In this document: positions 1 to 23,137 of the stretch, piece after piece
Numbering within the stretch: position 1 is the stretch's first letter
Layout of the letters: each line of letters begins with the position of its first letter
Source of the DNA: Candidatus Heimdallarchaeota archaeon
Lineage (GTDB): Archaea > Asgardarchaeota > Heimdallarchaeia > JABLTI01
DNA: 23,137 nucleotides
Assembly: GCA_030614005.1 (NCBI GenBank)
Contig: JAUWKS010000052.1
Span: forward strand, 1-23,137
Direction: 5' to 3'
Notes under the pieces: model-generated
Told to the model about the DNA's origin: nothing
What the model saw: the letters and a program-made list of their open reading frames with translations, nothing else
Databases searched by the model: none
Position numbers and translations under genes: made by a program

Positions 1-522
1 ATTATTGCTTTCTTTTTCTTCTCCTTTCTTTTCCACTTCATACTCTGCTGGATCGATTTGCACAACGACTGTACCAAAAAGACGATCAGTTAATGTTTGG
101 TTATTATTACTGATACCAATCATAATAAATGGAACTAAAGTAGGTATGATGAAGAAAACTTCTATCCAATTAACAATTGCTCTACCAATTATTAATCCAA
201 TATCACCTTCCCCAAGTTCAGCTAATTTCCACTTGTCTTTATCAACAATTTTCTTTACGGTGATTTTTTGTCTAACTTTACCATTTGATTGACCCCTTCT
301 TTTGTAAGGGAGGTAAATGAAGGTTCCAATAAACATCATCAAAGCTGCTAATTGACAAACAACCCCACCTACAATCATAAAGGCATCAGAGGCTATTCCT
401 ATTAGAACACCACCACAAATCATAAAAATAACCGGAGCCAAAAAATCAGGAACCAGTCCAGCTAAAGCTCTTTGTTTAAAAGTTGCTAAAGGCTCTTTTA
501 CATCGGAAGTTTTTTCACTCAT
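1..522 (-). CDS. RDD family membrane protein (3' end runs off the window)
   Basis: Hand translation from ATG at 522 is open for 174 codons to base 1: MSEKTSDVKEPLATFKQRALAGLVPDF...RRGQSNGKVRQKITV...IGRAIVNWIE...NQTLTDRLFGTVVVQ. It shows RDD-type 'A.F..R..A...D', 'GQS.GK' and 'Q.L.D...GT.VV' motifs with hydrophobic helices. Absent from the ORF track because no stop lies in the window. Confidence 0.85.
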   Translation of the reverse strand, partial: MSEKTSDVKEPLATFKQRALAGLVPDFLAPVIFMICGGVLIGIASDAFMIVGGVVCQLAALMMFIGTFIYLPYKRRGQSNGKVRQKITVKKIVDKDKWKLAELGEGDIGLIIGRAIVNWIEVFFIIPTLVPFIMIGISNNNQTLTDRLFGTVVVQIDPAEYEVEKKGEEKESNN

Positions 523-546
523 TATATTCAACCTTCTAAATTAATC

Positions 547-554
547 ATATATAA
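547..554 (-). promoter_or_regulatory. Putative TATA box of the RDD gene
   Basis: TTATATAT on the minus strand, ending 24 nt upstream of the ATG at 522. Archaeal TATA-like, but the region is AT-rich. Confidence 0.35.
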
Positions 555-649
555 CTTACAATAGTTGAAATAATGAAAAATAAATCTTTTGTAGTTCAAT
601 TTATGTTGAAAATTACAAAATGAACTGATTACTTTAGTCATCTATTAAT

Positions 650-657
650 AAAAAAAA
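650..657 (-). terminator. Putative oligo-T terminator after the amidohydrolase
   Basis: T8 run on the minus strand about 18 nt past the stop at 675, preceded by a pyrimidine-rich stretch. Confidence 0.4.
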
Positions 658-674
658 GGGTGATGTGAAGAAGG

Positions 675-1946
675 TTAGAATAATTCTTCTCCATCTTGGA
701 TGTCAAATACTTGTTGACCATCAATAAACACTTTAGCTACTTTGGAACGAGCATCAAGTGGGTCACCAGTAAAGAGTATAATATCCGCATCCTTTCCTTT
801 TTCAAGTGAACCAATGCGATTTTCTAAGCCTAAAATTTTTGCACCATTAATAGTGATAATTTCAAAGGTTCCCTGTCTGGAAAGACCTTCTCTGTGAGCT
901 AAAATAGCATAAATCATTTGGTATTGGCAATGTGTAACAGGGTGGTCAGAAGTTAAAGCAACTAAAACACCTGCTTTATGCATTATTCCTAAAGTTTTCC
1001 AAGTTTTATTTCTAGTTTCGATCTTTGATTTGTAACTTAGCGTTGGACCAACAATAGCTGGTATTTTGTTCTCAACTAAAAAATCGAGGATATAGTGACC
1101 TTCGCTACAATGGTCAATGTAAACCTTAAGATCAAACTCTTTTGCTAAGCGAACTGCAGAAATAATATCGTTCGCTTGATGAGCATGTGCTCGCAGTGGG
1201 ATTTTCTTTTCAAAAACAGGGATCATTGCTTCATATTTAATATCTTTATCTGGAAGAGATGGTTCTATAGGTTTTTTCAGATCTTTATCATTATCTGATT
1301 TTTTCTTCGAGTCAAATTCCTTCAAATCATCTTTATATATTTTCAATTTTTTCTTGTATTCTTTCCATTTATTCATATAATTTTGTGTCTCAAATAATAA
1401 TTGGCGGAATAAACCAAGACTACCCATTCTAGTAGAAGGAGTGATATTTCTACTACCATAGCTTCTTTTTGGGTTTTCACCAAAAGCACATTTCATACCT
1501 GATAGTTCTTGGATAATCATTTTATCAGCTATCTTTCCATGAGTTTTGATAGTGGTCATTTGACCTCCAACGACATTTCCACTTCCAGGAGCAACACAGA
1601 TAGTAGTCATTCCTCCTGCAAGAGCACGCCTTAATCCTTTATCTGCAGGATTGATAGCATCAATAACTCTAATTTGAGGTGTAAGAGGATTTGTTCCTTC
1701 ATTTCCATCTTGTAATCCCATTCCTATGCCCTCCTCGAAAACTGTGGCATGGCAATGGGGGTCAACTAATCCGGGAAAAGCAACCATATCTCGAGCGTTT
1801 ATTATTTCTACTCCTTTCGGTACGGCAAATCCTTCTCTAATATCTTTTATTTTCCCTTTATCATCTATGAGAATATGACCTTTTTTAATTAGCTTACTAG
1901 TAACTGGGATTATTTCTCCACAAACAATTGCTTTCATAATAATCAA
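675..1946 (-). CDS. Metal-dependent amidohydrolase (amidohydrolase superfamily TIM barrel); ATG at 1937 is an alternative start
   Basis: PGLVDPHCH (HxH metal motif), KCAFGENPK, RAHAH, IDHC, LTSDHP (catalytic Asp), GSLEKGKDADI, and N/C-terminal beta-sandwich segments. Confidence 0.9.
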   Translation of the reverse strand: MIIMKAIVCGEIIPVTSKLIKKGHILIDDKGKIKDIREGFAVPKGVEIINARDMVAFPGLVDPHCHATVFEEGIGMGLQDGNEGTNPLTPQIRVIDAINPADKGLRRALAGGMTTICVAPGSGNVVGGQMTTIKTHGKIADKMIIQELSGMKCAFGENPKRSYGSRNITPSTRMGSLGLFRQLLFETQNYMNKWKEYKKKLKIYKDDLKEFDSKKKSDNDKDLKKPIEPSLPDKDIKYEAMIPVFEKKIPLRAHAHQANDIISAVRLAKEFDLKVYIDHCSEGHYILDFLVENKIPAIVGPTLSYKSKIETRNKTWKTLGIMHKAGVLVALTSDHPVTHCQYQMIYAILAHREGLSRQGTFEIITINGAKILGLENRIGSLEKGKDADIILFTGDPLDARSKVAKVFIDGQQVFDIQDGEELF

Positions 1947-1994
1947 TTAATAGAACTTGTCAGAAATAAAAAGAATTTTGGAGGATTTGGAGAA

Positions 1995-3647
1995 TTATCG
2001 TGGATTCCAAACCAAATCCTTCTTGTAATTAGAATATTGTTTCTTAATTTCAGCTTCATCCCAAGCAAGAATTTTGCCCATTTCCTTAGCAATTTTTTCA
2101 GCACAATCAAGACCTTGATGTTCAAGTAATTGTAATTGTGTCCGACGAAGCATAAAATCATTCAAAGTTAAACACATTTCATTAGTTATTGCATAATGCA
2201 CTTCAGCAAAAATATGTGGTCTCCCTTTTGCAATTCTTTTTGCTAAATCCTTATCAGCGTCAATAAATTTGAGGACATCTGTATGTTTAGTTCCGTATGT
2301 ATTGACTATGTGTTCAGCAATATTCTTCTCAAGTTTGTGTTTTTTACTTACTTTAGAAACATTGCTAGCTACATATTTCTTAATGTCCTTTATCCCTTCG
2401 CCTCCATGAATATACGTATTTTTGGTTGTGCATTTGTAGTCTTTCTTCTTAAATTGAAGCTCTTTAACTAAGCGATCAACCATTTTTTCAGCCATATATC
2501 TAAAGATGGTGTATTTGCCTCCGGCAATTGTGAAAAAGTTTGGTAGCATCTTTATTATTTCAAACCATCTGGAGGTGTCAGTTTCTGCTTTGGCTTTTGG
2601 TGATATTAGCAATGGGCGAACACCAGAATAAGCACTAATAACATCATCCCTCGTAACACTTCCAGGAAAATCGTTATTTATGGCAGAAATGACATAGTCA
2701 ATGTCTTCTTGCGTAATATCAACATGATTCATATCACCATCATAATAAGTGTCTGTGGTGCCTGTTAGTGAATAGTCCTTTCTAAATGGAATGACAAACA
2801 TTCCACGTTCATCGTCTGCAGTAATAACTGTAATAACATCTTCTTTTACAATTCGTTTTGTTATAATATGGATTCCTTTTGTTGTTCGCAAAATTTTGTC
2901 TTTTTTGTCAAGAGTTTTTTCAAGGAATTCATTTGTCCACGGACCTGTTACATTTACAATTATTTTAGCTTGAATTGAAATTTCTTCACCAGAAAGCATA
3001 TCCCTTGCAAGCACAGTATCAATAGAATTTTTATCATCTGATCCTTGTTTTTGGTTCAACTTTTCTACTTTGACATGATTTAAACATAAAGCCCCACAAT
3101 CTCGAGCGGAAAGGATAGTCTCAAGGGTTACTCGAGCATCATCCATAGCGCCATCATAATAAAAGAGTGAATGTTTTAGTGGTTCGCTTTTTAGGTTTGG
3201 AACTTTTTCGAGCGTTTTCTTTTTGGAAAGAAACCTGTGTGTTTTGGTGTTCTTAAAATAGGATAAGATATCGTACAAAACACCTGCAAAAATCATTTTT
3301 AATGTACTATTTTTCCCTTTTTTATATACGGGAATAAGAAATGGAAGTGGTGCTGTTTGATGTGGAATATGTTTAAACATCCACATACGCTCTCGAGATG
3401 CATGTCTCACTAGGCTAAATTCACCATAAGCTAAATAGCGAATGCCTGCATGAGCAAGTTTTGAAGATCCACTACTCGTACCTGCTCCAAAATCTTCTTT
3501 GTCAACTATTACAACCTTCAAACCTCGAAGAGCAGCATCCCATGCAATACCTGCTCCAGTAATGCCTGCACCAATAATTAGAACATCAAAGTGCTCATTC
3601 GCTAAAAGAGCTAAATTTTCCTTTCGAGTTTCTTGAATACCTGTCAT
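1995..3647 (-). CDS. glpD: FAD-dependent glycerol-3-phosphate dehydrogenase/oxidase (GlpD/GlpA family)
   Basis: DVLIIGAGITGAGIA.DAALRGL (FAD binding), GTSSGSSKLAHAGIRYL, DG.MDDAR, NVTGPW, KGIHI, GTTD, YSGVRPL, GGKYTIFRYMAE, and C-terminal L.DFMLRRT. Confidence 0.92.
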   Translation of the reverse strand: MTGIQETRKENLALLANEHFDVLIIGAGITGAGIAWDAALRGLKVVIVDKEDFGAGTSSGSSKLAHAGIRYLAYGEFSLVRHASRERMWMFKHIPHQTAPLPFLIPVYKKGKNSTLKMIFAGVLYDILSYFKNTKTHRFLSKKKTLEKVPNLKSEPLKHSLFYYDGAMDDARVTLETILSARDCGALCLNHVKVEKLNQKQGSDDKNSIDTVLARDMLSGEEISIQAKIIVNVTGPWTNEFLEKTLDKKDKILRTTKGIHIITKRIVKEDVITVITADDERGMFVIPFRKDYSLTGTTDTYYDGDMNHVDITQEDIDYVISAINNDFPGSVTRDDVISAYSGVRPLLISPKAKAETDTSRWFEIIKMLPNFFTIAGGKYTIFRYMAEKMVDRLVKELQFKKKDYKCTTKNTYIHGGEGIKDIKKYVASNVSKVSKKHKLEKNIAEHIVNTYGTKHTDVLKFIDADKDLAKRIAKGRPHIFAEVHYAITNEMCLTLNDFMLRRTQLQLLEHQGLDCAEKIAKEMGKILAWDEAEIKKQYSNYKKDLVWNPR

Positions 3648-3729
3648 GTCAACCAGCTCTAAAGTTACCTAAGTAGAATTTAAGACTTTTTCTTGCTTTA
3701 GTAACAAAACGATTTGAAAAAGTGATTAA

Positions 3730-3753
3730 AAATCGACAAAAAAGGGTCGATTT
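3730..3753. promoter_or_regulatory. Inverted repeat AAATCGAC-N8-GTCGATTT in the divergent glpD / hydrolase intergenic region
   Basis: Perfect 8-bp arms at 3730-3737 and 3746-3753 read directly from the sequence. Operator function is inferred. Confidence 0.4.
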
Positions 3754-3836
3754 AGGCAAAATGATTTTAACCTACTATAATTCTATAATCTTAAGTTTGG
3801 CAACTTATTCAGCTAATATACTTTGGGGCTCAAGGT

Positions 3837-4832
3837 ATGGCAAGAAAGAAGAAAATGGACTCAGAAGATATTCAAGAGAAACCACCAGAGCTACAGGTAA
3901 CTGAAGCACAGCAGCTGAAAATAGACCAATTGATAGATTCTACGCGTAAAGAAGGAGTAAATTACTGGGATAAGAAAATAACCAAAGAGATATTTGTTCC
4001 AGTAAATGATGGAGAAATTCGCGTTCTACATGTTAAACCTGAAAAACCAAAAAACAAAAGAATTATTTTATTTATCCCTGGTTGGGGAGTTATTGCTGAT
4101 GGATTTCGAGATTTGTATGAAGGATTGTATGATTCTATAGAATTTTATTATATTGAAACTCGAGAGAAAGGCTCAAGCAGAATTAACCCCATCCGAAAAG
4201 CTGATATGTCCATTTCGCAAAATGCAAAAGATATTCAATCTGTAATTAATTATTTAGGATTACAAAATACTGATTTTGTTCTTGCAGGACCATGTTGGGG
4301 TGCTACGATACAACTTCTTGGTTTATTGGAAAAAGCACTCGATGCTCCAACAATGATTGCTTTTGATCCTATGCATAAATTGTGGTTCAATAGATTTCTT
4401 TTAGATATTGCACCAATTGTTCCGGCATTTCTTGTTAATTGGTTAAAACCTCTCTTTAAATGGGTTTTATTTGGAAATATGAAAGAGAAATCTCAGAAAA
4501 AAAGATCAGAAGATTTTCTTGATAATGCAGATGCACGAAAGTGGAAAAAGGCAGCTTATCAAGCAAGAAAACTAAATCTCTATGGTAAACTGAATGAAAT
4601 AAGAAAAGAGATATTGGTTTTCAATGGGACAACGGATAAAGTTCACGAACAGACTGAATATCCCAAAATGGCAAAAGAATTACCCAATGGACGATTCTTC
4701 TATTTGAATACTGAGGAATCAAAAAGAGAACGAATGCTAACTGCAGTTCTAAGGGAATTCGCTTTAGTTGATGGGAAAACAAATATTCCACAATCTTTGC
4801 GGGAATTTGAAAAGAAATTGAATAAGAGCTAA
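3837..4832 (+). CDS. Alpha/beta hydrolase fold protein with Cys at the nucleophile elbow
   Basis: ILFIPGWG (oxyanion region), FVLAGPCWGA (Gx[C]xG elbow), ILVFNGTTDK (acid position). Confidence 0.75.
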   Translation: MARKKKMDSEDIQEKPPELQVTEAQQLKIDQLIDSTRKEGVNYWDKKITKEIFVPVNDGEIRVLHVKPEKPKNKRIILFIPGWGVIADGFRDLYEGLYDSIEFYYIETREKGSSRINPIRKADMSISQNAKDIQSVINYLGLQNTDFVLAGPCWGATIQLLGLLEKALDAPTMIAFDPMHKLWFNRFLLDIAPIVPAFLVNWLKPLFKWVLFGNMKEKSQKKRSEDFLDNADARKWKKAAYQARKLNLYGKLNEIRKEILVFNGTTDKVHEQTEYPKMAKELPNGRFFYLNTEESKRERMLTAVLREFALVDGKTNIPQSLREFEKKLNKS

Positions 4833-4898
4833 AAGAGAGAGAAGTCACGAGTATAAACATACTAACTAAAAAATTACTAGTATAAGAGGCAAGAAAAA

Positions 4899-6377
4899 AT
4901 GTCAAATTCAGAATTACAAAAAGATGATATTGAAGTTACTTCAATAGAATCAAAGAAAACAGATAGAAAAAATGCTTTTTTATGGTACAGCTATGATATG
5001 GCTGACACATTTTTCTCTCAGACGGTGATTAGCATAGCATTCACACCATTTGCATTGCTCTTAGGAGCAGCGTATGAATGGGGTTTTTTAAAAACTTTCA
5101 TAATTGTTTCAGTTTTTATGGCTGGATCAAATTTGTTGGTTGCGCTTATTAGTCCCTTTATAGGTGCTATTTCAGATACACTTGGAAAAAGAAAGCCAGT
5201 TGTTATTATCGTTGCATCAATAATGGTAACAATAACGATGCTTATAACTATCTGGGAAAACTTCTGGTGGGCCTGTATTCTCTTCGTAATAGCTAATTTT
5301 ATGTATCAAACAGGAAGAATGCTATACGACTCTCAAATCCCATTCATAGCTGAAACAAAGGACCGAAGTATTGTTCAATCAATTGGCGGAGCACTTGCAG
5401 CCTTAGGCTCGATAATAGGTGTCGTTCTTAGTTTGGTTATTAATGGACTTGGTGGTCAACCATTATGGTCTACAGTTAATACCAATCTTTGGGATGAAGA
5501 AGGATTTGGTGTGATTGAATTAGGAAACTTACGCTGGTTATTTCTCGCAGCCGGTATTCTGATAATTTTAATGTCAATTCCATATCTTTTCCATAAGGAA
5601 CAAGAAACTCCAAGCAACCTTAAACCTCGAGAGAACCTTAAGAAATCACGTAGGGCTCTAATTGATTCATTTAAGACTATTTTTAAAGATCGTAATTCTG
5701 TTCTATTTATTATTGGCTGGTTCTTCTTAGTAGATGCAGCAAATACAACCATTCTATTTATGGTACCGGTTATTCAAGGGGCAGTAGGAGTCACAAGTTC
5801 AACTATAACATACATCATTATTTTAGTTGGTATTTTACTCTCCGTTGTATTTGGTTTCGTAACTGGTCATGTTTTGAAACGCGTTGGTCCGAAAATAACT
5901 TTTCTCATAAGTGGGTTAGCTTGGATAGGTGCTGTTGGTTTCACAATGTTAGCAGGCTGGCAGCTTTTTGGTATTACAACTCCTTGGTGGCTAATGTTCT
6001 TTGGTGCAGTATTAATAGGTGTTGGCTTTGGAAGTATTTGGATTATTGGAAGACAATTTATCATGGTTCTTGCTCCACCTGCAAAATTAGCTCAATACAA
6101 TGGTTTCCAAAAAATCGCTGGAAGAGTTAGTGCCATTGTTTCTCCTCTAATATTCTCAGCAATGATGTTCCTTGGTATGAAAACCTTCTCCTTAGATGCA
6201 AATGATTCATTTAGGATAGCTTTAGGAACTCTCGTAGTGTTCTTTGCAATTGGTATGATATTAGTTGCCTTTATTAGAGATCCCTATAAGCGTTACAACG
6301 CAGGAGAACGTGCTCCCTATGAAGGGATTTACGCTAAGAAAGCCAAAGCATCTGAAAAATTAGATACAATGGAATAA
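4899..6377 (+). CDS. MFS transporter, Atg22/UMF1 (BtlA/YxiO-like) family
   Basis: About 12 hydrophobic segments. N-terminal W..YD.A.T.F motif typical of this family, PFIGAISDTLGKRK (motif A), YDSQIP, GRQFIMVLAP...AQYNGF. Confidence 0.8.
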   Translation: MSNSELQKDDIEVTSIESKKTDRKNAFLWYSYDMADTFFSQTVISIAFTPFALLLGAAYEWGFLKTFIIVSVFMAGSNLLVALISPFIGAISDTLGKRKPVVIIVASIMVTITMLITIWENFWWACILFVIANFMYQTGRMLYDSQIPFIAETKDRSIVQSIGGALAALGSIIGVVLSLVINGLGGQPLWSTVNTNLWDEEGFGVIELGNLRWLFLAAGILIILMSIPYLFHKEQETPSNLKPRENLKKSRRALIDSFKTIFKDRNSVLFIIGWFFLVDAANTTILFMVPVIQGAVGVTSSTITYIIILVGILLSVVFGFVTGHVLKRVGPKITFLISGLAWIGAVGFTMLAGWQLFGITTPWWLMFFGAVLIGVGFGSIWIIGRQFIMVLAPPAKLAQYNGFQKIAGRVSAIVSPLIFSAMMFLGMKTFSLDANDSFRIALGTLVVFFAIGMILVAFIRDPYKRYNAGERAPYEGIYAKKAKASEKLDTME

Positions 6378-6403
6378 TTTAGCACTTAATTGAATAGTGA
6401 TTA

Positions 6404-6442
6404 GCTGGCAATTTTTCTTTGCCAGTCTCTTCTCTTTTTTTT
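6404..6442 (+). terminator. Hairpin plus T-tract terminator after the MFS gene
   Basis: Stem CTGGCAA (6405-6411) pairs with TTGCCAG (6419-6425), 7-nt loop, followed by a pyrimidine run and T8 (6435-6442). Confidence 0.55.
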
Positions 6443-6503
6443 CGAGTTTTAACAATTTTTTTAACTAGCACTTATATTATACTTTTATTTAGAGGATTTT
6501 GAT

Positions 6504-7709
6504 TTGGCTGAATTTGAATCAATAAAAATTGACAAACAATATCTATTATCTCTTCTAAAAGAAATGATAAAGATTAATTCTATTCTTGGACAGGAATCAA
6601 ATTTAGCTCATTTTCTATTAGACGAAATAAAAAAATTAGGGATGCATGTTGAACTTGAAGAGGTTTCTCCAAATAGAGAAAATCTATATGCTAAATATGA
6701 TTTTGCTAGAAAAGGAAAAACTCTCACTCTAAATGGTCATTTAGATACTGTAGAGGTGTGTGAGGGGTGGAATACTGATCCTTTTCAACCAATAGAAAAA
6801 GCAAGTAAACTCCATGGTTTGGGTTCTGTTGATATGAAAGGCGGTTTAGCTTGTCAACTAGCTGCAGTTAAAGCACTAATTGAATCTGATGTAGATTTGC
6901 AAGGCACTATACATTATACTGCAGTTGTTGATGAAGAAGGATTTGGCACTGGGGCAAAAAAAATGCTTGGCAATCCTAATTTCGGTAAAGGTGCTACAGA
7001 TGGTATTGTTATTTCAGAACCTTGTTATGGACAATCACCAGATAATGGTTTGCCTATAGGAATGACAGGGAAAGTTTTGTATAAAATTGCTGTTATTGGG
7101 AAATCAGCTCATGCGTTTACTCCAGAAAAAGGAGTTAATGCTGTAACTGAGGCATCCCGAATTCTAACTGCAGTGGATGTCATTGGTGAGGACACTTCGA
7201 TTAAGAAATTCCCTTTGCCTACAGAAGAGGATTTTGGGCAAGGATCATTTTGTGTCTTAAAAATCGAAGGCGGTTATAAAACATATTCAGTTGTTGTTCC
7301 TGAACGTTGCGATTTTGAATTAAACCGTTTAACTGTTCCTGGAGAAACTAAAGAATCAGTTAAAGAAGACTTTAATCAGTTTATCCAAGAAATGCATCTT
7401 AAATCAAATGTTACCATTGAGATTGTTCCACCTTTCTATTTACCTTATAAAATTGCTAAAGATCATCCCCTCTTCAAATCTCTCGAAGAATCATTTGTTA
7501 GCATTTTCAAAAAACAACCATTTACTACTTATTCTAAAATGATAACAGATGCTAATACTTTCATGGGTGAAGGTAACATTCCAACAGTTATATTCGGTCC
7601 GAGAGGTGAAAATCTCCATGCAGCAGATGAATTCGTAGAAATAGATAGCTTAGTGCCTGCTGCAACAGTTTTTGCCCAACTTTTCATTAATTTCCAAAAA
7701 AAGAATTAG
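6504..7709 (+). CDS. M20 family metallopeptidase / ArgE-DapE-like deacylase (TTG start)
   Basis: LNGHLDTV, GLGSVDMKGG, VDEE, ISEP, GKSAHA, TDA, FGP...LHAADEF: complete two-metal ligand set. Confidence 0.9.
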   Translation: MAEFESIKIDKQYLLSLLKEMIKINSILGQESNLAHFLLDEIKKLGMHVELEEVSPNRENLYAKYDFARKGKTLTLNGHLDTVEVCEGWNTDPFQPIEKASKLHGLGSVDMKGGLACQLAAVKALIESDVDLQGTIHYTAVVDEEGFGTGAKKMLGNPNFGKGATDGIVISEPCYGQSPDNGLPIGMTGKVLYKIAVIGKSAHAFTPEKGVNAVTEASRILTAVDVIGEDTSIKKFPLPTEEDFGQGSFCVLKIEGGYKTYSVVVPERCDFELNRLTVPGETKESVKEDFNQFIQEMHLKSNVTIEIVPPFYLPYKIAKDHPLFKSLEESFVSIFKKQPFTTYSKMITDANTFMGEGNIPTVIFGPRGENLHAADEFVEIDSLVPAATVFAQLFINFQKKN

Positions 7710-7726
7710 GAAGCTTTCTCTTCTTC

Positions 7727-8170
7727 TTATAAACCATTTTTTATGTTTGCAAAAGAGGGACAAGTGATTGTTTTTGATACTCCTCCAAGGGGACGGATTT
7801 CATTTAAAACAATTTTACCTATTTTATCCAATGATTCTCCTCGTATTTTCACTAAAATGTCCCACTCGCCAGAAATAAGATGGACTTCATAAACATTTTT
7901 TATTTCAGCTATTTGTCCTGCTAATTCTTGCTGAGTTAATTTTTCTTGTGTTGAAAAAGAGACGAATACAAACGCAGTGACAGGCAAGCCTATTTTATTA
8001 TAATCAATTTTAACAGTGAAGCCAAGAATTACACCATCTTTTTTCATCTTTTCAATACGAGTATGAACAGTGACTCGAGGGATGTCAAGATTTTGAGCTA
8101 TTCTCTTTGTAGGGGTTCGAGCATCTTTATGTAATTCTTCTAAAATCATTTTATCTTTTTCATCAATCAT
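7727..8170 (-). CDS. Lrp/AsnC family transcriptional regulator
   Basis: IDEKDKMILEELHKDARTP...IAQNL.IPRVTVHTRIEKMKKDGVILGF (wHTH) plus C-terminal RAM domain (VYEVHLISGEWDILVKI). Confidence 0.93.
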   Translation of the reverse strand: MIDEKDKMILEELHKDARTPTKRIAQNLDIPRVTVHTRIEKMKKDGVILGFTVKIDYNKIGLPVTAFVFVSFSTQEKLTQQELAGQIAEIKNVYEVHLISGEWDILVKIRGESLDKIGKIVLNEIRPLGGVSKTITCPSFANIKNGL

Positions 8171-8235
8171 TTTTAGCTGCCTCTAGTTTGACCTAATCAA
8201 TAATATCTTACACTTTATCTAAAATCTTTCTGTTT

Positions 8236-8254
8236 ATTGGACAAACTGTTCAAT
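8236..8254. promoter_or_regulatory. Imperfect palindrome ATTGGACAAACTGTTCAAT upstream of the Lrp gene
   Basis: 8-bp arms with one mismatch around a 3-nt centre, 66-84 bp upstream of the Lrp start. Confidence 0.25.
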
Positions 8255-8366
8255 TTAGCGGGAATTATTGCCAATATATCGATAAAATAACTGAATGAAA
8301 ATTGATTATTCAAAAAAAGAAGTTAATATCAAGGACTTAGCCTTGACATTGAGTAGTTTTTGTTCT

Positions 8367-10097
8367 TTATTTTGTAGGAGGTGGGACTTCTTCCATTTTC
8401 TCTTCGCTGTTTTTAGCTGATTTTTGAGAGCTTTCCACGTTAGAAGAAGCAAGTCTAAGCTGTTCTTCATATCTAGCTATTTCATCTGCACTTGAATATG
8501 TAGCTAATGAATAGATGGAAAGACCACCAATTGCTAAACCAACGCCAAATAACACCCAACCAAAAGCATATCCTGCTATTCGAAAGACATCTCCAGTAAT
8601 ATCTAAACTAATACTTGCATAGAAATAATTAGATTCAGATGTGCTGAATTGTGTTACTATAGATACAACGTAGTATGTTCCTCGATCTGGTGCTGTAAAG
8701 GTAAACGATTGAGGTGTATTATCCAAATACAATAATACACTGTCATCAGCTTCACCAAGAACTTCATTGGCTAAAGTGGTATATGATGTAATTAAATTTG
8801 GAAAATAGAGACTACCATTACCATATGACTCATAATAATTTTCTTGGTAGTTCATCCACAGCACTTGAGTTTCTTCTACGAAATTATCAAAGATTTCTTT
8901 CTCAATAATCATAGTATAGATTTGATGCGAAATAGAGGGAGCATTTGTTTTTGTCGCATGAACGGTTATTGTATCGTCTTTTGAAAACACATATGTAATA
9001 GAACCTGCGTACCCCATATCACTTAGGCTTGGTGTTGCATCTTCATCCCAATTCGGATATTCTTGAACATTTAGATTAGCTTGAGAGGTATTCCGAATTG
9101 TTTTCGATGTTCCATTAACAGGTCCAATTACCAGTCCCAGTGTGATAAACAAAATTCCGAAAGTTATTAGGAACGACCTAATTTCTTTGAGATAATACTT
9201 CCATCCACCTGGTCTTCGACCTGCTTGGTATGGTACTTTTATTTTATCTCCTTGTAGTCGTGACCAAGCTAGTGTAAGAGATACAATAACAATCACAACA
9301 AGAACTATAGAGAACGTTATCGCATTTGCAGGATTTCCTAAGAATGCAAAACTATCTGCTTGATTTCCCGCGAATATAACCGGAGAGCTCTTAAATGGGT
9401 CATTCGGATGGAGGTCGTAAACGATTAGTGATTTAATATAATAGGCAATAGTAATGTTATTCAGTGTTTGAGAAAAGCTTGCAAGAACGAATTCCCAAAT
9501 GAAAACAAAGAATAATCCAAACCAGAGTGGATTTTTGAATAATAATCCCAAGAACATAAAGAATGCTCCATAAACTATTGAAGCAATTAATGCCGCTAGG
9601 AAATACCATAGTGCTGCCTGCCAATGTTGGAAACCACCGAAAATTCCAAAGGAAAGATAAACTAACCCTGTGGTTACAGCGGTGAATATTGGTACAATAG
9701 TTAGAAACGACAAATATTTCACAATTATCAATTCAAATCTATGAATCGGTCGTGTAGTCAGATATGTAAGCGTTCTGTCATTTGTTTCATCATTGAACAT
9801 CATAGAAGCAATATACATAGTAAATAATGGTATTATCAAACCAAAGTATCCAACAAACATAATGTCTGAATATGTTGAAAAGAAGACATCATAGGAAAGG
9901 GTTCTACTTGTGGCAAGTGCGATAATTGGACCTGCAACAATGGGTAAGATCATAAGAGCATTGAATATCCAAGTTTTAGTATCTTTTACTAGTACTGCCC
10001 AAAGCTTGGATAAATACAAACGATATATGGCGCCAAACCTTGTTGTCCAGTTGCTTTTTTTCTCATATTGTGTGAGTTTTGAATATATTTCTTCCAT
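8367..10097 (-). CDS. ABC-2 type exporter permease with an extra C-terminal TM / soluble domain / TM extension
   Basis: N-terminal ~280 aa has 6 TMs with the ABC-2 signature E.NDRTLTYLTTRPIHRFELIIVKY. Then a further TM, a ~170-aa Tyr/Thr-rich soluble domain and a final TM. Confidence 0.8.
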   Translation of the reverse strand: MEEIYSKLTQYEKKSNWTTRFGAIYRLYLSKLWAVLVKDTKTWIFNALMILPIVAGPIIALATSRTLSYDVFFSTYSDIMFVGYFGLIIPLFTMYIASMMFNDETNDRTLTYLTTRPIHRFELIIVKYLSFLTIVPIFTAVTTGLVYLSFGIFGGFQHWQAALWYFLAALIASIVYGAFFMFLGLLFKNPLWFGLFFVFIWEFVLASFSQTLNNITIAYYIKSLIVYDLHPNDPFKSSPVIFAGNQADSFAFLGNPANAITFSIVLVVIVIVSLTLAWSRLQGDKIKVPYQAGRRPGGWKYYLKEIRSFLITFGILFITLGLVIGPVNGTSKTIRNTSQANLNVQEYPNWDEDATPSLSDMGYAGSITYVFSKDDTITVHATKTNAPSISHQIYTMIIEKEIFDNFVEETQVLWMNYQENYYESYGNGSLYFPNLITSYTTLANEVLGEADDSVLLYLDNTPQSFTFTAPDRGTYYVVSIVTQFSTSESNYFYASISLDITGDVFRIAGYAFGWVLFGVGLAIGGLSIYSLATYSSADEIARYEEQLRLASSNVESSQKSAKNSEEKMEEVPPPTK

Positions 10098-10116
10098 TTT
10101 TTTTTCCTCCTAGTTC

Positions 10117-11055
10117 TTACCATCTCCTCGTTAGATACGAGAAGACTGACTCAAGATTAGCATCTGGACTGGTCATTTCTGAAATTGCTATGTTTGATTC
10201 GATAGCTATTTTCGTTATCATCTGATAAAACTCGTCCGGTTTCTTCGTTCGAATGCTCATATAGTCATCTGTAAGATGGTCCAATTCTATACTCAAAATA
10301 TAGTCATAATCAAATAAAATTTGAGCTAACTCTTTTCGTTGTGGGGTTTTAATACGAATAGTGTGAGGAAATTTATCCATTAAATCTCGTATAACACTAA
10401 GATTTCCTTGTGCGATAGCTCTTCCAGCATAAACAAGTAAAATATTGGACGTTACCCGTTCAACTTCGTGCAGAATATGACTTGATATCAAGATATCCTT
10501 CCCGAATTCTCTACCAAGCTTTTGAATTAAGGTGACTAGTTCTCGTCGAACAATTGGATCTGTTGATTGCAAGGGTTCATCAAGAAATAATATTTGTGGA
10601 TCATGAACCAGTGCTTGGGCAAGCTTAATTCTTTGTCTCATACCTTTTGAATACCCTTTGATTGGTCTATCCATAGCATCTTGTAATCCTACAAGCTCAA
10701 TTGCTTCGATTGCTGCTTGATTAGCAGCTTCGCGAGGAATGCCACTTATTTGGGCAAGTTCACGAACAAATTTCCTGCCAGTCATCCATTCAAAGAGTTT
10801 TTCTTGTTCTGGGCAGAAACCAATGTTTTTGAGAATCCCAGGATTATTCCATACTTCTTGTCCTTCTAGGTAAATTTCTCCTGAACTTTGACGGAGTTGA
10901 GCTGTGGCAATATTCAAGAAAGTCGATTTCCCTGCTCCGTTTGGTCCAAGTAATCCGACGATTCCGCGGTCAACTTTGATAGTTAATTTATTCAAAGCCA
11001 TTACTTCTTTATACCATTTGTTTAAATCATAAGTCTCAATAAAGTAAGATTTCAT
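10117..11055 (-). CDS. ABC transporter ATP-binding protein (start reassigned from 11142 to 11055)
   Basis: GPNGAGKS, YSKGMRQR signature, LFLDEP, SSH. The ATG at 11055 overlaps the upstream TGA (ATGA) and has GGAGGA just upstream. Confidence 0.92.
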   Translation of the reverse strand: MKSYFIETYDLNKWYKEVMALNKLTIKVDRGIVGLLGPNGAGKSTFLNIATAQLRQSSGEIYLEGQEVWNNPGILKNIGFCPEQEKLFEWMTGRKFVRELAQISGIPREAANQAAIEAIELVGLQDAMDRPIKGYSKGMRQRIKLAQALVHDPQILFLDEPLQSTDPIVRRELVTLIQKLGREFGKDILISSHILHEVERVTSNILLVYAGRAIAQGNLSVIRDLMDKFPHTIRIKTPQRKELAQILFDYDYILSIELDHLTDDYMSIRTKKPDEFYQMITKIAIESNIAISEMTSPDANLESVFSYLTRRW

Positions 11056-11969
11056 CCGCTGATGTCCTCCTTGTACAAGTTTCTGATTGTAAGAAGTAAA
11101 GCTAAAATTGATATCAAAATGAGTATAGCTAATGAAACCCATCCATTGATATTAAATCCGAAGAAATTCGCTGCTTCTCCGAGGAGTGAACCTGCAGACG
11201 GTTTTCCAAATAAAACATAGACACTCGATGCGATAAGCGACGAGACTGAGAAATAATTCAACCAGTTCTGTTGGAAGATCATATTTACAGAGTTTAGAAT
11301 AACAGAAGGTAGAAAGATAATTAAAATCATCAGAATTCCACCGAGAATGCTCTGTTTTGTCATTGATGAAAATAATAGTGTAATTGATCCGAAGAACAAA
11401 TTTATAACCATCGCAGCACCAAATGCTGCAAAATATACCCAGAATGTTTGAAGGAATTCAGCACCAGAAACTCCTGCAAGTAATGTAAAAGAAACCATGA
11501 ACATAAACCAAGGTATGTAAGTTACAAATGAAGAGACCATCATTACTGAAATGAATTTCCCTATACCATAGTCAAGTCTGTCTATTGGTTTTGCCATATA
11601 CAGCGCTAAAGCATTGTGTTTCTTATCATTAGAAATCGTACCAGAATTTAATGCCGCAATAAATACTGTTGGCATAAAAATTGATCCAGCATTAAATGAA
11701 AACATAATGATCAAATAAAGCGCTAAATCAAGAGATTCAAAGAGTTCACCTAAAACAAGATTTCCTACACCTGCTGGAAGAAAAATAGCCATAAATACGA
11801 GCATTAATGTAAATGCCAGTACAGGTAAATTGCAAAAAATCATTAGAAAAATAGCTTTTTTTCCGGAAAATTGCACTCGAAAGGTACTTTTGGCAATTGC
11901 CCAAATTTTATACCATCTTCCTTTTAATTCACCTTCATAGGTTCTATAGCTACGATCAAAGACACTCAT
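11052..11969 (-). CDS. ABC-2 type exporter permease
   Basis: 6 TM segments with ISNDKKHNALALYMAKPIDRLDYGIGKF. Start directly abuts the upstream stop (TAAATG). Confidence 0.85.
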   Translation of the reverse strand: MSVFDRSYRTYEGELKGRWYKIWAIAKSTFRVQFSGKKAIFLMIFCNLPVLAFTLMLVFMAIFLPAGVGNLVLGELFESLDLALYLIIMFSFNAGSIFMPTVFIAALNSGTISNDKKHNALALYMAKPIDRLDYGIGKFISVMMVSSFVTYIPWFMFMVSFTLLAGVSGAEFLQTFWVYFAAFGAAMVINLFFGSITLLFSSMTKQSILGGILMILIIFLPSVILNSVNMIFQQNWLNYFSVSSLIASSVYVLFGKPSAGSLLGEAANFFGFNINGWVSLAILILISILALLLTIRNLYKEDISG

Positions 11970-12953
11970 TTAGTTTTTTCCTCCGATTGCTTGCTTATTT
12001 TCAGCACCTTCAATTTGATGTATAAATACATCTTCCAAAATTGCTTTTCTGGGAGTCATCGAACGAATTTGTGTGTTGGTATCATAAGCTATTTGTATGA
12101 TACTTTGTGCAGGTGATTCACCAGAATATGGGACTTGAATTACTTTATCAATTACTTCAAATGTTAGTCCTTGTTTTCTAAGACCACCTAGAAAATCATT
12201 TAATGAACCTTTGATTTGGATATTCATCATTCGATTTTCTGCAGATCCCGCTTCTTGACCAGTCAAATCATCAATTCGACCTTGAGTCACAAAATGCCCT
12301 CGATCTAAGATTGTTGCAAATTCACATGTTGCTTCAATATCTGGAAGTAAATGTGATGATATAAGAAGATTGATTGAATGGTCTTGACTAATTTCACGAA
12401 TAAGATCTATCATATCAATTCGTCCTCTAGGATCTAAACCATTGGTAGGTTCGTCTAAAATCAGTAATTCAGGATCGTTAACTAAAGCTTGAGCAAGCTT
12501 CAATCTTTGAAGCATACCGGTAGAAAATTCATTTACTTTTCGATATCTTGCTTCATCCAATCCAACATATTGCAGCGTTTCATGAGCTCTTTGCATAGCT
12601 TCAGCAGCGGGCAGTCCAGCAATTTTCCCAAGAAGAGAAACTTGCTTAACAGCGTTTACACCCGGAATAATTGTATAATGTTCCGGCATATACCCGATGA
12701 ACTCTTTTATTTTTCTGCCTTCTGATTTTATATCGTAACCTAATACTTGGGCTTCTCCTGAATCTGCTTTAATATATCCCAATAATACTTTGATGAGGGT
12801 ACTTTTACCTGCACCATTTGGTCCAAGAATGGAATTTGCTCCTCGTGACAAACTAAAAGAGATATTATTTAAAGCGACAATATTGTGTGATCCAGATACA
12901 CCATAAGTTTTGGTCATACCTTCTATGTAAATTAAATCGTTTTTTACACCCAT
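11970..12953 (-). CDS. ABC transporter ATP-binding protein
   Basis: GPNGAGKS, FSTGMLQR, LLILDEPTNGLDP, SSHLL. GAGG upstream of the ATG. Confidence 0.93.
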   Translation of the reverse strand: MGVKNDLIYIEGMTKTYGVSGSHNIVALNNISFSLSRGANSILGPNGAGKSTLIKVLLGYIKADSGEAQVLGYDIKSEGRKIKEFIGYMPEHYTIIPGVNAVKQVSLLGKIAGLPAAEAMQRAHETLQYVGLDEARYRKVNEFSTGMLQRLKLAQALVNDPELLILDEPTNGLDPRGRIDMIDLIREISQDHSINLLISSHLLPDIEATCEFATILDRGHFVTQGRIDDLTGQEAGSAENRMMNIQIKGSLNDFLGGLRKQGLTFEVIDKVIQVPYSGESPAQSIIQIAYDTNTQIRSMTPRKAILEDVFIHQIEGAENKQAIGGKN

Positions 12954-13252
12954 TTGTTACGCCTCGATATTAGATAACTAAATTCATAATAGCTAGAAAT
13001 TTAAAAAAAACATTTCTTAGTTATTTTGGTGTTTATTCTTTTTTAATATAACTGAATTATTTAAATCTCTTTATAATAGATTATAATGAAATATTCGAAT
13101 TCAGCATTTCCCTTGGATTAATACACTTATTCCTCTCTTTTTATGTTGTAAAATGATACAAGAAAAGTTAAATAATTGTCAGCATAAACGAAATGTGTAA
13201 AACATTGCTTGCATTAATAATTTAGTAAAAATAACAAAGGTTTGAAATTTAA

Positions 13253-15172
13253 ATGCGATTTGGGGATAACAATGATTCTGAGACTTCTGGATCTCATAAT
13301 GGTGTCAATAACTTAAATTCAAAGCTTTCAGATGTTTCTGAAATGATGCGTCTAACAGAGGGCATCCTAGATATTTTCAATGTAAGAATTTCTCTCATCG
13401 ATATTAATAATGAATTACTTTATACTTCAAACAATTCGGAGAAAATAATTGGTTATACATTTGACGATTTCAAATATCTTAATACATATGGGTATATTCA
13501 CCCAGATGATCGTGAAAAAGCTAAGAGCAAATTATCTACTTTTAAAAAATCTGATTTTACTGATTCTTATGATTATCGAATTTTCAAACCAAATGGTGAG
13601 CTCAAATGGATGCGTGGGATTGCTCACAATTTCGTTAACACAAAAACGAATGAACAAATTGGTTATTTTTTGATTGAATTTGATGTTTCAGGGGAACAAG
13701 ATTCTGGCGATGATCCGTCCATAAATCAATCCCTCTTAAAGGGATTGATAGAGTTAAACGCTCAACCACTTCTTTATACTAAGAATCACCAAATTATTTG
13801 GACCAATAAACGTTGGTTAGGGTTTTTCAATTATTCAGAAGAAAGTGTTATGAATAAACCGATTGGTTTTCTGTTTTCAAATCAAGATGATTATGCCAAA
13901 TTTCTCTTTGAATGCAATAAATCACTCAAGAAAAAAGGAACAATCGAGTTCTACTCAACATTACACGGTAATAAAAAGAACGAATTTCAAGCAAAAATTT
14001 ATGCCCGTGCAATCGATAAAAACAATCTCTCTCAAGGGATGATTATTTATTTCGCAGATGTGACCGAAAACATTGCCGCAGAAACGATAAGTGATACTAG
14101 ATTAAATTTCTATGATTCAATCTTAAGTAATATGGAAATTCTTCTCGTTCAAGTTACAAATAACAAAATAAATTGGATAAACGATTATGTCTCAGAAATA
14201 CTGCAATATAACAAAGAAGAATTAATTGGAAAGGAATTTAGTGTTCTTTTTCAAACAAAAAATGCTTCTAAAACGTTAGTTAGTGAAATAAATCGTTGCT
14301 TTATCACAAAAAGAAATTTTGTTGGTGAGATTGTCTGTATACGCAAAGATAGAATGCCAATTGGATTGAATATTAGAGCGGTCTCTCAAAATTACGATCA
14401 AAAATCAGGAATGCTCCTCTTTCTTGAACCAAATGATGACTTAAGAAAGCTCATCAATAAATTGCGTGATGAAAAAAGTCAGCTTGAATTTTACAGCGAT
14501 TTGTTGTTTCATGATGTAAGAAATTTATGTCAAGATGCTGTGTTACAAATAGATTTGTCTATTACAAAAACAGAAACTTCTCCTGAAGAATCAATTCGTA
14601 AACAAAATAAAGGACGTTTGGAGATTCTAAGAATAGGTGAACTCATTTCAAATATTGATAAATTTTTCAAAACTAAAAGGAAAGATTACGATCTTCATTC
14701 AATTGATCTTTATAACCCCTACATGAAAGCAGTGGAAAAAATTCGTTTAAAGTTTGAACCGCGTTTAATAAATATTGAACACAATTTGATACAAGGAAAA
14801 TACCTAGCTACTGCAAACGATTGGTTGGAAGATATCTTCTTCAATATTCTCAATAATGCAGTAAGATACGATAAGAATCCTGAAGCCAATATTAAAGTAA
14901 CTATTCAAAAGAGCCAAGAAAATGTCGATTTTTGGGAAATAATTTTTTCAGATAATGGTCCCGGTATTGACGATGATTTAAAGAAGAATTTATTCGATAG
15001 ATATGCTCGTAGCAAAGGAACAATTCATGGTTCAGGTTTTGGATTGACTCTGGTAAAAGAAATAGTTGAAAGCTATAATGGGTTTATTTCAGTTGAAGAT
15101 CGAGACCCTGCAAATCCAAGTAAGGGAATTAGTATTATTGTAGAATTACCAAAGTCTGTTGAAGATGTTTAA
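13253..15172 (+). CDS. Cytoplasmic multi-PAS (about 3) sensor histidine kinase
   Basis: PAS/PAC (YIHPDDRE...YRIFKPNGELKW) plus two PAS repeats (N.....F.Y..E....K...LF), H-box LFHDVRN, N-box FNILNNAVRY, G1 DNGPGI, F box LFDRY, G2 GSGFGL. No TM segment seen. Confidence 0.9.
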   Translation: MRFGDNNDSETSGSHNGVNNLNSKLSDVSEMMRLTEGILDIFNVRISLIDINNELLYTSNNSEKIIGYTFDDFKYLNTYGYIHPDDREKAKSKLSTFKKSDFTDSYDYRIFKPNGELKWMRGIAHNFVNTKTNEQIGYFLIEFDVSGEQDSGDDPSINQSLLKGLIELNAQPLLYTKNHQIIWTNKRWLGFFNYSEESVMNKPIGFLFSNQDDYAKFLFECNKSLKKKGTIEFYSTLHGNKKNEFQAKIYARAIDKNNLSQGMIIYFADVTENIAAETISDTRLNFYDSILSNMEILLVQVTNNKINWINDYVSEILQYNKEELIGKEFSVLFQTKNASKTLVSEINRCFITKRNFVGEIVCIRKDRMPIGLNIRAVSQNYDQKSGMLLFLEPNDDLRKLINKLRDEKSQLEFYSDLLFHDVRNLCQDAVLQIDLSITKTETSPEESIRKQNKGRLEILRIGELISNIDKFFKTKRKDYDLHSIDLYNPYMKAVEKIRLKFEPRLINIEHNLIQGKYLATANDWLEDIFFNILNNAVRYDKNPEANIKVTIQKSQENVDFWEIIFSDNGPGIDDDLKKNLFDRYARSKGTIHGSGFGLTLVKEIVESYNGFISVEDRDPANPSKGISIIVELPKSVEDV

Positions 15173-15322
15173 CATTATCTTTTTGATTTACACAAATTGT
15201 TGGTTTTTAGTACAGTTTTCAACAGAATTTTAGTTTGAATGAAATGGTTTAATATTAGGTTAACCAATGGAATCATTATACCTTTAATGATAAGGAAATT
15301 TATTGGTTGAGAGTGTATACTT

Positions 15323-17167
15323 GTGTCTAATGAAAAAGAACAAAATAATGAAGAAATTTTCGAGGACAATCATTTAGGTGAAGATACAAAAGAGCAATCC
15401 CAAGATGAACATCCTAATGAAAATGAAACCAAAAATGAAATTTCTTGTTCAAATTGTGGAACACTAAATCCGAAGTCAAATCTTTTTTGTAAAAACTGCG
15501 GATCTCCTTTTGTTCAGAAGGTTATTTGCCAACAGTGCAGTTCAGAAATGCCTGTTTATAATTCCTTTTGTTCAAAATGTGGTGGAATCCTAAAACAAAA
15601 TATACCACAAATTCAACAGACACCAGGTACAACACACATACCTCCTCATCCAAGCCAACAACAGATTTTTGATCCACAAAGATACTATGTGTCACCTCCT
15701 TCACCAGGAGAAATGAATGCCCAAGAACAAATACGGTTAGCACGTTATCAAACCTTTAACATAGTAGGTTCAGTTGCAGGATTTCTAATGATTTTTGCGG
15801 GAATTGTTGGTTTGATTGTCTTTATAATAGTGATGGCTTTCTCACCATCTGTTATAAATGAAATATTACTACCAGAAGATAGAGCCTATTATTATGGATC
15901 ACTGGTTGCGATGTTTATCCCTTTGATAATCGGTGTAACAATAGCAGGTATATCGTTGATAATTTATCGGCCTGAAGGAAATGCTTGGAAAGGATTTTAT
16001 TATACTTTGAGGTATCTATTCGTTGGATTTTCAGCTGTTTTAGCTATTTTAATCGTACTCAGTATTGGTTCATGGATATTTTATAACCCCTCAACACCTA
16101 TAAGTGGTTCAATACCATTTTGGTTGTTTGTAATGATTGAAATACCAATTGTTAACTTTCCATTGGTTGCTTTAGTTGTAATAATAATAATGGTATTTCT
16201 ACTTGGTGTTGTTTCTATGGTTATTCCAACATTGATAAGAATAATCAAAAAATATCAAAAAAACAATCAAATTTCAGAAGAAATATCTTTTGATGATAAT
16301 TCAGGCATAGAACCGATTGTTCTCGAATTAGATAAGGAGAAGAAAATTACTGAAGAATCTGATGTTAAATTATCTTTATTAGAAACGAGAAAAGGAGTTT
16401 TGCCAAGTATATTTTATCTTCTAAAAAACAATCCAATAATTGGTTCAATTGAACTATTAGGTGCTTCCTATTTAGTATCAATAATTCTAATTCTTATAAT
16501 GACTCCTTTTATCAATCAAAATACTTCAGGTGGGTCAACACCGGTTGAAGCACCAGATCCTTTTATTACTCTGTTCTCATTGGCTTGGGCAGGTGTTTTT
16601 GAGGAAATTAGTTTCCGTTTGCTAATTATTGGAATACCAATGATTTTCGTTATGCTTACTCGATATTTAATGCAACAACAAAAAAGTAGTATAGAAACTA
16701 TGGAACGAATACCTGCTGACCGAATGAAGGTATTAGATGATACTGAAAAAATAAAGGATTGGCAAATTCTATTTGCAATTAGAGGCAAATATAAGAAAAT
16801 TAGTTACCCAGAATGGACACTTATAATCATTTCATCGACTTTATTTGGATTTGCACATTGGGAGAAATGGACTGGTAGTTGGGGAGCTTGGAAGATCGTT
16901 CAAGCAGGAGTTGCAGGTCTATTTCTAAGTTATGCTTTTGTAAAATACGGTATTGAATCGGCAATATTTATTCATGTAAGCAATAATGTTCTTATTGGTT
17001 TAGCTGTTTTTTCAGGAACAGTAGGTGCTAATTGGATAGCAGGTATCTCAAGCTTTCTTGTTTCTTGTTTGTTTGCTGTTGGTATATTTAAAATCATTAG
17101 TTTTGTAATAAACTTCGCTCTGACATTATACTTTAGGAAAGGTGATAAAAAGAGCCTAAGTTATTAG
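15323..17167 (+). CDS. Double-zinc-ribbon plus CPBP (Abi / type II CAAX-like) intramembrane glutamic protease (GTG start)
   Basis: CSNC/CKNC and CQQC/CSKC ribbons, Pro/Gln linker, several TMs, then CPBP motifs FEEISFR, FGFAH, AIFIHVSNN. Confidence 0.85.
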   Translation: MSNEKEQNNEEIFEDNHLGEDTKEQSQDEHPNENETKNEISCSNCGTLNPKSNLFCKNCGSPFVQKVICQQCSSEMPVYNSFCSKCGGILKQNIPQIQQTPGTTHIPPHPSQQQIFDPQRYYVSPPSPGEMNAQEQIRLARYQTFNIVGSVAGFLMIFAGIVGLIVFIIVMAFSPSVINEILLPEDRAYYYGSLVAMFIPLIIGVTIAGISLIIYRPEGNAWKGFYYTLRYLFVGFSAVLAILIVLSIGSWIFYNPSTPISGSIPFWLFVMIEIPIVNFPLVALVVIIIMVFLLGVVSMVIPTLIRIIKKYQKNNQISEEISFDDNSGIEPIVLELDKEKKITEESDVKLSLLETRKGVLPSIFYLLKNNPIIGSIELLGASYLVSIILILIMTPFINQNTSGGSTPVEAPDPFITLFSLAWAGVFEEISFRLLIIGIPMIFVMLTRYLMQQQKSSIETMERIPADRMKVLDDTEKIKDWQILFAIRGKYKKISYPEWTLIIISSTLFGFAHWEKWTGSWGAWKIVQAGVAGLFLSYAFVKYGIESAIFIHVSNNVLIGLAVFSGTVGANWIAGISSFLVSCLFAVGIFKIISFVINFALTLYFRKGDKKSLSY

Positions 17168-17207
17168 CTCTTTTTCTTTCAATAAATTATTTTGGACTGA
17201 AAGAATA

Positions 17208-17711
17208 TTGAATAAATTATCCACTGAACCTCAAAAAGAAAAATATGCTCATATAATTGGCATCGGAAATTTAACACGCTTAGATGATGGAGTTGCAATA
17301 CGAATAATCGAGCAACTAAGGAAAAAGAATATCCCATCCAATGTGAAGGTTACCGATCTTGGTACTGGAGGAATTGATATTATTTTAGCTTTAGATGGTT
17401 GGGAGAAGGGGATAATTATTGATGCTGTAGATTTGGATTATTTACATCCAGGAGCAATTGTTGAATATCGTGTTAAGGACGAGAATATACCAGAAATTAA
17501 AGGGCTAAGTTCAACTCATGGGTTTGATGCTGTAACTGCACTAAAATTAGCTTTCTCTTTACAAGAATATGATTTACCATCTGAGATACGAATAATTGGC
17601 ATACAAGTTAAAAACCTAGAAGGATTAGGAACAGATTTATCTTCAGAGGTTGAATCTGCAATACCCAAAGTAATTCAGCGAATATCAGAATTATTACAAA
17701 TTAAATTTTAG
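17208..17711 (+). CDS. Hydrogenase maturation protease (HyaD/HycI family, peptidase A31) (TTG start)
   Basis: IIGIGNLTRLDDGVA, DLGTGG, IIIDAV, STHGF, IIGIQ...GTDLSSEV. Confidence 0.88.
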   Translation: MNKLSTEPQKEKYAHIIGIGNLTRLDDGVAIRIIEQLRKKNIPSNVKVTDLGTGGIDIILALDGWEKGIIIDAVDLDYLHPGAIVEYRVKDENIPEIKGLSSTHGFDAVTALKLAFSLQEYDLPSEIRIIGIQVKNLEGLGTDLSSEVESAIPKVIQRISELLQIKF

Positions 17712-17730
17712 AAAGAGACTTTTTTCGTTT

Positions 17731-18252
17731 TTATTTTGGAATTTTATCAAAGGATAAACGAGCGATTTCGTTGAAAACGAGGTTTACTCCTAAACCATTT
17801 GAAGCAGAGGTTTCAACATAGCGTATTGCATTGTATTGTTTTATTGTTTCTGCAATTACATCTTCATCAAGGAGTTGGTCTCTGGGGAGATCGCTTTTTC
17901 CGCCAACTAGAATAATGGATGTGTTAGAATTTTTATCAACAAAACCATACCATGTTTCTAATCCTTTGACAGAAAGTGCTCTTGTTAAATCGAACATTAA
18001 AATAGCTACTAGTGCTCCTCGAAAATAATTATCGAAAATACCCATCTGTTTGAATTGTTCTTGACCACCGCAATCCCATACCGAAAGTGAAATCTCTCTT
18101 TCTTGGTAGCTCATTTGGTGAATATGAAACCCAACACCGATGGTAAGCTTTGTCGTATCAATAAACTCACCTGTAAGGTATCTTTGAATAAGGGTTGTTT
18201 TTCCAACTCCTCCATCGCCACCAAAAACGACTTTTGCTATGATTTTGCTCAA
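17731..18252 (-). CDS. Rab-like small GTPase (TTG start)
   Basis: G1 GDGGVGKT, G2/RabF1 TIGVGF, G3 WDCGGQEQF, RabF4 YFRGA, RabF5 LMFDLT, G4 variant GGKSD, G5 ETSAS. Confidence 0.9.
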   Translation of the reverse strand: MSKIIAKVVFGGDGGVGKTTLIQRYLTGEFIDTTKLTIGVGFHIHQMSYQEREISLSVWDCGGQEQFKQMGIFDNYFRGALVAILMFDLTRALSVKGLETWYGFVDKNSNTSIILVGGKSDLPRDQLLDEDVIAETIKQYNAIRYVETSASNGLGVNLVFNEIARLSFDKIPK

Positions 18253-18413
18253 GAATCTTCCACCAAATAACTGCTTTTCTAGATTGTAATAATTTTATTG
18301 TGATTTCTTAAAATATAAAGCTATTCGTTTAAGCATTTTATTTTTACCATAAATAAAAGATTGAAACAAGTACCGATAAAAATGAAAAGAGAAGAAAAAA
18401 TCAGCTAAAGAAC

Positions 18414-19217
18414 TTAGTGGATTTTTTCTATTGAAACATTCAATCTATCAAGTATTTTTGACATTTCGGCAATTTCAGTAACGGAGATAACTTTTAGTTT
18501 ATTTCTAAATACACTTGAGTTTAGCTCAGAAGCACTCTTGTATATTTGTCTTCTACGCCATACAGTAGGATCAGGGTGATAGAAGAGAATGGAAAGAGTA
18601 CTTTTGTTTTTATCGGCAACTAAGAAAACATCACCGGCTGGAATCTTTTTACCAATTAATTCTTTAGGTTGTCCATCTTCTAAGAGAGTGAATATTCTTG
18701 GAAGTTTTCCTGAAAAGAGCATGCCCATTTTCTTTGAAAGATCTTGGAGGTTGGCAAATGTTAAATCTTTTTCAGAAGTGATATCTCGAACAATAACTGA
18801 GAAATAGGGTTTAATAAGACCGTAAGCATCAAGAATCTCTCGAGTATAATCTTCTTTAAAGAGTAAAAAGAGAATACACTTTCTTCCATATTCTAAAATT
18901 CTATCATCAGTTGACGCTTCTGCTTCGACATCAAAAGTAATTGCCACTGCACGTAAACTAGGTTCACCCGGAACTGGGAGAGGACCAAATGATTTTTTGT
19001 CATCCATAGTATCAAACATTTGCTTTTTCTTCTCTTCCATAGTCTTTCCTGAGGAACCTTCATCAAGACCTACAATTGTCATACCTTCTACTGCTAATGT
19101 GAGTGTTTGTTCATCAGTTAGTGGAGTATCATTGTATGGGACCGCAGGGCCTGTATCCTCAAAGGTCACAAAAACAATTCCAAGCAAATGCTCCTTTTGT
19201 GATTCAAATCCAATCAT
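18414..19217 (-). CDS. Putative uDENN/longin-like domain fused to a C-terminal gelsolin-like domain
   Basis: aa 11-168: GIVFVTFEDTGP resembles the uDENN/NPRL2-type 'F....GP' opening, and the predicted order is bb-a-bbb-aa. aa 173-260: RIF...GDVFLVAD...WRRRQI...ASEL...KVISVTE...ILDRL follows gelsolin-repeat spacing. Alignment by eye only. Confidence 0.55.
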   Translation of the reverse strand: MIGFESQKEHLLGIVFVTFEDTGPAVPYNDTPLTDEQTLTLAVEGMTIVGLDEGSSGKTMEEKKKQMFDTMDDKKSFGPLPVPGEPSLRAVAITFDVEAEASTDDRILEYGRKCILFLLFKEDYTREILDAYGLIKPYFSVIVRDITSEKDLTFANLQDLSKKMGMLFSGKLPRIFTLLEDGQPKELIGKKIPAGDVFLVADKNKSTLSILFYHPDPTVWRRRQIYKSASELNSSVFRNKLKVISVTEIAEMSKILDRLNVSIEKIH

Positions 19218-19312
19218 TTCAAATTTTCATCCTTTAATTATTAGTTTCTAATCCTTCTTTCTCTCGCTTACTAACACATTATTTTAACATTACTTGTCCT
19301 TAATAAAAATTC

Positions 19313-20293
19313 CTAAACGGATATTATTTCATCAATATTTTTACTTTCTTCAATAAGGTTCTCAATAGCAATTCTTCCTTCTTCGCCTTCTGTGAGGAAA
19401 ATATCCAAAACCATTTCAGCTATTTGTTTTGCTTTTCCAATAGCTCCACCACGTTCCACAAAAAGACAACAAATCTTTTGGTTTCTGGAGACAAGAACCA
19501 TCGAATAATCCCCGACAGTCACAACATCCAAGAAACTGGAATCTTTAAAGAGTGTTCGGGTCATTGAATTTAACGCAGAGAGCAAACCAGTGATAAGAAC
19601 AGCATCTTGAGTATCATCCATAATATTAGAGAATTGAGCATCAAAATCAAGCAAACCATTAACGTCATAAATAAGCACTCTATGAATAGTGACATATTCA
19701 TGATAACCGTCGTAGTGCATAAGTTTTGAAATAAACCAATCGAATCCACGATATATGCCTTCTCCAGTCAAAATAGTGCAGATTTCGAAATGAAAGGAAC
19801 GGGGATCAGTGGGAGAGGAAATTTTTGCTAAATCGAAATAACTCAAAACTTTGCTAAGATTAACTTTATTTTCTGGGCTTTTTTTATTCACTAAGGTAAG
19901 TAAGGGAACATTAGAAGGTATTTTTTCTATTATTCTATGGAAAGGTTCAACAGATTTTCTAAGAGATTCATCGGATTCTCCGTTTAAAACATAGACAATG
20001 CCATCTGCAATTGAAAGAAAATAATCAATTACCTTTTCATCGTTTAAAATCTCTTTTCCAATATCGATGAGTTTAAACCACTCTTGACCATAAGAGATGT
20101 CAATCCAATTGAGAACTGTATCAGGAAAGACTTTGTCTCTGTTTGATGAAAGCAGATAATAAAGAGTAGTTGTTTTTCCGGAACCTTGTTCTCCAATAAG
20201 TAGCACCCAAGGAATTTTATGGTTCTCTTTACTCAAGTAGTTGATAAAGGATTCAATTGCTTTTTTTGGTGCTTTCATATTTAGAACATCCAT
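19313..20293 (-). CDS. Degenerate Arf-like GTPase domain fused to a C-terminal longin-like domain
   Basis: G1 GEQGSGKTT intact; G3 IDIGKE, G4 NKKS and G5 CTI degenerate; Arf-type TGEGIYRGFDWF. C-terminal IHRVLIYD-GLL...DAVLITGLLSAL...LDVVTVGDY longin pattern. Confidence 0.75.
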   Translation of the reverse strand: MDVLNMKAPKKAIESFINYLSKENHKIPWVLLIGEQGSGKTTTLYYLLSSNRDKVFPDTVLNWIDISYGQEWFKLIDIGKEILNDEKVIDYFLSIADGIVYVLNGESDESLRKSVEPFHRIIEKIPSNVPLLTLVNKKSPENKVNLSKVLSYFDLAKISSPTDPRSFHFEICTILTGEGIYRGFDWFISKLMHYDGYHEYVTIHRVLIYDVNGLLDFDAQFSNIMDDTQDAVLITGLLSALNSMTRTLFKDSSFLDVVTVGDYSMVLVSRNQKICCLFVERGGAIGKAKQIAEMVLDIFLTEGEEGRIAIENLIEESKNIDEIISV

Positions 20294-20436
20294 TTTCTAC
20301 TTTGCCTTGTCAGTCAGTTAGTAAAGCAAATTTTGTTTTCATATTGATAAAATGTAGTTCCAAATAAATGCTTATCGGTATATCTCCTAACATAGGAATA
20401 TGCTTAAAATTAAAAGAAGAAAATAAAAAAGAGGTA

Positions 20437-21396
20437 CTAAATAGAATCCAATGGGAAATAATTAGAGATAACTTCTTGAAGTGAAATACTTAAACCTTTA
20501 AGATATTGCATTTCAATTGCTTCAAAAATTCTGCTGGAAATAGTTAAAACTCTACTGACAGGATCATTAACGTCGATCAACATGCCCATAACAAAGAGCT
20601 TATTTTTGGTAATCACAAGTTGATAATCTTTCATAATCTCAAGAACAGTGACAGCTTCGTCATAATCTCTCATTTGCTTAGCGAATCGTTCAGTTTCTCT
20701 AATAGATTCACGATAGGCTGTAGCAACATTTGCTTGTTGCGTAGGACTGCCAAAAATACATTGATCTAATTCTTTGCCATTAGAATCAAAGGCAACAGCT
20801 GAAAATATTTTAACATGCCAAGTGGGAATAGCTTGATCTTTGGTACCAATATCAACTAACCAATCCCAAGCAGGAAACAAACCTTCACCTGTAAGAGCAG
20901 AACAACGAAACATGTTAAATGGACGATCAAGACGAATCATTTGTTGAAGATCTAAAGCTTCCATAACTTCTACAGAAGTAGCAGCATCCTCTTTGTCAGA
21001 CTTATTAGCTAAGAAAAGAACAGGTGCATTAGGATCAGTGTTTTCTAAAGTCTCATAGAAAACCTCTTTGGCTAAATTAAATCTTTTTTGATCAGCAGCA
21101 TCAACAACAAAAACAATCGTTTGAGCTTTAGTAACAAACTTCTTCCAAAGGGTCTTGCGAATCGGAGCGTGCCCACCTAAATCCCATACGACAAACTCTA
21201 GTGTTCTATATCTATATACTTCAATATTTACTCCGAATGTTGGTTTTGACAGAGTGTATTCTGATCTTAGTATTCTTCTCACTATTGTTGTTTTTCCTGC
21301 TGCATCTAAGCCTATTATTGCTACATGTTGTTTTGATGATGCATCATCACCTGTTTTTTTCTTGTCGGCGCTGATCAATCTTCGAAGGAAACTCAC
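20437..21396 (-). CDS. Arf/Sar1-like small GTPase fused to a C-terminal longin-like domain (GTG start)
   Basis: N-terminal amphipathic MSFLRRLIS, GLDAAGKTT, PTFGVNIE, WDLGGH, LWKKF, FVVDAAD..RF, NKSD, CSALTGEGL...DWL. About 125-aa C-terminal bb-a-bbb-aa domain. GGAG upstream. Confidence 0.88.
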   Translation of the reverse strand: MSFLRRLISADKKKTGDDASSKQHVAIIGLDAAGKTTIVRRILRSEYTLSKPTFGVNIEVYRYRTLEFVVWDLGGHAPIRKTLWKKFVTKAQTIVFVVDAADQKRFNLAKEVFYETLENTDPNAPVLFLANKSDKEDAATSVEVMEALDLQQMIRLDRPFNMFRCSALTGEGLFPAWDWLVDIGTKDQAIPTWHVKIFSAVAFDSNGKELDQCIFGSPTQQANVATAYRESIRETERFAKQMRDYDEAVTVLEIMKDYQLVITKNKLFVMGMLIDVNDPVSRVLTISSRIFEAIEMQYLKGLSISLQEVISNYFPLDSI

Positions 21397-21437
21397 TCTT
21401 TTTTTATCTCCAGTTTTTTCTATGCTGTCTTTCTTAT

Positions 21438-21461
21438 TATCTTTAATACCTATCTTTAATA
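21438..21461. repeat. Tandem 11-bp direct repeat TATCTTTAATA x2 (13-bp period) upstream of the GTPase cluster
   Basis: Copies at 21438-21448 and 21451-21461, separated by CC, read directly. Confidence 0.6.
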
Positions 21462-21468
21462 AGAATTT

Positions 21469-21476
21469 CTTATATA
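21469..21476 (-). promoter_or_regulatory. Putative TATA box for the Arf-like GTPase gene
   Basis: TATATAAG on the minus strand preceded by an A-rich BRE-like stretch, about 73 nt upstream of the GTG. Confidence 0.4.
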
Positions 21477-21719
21477 TTTTTACTGTTTATTGTTTTTTTT
21501 TATGCTTAAAAAATCTTTAGCTATCCTCTTTTTTCTTCTTTTTTTTGTCAATAGGATTTTTTTCACTTCTTTTCCTTTTTTATGTTTTTTTCCTTTCTTT
21601 TTTCGGTCGTCTTCCGTTTCTCTCCAAAGAGGATGAATATTCAAAATCATACCATATCTGAACCTTTAAGAGAAGCAAAGAGAAAGAAAAGGCATACATT
21701 GAAAAGTTGATAGAGAAAA

Positions 21720-21869
21720 ATGACCGAAGTAATTTGTCCCCACTGTGAAGAACCATTAGGATTCGAAGATATTTGTTGTAATCCCGTTGGAAATGAGAAC
21801 ATTGAGAAAAAACCGTTAGTCTATTATTGTCCTAAATGTCGGAAAATCTTGGGATTTACCAATGATTAA
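21720..21869 (+). CDS. Small zinc-finger protein (49 aa, two CPxC motifs)
   Basis: Hand translation: MTEVICPHCEEPLGFEDICCNPVGNENIEKKPLVYYCPKCRKILGFTND*. Below the ORF-track length cutoff. Confidence 0.8.
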   Translation: MTEVICPHCEEPLGFEDICCNPVGNENIEKKPLVYYCPKCRKILGFTND

Positions 21870-21927
21870 AAGACCTTAATTTTTCAAAATAATTTTTATA
21901 ATAGTTTTACTTAAACAATTAACTGTT

Positions 21928-23137
21928 ATGAAGAAACCAAATATCCTCTTATTTCAGAACAGACAAATCGCTATTTCATACTTTGCCATCCTTTTTTCTT
22001 CCATTGGTTTAGGAATTGGTCGATTTTTATATCCTCTTCGATTCCTTGAATTGGGTGGAAACGAAGCATTGGTTTCTCTTGCAACAGTTGCTTTTTCCAT
22101 TGGTCAATTATTGGGAATATTTGTTCTTTCAAAACTTCTTGATAAAACAGGTTTTGAGTTTCTCATAGGGATAAGTTCATGGGTTCTTGCCATAGCTTTA
22201 CCTGTTATTCCTTGGTATCCAATAATGTTCTTTTCTAAATTCTTTGAGGGTCTTGGTTTTGGTATTTTAACGATTGCTGTTTTGACTCTCTGTTCTGCTG
22301 AAGCAAAAGAGTGCATTTCCGAGGGTATTGGAACCTTGTTAGGAGCGGTATTTTTAGGAACAGCTATCGGGCAAGGATTAGGTGGTTTAATGAAAACTTA
22401 TCTATTCGAAGTGTGGAATTTTTCAGGCAAGTTTTCAGCATTACAAATGAGCTTTTTGTTTGCGATTGCTATTTCATTCATTCCCATTTTCATTAGTTTA
22501 TACCAATCAATTAAAGCAAGAAAGATACTTGATCGAATGGATAAAATTTCACTAAGTCACATTCACTTTAAAGATTTAAAGAAACTCTTTCTTTTCCCTT
22601 TCTTTGTTTTCATGCTTATACTTTACAGTCTGTATGATTTATCACATGGTTTATACACACCAAATTTGCTTGTTATGTTTACCAATCACGGTTTCACTGA
22701 AGCAGAAACAGGTATTATTTTCTTCCTAGGAGATGCCGTTTGGGGTATTTCTCAAATCCTCACAGGAAAATTAGCTGATAGATTTGGTAATTGGCTTCCA
22801 ATAATACTCAGTATTATATTAAAAGGCACATTAGTTATTCTGTATCCACTTGCTCCTGGAATTTATATATTAGGAGCCGCCTTCGTTATTGTTGGTGTTG
22901 CTGAAGCGCTTATGGAACCAGCTCGAAATTGTGAAGTGTTAACAATTGAAGATCGCTTAATAATAGATGAGAAATATGCTTCTACAGAACACAAACACAA
23001 GCATATAAATTTCAGTTTTACTCGAGGACAAGGAATGCGGTTCGGCATTCACGCTCATTTCCATAATCATGGAATAAACAAAGGGTTGATTTTAGGTATC
23101 TTCCAAACAGCTGGTATTATCTCTTTTGGATTAGGTG
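21928..23137 (+). CDS. MFS transporter with a His-rich loop (3' end runs off the window)
   Basis: Open frame from ATG 21928 to the window end (403 codons). Repeated TM segments, KFFEGLGFG (TM4-like), TGKLADRFG (motif A, second half), AEALMEP, and loop HKHKH...HAHFHNH. Confidence 0.85.
   Translation, partial: MKKPNILLFQNRQIAISYFAILFSSIGLGIGRFLYPLRFLELGGNEALVSLATVAFSIGQLLGIFVLSKLLDKTGFEFLIGISSWVLAIALPVIPWYPIMFFSKFFEGLGFGILTIAVLTLCSAEAKECISEGIGTLLGAVFLGTAIGQGLGGLMKTYLFEVWNFSGKFSALQMSFLFAIAISFIPIFISLYQSIKARKILDRMDKISLSHIHFKDLKKLFLFPFFVFMLILYSLYDLSHGLYTPNLLVMFTNHGFTEAETGIIFFLGDAVWGISQILTGKLADRFGNWLPIILSIILKGTLVILYPLAPGIYILGAAFVIVGVAEALMEPARNCEVLTIEDRLIIDEKYASTEHKHKHINFSFTRGQGMRFGIHAHFHNHGINKGLILGIFQTAGIISFGLG

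Follow-up and report, generated by a model that had tools for sequence, protein, structure and literature searches.

Longin-Type GAPs and Gelsolin-Type Domains

SMCR8 stimulates GTP hydrolysis by Arf1, and folliculin and NPRL2 that by the Rags, each by means of an arginine finger. For comparison with the protein described below, we take these arginine fingers to be R147 in SMCR8, R164 in FLCN and R78 in NPRL2. The catalytic longin domains of folliculin, GATOR1 and C9orf72-SMCR8 are reported to have a specific GP motif, which opens β-strand 2 or closes the loop that leads into it, and which is reported to be absent from FNIP2, NPRL3, adaptins, TRAPP and DENND proteins (PMC12290439). Heimdallarchaeial longins of the "FLCN/SMCR8-type" with both the GP motif and an Arg finger have also been reported; the description of this Asgard class covers neither partners nor gene neighbourhoods, and whether the partners are ArfR or Rag is stated to be unknown (PMC12290439). 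For the Arf proteins of Asgard archaea, the native GAPs and GEFs are likewise stated to be unknown (PMC11914678), and in a cultured Loki strain the genome layout fails to match GTPases to regulators (PMC10933270).

Gelsolin-type domains are relevant here in two contexts. From Asgard archaea, the proteins ProGel and 1DGelX have been described, which have a single gelsolin/cofilin-type domain of approximately 90 amino acids and for which crystals or assays with actin have been reported (Akil et al., 2020; PMC7444086); a DWG motif is common to ProGel and 2DGel (PMC7444086). The second context is Sec23 of the COPII coat, the gelsolin-like domain of which, as stated in PMC11914678 with reference to Bi et al. 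(2002), provides one of the catalytic residues when GTP hydrolysis by Sar1 is stimulated. The published Asgard Sec23-like proteins are without a gelsolin-like domain (PMC11914678).

The Longin-Gelsolin Gene

The longin-gelsolin (LG) gene is located on the reverse strand at positions 18414–19217 of the window, by which we mean the whole stretch of 23,137 nucleotides of DNA from Candidatus Heimdallarchaeota archaeon that was analysed. The open reading frame starts with ATG and encodes a protein of 267 amino acids, for which 33 close homologs (253–270 aa, 77–94% identity) were found. All of these are annotated as "hypothetical", the majority are labelled Heimdallarchaeota or Asgard, and their alignment has a mean column identity of 87%. 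When 1.84 billion cluster representatives were searched exhaustively, 76 relatives were obtained at E ≤ 1e-3, many of which have a length of about 250 amino acids and align end to end. Judged from the conservation of its sequence, LG is a real gene under selection.

Pfam has no family at E ≤ 1 for LG and none for 39 of its relatives (the Folliculin and NPR2 families are thus absent from all of them), and in a search of the PDB by sequence with the whole protein only weak macrodomain noise (E > 0.1) was obtained. The AlphaFold2 (AF2) model, which was calculated from a 39-sequence alignment and has a mean pLDDT of 83.4, shows two domains, and the AlphaFold DB clusters contain a full-length twin of 256 amino acids (39% identity, TM 0.78). 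The model was compared with 48,161 PDB representatives using VIA-align, a fold scan that is independent of Foldseek. The matches divide cleanly between the two domains, and Foldseek agrees with this division.

The first-pass annotation, made by eye from the letters and the translated reading frames, had proposed that a uDENN/longin domain is here fused to a gelsolin domain. All the strings that it quoted are present in the protein: GIVFVTFEDTGP (aa 13–24), RIFTLL (174–179), GDVFLVAD (195–202), TVWRRRQI (218–225), SASEL (228–232), KVISVTE (242–248) and SKILDRL (253–259), and aa 173–260 indeed correspond to nucleotides 18438–18701, as it had mapped them. More important, the AF2 model and the fold searches show that the N-terminal part is longin-like and that the C-terminal approximately 90 amino acids adopt a gelsolin fold.

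The N-Terminal Longin Domain

The N-terminal domain (aa 11–168; positions 18714–19187, reverse strand) has in the AF2 model the element order β-β-α-β-β-β-α-α, which is the longin topology that had been predicted for exactly these residues. Its top match in the fold scan is a Lokiarchaeal longin (8yqg_B, Z 13.0), followed by a chain of the C9orf72-SMCR8 complex (7o2w_A, Z 11.4), the Lst4 longin (4zy8_C, Z 11.4), a chain of the lysosomal folliculin complex (6nzd_H, Z 10.5) and chains of GATOR1/SEA (Z 9.0–9.3). VAMP7, Sec22, AP sigma and DENND1A have Z scores of about 7–8 and thus stay below the GAP-type longins (Z 9–13). LG therefore resembles in its longin fold, and in its best structural matches, folliculin of the FLCN-FNIP complex, NPRL2 of GATOR1 and SMCR8 of the C9orf72-SMCR8-WDR41 complex. 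It should be noted that this likeness is one of structure and motifs only: similarity to the eukaryotic longin GAPs cannot be detected at the level of sequence, and the profile of the N-terminal domain found no solved longin among the PDB sequences. The neighbours of LG in AlphaFold DB carry the automatic names "Folliculin/SMCR8 longin domain-containing protein", NPR2 and UDENN, and a protein language model led to a cluster in which 19% of the members have PF06218 (score 0.80).

Of the proposed uDENN/longin identity, the longin fold thus stands, but the uDENN of a classical DENN-GEF does not. The likeness of LG to the N-terminal part of the uDENN-DENN-dDENN GEFs of the DENND1 type is weak (Z 7.0 for DENND1A), and the GP motif, which LG has, is reported to be absent from DENND proteins. 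That LG is too short for a tripartite DENN protein had been pointed out correctly: only 99 residues follow the longin domain, and these form the gelsolin fold. Membership of LG in the classical tripartite DENN Rab GEFs was considered and rejected, there being neither a core DENN nor a dDENN. LG differs in the same respect from FLCN, FNIP, SMCR8 and C9orf72, since it has no DENN domain, has a gelsolin-type domain of 90 amino acids instead, and comprises only 267 residues.

The GP Motif and the Arginine Loop

Conservation in the longin domain was assessed with an alignment of 60 N-domains of the LG family. Conserved near the N-terminus are G13, D21, G23 (60/60) and P24 (59/60), and further along the chain G78 (60/60), P79 and P81. 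The residues G23-P24 (positions 19146–19151, reverse strand) open a strand that in the AF2 model comprises residues 23–29, which is β-strand 2, and their position matches that of the GP motif described in PMC12290439. A second conserved site is the loop D104-x-R106…G111-R112 (positions 18882–18908, reverse strand), in which D104 is found in 59, R106 in 58, G111 in 57 and R112 in 51 of the 60 sequences. R106 and R112 are located in the loop between strands 4 and 5, which by longin topology is on the same edge as the loop between strands 1 and 2. This loop is a candidate for the arginine finger, and R106 would then be equivalent to Arg147 of SMCR8.

LG is thus like the longin GAP subunits in having a GP motif before strand 2 and a conserved Arg in a neighbouring loop, and by fold match, GP motif and conserved Arg its longin domain is of the folliculin/SMCR8/NPRL2 "GAP-type". 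There is also a parallel in the paralogs. An LG paralog on another contig of the same genome (C87) has kept the GP motif, and the two arginines are replaced by Glu and Leu. This Arg-less paralog recalls the pairs of catalytic and non-catalytic longins in the eukaryotic complexes, and it is a further likeness to the longin GAP subunits that Arg-bearing and Arg-less forms coexist.

The presence of a GP motif and of a conserved Arg in a longin fold of the GAP type makes a GAP-like regulator likelier than a protein that only binds GTPases passively. On the other hand, regulators of the longin and Roadblock type are for the most part GEFs or scaffolds, and chains of Mon1-Ccz1, TRAPP and Ragulator are also among the fold matches of the N-terminal domain (Z about 7–8). 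LG could therefore be a GEF or a scaffold, its longin domain serving as a platform for exchange or anchoring as in Mon1-Ccz1, TRAPP, DENN proteins and Ragulator, and the arginines having only a structural role; the genomic linkage to GTPases discussed below cannot tell a GAP from a GEF. We nevertheless consider this unlikely. The GP motif is reported to be absent from non-GAP longins (PMC12290439), the longins of GAP complexes are the best structural matches, and the near-invariant D-x-R and G-R, being located in an exposed loop, are consistent with catalysis.

The C-Terminal Gelsolin-Type Domain

The C-terminal domain (aa 172–260; positions 18438–18704, reverse strand) is a single domain of the gelsolin/cofilin type. 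In the AF2 model, strands are found at residues 174–178, 184–187, 197–202, 207–212 and 242–246, a long helix at 219–235 and a short one at 249–258, which is gelsolin topology, a mixed sheet flanked by a long and a short helix. The fold scan gave as the closest match ProGel from Thorarchaeota (7c2f) with Z 10.3 and 2.6 Å rmsd over 86 of 88 aligned residues, with adseverin, gelsolin, villin, fragmin and the Asgard 2DGels at Z 8–9 and the gelsolin-like domain of Sec23 at Z 7.5. Foldseek assigned the gelsolin fold with probability 1.00. A profile of 40 C-domain sequences of the LG family matched ProGel (7c2f_B) over the whole domain length with E 7.9e-6 among 177,635 PDB sequences and found no other credible match; the profile of whole LG matched ProGel with E 4.7e-4. 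Within the same genome, a 1DGelX-like protein encoded on contig C20 is a relative: hhalign aligned its N-terminal domain with the C-domain of LG at a probability of 91.3% (E 9.4e-7), and the HMM of the C-domain recovered the respective open reading frame at E 1.9e-5. With the 2DGel of the same genome the alignment was not significant (hhalign probability 4%). The language-model leads for the gelsolin half point in the same direction, the nearest named clusters carrying PF00626.

The gelsolin pattern that had been seen by eye in aa 173–260 is by these measures beyond chance, and the gelsolin half of LG is homologous to ProGel, which is more than a shared fold. The domain is, however, an unusual member. 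Like ProGel and 1DGelX it is a single domain of about 90 amino acids that has kept the strand-B Asp/Asn, but unlike these it is fused behind a longin domain, lacks the W and the G of the DWG motif, is negative for PF00626 and is very divergent among paralogs. A genome-wide search with PF00626 led to loci on C31 and C20 and not to the LG gene. Only the Asp/Asn of the DWG motif, at D202, is kept (36 of 40 C-domains); W or G was found in none of the 40 at the positions aligned with those of ProGel, which are occupied by L, I or a gap and by mixed residues. Across the paralogs the C-domain is without any invariant column and has a mean identity of 21%, whereas within the orthogroup its mean column identity of 91% is as high as that of the longin domain (87%).

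These properties bear on the proposal, made in the first-pass annotation, that LG couples GTPase signalling to actin. The longin domain would bind a GTPase and the gelsolin domain G- or F-actin, and the state of the GTPase would control actin dynamics or would tether the switch to filaments. Homology of the C-domain to ProGel and 1DGelX, with which actin has been studied (PMC7444086), speaks for such a coupling, as does its being conserved to the same degree as the longin domain within the orthogroup. The lineage also has a canonical actin (found in congeners at E about 1e-134), a 2DGel and 1DGelX-like genes, though canonical actin is absent from the assembly that contains LG. Against it stand the loss of the W and the G that ProGel and 2DGel have kept (PMC7444086) and the failure of the Pfam Gelsolin family to detect the domain. 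Furthermore, no residue is invariant across the paralogs, which is unexpected if all of them bound one strongly conserved ligand, for instance actin. Even for ProGel the Kd for actin is about 337 μM, which is described as little or negligible binding (PMC7444086), and there is neither an actin nor a profilin gene in the neighbourhood of LG. Taken together, a coupling of a GTPase to actin through LG is unlikely, although actin binding is, from the sequence homology, a possible function of the gelsolin domain.

A second precedent is Sec23. LG is like Sec23 in that a gelsolin-fold domain is present in a protein that is tied, in LG by its genomic position, to an Arf/Sar-type GTPase with a DLGGH switch II. 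It differs in being without trunk, β-barrel, zinc-finger and helical domains and in having no Arg in the gelsolin domain that is conserved across the family. That LG is a fragment of Sec23 was rejected, because the other domains of Sec23 are missing and because the match to its gelsolin-like domain (Z 7.5) ranks below those to actin-binding gelsolins. A separate Sec23_trunk-like open reading frame is found elsewhere in the genome, on contig C59. By analogy to Sec23, a contribution of the gelsolin domain of LG to catalysis is possible.

The Neighbouring GTPases

In the window, LG is surrounded by genes for GTPases in the order Arf319–Arf326–LG–Ras173, all on the reverse strand. Arf319 (positions 20437–21396) is an Arf/Sar-like GTPase of 319 amino acids (Pfam Arf, E 1.1e-42) with a C-terminal longin-type domain. 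All its G motifs are kept, invariant being GLDxAGKT, T53, DLGG (with His as the next consensus residue), NKxD and SA, and its switch II, DLGGH, is Sar1-like. The AF2 model (pLDDT 87) shows a G domain, which in the fold search matches Arf6 with Z 26.5 and Sar1 with Z 25.4, followed at residues 197–313 by a domain of the order β-β-α-β-β-β-α-α. Arf326 (positions 19313–20293) is a degenerate Arf-like GTPase of 326 amino acids with a C-terminal extension (Pfam Arf, E 7.1e-15). In the alignment of its orthologs the P-loop and the N-K of G4 are kept and the Asp of G4 is lost. A G domain followed by a longin-type domain, in an active and in a degenerate member, is a layout of neighbours reminiscent of the Rag GTPases. 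Downstream of LG, a Ras/Rab-like small GTPase of 173 amino acids is encoded (Ras173, positions 17731–18252; Pfam Ras, E 5.1e-36), which is conserved at this place only within the own family.

The gaps between the genes at the LG locus are 95–161 bp, a spacing that does not by itself indicate co-transcription, and this counts against the view that LG is a regulator of these GTPases. In a complex prediction with Arf319, Arf326, GTP and LG, a control in which chain 2 was replaced reached a score no lower than that of the complex itself, so that the prediction speaks neither for nor against an interaction.

Distribution and Recurrent Linkage to GTPases

Of the 399 genomes of the phylum, 186 have a match to the whole-protein profile of LG, and so do 80 of the 81 genomes of the class to which the window belongs. 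With the best six candidates per genome scored, some genomes have at least six matches. Outside this class, strong matches were found in only four genomes, the matches elsewhere in the phylum being weak. In the genome from which the window was taken, three paralogs have the longin-gelsolin architecture (C49, C76, C87), and two further relatives consist of the longin only. Architectures vary within the family: there are longin-gelsolin proteins with about 90 extra residues and longin domains combined with V4R or TPR. In other Asgard classes the same type of longin is fused to Ras- or Arf-like G domains without a gelsolin domain; at 12 loci (±1.5 kb) with GP-type longins, in five genomes from outside the class, the C-domain profile found no gelsolin-like domain in or beside the longin.

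The order Arf319–Arf326–LG–Ras173 is kept throughout the own family. Arf326 is found directly upstream of LG in every locus of this family that extends that far and also in a lineage in which the LG homolog is 41% identical; there, too, a pair of long Arf-like genes precedes LG, at a distance of 10 bp. In another family (f6) the arrangement is different: the best LG copy is followed after 0–5 bp by a gene for a Gtr1/RagA GTPase of 313–315 amino acids (Pfam E 1e-32 to 1e-34), a pair that, in a search with the protein P0108, was found in 21 of 22 genomes. P0108 itself, from one metagenome-assembled genome, is a fusion protein of 597 amino acids with longin (1–150), gelsolin (169–267) and Gtr1/RagA GTPase (286–473, E 4.6e-34) in one chain. 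The link between LG and GTPases that had been proposed is thus borne out by conserved synteny, by the RagA-type gene next to LG in family f6 and by one fusion protein, and association with Arf- or Rag-type GTPases is a further property that LG shares with the longin GAP subunits.

This does not mean that LG is always found next to a GTPase. No GTPase neighbours were found for the two other full LG paralogs of the own genome, nor for those LG orthologs that were inspected in a lineage with 48% identity and in families f4, f5 and f7. Since small GTPases are numerous in Asgard genomes (this one has 33 GTPase-like open reading frames), the chance of adjacency is higher, and the adjacency could be incidental. 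LG would then have its function in another place, perhaps that of a signalling adaptor that forms homodimers, with the gelsolin-like domain as no more than a structural or dimerisation module. That two of the three paralogs of the own genome and several orthogroups lack the linkage is in favour of such an explanation. Three different arrangements and a fusion recur in separate lineages, however, and other classes have fusions of this type of longin to G domains, which makes a merely incidental position very unlikely.

LG as a Probable Regulator of Arf/Rag-Like GTPases

On balance, LG is probably a two-domain regulator of the neighbouring long Arf/Rag-like GTPases, and most likely it is the subunit of a GAP that acts by an arginine finger. 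The longin domain of LG would most probably dock on the nucleotide pocket of the active Arf319, which is probably paired with the degenerate Arf326 through the longin-type tails of the two proteins. GTP hydrolysis would then be stimulated by an arginine finger from the D104-x-R106, G111-R112 loop. The ProGel-type domain stands in the place of the eukaryotic DENN domain and may be a partner-specific binding module, either as a second contact to the GTPase pair or as a surface for dimerisation or recruitment. A partner-specific contact is a possible role that fits both the high conservation of this domain within the orthogroup and its divergence between paralogs.

Two general properties of longin proteins count against a GAP. 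Longin domains are more often platforms of GEFs than of GAPs, and the eukaryotic longin GAPs are heterodimers with DENN domains, which are absent from LG.

The two functions discussed for the gelsolin domain could also be combined with a GAP in one bifunctional adaptor: the GAP-type longin would read or reset the nucleotide state of the Arf/Sar-like pair, and the ProGel-type domain would bind actin or would supply a Sec23-like module. We regard such an adaptor as improbable; if it existed, the actin cytoskeleton or a proto-coat would already in a prokaryote be under the direct influence of a small-GTPase switch.

Significance

Both domains of LG have been published, as has the Asgard class of longins with a GP motif. 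Within the literature searched we found no description of a longin-gelsolin fusion, of a paralog family of LG that is near-universal in one class, or of a recurrent pairing or fusion of LG with Arf/Rag-type GTPases. The LG family offers explicit pairings that can be tested, namely with the two Arf-like neighbours, with the RagA-type GTPase in family f6 and within the natural fusion protein, and LG is therewith a concrete, testable candidate regulator for eukaryote-like GTPase switches. In Heimdall-type archaea a gelsolin domain rather than a DENN domain follows a GAP-type longin, and this bears on the origins of the folliculin, GATOR1 and C9orf72 complexes. It also bears on the question of whether gelsolin domains first served GTPases, as in Sec23, or actin.

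Actin, gelsolin-type and Sec23-like proteins

Canonical actin is absent from the 90%-complete assembly (GCA_030614005.1) when the whole assembly is compared with its congeners (L049–L051), the only actin-family genes present being two divergent ones on contigs C82 and C74. Canonical actin (Pfam E about 1e-134) is found in seven of the 10 congeners searched and in the single sister-genus genome, and an eighth congener carries a truncated copy (E 7e-92).

A search of the same genome with a profile of the gelsolin-type C-domain of the longin-gelsolin protein retrieves two further proteins (C20:35274-36302, (+) strand; C110:62811-63572, (-) strand), in which a single N-terminal gelsolin-type domain is followed by a long low-complexity tail (Pro/Gln-rich and Lys-rich) and which resemble the Asgard mini-gelsolin 1DGelX. 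The genome also contains a 525-aa open frame (C59:2735-3331, (+) strand; L052) that matches Pfam Sec23_trunk with an E of 7.6e-10, exceeding the family cut-off. This frame is far shorter than eukaryotic Sec23 and in this matches the published Asgard Sec23-like proteins, which are short and lack the gelsolin domain (PMC11914678 for the missing gelsolin domain).

Arf-like GTPases in the window

The 319-aa Arf-family GTPase (window 20437-21396, (-) strand) has a Sar1-like switch II, DLGG-His, and a residue other than Gly at position 2. C-terminal to the G domain, residues 197–313 are confidently predicted to form a longin-type domain. The layout is loosely reminiscent of the Rag GTPases, except that the G domain belongs to the Arf/Sar type. 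Its 326-aa paralog (window 19313-20293, (-) strand) has the same layout and has kept the P-loop, but the G4 Asp is gone and switch II is degenerate; this protein has the look of a partner to the 319-aa GTPase that is itself non-catalytic.

It should be mentioned that a protein of 614 aa, with zinc-ribbon repeats at its N-terminus and a C-terminal half that is polytopic membrane protein, is encoded at 15323-17167 on the (+) strand. Its position beside the GTPase cluster and the gene for the HycI-like protease is conserved in related genomes, whose counterparts are annotated as DZR/zinc ribbon.

Other longin proteins of the genome

A second longin/GTPase cluster is located at C119:1311-6218 ((+) strand; L055), where the gene for a 362-aa longin-only relative of the longin-gelsolin protein overlaps the 3' end of that for a 194-aa Arf-like GTPase; upstream on the same strand lie the genes for a further Arf-like GTPase and for three proteins that match no Pfam domain family, apart from a weak HTH_20 match in one of them. 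A longin-gelsolin paralog is encoded at C87:24263-25039 (L054:3264-4040; (-) strand), with a weak DUF7379 match in the gene downstream. This paralog retains the GP motif, whereas Glu and Leu replace the two conserved arginines, and it may serve as a partner subunit without catalytic function.

What the first reader, a model, noticed from the sequence alone, without database searches (positions are those of the whole stretch)
19313..20293. Tandem pseudo-GTPase paralog: possible active/inactive heterodimer through longin domains
Seen: same two-domain layout as 20437-21396 and a shared TGEG...DW motif. The P-loop is intact (GEQGSGKT), but G3 is DIGKE (no DxxG Gly, no Gln/His), G4 is NKKS (no Asp) and G5 is CTI. 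The frame is open for 326 aa, so this is not a decayed pseudogene. Established: the G4 Asp gives guanine specificity, longin domains often heterodimerise, and Rag GTPases heterodimerise through C-terminal roadblock domains. Inference: a duplicated partner that became a scaffold, GEF/GAP-like subunit, or binder of another nucleotide such as ATP.
Basis: partly seen in the sequence, partly recalled or inferred. Interest (0 to 1): 0.68.

Follow-up and report, generated by a model that had tools for sequence, protein, structure and literature searches.

The report
Conserved pseudo-GTPase partner of archaeal Arf/Rag-like GTPase
A Heimdall-type Asgard archaeon keeps, under strong selection and always directly after a normal Arf/Rag-like GTPase gene, a sister gene whose GTP-sensing "switch" motifs are lost but whose phosphate-binding loop is intact, so it is probably the non-switching half of a Rag-like pair, although the pairing itself is only weakly supported here.

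Summary
The ORF at 19313-20293 (-) encodes a two-domain paralog of the gene at 20437-21396: an Arf-fold G domain plus a C-terminal alpha/beta domain. G1 is intact (GEQGSGKT); G3 is DIGKE, G4 is NKKS and G5 is CTI.

It is not a decaying copy. I found 45 orthologs in two families of one Asgard class. All keep the P-loop, and none has DxxG or a catalytic Gln/His. dN/dS is about 0.09.

In every locus examined (12 in the window's own family, 24 in a second family) the gene order is the same: canonical GTPase (A), then this protein (B), then a conserved protein of 255-270 aa. In the second family the three genes abut.

The loss of the G4 Asp is not a family trait. NKxD is present in 11 of 21 close orthologs and in 24 of 24 distant ones, which weakens the idea that B binds ATP or another nucleotide.

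The closest full-length structural matches are Rag/Gtr GTPases and an Asgard RagA-like protein. "Longin" is therefore not established; the C-terminal domain is Rag-type roadblock/longin-like.

The predicted A-B complex gave only weak support (0.48 against 0.00 for the best control).

Rag-like operon pairs in Asgard archaea are already published (Tran et al. 2024); the conserved dead-switch subunit appears to be new. First readers of this scan noted the same pair in other genomes.

The parts
19313..20293 (-). Subunit B, the finding: a divergent Arf/Rag-like two-domain protein (putative pseudo-GTPase). 326 aa as listed; the probable true start is 20278 (321 aa).
   Evidence: ORF. Pfam Arf 55.3 bits. 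34 orthologs at 54-92% identity. dN/dS 0.085. AF2 model with pLDDT 74.8.
19709..20218 (-). G domain of B (residues 26-195), Arf fold.
20171..20194 (-). G1 / P-loop, GEQGSGKT, intact.
   Evidence: Translation. GxxxSGK[ST] is kept in 45 of 45 B-family sequences.
20051..20065 (-). Degenerate G3 / switch II, DIGKE. The DxxG Gly is replaced by Lys and the catalytic Gln/His by Glu.
   Evidence: Translation. 0 of 45 B sequences have DxxG. The own family has D[IL]G[KQRN][ED]; the second family has E[AV]DEE.
19877..19888 (-). G4, NKKS. Asn-Lys are kept and the Asp is lost in this copy.
   Evidence: Translation. The fourth position varies in the own family (D in 11 of 21) and is D in 24 of 24 of the second family.
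19772..19780 (-). G5 position, CTI instead of CSA.
19340..19696 (-). C-terminal alpha/beta domain of B (residues 200-318; order beta-beta-alpha-beta-beta-beta-alpha). It is the most constrained part of the protein and the presumed dimerisation platform.
   Evidence: Secondary structure of the model. Homologous to the C-terminal domain of A, 92% probability. dN/dS 0.012-0.043. Full-length Foldseek alignments to Rag/Gtr and LokiRagO.
20437..21396 (-). Subunit A: canonical Arf/Rag-like GTPase with the same two-domain layout (GLDAAGKT, PTFGVN, DLGGH, NKSD, CSA).
   Evidence: Pfam Arf 145.8 bits. All five motifs are canonical in 34 of 34 orthologs. It lies directly upstream of B in every locus examined.
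18414..19217 (-). Third conserved gene of the module (267 aa, no Pfam family), directly downstream of B.
   Evidence: Mean column identity 87% over 17 orthologs. dN/dS 0.062. Full-length homologs follow B in the second family. The fold is not resolved here (pLDDT 40.9).
17731..18252 (-). Rab/Ras-like small GTPase (173 aa), the fourth gene of the cluster. It was seen only in the window's own family.
   Evidence: Pfam Ras 124.1 bits. Present after the 267-aa gene in L001-L005 and the Logan contig. In the two second-family loci read that far (L017, L018) a NYN-domain gene or a ThiI gene stands there instead.

Best explanation
B is a conserved pseudo-GTPase: an Arf-fold G domain fused to a Rag-type roadblock/longin-like C-terminal domain. 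It descends from an ancient duplication of a canonical two-domain GTPase. It has kept the phosphate-binding P-loop and the Asn-Lys of G4. It has lost the elements that sense the gamma-phosphate and catalyse hydrolysis: the switch-I Thr in register, the DxxG Gly and the catalytic Gln/His.

Shown here: the degeneracy is a family trait under purifying selection. Selection is strongest on the C-terminal domain. B is always encoded between a canonical partner A and a third conserved protein.

Inferred: B binds a (guanine) nucleotide as a structural cofactor but does not cycle. It pairs with A through the two homologous C-terminal domains, as RagA/RagC and Gtr1/Gtr2 do. That would give an asymmetric dimer in which only A switches. 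The dimer would be the platform for the third protein and, in this lineage, for the Rab-like GTPase.
For: Paralogy and architecture:
- BLASTP E 5e-17 over both domains.
- C-terminal domains homologous, 92% probability, E 5.6e-7.
- The only PDB hits that run the full length (300-326 alignment columns) are LokiRagO 8yl2, Gtr1-Gtr2 4arz/3r7w and RagA/C 6s6a.

Conserved degeneracy:
- Among representatives of the wider two-domain family, nearly all have canonical G2-G5 motifs. Only this family and its sister P0069 do not.
- Census of 45 B sequences: P-loop in 45 of 45, DxxG in 0 of 45, an acidic residue at the catalytic position throughout. All 34 A sequences are canonical.

Selection:
- dN/dS at dS 0.57 is 0.085 for B, 0.059 for A, 0.062 for the 267-aa gene and 0.084 for the Rab-like gene.
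- By domain, in pairs with dS below 1: B G domain 0.085-0.173 against A G domain 0.006-0.071; B C-terminal domain 0.012-0.043 against A 0.028-0.070.

Co-inheritance:
- The order A, B, third gene is seen in 12 loci of the own family and 24 of the second family (the third gene is cut off in L048). Genes abut or overlap in the second family.
- B-type genes were found in 8 of 10 and 22 of 28 genomes of these two families. None was found at E<=1e-40 in the 28 other families sampled.
- Tree: the B clade and the A clade each have 99% support and are not sisters.

Complex prediction, verdict 'weak support':
- ipSAE median 0.48 (runs 0.50, 0.48, 0.00); best of 3 controls 0.00.
- The mark was reached by 58 of 80 solved complexes and 2 of 110 mismatched pairs.
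- At 0.60 or under it was reached by only 7 of those 80 solved complexes and by both mismatches that passed.
- The runs agree in at least 0% of contacts; the partner's pLDDT is at least 65.
- Rag/Gtr dimers are solved, so the pass may reflect likeness rather than binding.

Precedent: Tran et al. 2024 (PMC10933270) report an operon pair of Rag-like GTPases in Lokiarchaeon MKD1, predicted to heterodimerise through roadblock domains.
Against: - No biochemical data exist. Loss of hydrolysis and of switching is inferred from motifs only.
- The complex score is weak, one of three runs gave 0.00, and no interface was returned.
- The solved Asgard relative LokiRagO is a homotetramer by its PDB title, so homo-oligomers are a real alternative.
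- In the window the genes are 95-160 nt apart rather than abutting.
- An A-clade relative (P0072) stands alone without B, so A-type proteins do not need a B.
- In the own family the G4 Asp is unconstrained, which also fits loss of base-specific or of any nucleotide binding.
- The C-terminal domain gave no significant sequence match to roadblock or longin families.
Confidence: 0.5

Rival explanations
1. B does not pair with A. It works as a homodimer, or mainly with the downstream 267-aa protein. Its position next to A is only the trace of an ancient tandem duplication kept in one operon.
For: - The complex prediction gave only weak support, with one run at 0.00.
- The PDB title of LokiRagO describes a homotetramer of one Rag-like chain.
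- The 267-aa gene is as tightly linked to B as A is and is the most conserved gene of the cluster (87% mean column identity).
- A-like P0072 occurs without B.
Against: - The order A-B is kept in all 36 loci across two families. B evolves about 1.6 times faster than A by tree path length.
- The genes abut in the second family, which is usual for subunits made in equal amounts.
- The two C-terminal domains are homologous.
- The controls of the complex prediction scored 0.00.
Confidence: 0.2
2. B is still a working GTPase that hydrolyses GTP by a non-canonical route. For example, the conserved acidic residue at the catalytic position, or a residue supplied in trans by A or the 267-aa protein, could replace Gln/His.
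For: - The P-loop is invariant and NK of G4 is kept (45 of 45). NKxD is complete in the second family.
- A Thr/Ser one residue after the usual switch-I position is present in 20 of 21 own-family sequences.
- The G domain is still under purifying selection (dN/dS 0.085-0.173).
Against: - The DxxG Gly, whose backbone NH binds the gamma-phosphate in all switching GTPases (established knowledge), is absent in 45 of 45. In the second family even the Asp is replaced (EADEE).
- The G domain of B is clearly less constrained than that of A in the same genome pairs.
Confidence: 0.13
3. B binds no nucleotide at all and is a pure scaffold. This would be the nucleotide-free class of pseudo-GTPase, like CENP-M or the p190RhoGAP pseudo-GTPase domains (examples recalled from the literature).
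For: - In the own family the G4 Asp and G5 are unconstrained.
- Acidic residues replace the gamma-phosphate-binding part of switch II.
- The constraint has moved to the C-terminal domain.
Against: - GxxxSGK[ST] is invariant over 45 sequences from two families, and Asn-Lys of G4 is kept in nearly all.
- In nucleotide-free pseudo-GTPases the P-loop usually decays (established knowledge, not tested here).
Confidence: 0.1
4. B has changed base specificity (ATP, XTP or another nucleotide), as the first reader proposed from the NKKS motif.
For: - NKKS in this copy.
- NKxN in 5 of 21 own-family sequences. D-to-N at this position is the classical change to xanthine specificity (established knowledge).
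Against: The fourth G4 residue is D, N, S, A, E or Q within one genus-to-family range, and D in 24 of 24 of the second family. That is the pattern of relaxed constraint, not of a new specificity.
Confidence: 0.05
5. A decaying pseudogene or a chance ORF.
For: None beyond the degenerate motifs.
Against: - The frame is open in all 45 orthologs.
- dN/dS is 0.085 overall, and 0.012-0.043 in the C-terminal domain.
- Synteny is conserved.
Confidence: 0.01

Closest known systems
Eukaryotic Rag/Gtr GTPase heterodimers (RagA/B-RagC/D, Gtr1-Gtr2)
   Same: Two-domain chains: a G domain followed by a C-terminal alpha/beta (roadblock) domain. They are the best full-length fold matches. Two paralogous chains are made together and, in Rags, are joined through the C-terminal domains.
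   Different: Both Rag subunits are working GTPases that hold opposite nucleotide states; here one chain has lost its switch motifs. By sequence, A and B are Arf-like: Pfam Arf is the best family, Gtr1_RagA gives no hit for B, and the G-domain fold matches are Arl/Arf. Heterodimerisation is only weakly supported. No Ragulator or TOR context is known.
Asgard Rag-like / Arf-like GTPases fused to roadblock or longin domains (Tran et al. 2024, PMC10933270; LokiRagO, PDB 8yl2)
   Same: Same kind of protein in the same superphylum. Tran et al. report 26 GTPase-RB/longin fusions in MKD1 and one operon pair predicted to heterodimerise through roadblock domains. 8yl2 is the top Foldseek hit.
   Different: Those reports describe GTP-binding proteins; 8yl2 was solved with GTP and as a homotetramer by its title. 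A conserved partner with dead switch motifs, and the fixed order A, B, third gene in Heimdall-type genomes, was not found in the papers searched.
Asgard ArfR / AArf GTPases (HodArfR1, GerdArfR1; Vargova et al., bioRxiv 10.1101/2024.02.28.582541; PMC11914678)
   Different: The ArfRs studied are single-domain proteins of about 180 aa that switch canonically. B has an added C-terminal domain and no working switch II motif.
Pseudo-GTPases and active/inactive paralog pairs of eukaryotes (Rnd and RhoH types that bind but do not hydrolyse GTP; CENP-M; Arl13B as an atypical Arf-like GEF for Arl3; alpha/beta-tubulin). Recalled from the literature, not tested here.
   Same: GTPase fold kept under selection after loss of catalytic or switch motifs, acting beside an active relative. 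Arl13B-Arl3 (5di3) is among the fold hits.
   Different: There is no homology beyond the common fold. All known examples are eukaryotic. No paper in the library searched holds both 'pseudoGTPase' and 'Asgard'.

Membership tests
Arf family (Pfam PF00025) / Arf-like G-domain fold | Scores above the curated Pfam cut-off | tested here: met
   55.3 bits against a cut-off of 22.3, residues 26-190.
Arf family (Pfam PF00025) / Arf-like G-domain fold | Arf/Arl three-dimensional fold | tested here: met
Arf family (Pfam PF00025) / Arf-like G-domain fold | Arf-type switch II, W-D-x-G-G-Q | tested here: not met
   LIDIGKE in B against VWDLGGH in A.
Canonical switching small GTPase (Ras superfamily G1-G5) | G1 P-loop, GxxxxGK[ST] | tested here: met
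   GEQGSGKT; kept in 45 of 45 family members.
Canonical switching small GTPase (Ras superfamily G1-G5) | G2 switch-I Thr in register | tested here: not met
   PDT aligned to PTF. The own family has D/E at the Thr column with a Thr one residue later; the second family has P-x-Q.
Canonical switching small GTPase (Ras superfamily G1-G5) | G3 DxxG and a catalytic Gln/His | tested here: not met
   DIGKE. 0 of 45 have DxxG, and an acidic residue sits at the catalytic position.
Canonical switching small GTPase (Ras superfamily G1-G5) | G4 [NT]KxD | tested here: not met
   NKKS in this copy. NKxD is present in 11 of 21 own-family and 24 of 24 second-family orthologs, so the loss is not a family trait.
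Canonical switching small GTPase (Ras superfamily G1-G5) | GTP binding and hydrolysis | not testable with these tools
   Needs purified protein.
Rag/Gtr family | Pfam Gtr1_RagA (PF04670) match | tested here: not met
   No hit for B at E<=0.1. Only sub-cut-off or precomputed 'weak' hits in related proteins: the Rab-like neighbour at 20.9 bits, the second-family A L017_A at 19.7 bits (cut-off 22), and database marks for other A-type genes.
Rag/Gtr family | G domain followed by a C-terminal roadblock-type domain in one chain | tested here: met
   Model topology beta-beta-alpha-beta-beta-beta-alpha after the G domain. Foldseek alignments of 302-326 columns to 8yl2, 4arz, 3r7w, 6s6a and 8fw5, E 7.5e-12 to 5e-10; the rmsd of about 15-16 A reflects a different relative orientation of the two domains.
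Rag/Gtr family | Obligate heterodimer of two paralogs through the C-terminal domains | tested here: inconclusive
   Complex prediction 'weak support': 0.48 against a best control of 0.00, and no interface reported. Strict co-linearity with A in 36 loci.
Roadblock/LC7 (PF03259) or Longin (PF13774 and relatives), for the C-terminal domain | Sequence-profile match | tested here: inconclusive
   Pfam on ten C-terminal domains found nothing significant (Intu_longin_2 at E 0.11 only). hhalign against the genome's ten Robl_LC7 proteins gave 1.4% probability. ESM Atlas feature hits (roadblock/LAMTOR2, Fuz_longin_1) scored below 0.9 and are leads only.
Pseudo-GTPase (GTPase fold with conserved loss of motifs for hydrolysis and/or binding) | GTPase fold kept, catalytic or switch motifs lost, gene under purifying selection | tested here: met
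Pseudo-GTPase (GTPase fold with conserved loss of motifs for hydrolysis and/or binding) | Shown lack of GTP hydrolysis | not testable with these tools
   A biochemical assay is needed.

The most novel reading that the evidence does not exclude
The trio A (switching), B (dead switch) and the 255-270-aa third protein is a Heimdall-lineage counterpart, or even a forerunner, of the eukaryotic Rag heterodimer with its longin-type regulator. The asymmetry between the two Rag-like subunits would then have arisen in archaea by silencing one G domain. The dimer would regulate, or be regulated by, the third protein and hand a signal to the Rab-like GTPase.
Probability: 0.15. Interest if true: 0.8.

Novelty: new variant of a known kind. 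Interest (0 to 1): 0.55.

Why it matters
[quoted passage not shown] Paired Rag-like GTPases have been predicted in Asgard archaea. A pair in which one subunit has been a fixed, non-switching partner across two archaeal families would show that 'active plus dead paralog' complexes, a common eukaryotic design, already existed in archaea. It also gives a small, defined three-gene module (four genes in this lineage) that can be expressed and tested directly.

Tried and rejected
Tried without a usable result:
- AF2 of the 267-aa neighbour gave pLDDT 40.9, so I made no fold search.
- Its profile found nothing in PDB sequences (best E 0.77) and nothing in Pfam.
- hhalign of it against the A and B C-terminal domains and the roadblock set gave nothing.
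- A search for longer, fused relatives found none, which is weak evidence. I therefore could not verify the earlier scan note that it is a longin-gelsolin fusion and is fused to GTPases in relatives.
- Pfam on ten isolated C-terminal domains gave nothing significant.
- hhalign against the genome's own Robl_LC7 proteins gave 1.4% and 4.9% probability.
- A PF13774 search of the own genome rang nowhere, controls included, so it says nothing.
- ESM Atlas feature hits for the C-terminal domain scored at most 0.87 and are leads only.
- pdb_via re-ranked only G-domain matches and does not test the C-terminal domain.
- No RNA holder was listed for the cluster. This says nothing about expression.
- dN/dS between distant orthologs was unusable because dS is saturated; only pairs with dS below 1 are quoted.
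- Literature: no paper holds both 'pseudoGTPase' and 'Asgard'. The paper behind PDB 8yl2 was not found in the library.

Considered and rejected:
- Pseudogene.
- A recent tandem duplicate of A.
- A settled new nucleotide specificity.
Full report
**What is at the coordinates.** The minus strand of the window carries four consecutive genes:
- 21396..20437, 319 aa, here called A.
- 20293..19313, 326 aa, the finding, here called B.
- 19217..18414, 267 aa.
- 18252..17731, 173 aa.

Pfam places A and B in the Arf family, at 145.8 and 55.3 bits against a cut-off of 22.3. The fourth gene falls in the Ras/Rab family. The 267-aa protein matches nothing.

A and B align over both domains: 23% identity over 275 residues, E 5e-17. 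A has GLDAAGKT, PTFGVN, DLGGH, NKSD and CSA. Most orthologs start at the internal Met6, so the true start is probably 20278.

**B is a conserved family.** A word-indexed search found 34 proteins at 54-92% identity, nearly all from MAGs that the sources label Heimdallarchaeota or Asgard. In their alignment the P-loop, D77, N136-K137, C172 and the TGxG..DW junction are invariant, and the C-terminal half is the best conserved part.

For the one comparison of the whole cluster with unsaturated synonymous divergence (window against L004, dS about 0.57), dN/dS is:

| Gene | dN/dS |
|---|---|
| B | 0.085 |
| A | 0.059 |
| 267-aa gene | 0.062 |
| Rab-like gene | 0.084 |

Split by domain, in six same-genus pairs with dS below 1:

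| Domain | B | A |
|---|---|---|
| G domain | 0.085-0.173 | 0.006-0.071 |
| C-terminal domain | 0.012-0.043 | 0.028-0.070 |

Both domains of B are therefore under purifying selection. Constraint is relaxed on its G domain relative to A, and is as tight or tighter on its C-terminal domain.

**Which motif losses are family traits.** An exhaustive profile search of 1.84 billion representatives gave many two-domain relatives. Aligned, nearly all have canonical G2, G3, G4 and G5 motifs. Only B's family and one other representative, P0069, are degenerate.

P0069 led to a second lineage. In L006, L007, L010 and then in genomes of a second family of the same class, a canonical A-type gene is followed directly by a B-type gene and then by a clear homolog of the 267-aa protein.

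A census of 21 own-family B, 24 second-family B and 34 A sequences gives:

| Motif | B, own family (21) | B, second family (24) | A (34) |
|---|---|---|---|
| P-loop | intact in 21 | intact in 24 | canonical |
| G3 | D[IL]G[KQRN][ED] in 20 of 21 (one DIDAE); no DxxG | E[AV]DEE (one EAGEE); no DxxG | DxGGH |
| Catalytic position | acidic | acidic | His |
| Switch-I Thr | out of register | missing at the aligned position | canonical |
| G4 | NKxD in 11 | NKxD in 24 | canonical |

Loss of the gamma-phosphate sensor is the ancient, shared feature. This weakens the 'ATP or other nucleotide' idea and sharpens the 'non-switching subunit' idea.

**History and distribution.** On a maximum-likelihood tree of 61 two-domain proteins, B's family is monophyletic (99) and sister to P0069 (99). 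A's family, with P0074 and P0072, forms a separate clade (99). The two clades are not sisters; they sit in an unresolved group with other canonical clades. B is therefore not a recent copy of its neighbour. The A/B split predates the divergence of the two archaeal families, and B's path lengths are about 1.6 times those of A.

Among 300 genomes sampled across the phylum, B-type genes at E<=1e-40 were found in 8 of 10 genomes of the window's own family (plus its own genome) and in 22 of 28 genomes of the second family. None was found in the other 28 families sampled. The threshold would miss more divergent forms.

**Gene neighbourhood.** The order A, B, third gene holds in every locus I read:
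- Own family (12 places including the window): the window, L001-L005, one Logan contig and five same-genus genomes.
- Second family (24 places): L006, L010, L017, L018 and 20 further genomes. In L048 the contig ends before the third gene.

In the second family the three reading frames abut or overlap by a few bases. In the window the spacers are 95-160 nt. The Rab-like fourth gene was seen only in the own family. In the two second-family loci read that far, a NYN-domain gene or a ThiI gene stands there instead. One A-clade relative, P0072, stands alone without a B. B was never seen without A.

**Structure.** The AF2 model of B (pLDDT 74.8) has an Arf-type G domain. After a short low-confidence linker comes a beta-beta-alpha-beta-beta-beta-alpha domain spanning residues 203-316.

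In Foldseek the only hits that run through both domains (302-326 columns) are LokiRagO (8yl2, 'RagA-like small GTPase from Asgard Lokiarchaeota', a homotetramer by its title), Gtr1-Gtr2 and RagA/RagC. Their E-values are 7.5e-12 to 5e-10, and the high rmsd reflects a different relative orientation of the two domains.

The two C-terminal domains are homologous to each other (92% probability). Neither Pfam nor a profile comparison with the genome's ten Robl_LC7 proteins classifies them. I therefore call the domain Rag-type roadblock/longin-like.

**Does B pair with A?** One complex prediction of full-length A plus B, each with its own alignment, returned 'weak support':
- ipSAE was 0.50, 0.48 and 0.00 in three runs (median 0.48); the best of three controls scored 0.00.
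- By the tool's calibration the mark was reached by 58 of 80 solved complexes and 2 of 110 mismatched pairs.
- At 0.60 or under it was reached by only 7 of those 80 solved complexes and by both mismatches that passed.
- The runs agree in at least 0% of contacts, the partner's pLDDT is at least 65, and no interface was reported.

Rag/Gtr dimers are solved, so the pass may reflect likeness. Together with strict co-linearity, abutting genes in the second family, the homologous C-terminal domains and the published precedent, I put heterodimerisation at somewhat better than even. The precedent is an operon pair in Lokiarchaeon MKD1, predicted to dimerise through roadblock domains like Gtr1/Gtr2 (Tran et al. 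2024, PMC10933270).

**Mechanism proposed.**
- Shown: B has an Arf fold, an intact P-loop and a conserved loss of DxxG and of the catalytic residue. It is under purifying selection that is strongest on the C-terminal domain, and it has a fixed position between A and the third gene.
- From established knowledge of small GTPases: the DxxG glycine and the switch-I threonine hold the gamma-phosphate and drive the conformational switch. Without them a G domain cannot report GTP against GDP.
- Inferred: B still binds a nucleotide, most likely a guanine nucleotide because NKxD survives in the second family, but as a fixed cofactor. B pairs with A through the C-terminal domains. Only A cycles. The asymmetric dimer is the docking platform for the highly conserved third protein and, in this lineage, acts together with the Rab-like GTPase.

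The rivals are scored in the rival explanations above: no pairing with A, non-canonical catalysis, a nucleotide-free scaffold, changed base specificity, and a pseudogene.

**Comparison with what is known.**
- The kind is known. Asgard archaea encode many Arf/Rag-like GTPases fused to roadblock or longin domains, and one Loki pair was predicted to heterodimerise.
- Asgard ArfRs with canonical switching have been solved (8oum and 8ouk).
- What I did not find in the papers searched is a conserved partner with a dead switch, or this fixed three-gene module.
- By sequence, A and B are Arf-like rather than members of Pfam Gtr1_RagA. 'Works like a Rag pair' is therefore a proposal, not a family assignment.

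Hence my rating: a new variant of a known kind.

**Earlier notes of this scan.** First readers noted the same active/pseudo pair in other genomes (e1-5497060, e1-5497072, e1-5518582). My ortholog census agrees with their motif readings. An earlier follow-up called the 267-aa protein a longin-gelsolin fusion that is fused to GTPases in relatives (e1-5383170). My fold failed and my search for fused forms found none, so I could not verify this and do not rely on it.

**Verdict.** This is a real, conserved, probably non-switching paralog that most likely serves as the fixed half of a Rag-like pair. Direct evidence for pairing and for the nucleotide state is still missing.

Noticed in passing
window 15323-17167 (+): The 614-aa membrane protein beside the cluster joins an N-terminal double zinc ribbon to a C-terminal Rce1-like (CAAX-protease/CPBP) domain: PF02517, 43.8 bits when the C-terminal part is scanned alone. 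A DZR protein of similar size sits in the same place in L001, L003, L005 and the Logan contig. None of the three GTPases ends in a CAAX box.
   Followed up: partly
window 17208-17711 (+): A HycI-type hydrogenase maturation protease (77.4 bits) lies between the DZR/Rce1-like gene and the Rab-like gene. It is kept there in L001, L003, L004 and L005.
   Followed up: no
window 20437-21396 (-) and orthologs: Partner A has His rather than Gln at the catalytic position (DxGGH) in 34 of 34 orthologs from both families, and begins with a conserved MSF... N-terminus.
   Followed up: partly
window 20278-20293 (-): The annotated ATG at 20293 adds five residues that most orthologs lack. They begin at the Met encoded at 20278.
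   Followed up: partly
P0077, P0098, P0134, P0117 (relatives): Some relatives in the wider family carry two or three Arf-like G domains in one chain of 478-819 aa. This is another way of pairing G domains. I did not examine it further.
   Followed up: no
L047 1201-2261 (genome G204): In one second-family genome the A gene is split into two overlapping reading frames, by a frameshift or an assembly error. B and the third gene are intact there.
   Followed up: no
L008 5001-5960: P0072, a member of the A clade (44% identical to A), stands alone between an ABC transporter operon and an AsnC-type regulator, with no B or third gene.
   Followed up: no
L002 7413-7793: In the most distant own-family locus the Rab-like gene is called at only 126 aa, against 173-199 aa elsewhere. 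It may be truncated or mis-started.
   Followed up: no
L001 2542-3666, L003 2592-3722, L005 1564-2667: A gene of about 370 aa with no Pfam family lies upstream of A on the same strand in several own-family loci. It is absent from the window, where an MFS transporter gene (21928-23136, +) follows a 530-nt spacer.
   Followed up: no

Follow-up and report, generated by a model that had tools for sequence, protein, structure and literature searches.

A conserved heimdallarchaeial Arf-family GTPase with histidine at the catalytic glutamine position and a fused longin-like tail

Membrane budding in eukaryotes is begun by Arf GTPases, and the Asgard relatives of these proteins are central to current models of endomembrane origin. 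To our knowledge, the Asgard Arfs characterised so far are exclusively small, single-domain proteins of the Gln type. Asgard Arf GTPases and fusions of GTPases with longin or roadblock domains have already been published (PMC10933270; PMC11914678; 10.1101/2024.02.28.582541). [quoted passage not shown] Longin and roadblock pairs generally dimerise and form platforms for GTPases (PMC3747258), and an operon-encoded GTPase-roadblock pair from Prometheoarchaeum MK-D1 is predicted to dimerise in the manner of Gtr1/Gtr2 (PMC10933270). Literature searches for ArfR-longin heterodimers and for the solved Lokiarchaeota RagA-like tetramer (8yl2) yielded no account beyond the papers cited here.

The window analysed in this study is a 23,137-nucleotide stretch of DNA from a Candidatus Heimdallarchaeota archaeon (contig JAUWKS010000052.1). 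Gene A of the window is genuine and conserved; it encodes an Arf-family GTPase of the Asgard (Heimdall) type, which has His in place of the usual catalytic Gln and carries a fused longin-like tail (Table 1). The reading frame begins with GTG, and no earlier start codon lies between it and the preceding stop; a GGAG sequence is located 10-13 nt upstream of this start. The start site is shared by approximately 40 orthologs, which open with (M/L/V)SFLRRLIS. The gene A orthologs exhibit 66-95% identity (approximately 37 at ≥66%), and 131 homologs are found at E ≤ 1e-5. These homologs, the Pfam Arf score and the matches to Arl1 and Arf1 in the PDB, both given below, together argue that the open reading frame is not a product of chance.

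Table 1. Positions of gene A, its domains and motifs, and the genes that follow it in the window
Feature	Position	Strand	Remarks
Gene A (P0001)	20437..21396	-	319 aa; Arf-family GTPase with C-terminal longin-order domain; ORF and translation
Short N-terminal helix SFLRRLISAD, residues 2-11	21364..21393	-	AF2 and conserved pattern; followed by Lys-rich linker
Arf-type G domain, residues 21-185	20842..21336	-	Pfam Arf spans residues 21-182
G1 P-loop GLDAAGKTT, residues 29-37	21286..21312	-	
Switch I / G2 PTFGVNIE, residues 52-59	21220..21243	-	
G3 WDLGGH, residues 71-76	21169..21186	-	His76 at the catalytic Gln position of Arf
G4 NKSD, residues 131-134	20995..21006	-	
C-terminal longin-order domain, residues 197-319	20440..20808	-	AF2, pLDDT mostly > 90
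Gene B (P0002)	19313..20293	-	326-aa paralog; degenerate G domain and homologous tail
Gene C (P0003)	18414..19217	-	267 aa; conserved
Fourth gene	17731..18252	-	173-aa Ras/Rab-like small GTPase; Pfam Ras 124 bits

The G domain of gene A is complete and belongs firmly to the Arf family. The motifs named in a preliminary description of the window (GLDAAGKTT in G1, PTFGVNIE and WDLGGH with His76) are all found in the translation, and CSALT occupies residues 165-169. Residues T53 and G55 of switch I and residues N131, K132 and D134 of G4 are invariant across the gene A family. Switch II is one residue longer than in eukaryotic Arfs. Pfam Arf (PF00025) scores 145.8 bits on gene A against a cut-off of 22.3, and Roc, SRPRB and Ras score 49.5, 48.2 and 39.2 bits, respectively. 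In sequence searches, the PDB entries of Arl1 and Arf1 match at E values of ∼1e-30, and HodArfR1 (8oul) matches at an E value of 1.8e-27 in a HMMER alignment that begins at residue 2.

The AF2 model of gene A (pLDDT 82.6, pTM 0.80) is a single conformer that resembles GTP-bound Arf. In Foldseek and VIA-align comparisons with this model, Arf6 reaches a Z score of 23.2 with 34% identity, and Sar1 a Z score of 22.8 with 29% identity; SRbeta structures score 17.2-19.2 with 16-24% identity. GerdArfR1 and HodArfR1 share 33-34% identity with gene A at rmsd values of 1.8-2.2 (1.8 for GTP-bound HodArfR1). In a tree that includes gene A, the Arf-type clade is set against four Ras-like paralogs from the same genome with 100/100 support. 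The Arf-like assignment of the preliminary description is thus upheld by the Pfam score, the Arf6 comparison and the Arf-type clade. His76 is compatible with membership in the Arf family since Sar1 also has His. SRbeta was considered as an identity for gene A and rejected, given an SRPRB score of about one-third of the Arf score and Z scores below that of Arf6.

The codon of His76, read directly from the sequence, is CAC (21171..21169), which confirms the His that had been placed in G3 at codon 21169-21171. The preliminary description had proposed checking whether this His is kept in orthologs; WDLGGH is present in all of the approximately 37 gene A orthologs of ≥66% identity. Among the 32 tabulated small-GTPase open reading frames of the genome, gene A is the only one that bears His. 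The residue varies in the wider family. Most members of the paralog group have Gln, although a pair with His is nested among them and shares their synteny, and the Hodarchaeales-type fusions carry Gln at the position of His76. His is present in stand-alone paralogs as well and is therefore not tied to the gene cassette described below. At least four Gln/His state changes are counted on the tree.

Two origins had been put forward for His76, a mosaic protein near the split of Arf, Sar1 and SRbeta or a convergent Gln-to-His change. The first would make gene A an intermediate whose His was inherited from a common ancestor with Sar1 and SRbeta. Several features agree with such an origin: the Sar1-like His at the catalytic position, the predicted unlipidated N-terminal helix, a structural similarity to Sar1 on a par with that to Arf6 and a deep branching of the Arf family that is unresolved even in a dedicated study. 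The family itself argues otherwise, as Gln and His alternate even inside one syntenic ortholog set and the tree requires the repeated changes counted above. Among the 55 eukaryotic BLAST matches to gene A, the Sar1-like sequence (P0095) ranks only 31st. In the trees, Sar1 is represented by a single Sar1-like sequence, and SRbeta, Rag and ArfL by none; with this sampling, a clade of all His-bearing sequences is rejected (p-AU 0.025), and a clade that unites the gene A orthologs with the single Sar1-like sequence is rejected more strongly (p-AU 0.0008). In the careful tree, the sampled eukaryotic Arf-family sequences, the Sar1-like one included, cluster together with a short archaeal ArfR adjoining them, and the gene A family falls outside this group. 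The Pfam scores (48 bits for SRPRB against 146 bits for Arf) also speak against common descent with SRbeta. Inheritance of His76 from a shared ancestor is accordingly very improbable, and the placement of gene A near the Arf/Sar1/SRbeta split is not sustained.

The Gln/His alternation, the number of state changes and the rejection of the ortholog and Sar1-like clade instead indicate, at the level of sequence, that the Gln-to-His change in the gene A family is convergent, recurrent and lineage-specific and does not reflect shared Sar1/SRbeta ancestry. The convergent change that had been named as the alternative is thereby favoured. Assignment of gene A to the Sar1 subfamily was likewise rejected on the BLAST rank and on the clade test with its one reference.

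The N-terminal helix of gene A lacks Gly2, as had been noted, and residue 2 is Ser. The hydrophobic residues of the helix are at positions 3, 4, 7 and 8, and this F3/L4/L7/I8 pattern is kept throughout the GTPase-longin fusion family. AF2 places a helix at residues 3-10 with low pLDDT, and the entire segment spans no more than about 10 residues. The preliminary description had called the N-terminus amphipathic. The conserved hydrophobic and basic helix-forming pattern agrees with that description; the muH value of 0.50 (residues 2-13) lies inside the literature range, yet it does not exceed that of shuffled controls.

The G domain is followed by a tail of about 130 residues (about residues 190-319), which AF2 models with confidence as a domain. 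The domain starts with two strands and a helix (β197-204, β209-214 and α218-241), continues with three strands (β248-254, β258-264 and β268-275) and ends with two helices (α280-299 and α306-313). The resulting b-b-a-b-b-b-a-a element order is the one by which PMC3747258 defines longins, which identifies the tail as longin-ordered. The fused longin domain that had been proposed for gene A is thus present in the AF2 model in the form of a longin-order C-terminal domain.

Searches with the tail return little. No Pfam or PDB match is obtained with the single sequence, with family members or with a profile, and no sequence link to any eukaryotic longin is detected in the Pfam and PDB sequence searches. 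A feature search of the ESM Atlas yields only sub-threshold leads (Robl_LC7 and MAPKK1_Int). When the complete model is searched by fold against pdb, afdb_swissprot, pdb_via_wide and atlas, G-domain matches fill the lists, so that the tail is barely probed. The tail profile, run against 1.84 billion proteins, finds only 24 cluster representatives, and an Arf G domain lies upstream of the tail in all seven full-length representatives scanned (291-336 aa). Relatives of the tail thus appear, in the seven full-length proteins scanned, to occur only behind Arf-type G domains. The earlier suggestion that the fused longin could be a 'Rosetta stone' for Arf-longin partnerships is reasonable as a hypothesis.

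Gene A is the first gene of an A-B-C cassette; direct inspection shows this order in the window as well as on five further contigs. In 34 of 37 genomes (10/10 in family f1 and 24/27 in family f3), genes A and C are on a common contig, separated by about 2 kb. The cassette is common to these two heimdallarchaeial families, between which gene A is 37-40% identical. The successive gaps from gene A to the fourth gene are 143, 95 and 161 nt in the window, and those of the f3 cassette are 3 and 12 nt. A look-up of RNA records among public runs came back empty. A Ras-type gene accompanies the cassette in the family of the window and follows it at L002 and L003, but it does not follow the cassette in family f3.

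Gene B scores 55 bits with Pfam Arf and has a degenerate G domain. The P-loop is retained, G3 reads D-[LI]-G-K-[ED] and G5 reads C-[TSN]-I; G3 has thus lost its second Gly together with its catalytic residue, and the Asp of G4 is not conserved. The tails of A and B are homologous, as judged by an hhalign probability of 94.7% (E = 5.6e-8). The gene B tail has faint matches to Intu_longin_2 and Robl_LC7 (E ≥ 0.06), which are not seen with the gene A tail.

Gene C has no Pfam or PDB match, and its AF2 model is uninterpretable (pLDDT 41). Homologs of gene C occur in 78 of 82 genomes and are thus class-wide. An invariant F-x-D-x-GP sequence is located near the N-terminus of gene C, between the first two predicted strands. 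It is similar to the 'GP motif' that GAP-type longins share with the Pfam-Folliculin proteins of this genome. Gene C also has invariant Arg residues. Pfam Folliculin itself does not match gene C, and the hhalign comparison is limited to a local match of 21 columns with a probability of 11%. No relation of gene C to the tails of A and B is found by hhalign. No partner of the Sec23 or gelsolin type is detected adjoining gene A: a Pfam Gelsolin scan of the genome (E ≤ 10) matches other loci and none at the gene A cassette, and hhalign relates the gene C family to the gelsolin protein of the genome with a probability of 1%.

We consider it reasonably probable that gene A is a GTPase of the ArfR/AArf kind that serves as the active, membrane-binding half of a putative Rag-like A/B dimer, with His76 as a recurrent swap. 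In this model, gene A would be the nucleotide-hydrolysing half of a Rag/Gtr-like dimer with gene B, in which the longin-like tails of both would form the joint. GTP loading would free the N-terminal helix of gene A onto the membrane, by analogy with other Asgard Arfs, and His76 may orient the attacking water as the His of Sar1 does. Hydrolysis would probably need a partner in trans, a role for which B and C come to mind first.

That gene A instead acts independently of gene B, with the tail serving for homodimerisation, as an in-cis platform or as an autoregulator and with B as a diverged neighbour, is unlikely. Close paralogs that carry this tail have no gene B beside them, and the Hodarchaeales-type relatives likewise stand alone, so the tail could equally support homodimers; homodimers are predicted for several GTPase-longin proteins of MK-D1, and the gaps of 95-161 nt in the window permit separate promoters. 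Against independence, the A-B-C order is kept over two families despite the low identity of gene A between them, and the f3 genes nearly abut. Moreover, gene B has lost its catalytic motifs, yet its frame stays open and its tail is highly conserved, a typical pattern for an obligate partner without catalytic activity; the tail is also homologous to that of A.

A and B could in principle be archaeal orthologs of Rag/Gtr GTPases, which are heterodimers in nutrient signalling, that were mis-scored as Arf. They share with Rag/Gtr a G domain followed by an in-cis C-terminal α/β domain, here with a putative role in dimerisation, and the adjacency of two paralogs, one of them divergent, and 8yl2, an Asgard RagA-like GTPase of known structure, aligns with residues 22-273 of the gene A model (Z score 18.5). 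The G domain nevertheless speaks against a place of gene A in Rag/Gtr: Gtr1_RagA (PF04670), which matches 26 places in the genome at E ≤ 0.01, misses gene A at this threshold, and four better Rag-like genes reach up to 116 bits elsewhere in the same genome. Identity to 8yl2 is 13%, compared with 33-36% to Arfs; the tail has the longin order and not the roadblock order, and gene A has a predicted Arf-type N-terminal helix. Orthology with Rag/Gtr is consequently extremely improbable.

A more far-reaching reading can be offered on top of the A/B dimer. The A-B-C cassette would be an 'Arf-type Rag', in which an active His-type Arf that binds membranes forms a heterodimer with a pseudo-GTPase via their in-cis longins and gene C is a folliculin/SMCR8-like longin GAP with a GP motif. 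In addition, single-domain ArfRs and eukaryotic Arfs could have arisen from a fused, dimeric GTPase-longin ancestor by loss of the tail, a direction suggested by the basal position of the GTPase-longin fusions within the Arf-type clade of the outgroup-rooted tree. Taken jointly, these two proposals are speculative and quite improbable. If true, they would link the origins of Arf, Rag and the longin-GAP systems.

The gene A subfamily provides a natural catalytic site that switches between His and Gln and thus a system for comparing intrinsic and stimulated hydrolysis. It also presents an Arf G domain with a predicted membrane helix, physically fused to a longin-like platform, and a pseudo-GTPase paralog and gene C are conserved as its putative partners. 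If the dimer model is true, a single archaeal machine unites Rag-like architecture with Arf-like membrane switching; otherwise, gene A is another lineage-specific member of the large Asgard GTPase expansion.

Among described proteins, the ArfR/AArf GTPases (HodArfR1, GerdArfR1 and Heim12F4_9-5; PDB entries 8OUK, 8OUL and 8OUM) resemble gene A in their heimdallarchaeial origin, Arf-type G domain and short, unlipidated N-terminal helix without a functional Gly2, which in gene A is a predicted helix. The studied ArfRs are single-domain proteins of 160-220 aa with a catalytic Gln, and gene A differs from them by His76, a longer switch II, a longin-order tail of 130 aa and the degenerate paralog in its cassette. 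The gene A family also lies outside the smallest group that joins the short ArfRs and eukaryotic Arfs in the tree. Sar1 shares with gene A the DLGGH sequence in G3, an unlipidated N-terminal helix (predicted in gene A) and a very similar G-domain structure. It is without a fused domain and a paired pseudo-GTPase, and both sequence and tree place other proteins closer to gene A.

An Arf-family or Rag GTPase sits on a longin platform in SRbeta-SRalpha (SRX), FLCN-FNIP, GATOR1 and C9orf72-SMCR8, and SRbeta has His at the catalytic position. Gene A differs from the SRbeta and longin-GAP systems in that its longin-like domain is fused in cis and an SRbeta-style N-terminal transmembrane anchor is absent. 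Rag/Gtr and the 'Rag-like' pair of MK-D1 (PMC10933270) resemble A/B in the in-cis α/β domain and in adjacent paralogs with unequal G domains. The putative A/B pair is distinguished from them by the Arf-type G domain, the longin-order tail and the predicted N-terminal helix.

Gene A, the first gene of a conserved three-gene cassette (A-B-C), encodes an Arf-family GTPase with a C-terminal tail and starts at the earliest start codon past the upstream stop. The N-terminus is well defined because ~40 orthologs share the start position and the sequence (M/L/V)SFLRRLIS. [quoted passage not shown] The window corresponds to contig 49 in an assembly of 3.6 Mb (G+C ~33%), and the gene A homologs bearing names are nearly all labeled 'Candidatus Heimdallarchaeota' or 'Asgard group'.

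Features of the cassette and related loci (C and L prefixes denote other contigs of the same genome and contigs from elsewhere, respectively)
Feature	Position	Strand	Description
Gene A	20437-21396	-	GTG start, 319 residues
Gene A residue 2	residue 2		Ser
Gene A P-loop	residues 29-37		GLDAAGKTT
Gene A switch I	residues 52-59		PTFGVNIE
Gene A G3	residues 71-76		WDLGGH; His76 codon CAC, 21171-21169
Gene A NKSD	residues 131-134		NKSD
Gene B	19313-20293		326-aa paralog of A, same domain layout
Gene C	18414-19217	-	267-aa protein
Ras-like GTPase	17731-18252		after cassette in f1
HycI hydrogenase-maturation protease	17208-17711	+	cassette flank
Zinc-ribbon protein	15323-17167	+	~600 aa, cassette flank
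Tandem GTPase-tail genes	L009:2838-4909	+	303 and 302 aa, Hodarchaeales-type contig
Short Arf-type GTPase	C9:70311-70922	+	likely start MGILSKLFKKF
Folliculin (Pfam)	C57:263-1540	+	
Folliculin (Pfam)	C74:33058-34341	-	
Small-GTPase expansion, example	C35:59291-60220	-	
Small-GTPase expansion, example	C74:35024-35533	+	
Small-GTPase expansion, example	C112:16252-16722	+	
Small-GTPase expansion, example	C31:29383-29877	-	
Small-GTPase expansion, example	C4:90843-91343	-	

The G domain of gene A is firmly assigned to the Arf family. Pfam Arf matches it with 145.8 bits, and the Roc, SRPRB and Ras profiles score 49.5, 48.2 and 39.2 bits, respectively. Sequence matches in the PDB include Arl1, Arf1 and Arl8 (E ~1e-30) and HodArfR1 (8OUL; E 1.8e-27, aligned from residue 2). 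The AF2 model (pLDDT 82.6, pTM 0.80) is superimposed by Foldseek on GTP-bound Arf6, Arf1 and Arl1 (32-37% identity, rmsd ~2) and on GerdArfR1 and HodArfR1 (33-34% identity, rmsd 1.8-2.2). VIA-align Z values are 23.2 for Arf6, 22.8 for Sar1, 19.2 for SRbeta and 18.5 for the RagA-like structure 8YL2 (13% identity). In a scan of the genome, Pfam Gtr1_RagA does not match gene A, and four stronger Rag-like genes lie elsewhere. Gene A is therefore an Arf-family GTPase rather than a Rag.

His76 is kept in every gene A ortholog of at least 66% identity (~37 cluster representatives). The wider family was surveyed in 82 genomes of the class. In f1, the heimdallarchaeial family that includes the window, all 11 genomes contain a gene A ortholog (75-95% identity) and a paralog at 42-49%. 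Family f3 has a single homolog with G3 FDLGGH in 27 of 30 genomes (37-40% identity), and f6 has a DLGGQ homolog in 20 of 22 (35-39%). The f1 paralogs mostly carry YDLGGQ, with a nested YDLGGH subgroup that shares the order ABC transporter, GTPase, AsnC with its Gln orthologs. Among the 32 small-GTPase ORFs tabulated from the genome, only gene A carries the His.

The preliminary description offered two origins for this residue, a mosaic near the Arf/Sar1/SRbeta split or a convergent Gln-to-His change. The Gln/His character requires at least four changes on both trees, and an AU test rejects a constraint uniting all His-bearing rows (p-AU 0.025), which fits convergence. The position near the split is not borne out: uniting gene A orthologs with one Sar1-like eukaryotic sequence is rejected (p-AU 0.0008). 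In BLAST searches with gene A, that sequence ranks 31st of 55 eukaryotic matches with 92.8 bits, compared with 121-125 bits for the top eukaryotic Arf-family matches. The careful tree is rooted on Ras-like paralogs, and its root depends on the outgroup. The eukaryotic rows sampled (40, the Sar1-like one among them) all fall into one group (support 98/75) adjoined by a short archaeal ArfR, and the gene A family (99/91) lies outside it. Together, these results indicate that the His is a recurrent, lineage-specific replacement, as judged from trees with one Sar1-like row and without SRbeta, Rag and ArfL references.

In the N-terminal segment of gene A (residues 2-11), positions 3, 4, 7 and 8 are hydrophobic, and a Lys-rich stretch follows. 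This pattern is common to the whole fusion family (e.g. MSLFRRL, MFLRRLL and TVLRKLF), and AF2 places a low-confidence helix at residues 3-10. The hydrophobic moment of residues 2-13 (0.50) is within literature ranges and, for this short segment, not above shuffled controls. The segment is conserved and plausible as a putative membrane helix. Helices just as short, likewise lacking a functional Gly2, have been validated experimentally in the published Asgard GTPases HodArfR1 (residues 2-13) and GerdArfR1 (residues 2-11) (10.1101/2024.02.28.582541), and Heim12F4_9-5 binds liposomes without myristoylation (PMC11914678). Such an unlipidated N-terminus is already the published norm among Asgard Arfs. 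The short Arf-type GTPase on C9 has Gly2 and an Arf1-like N-terminus at its likely start. Myristoylation is not expected in an archaeon such as its host.

Residues 197-313 of gene A are modeled with pLDDT >90 in the order b-b-a-b-b-b-a-a, which is that of longins; the roadblock order is a-b-b-a-b-b-b-a (PMC3747258). The fused longin proposed earlier agrees with this element order, and the tail has no Pfam or PDB match by sequence. The label 'longin' thus rests on the modeled order and denotes a fold-order assignment, not family membership. A profile search of 1.84 billion proteins with the tail returned only 24 cluster representatives, and an Arf G domain precedes the tail in all seven full-length proteins scanned (291-336 aa).

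The A-B-C order is directly observed on six contigs, with intergenic gaps of 3 and 12 nt in f3. A and C lie ~2 kb apart on the same contig in 10/10 f1 and 24/27 f3 genomes; in the three exceptions, A sits at the edge of its contig or the contig is short. The Ras-like GTPase follows the cassette in f1, not in f3. The HycI and zinc-ribbon genes also border the cassette in contig L002, so synteny reaches past the GTPase genes. At least two studies of marine sediments and cold seeps contributed metagenome runs containing DNA near-identical to window positions 17731-21450 (half or more of sampled words); the matching public runs listed include none of RNA.

Gene B retains an intact P-loop. In its G3, D-[LI]-G-K-[ED], neither the second Gly nor the Gln/His remains. 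The NKxD Asp lacks conservation, and G5 reads C-[TSN]-I. In f3, G3 is entirely gone, and NKMD and SAK are retained. Motif decay differs by lineage while the frame and tail remain conserved, a pattern expected of a non-catalytic partner. The A and B tails are homologous by profile comparison (hhalign probability 94.7%, E 5.6e-8, 107 columns). Gene A paralogs are stand-alone genes, and a Hodarchaeales-type relative occurs as two canonical GTPase-tail genes in tandem. In the L009 tandem, both genes strongly match Pfam Arf, and the 302-aa gene (P0063) has G3 DLGGQ; this tandem may represent the undecayed state of an A/B pair.

Gene C lacks Pfam and PDB matches, including Pfam Folliculin, and its family occurs in 78 of the 82 genomes, with several copies per genome. 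An invariant F-x-D-x-GP motif lies between the first two predicted strands (…VFVTFEDTGPAVPY…). It resembles the 'GP motif' described for GAP longins of the folliculin, SMCR8 and NPRL2 types and for heimdallarchaeial longins (PMC12290439), as well as the same region of the genome's two Pfam-Folliculin proteins (…FVRFDDRIGPCCIY… and …LIRFDDKFGPGCLY…). The profile match to Folliculin-type proteins is only local (21 columns, probability 11%). A gelsolin identity of gene C finds no support, as the Pfam Gelsolin profile (E ≤10) matches other loci of the genome and hhalign with the genome's gelsolin protein gives a probability of 1%. From its motif, gene C is a possible candidate for a GAP-type longin. 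On C74, a Folliculin-type gene adjoins another GTPase-tail fusion gene.

The genome contains 44 loci matching Pfam Arf, a large small-GTPase expansion, and bona fide Gtr1_RagA-type genes on C101, C9 and C4. Approximately 16 of the 32 tabulated ORFs run at least 100 aa past the G domain, suggestive of numerous fusion architectures.

Membrane binding that depends on GTP and the helix has been published for Asgard Arf-family GTPases (10.1101/2024.02.28.582541; PMC11914678). Fusions of GTPases to longin or roadblock domains have also been described, as has a Rag-like pair encoded in an operon (PMC10933270); ArfRs carrying extra domains were set aside unanalysed (10.1101/2024.02.28.582541). The literature found on Asgard GTPases does not describe a His-type Arf subfamily, an Arf-type G domain combined with both a membrane helix and a longin-order tail in cis, or a conserved cassette of A, pseudo-GTPase B and C. 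We propose that A would be the active, membrane-binding half of an A/B dimer formed via both longin-like tails. GTP loading of A would free its N-terminal helix onto the membrane, His76 would act as the His does in Sar1, and B or C could stimulate GTP hydrolysis in trans. Such a dimer would resemble Gtr1/Gtr2 and the operon-encoded GTPase pair of MK-D1, which is predicted to dimerise (Tran et al., PMC10933270).
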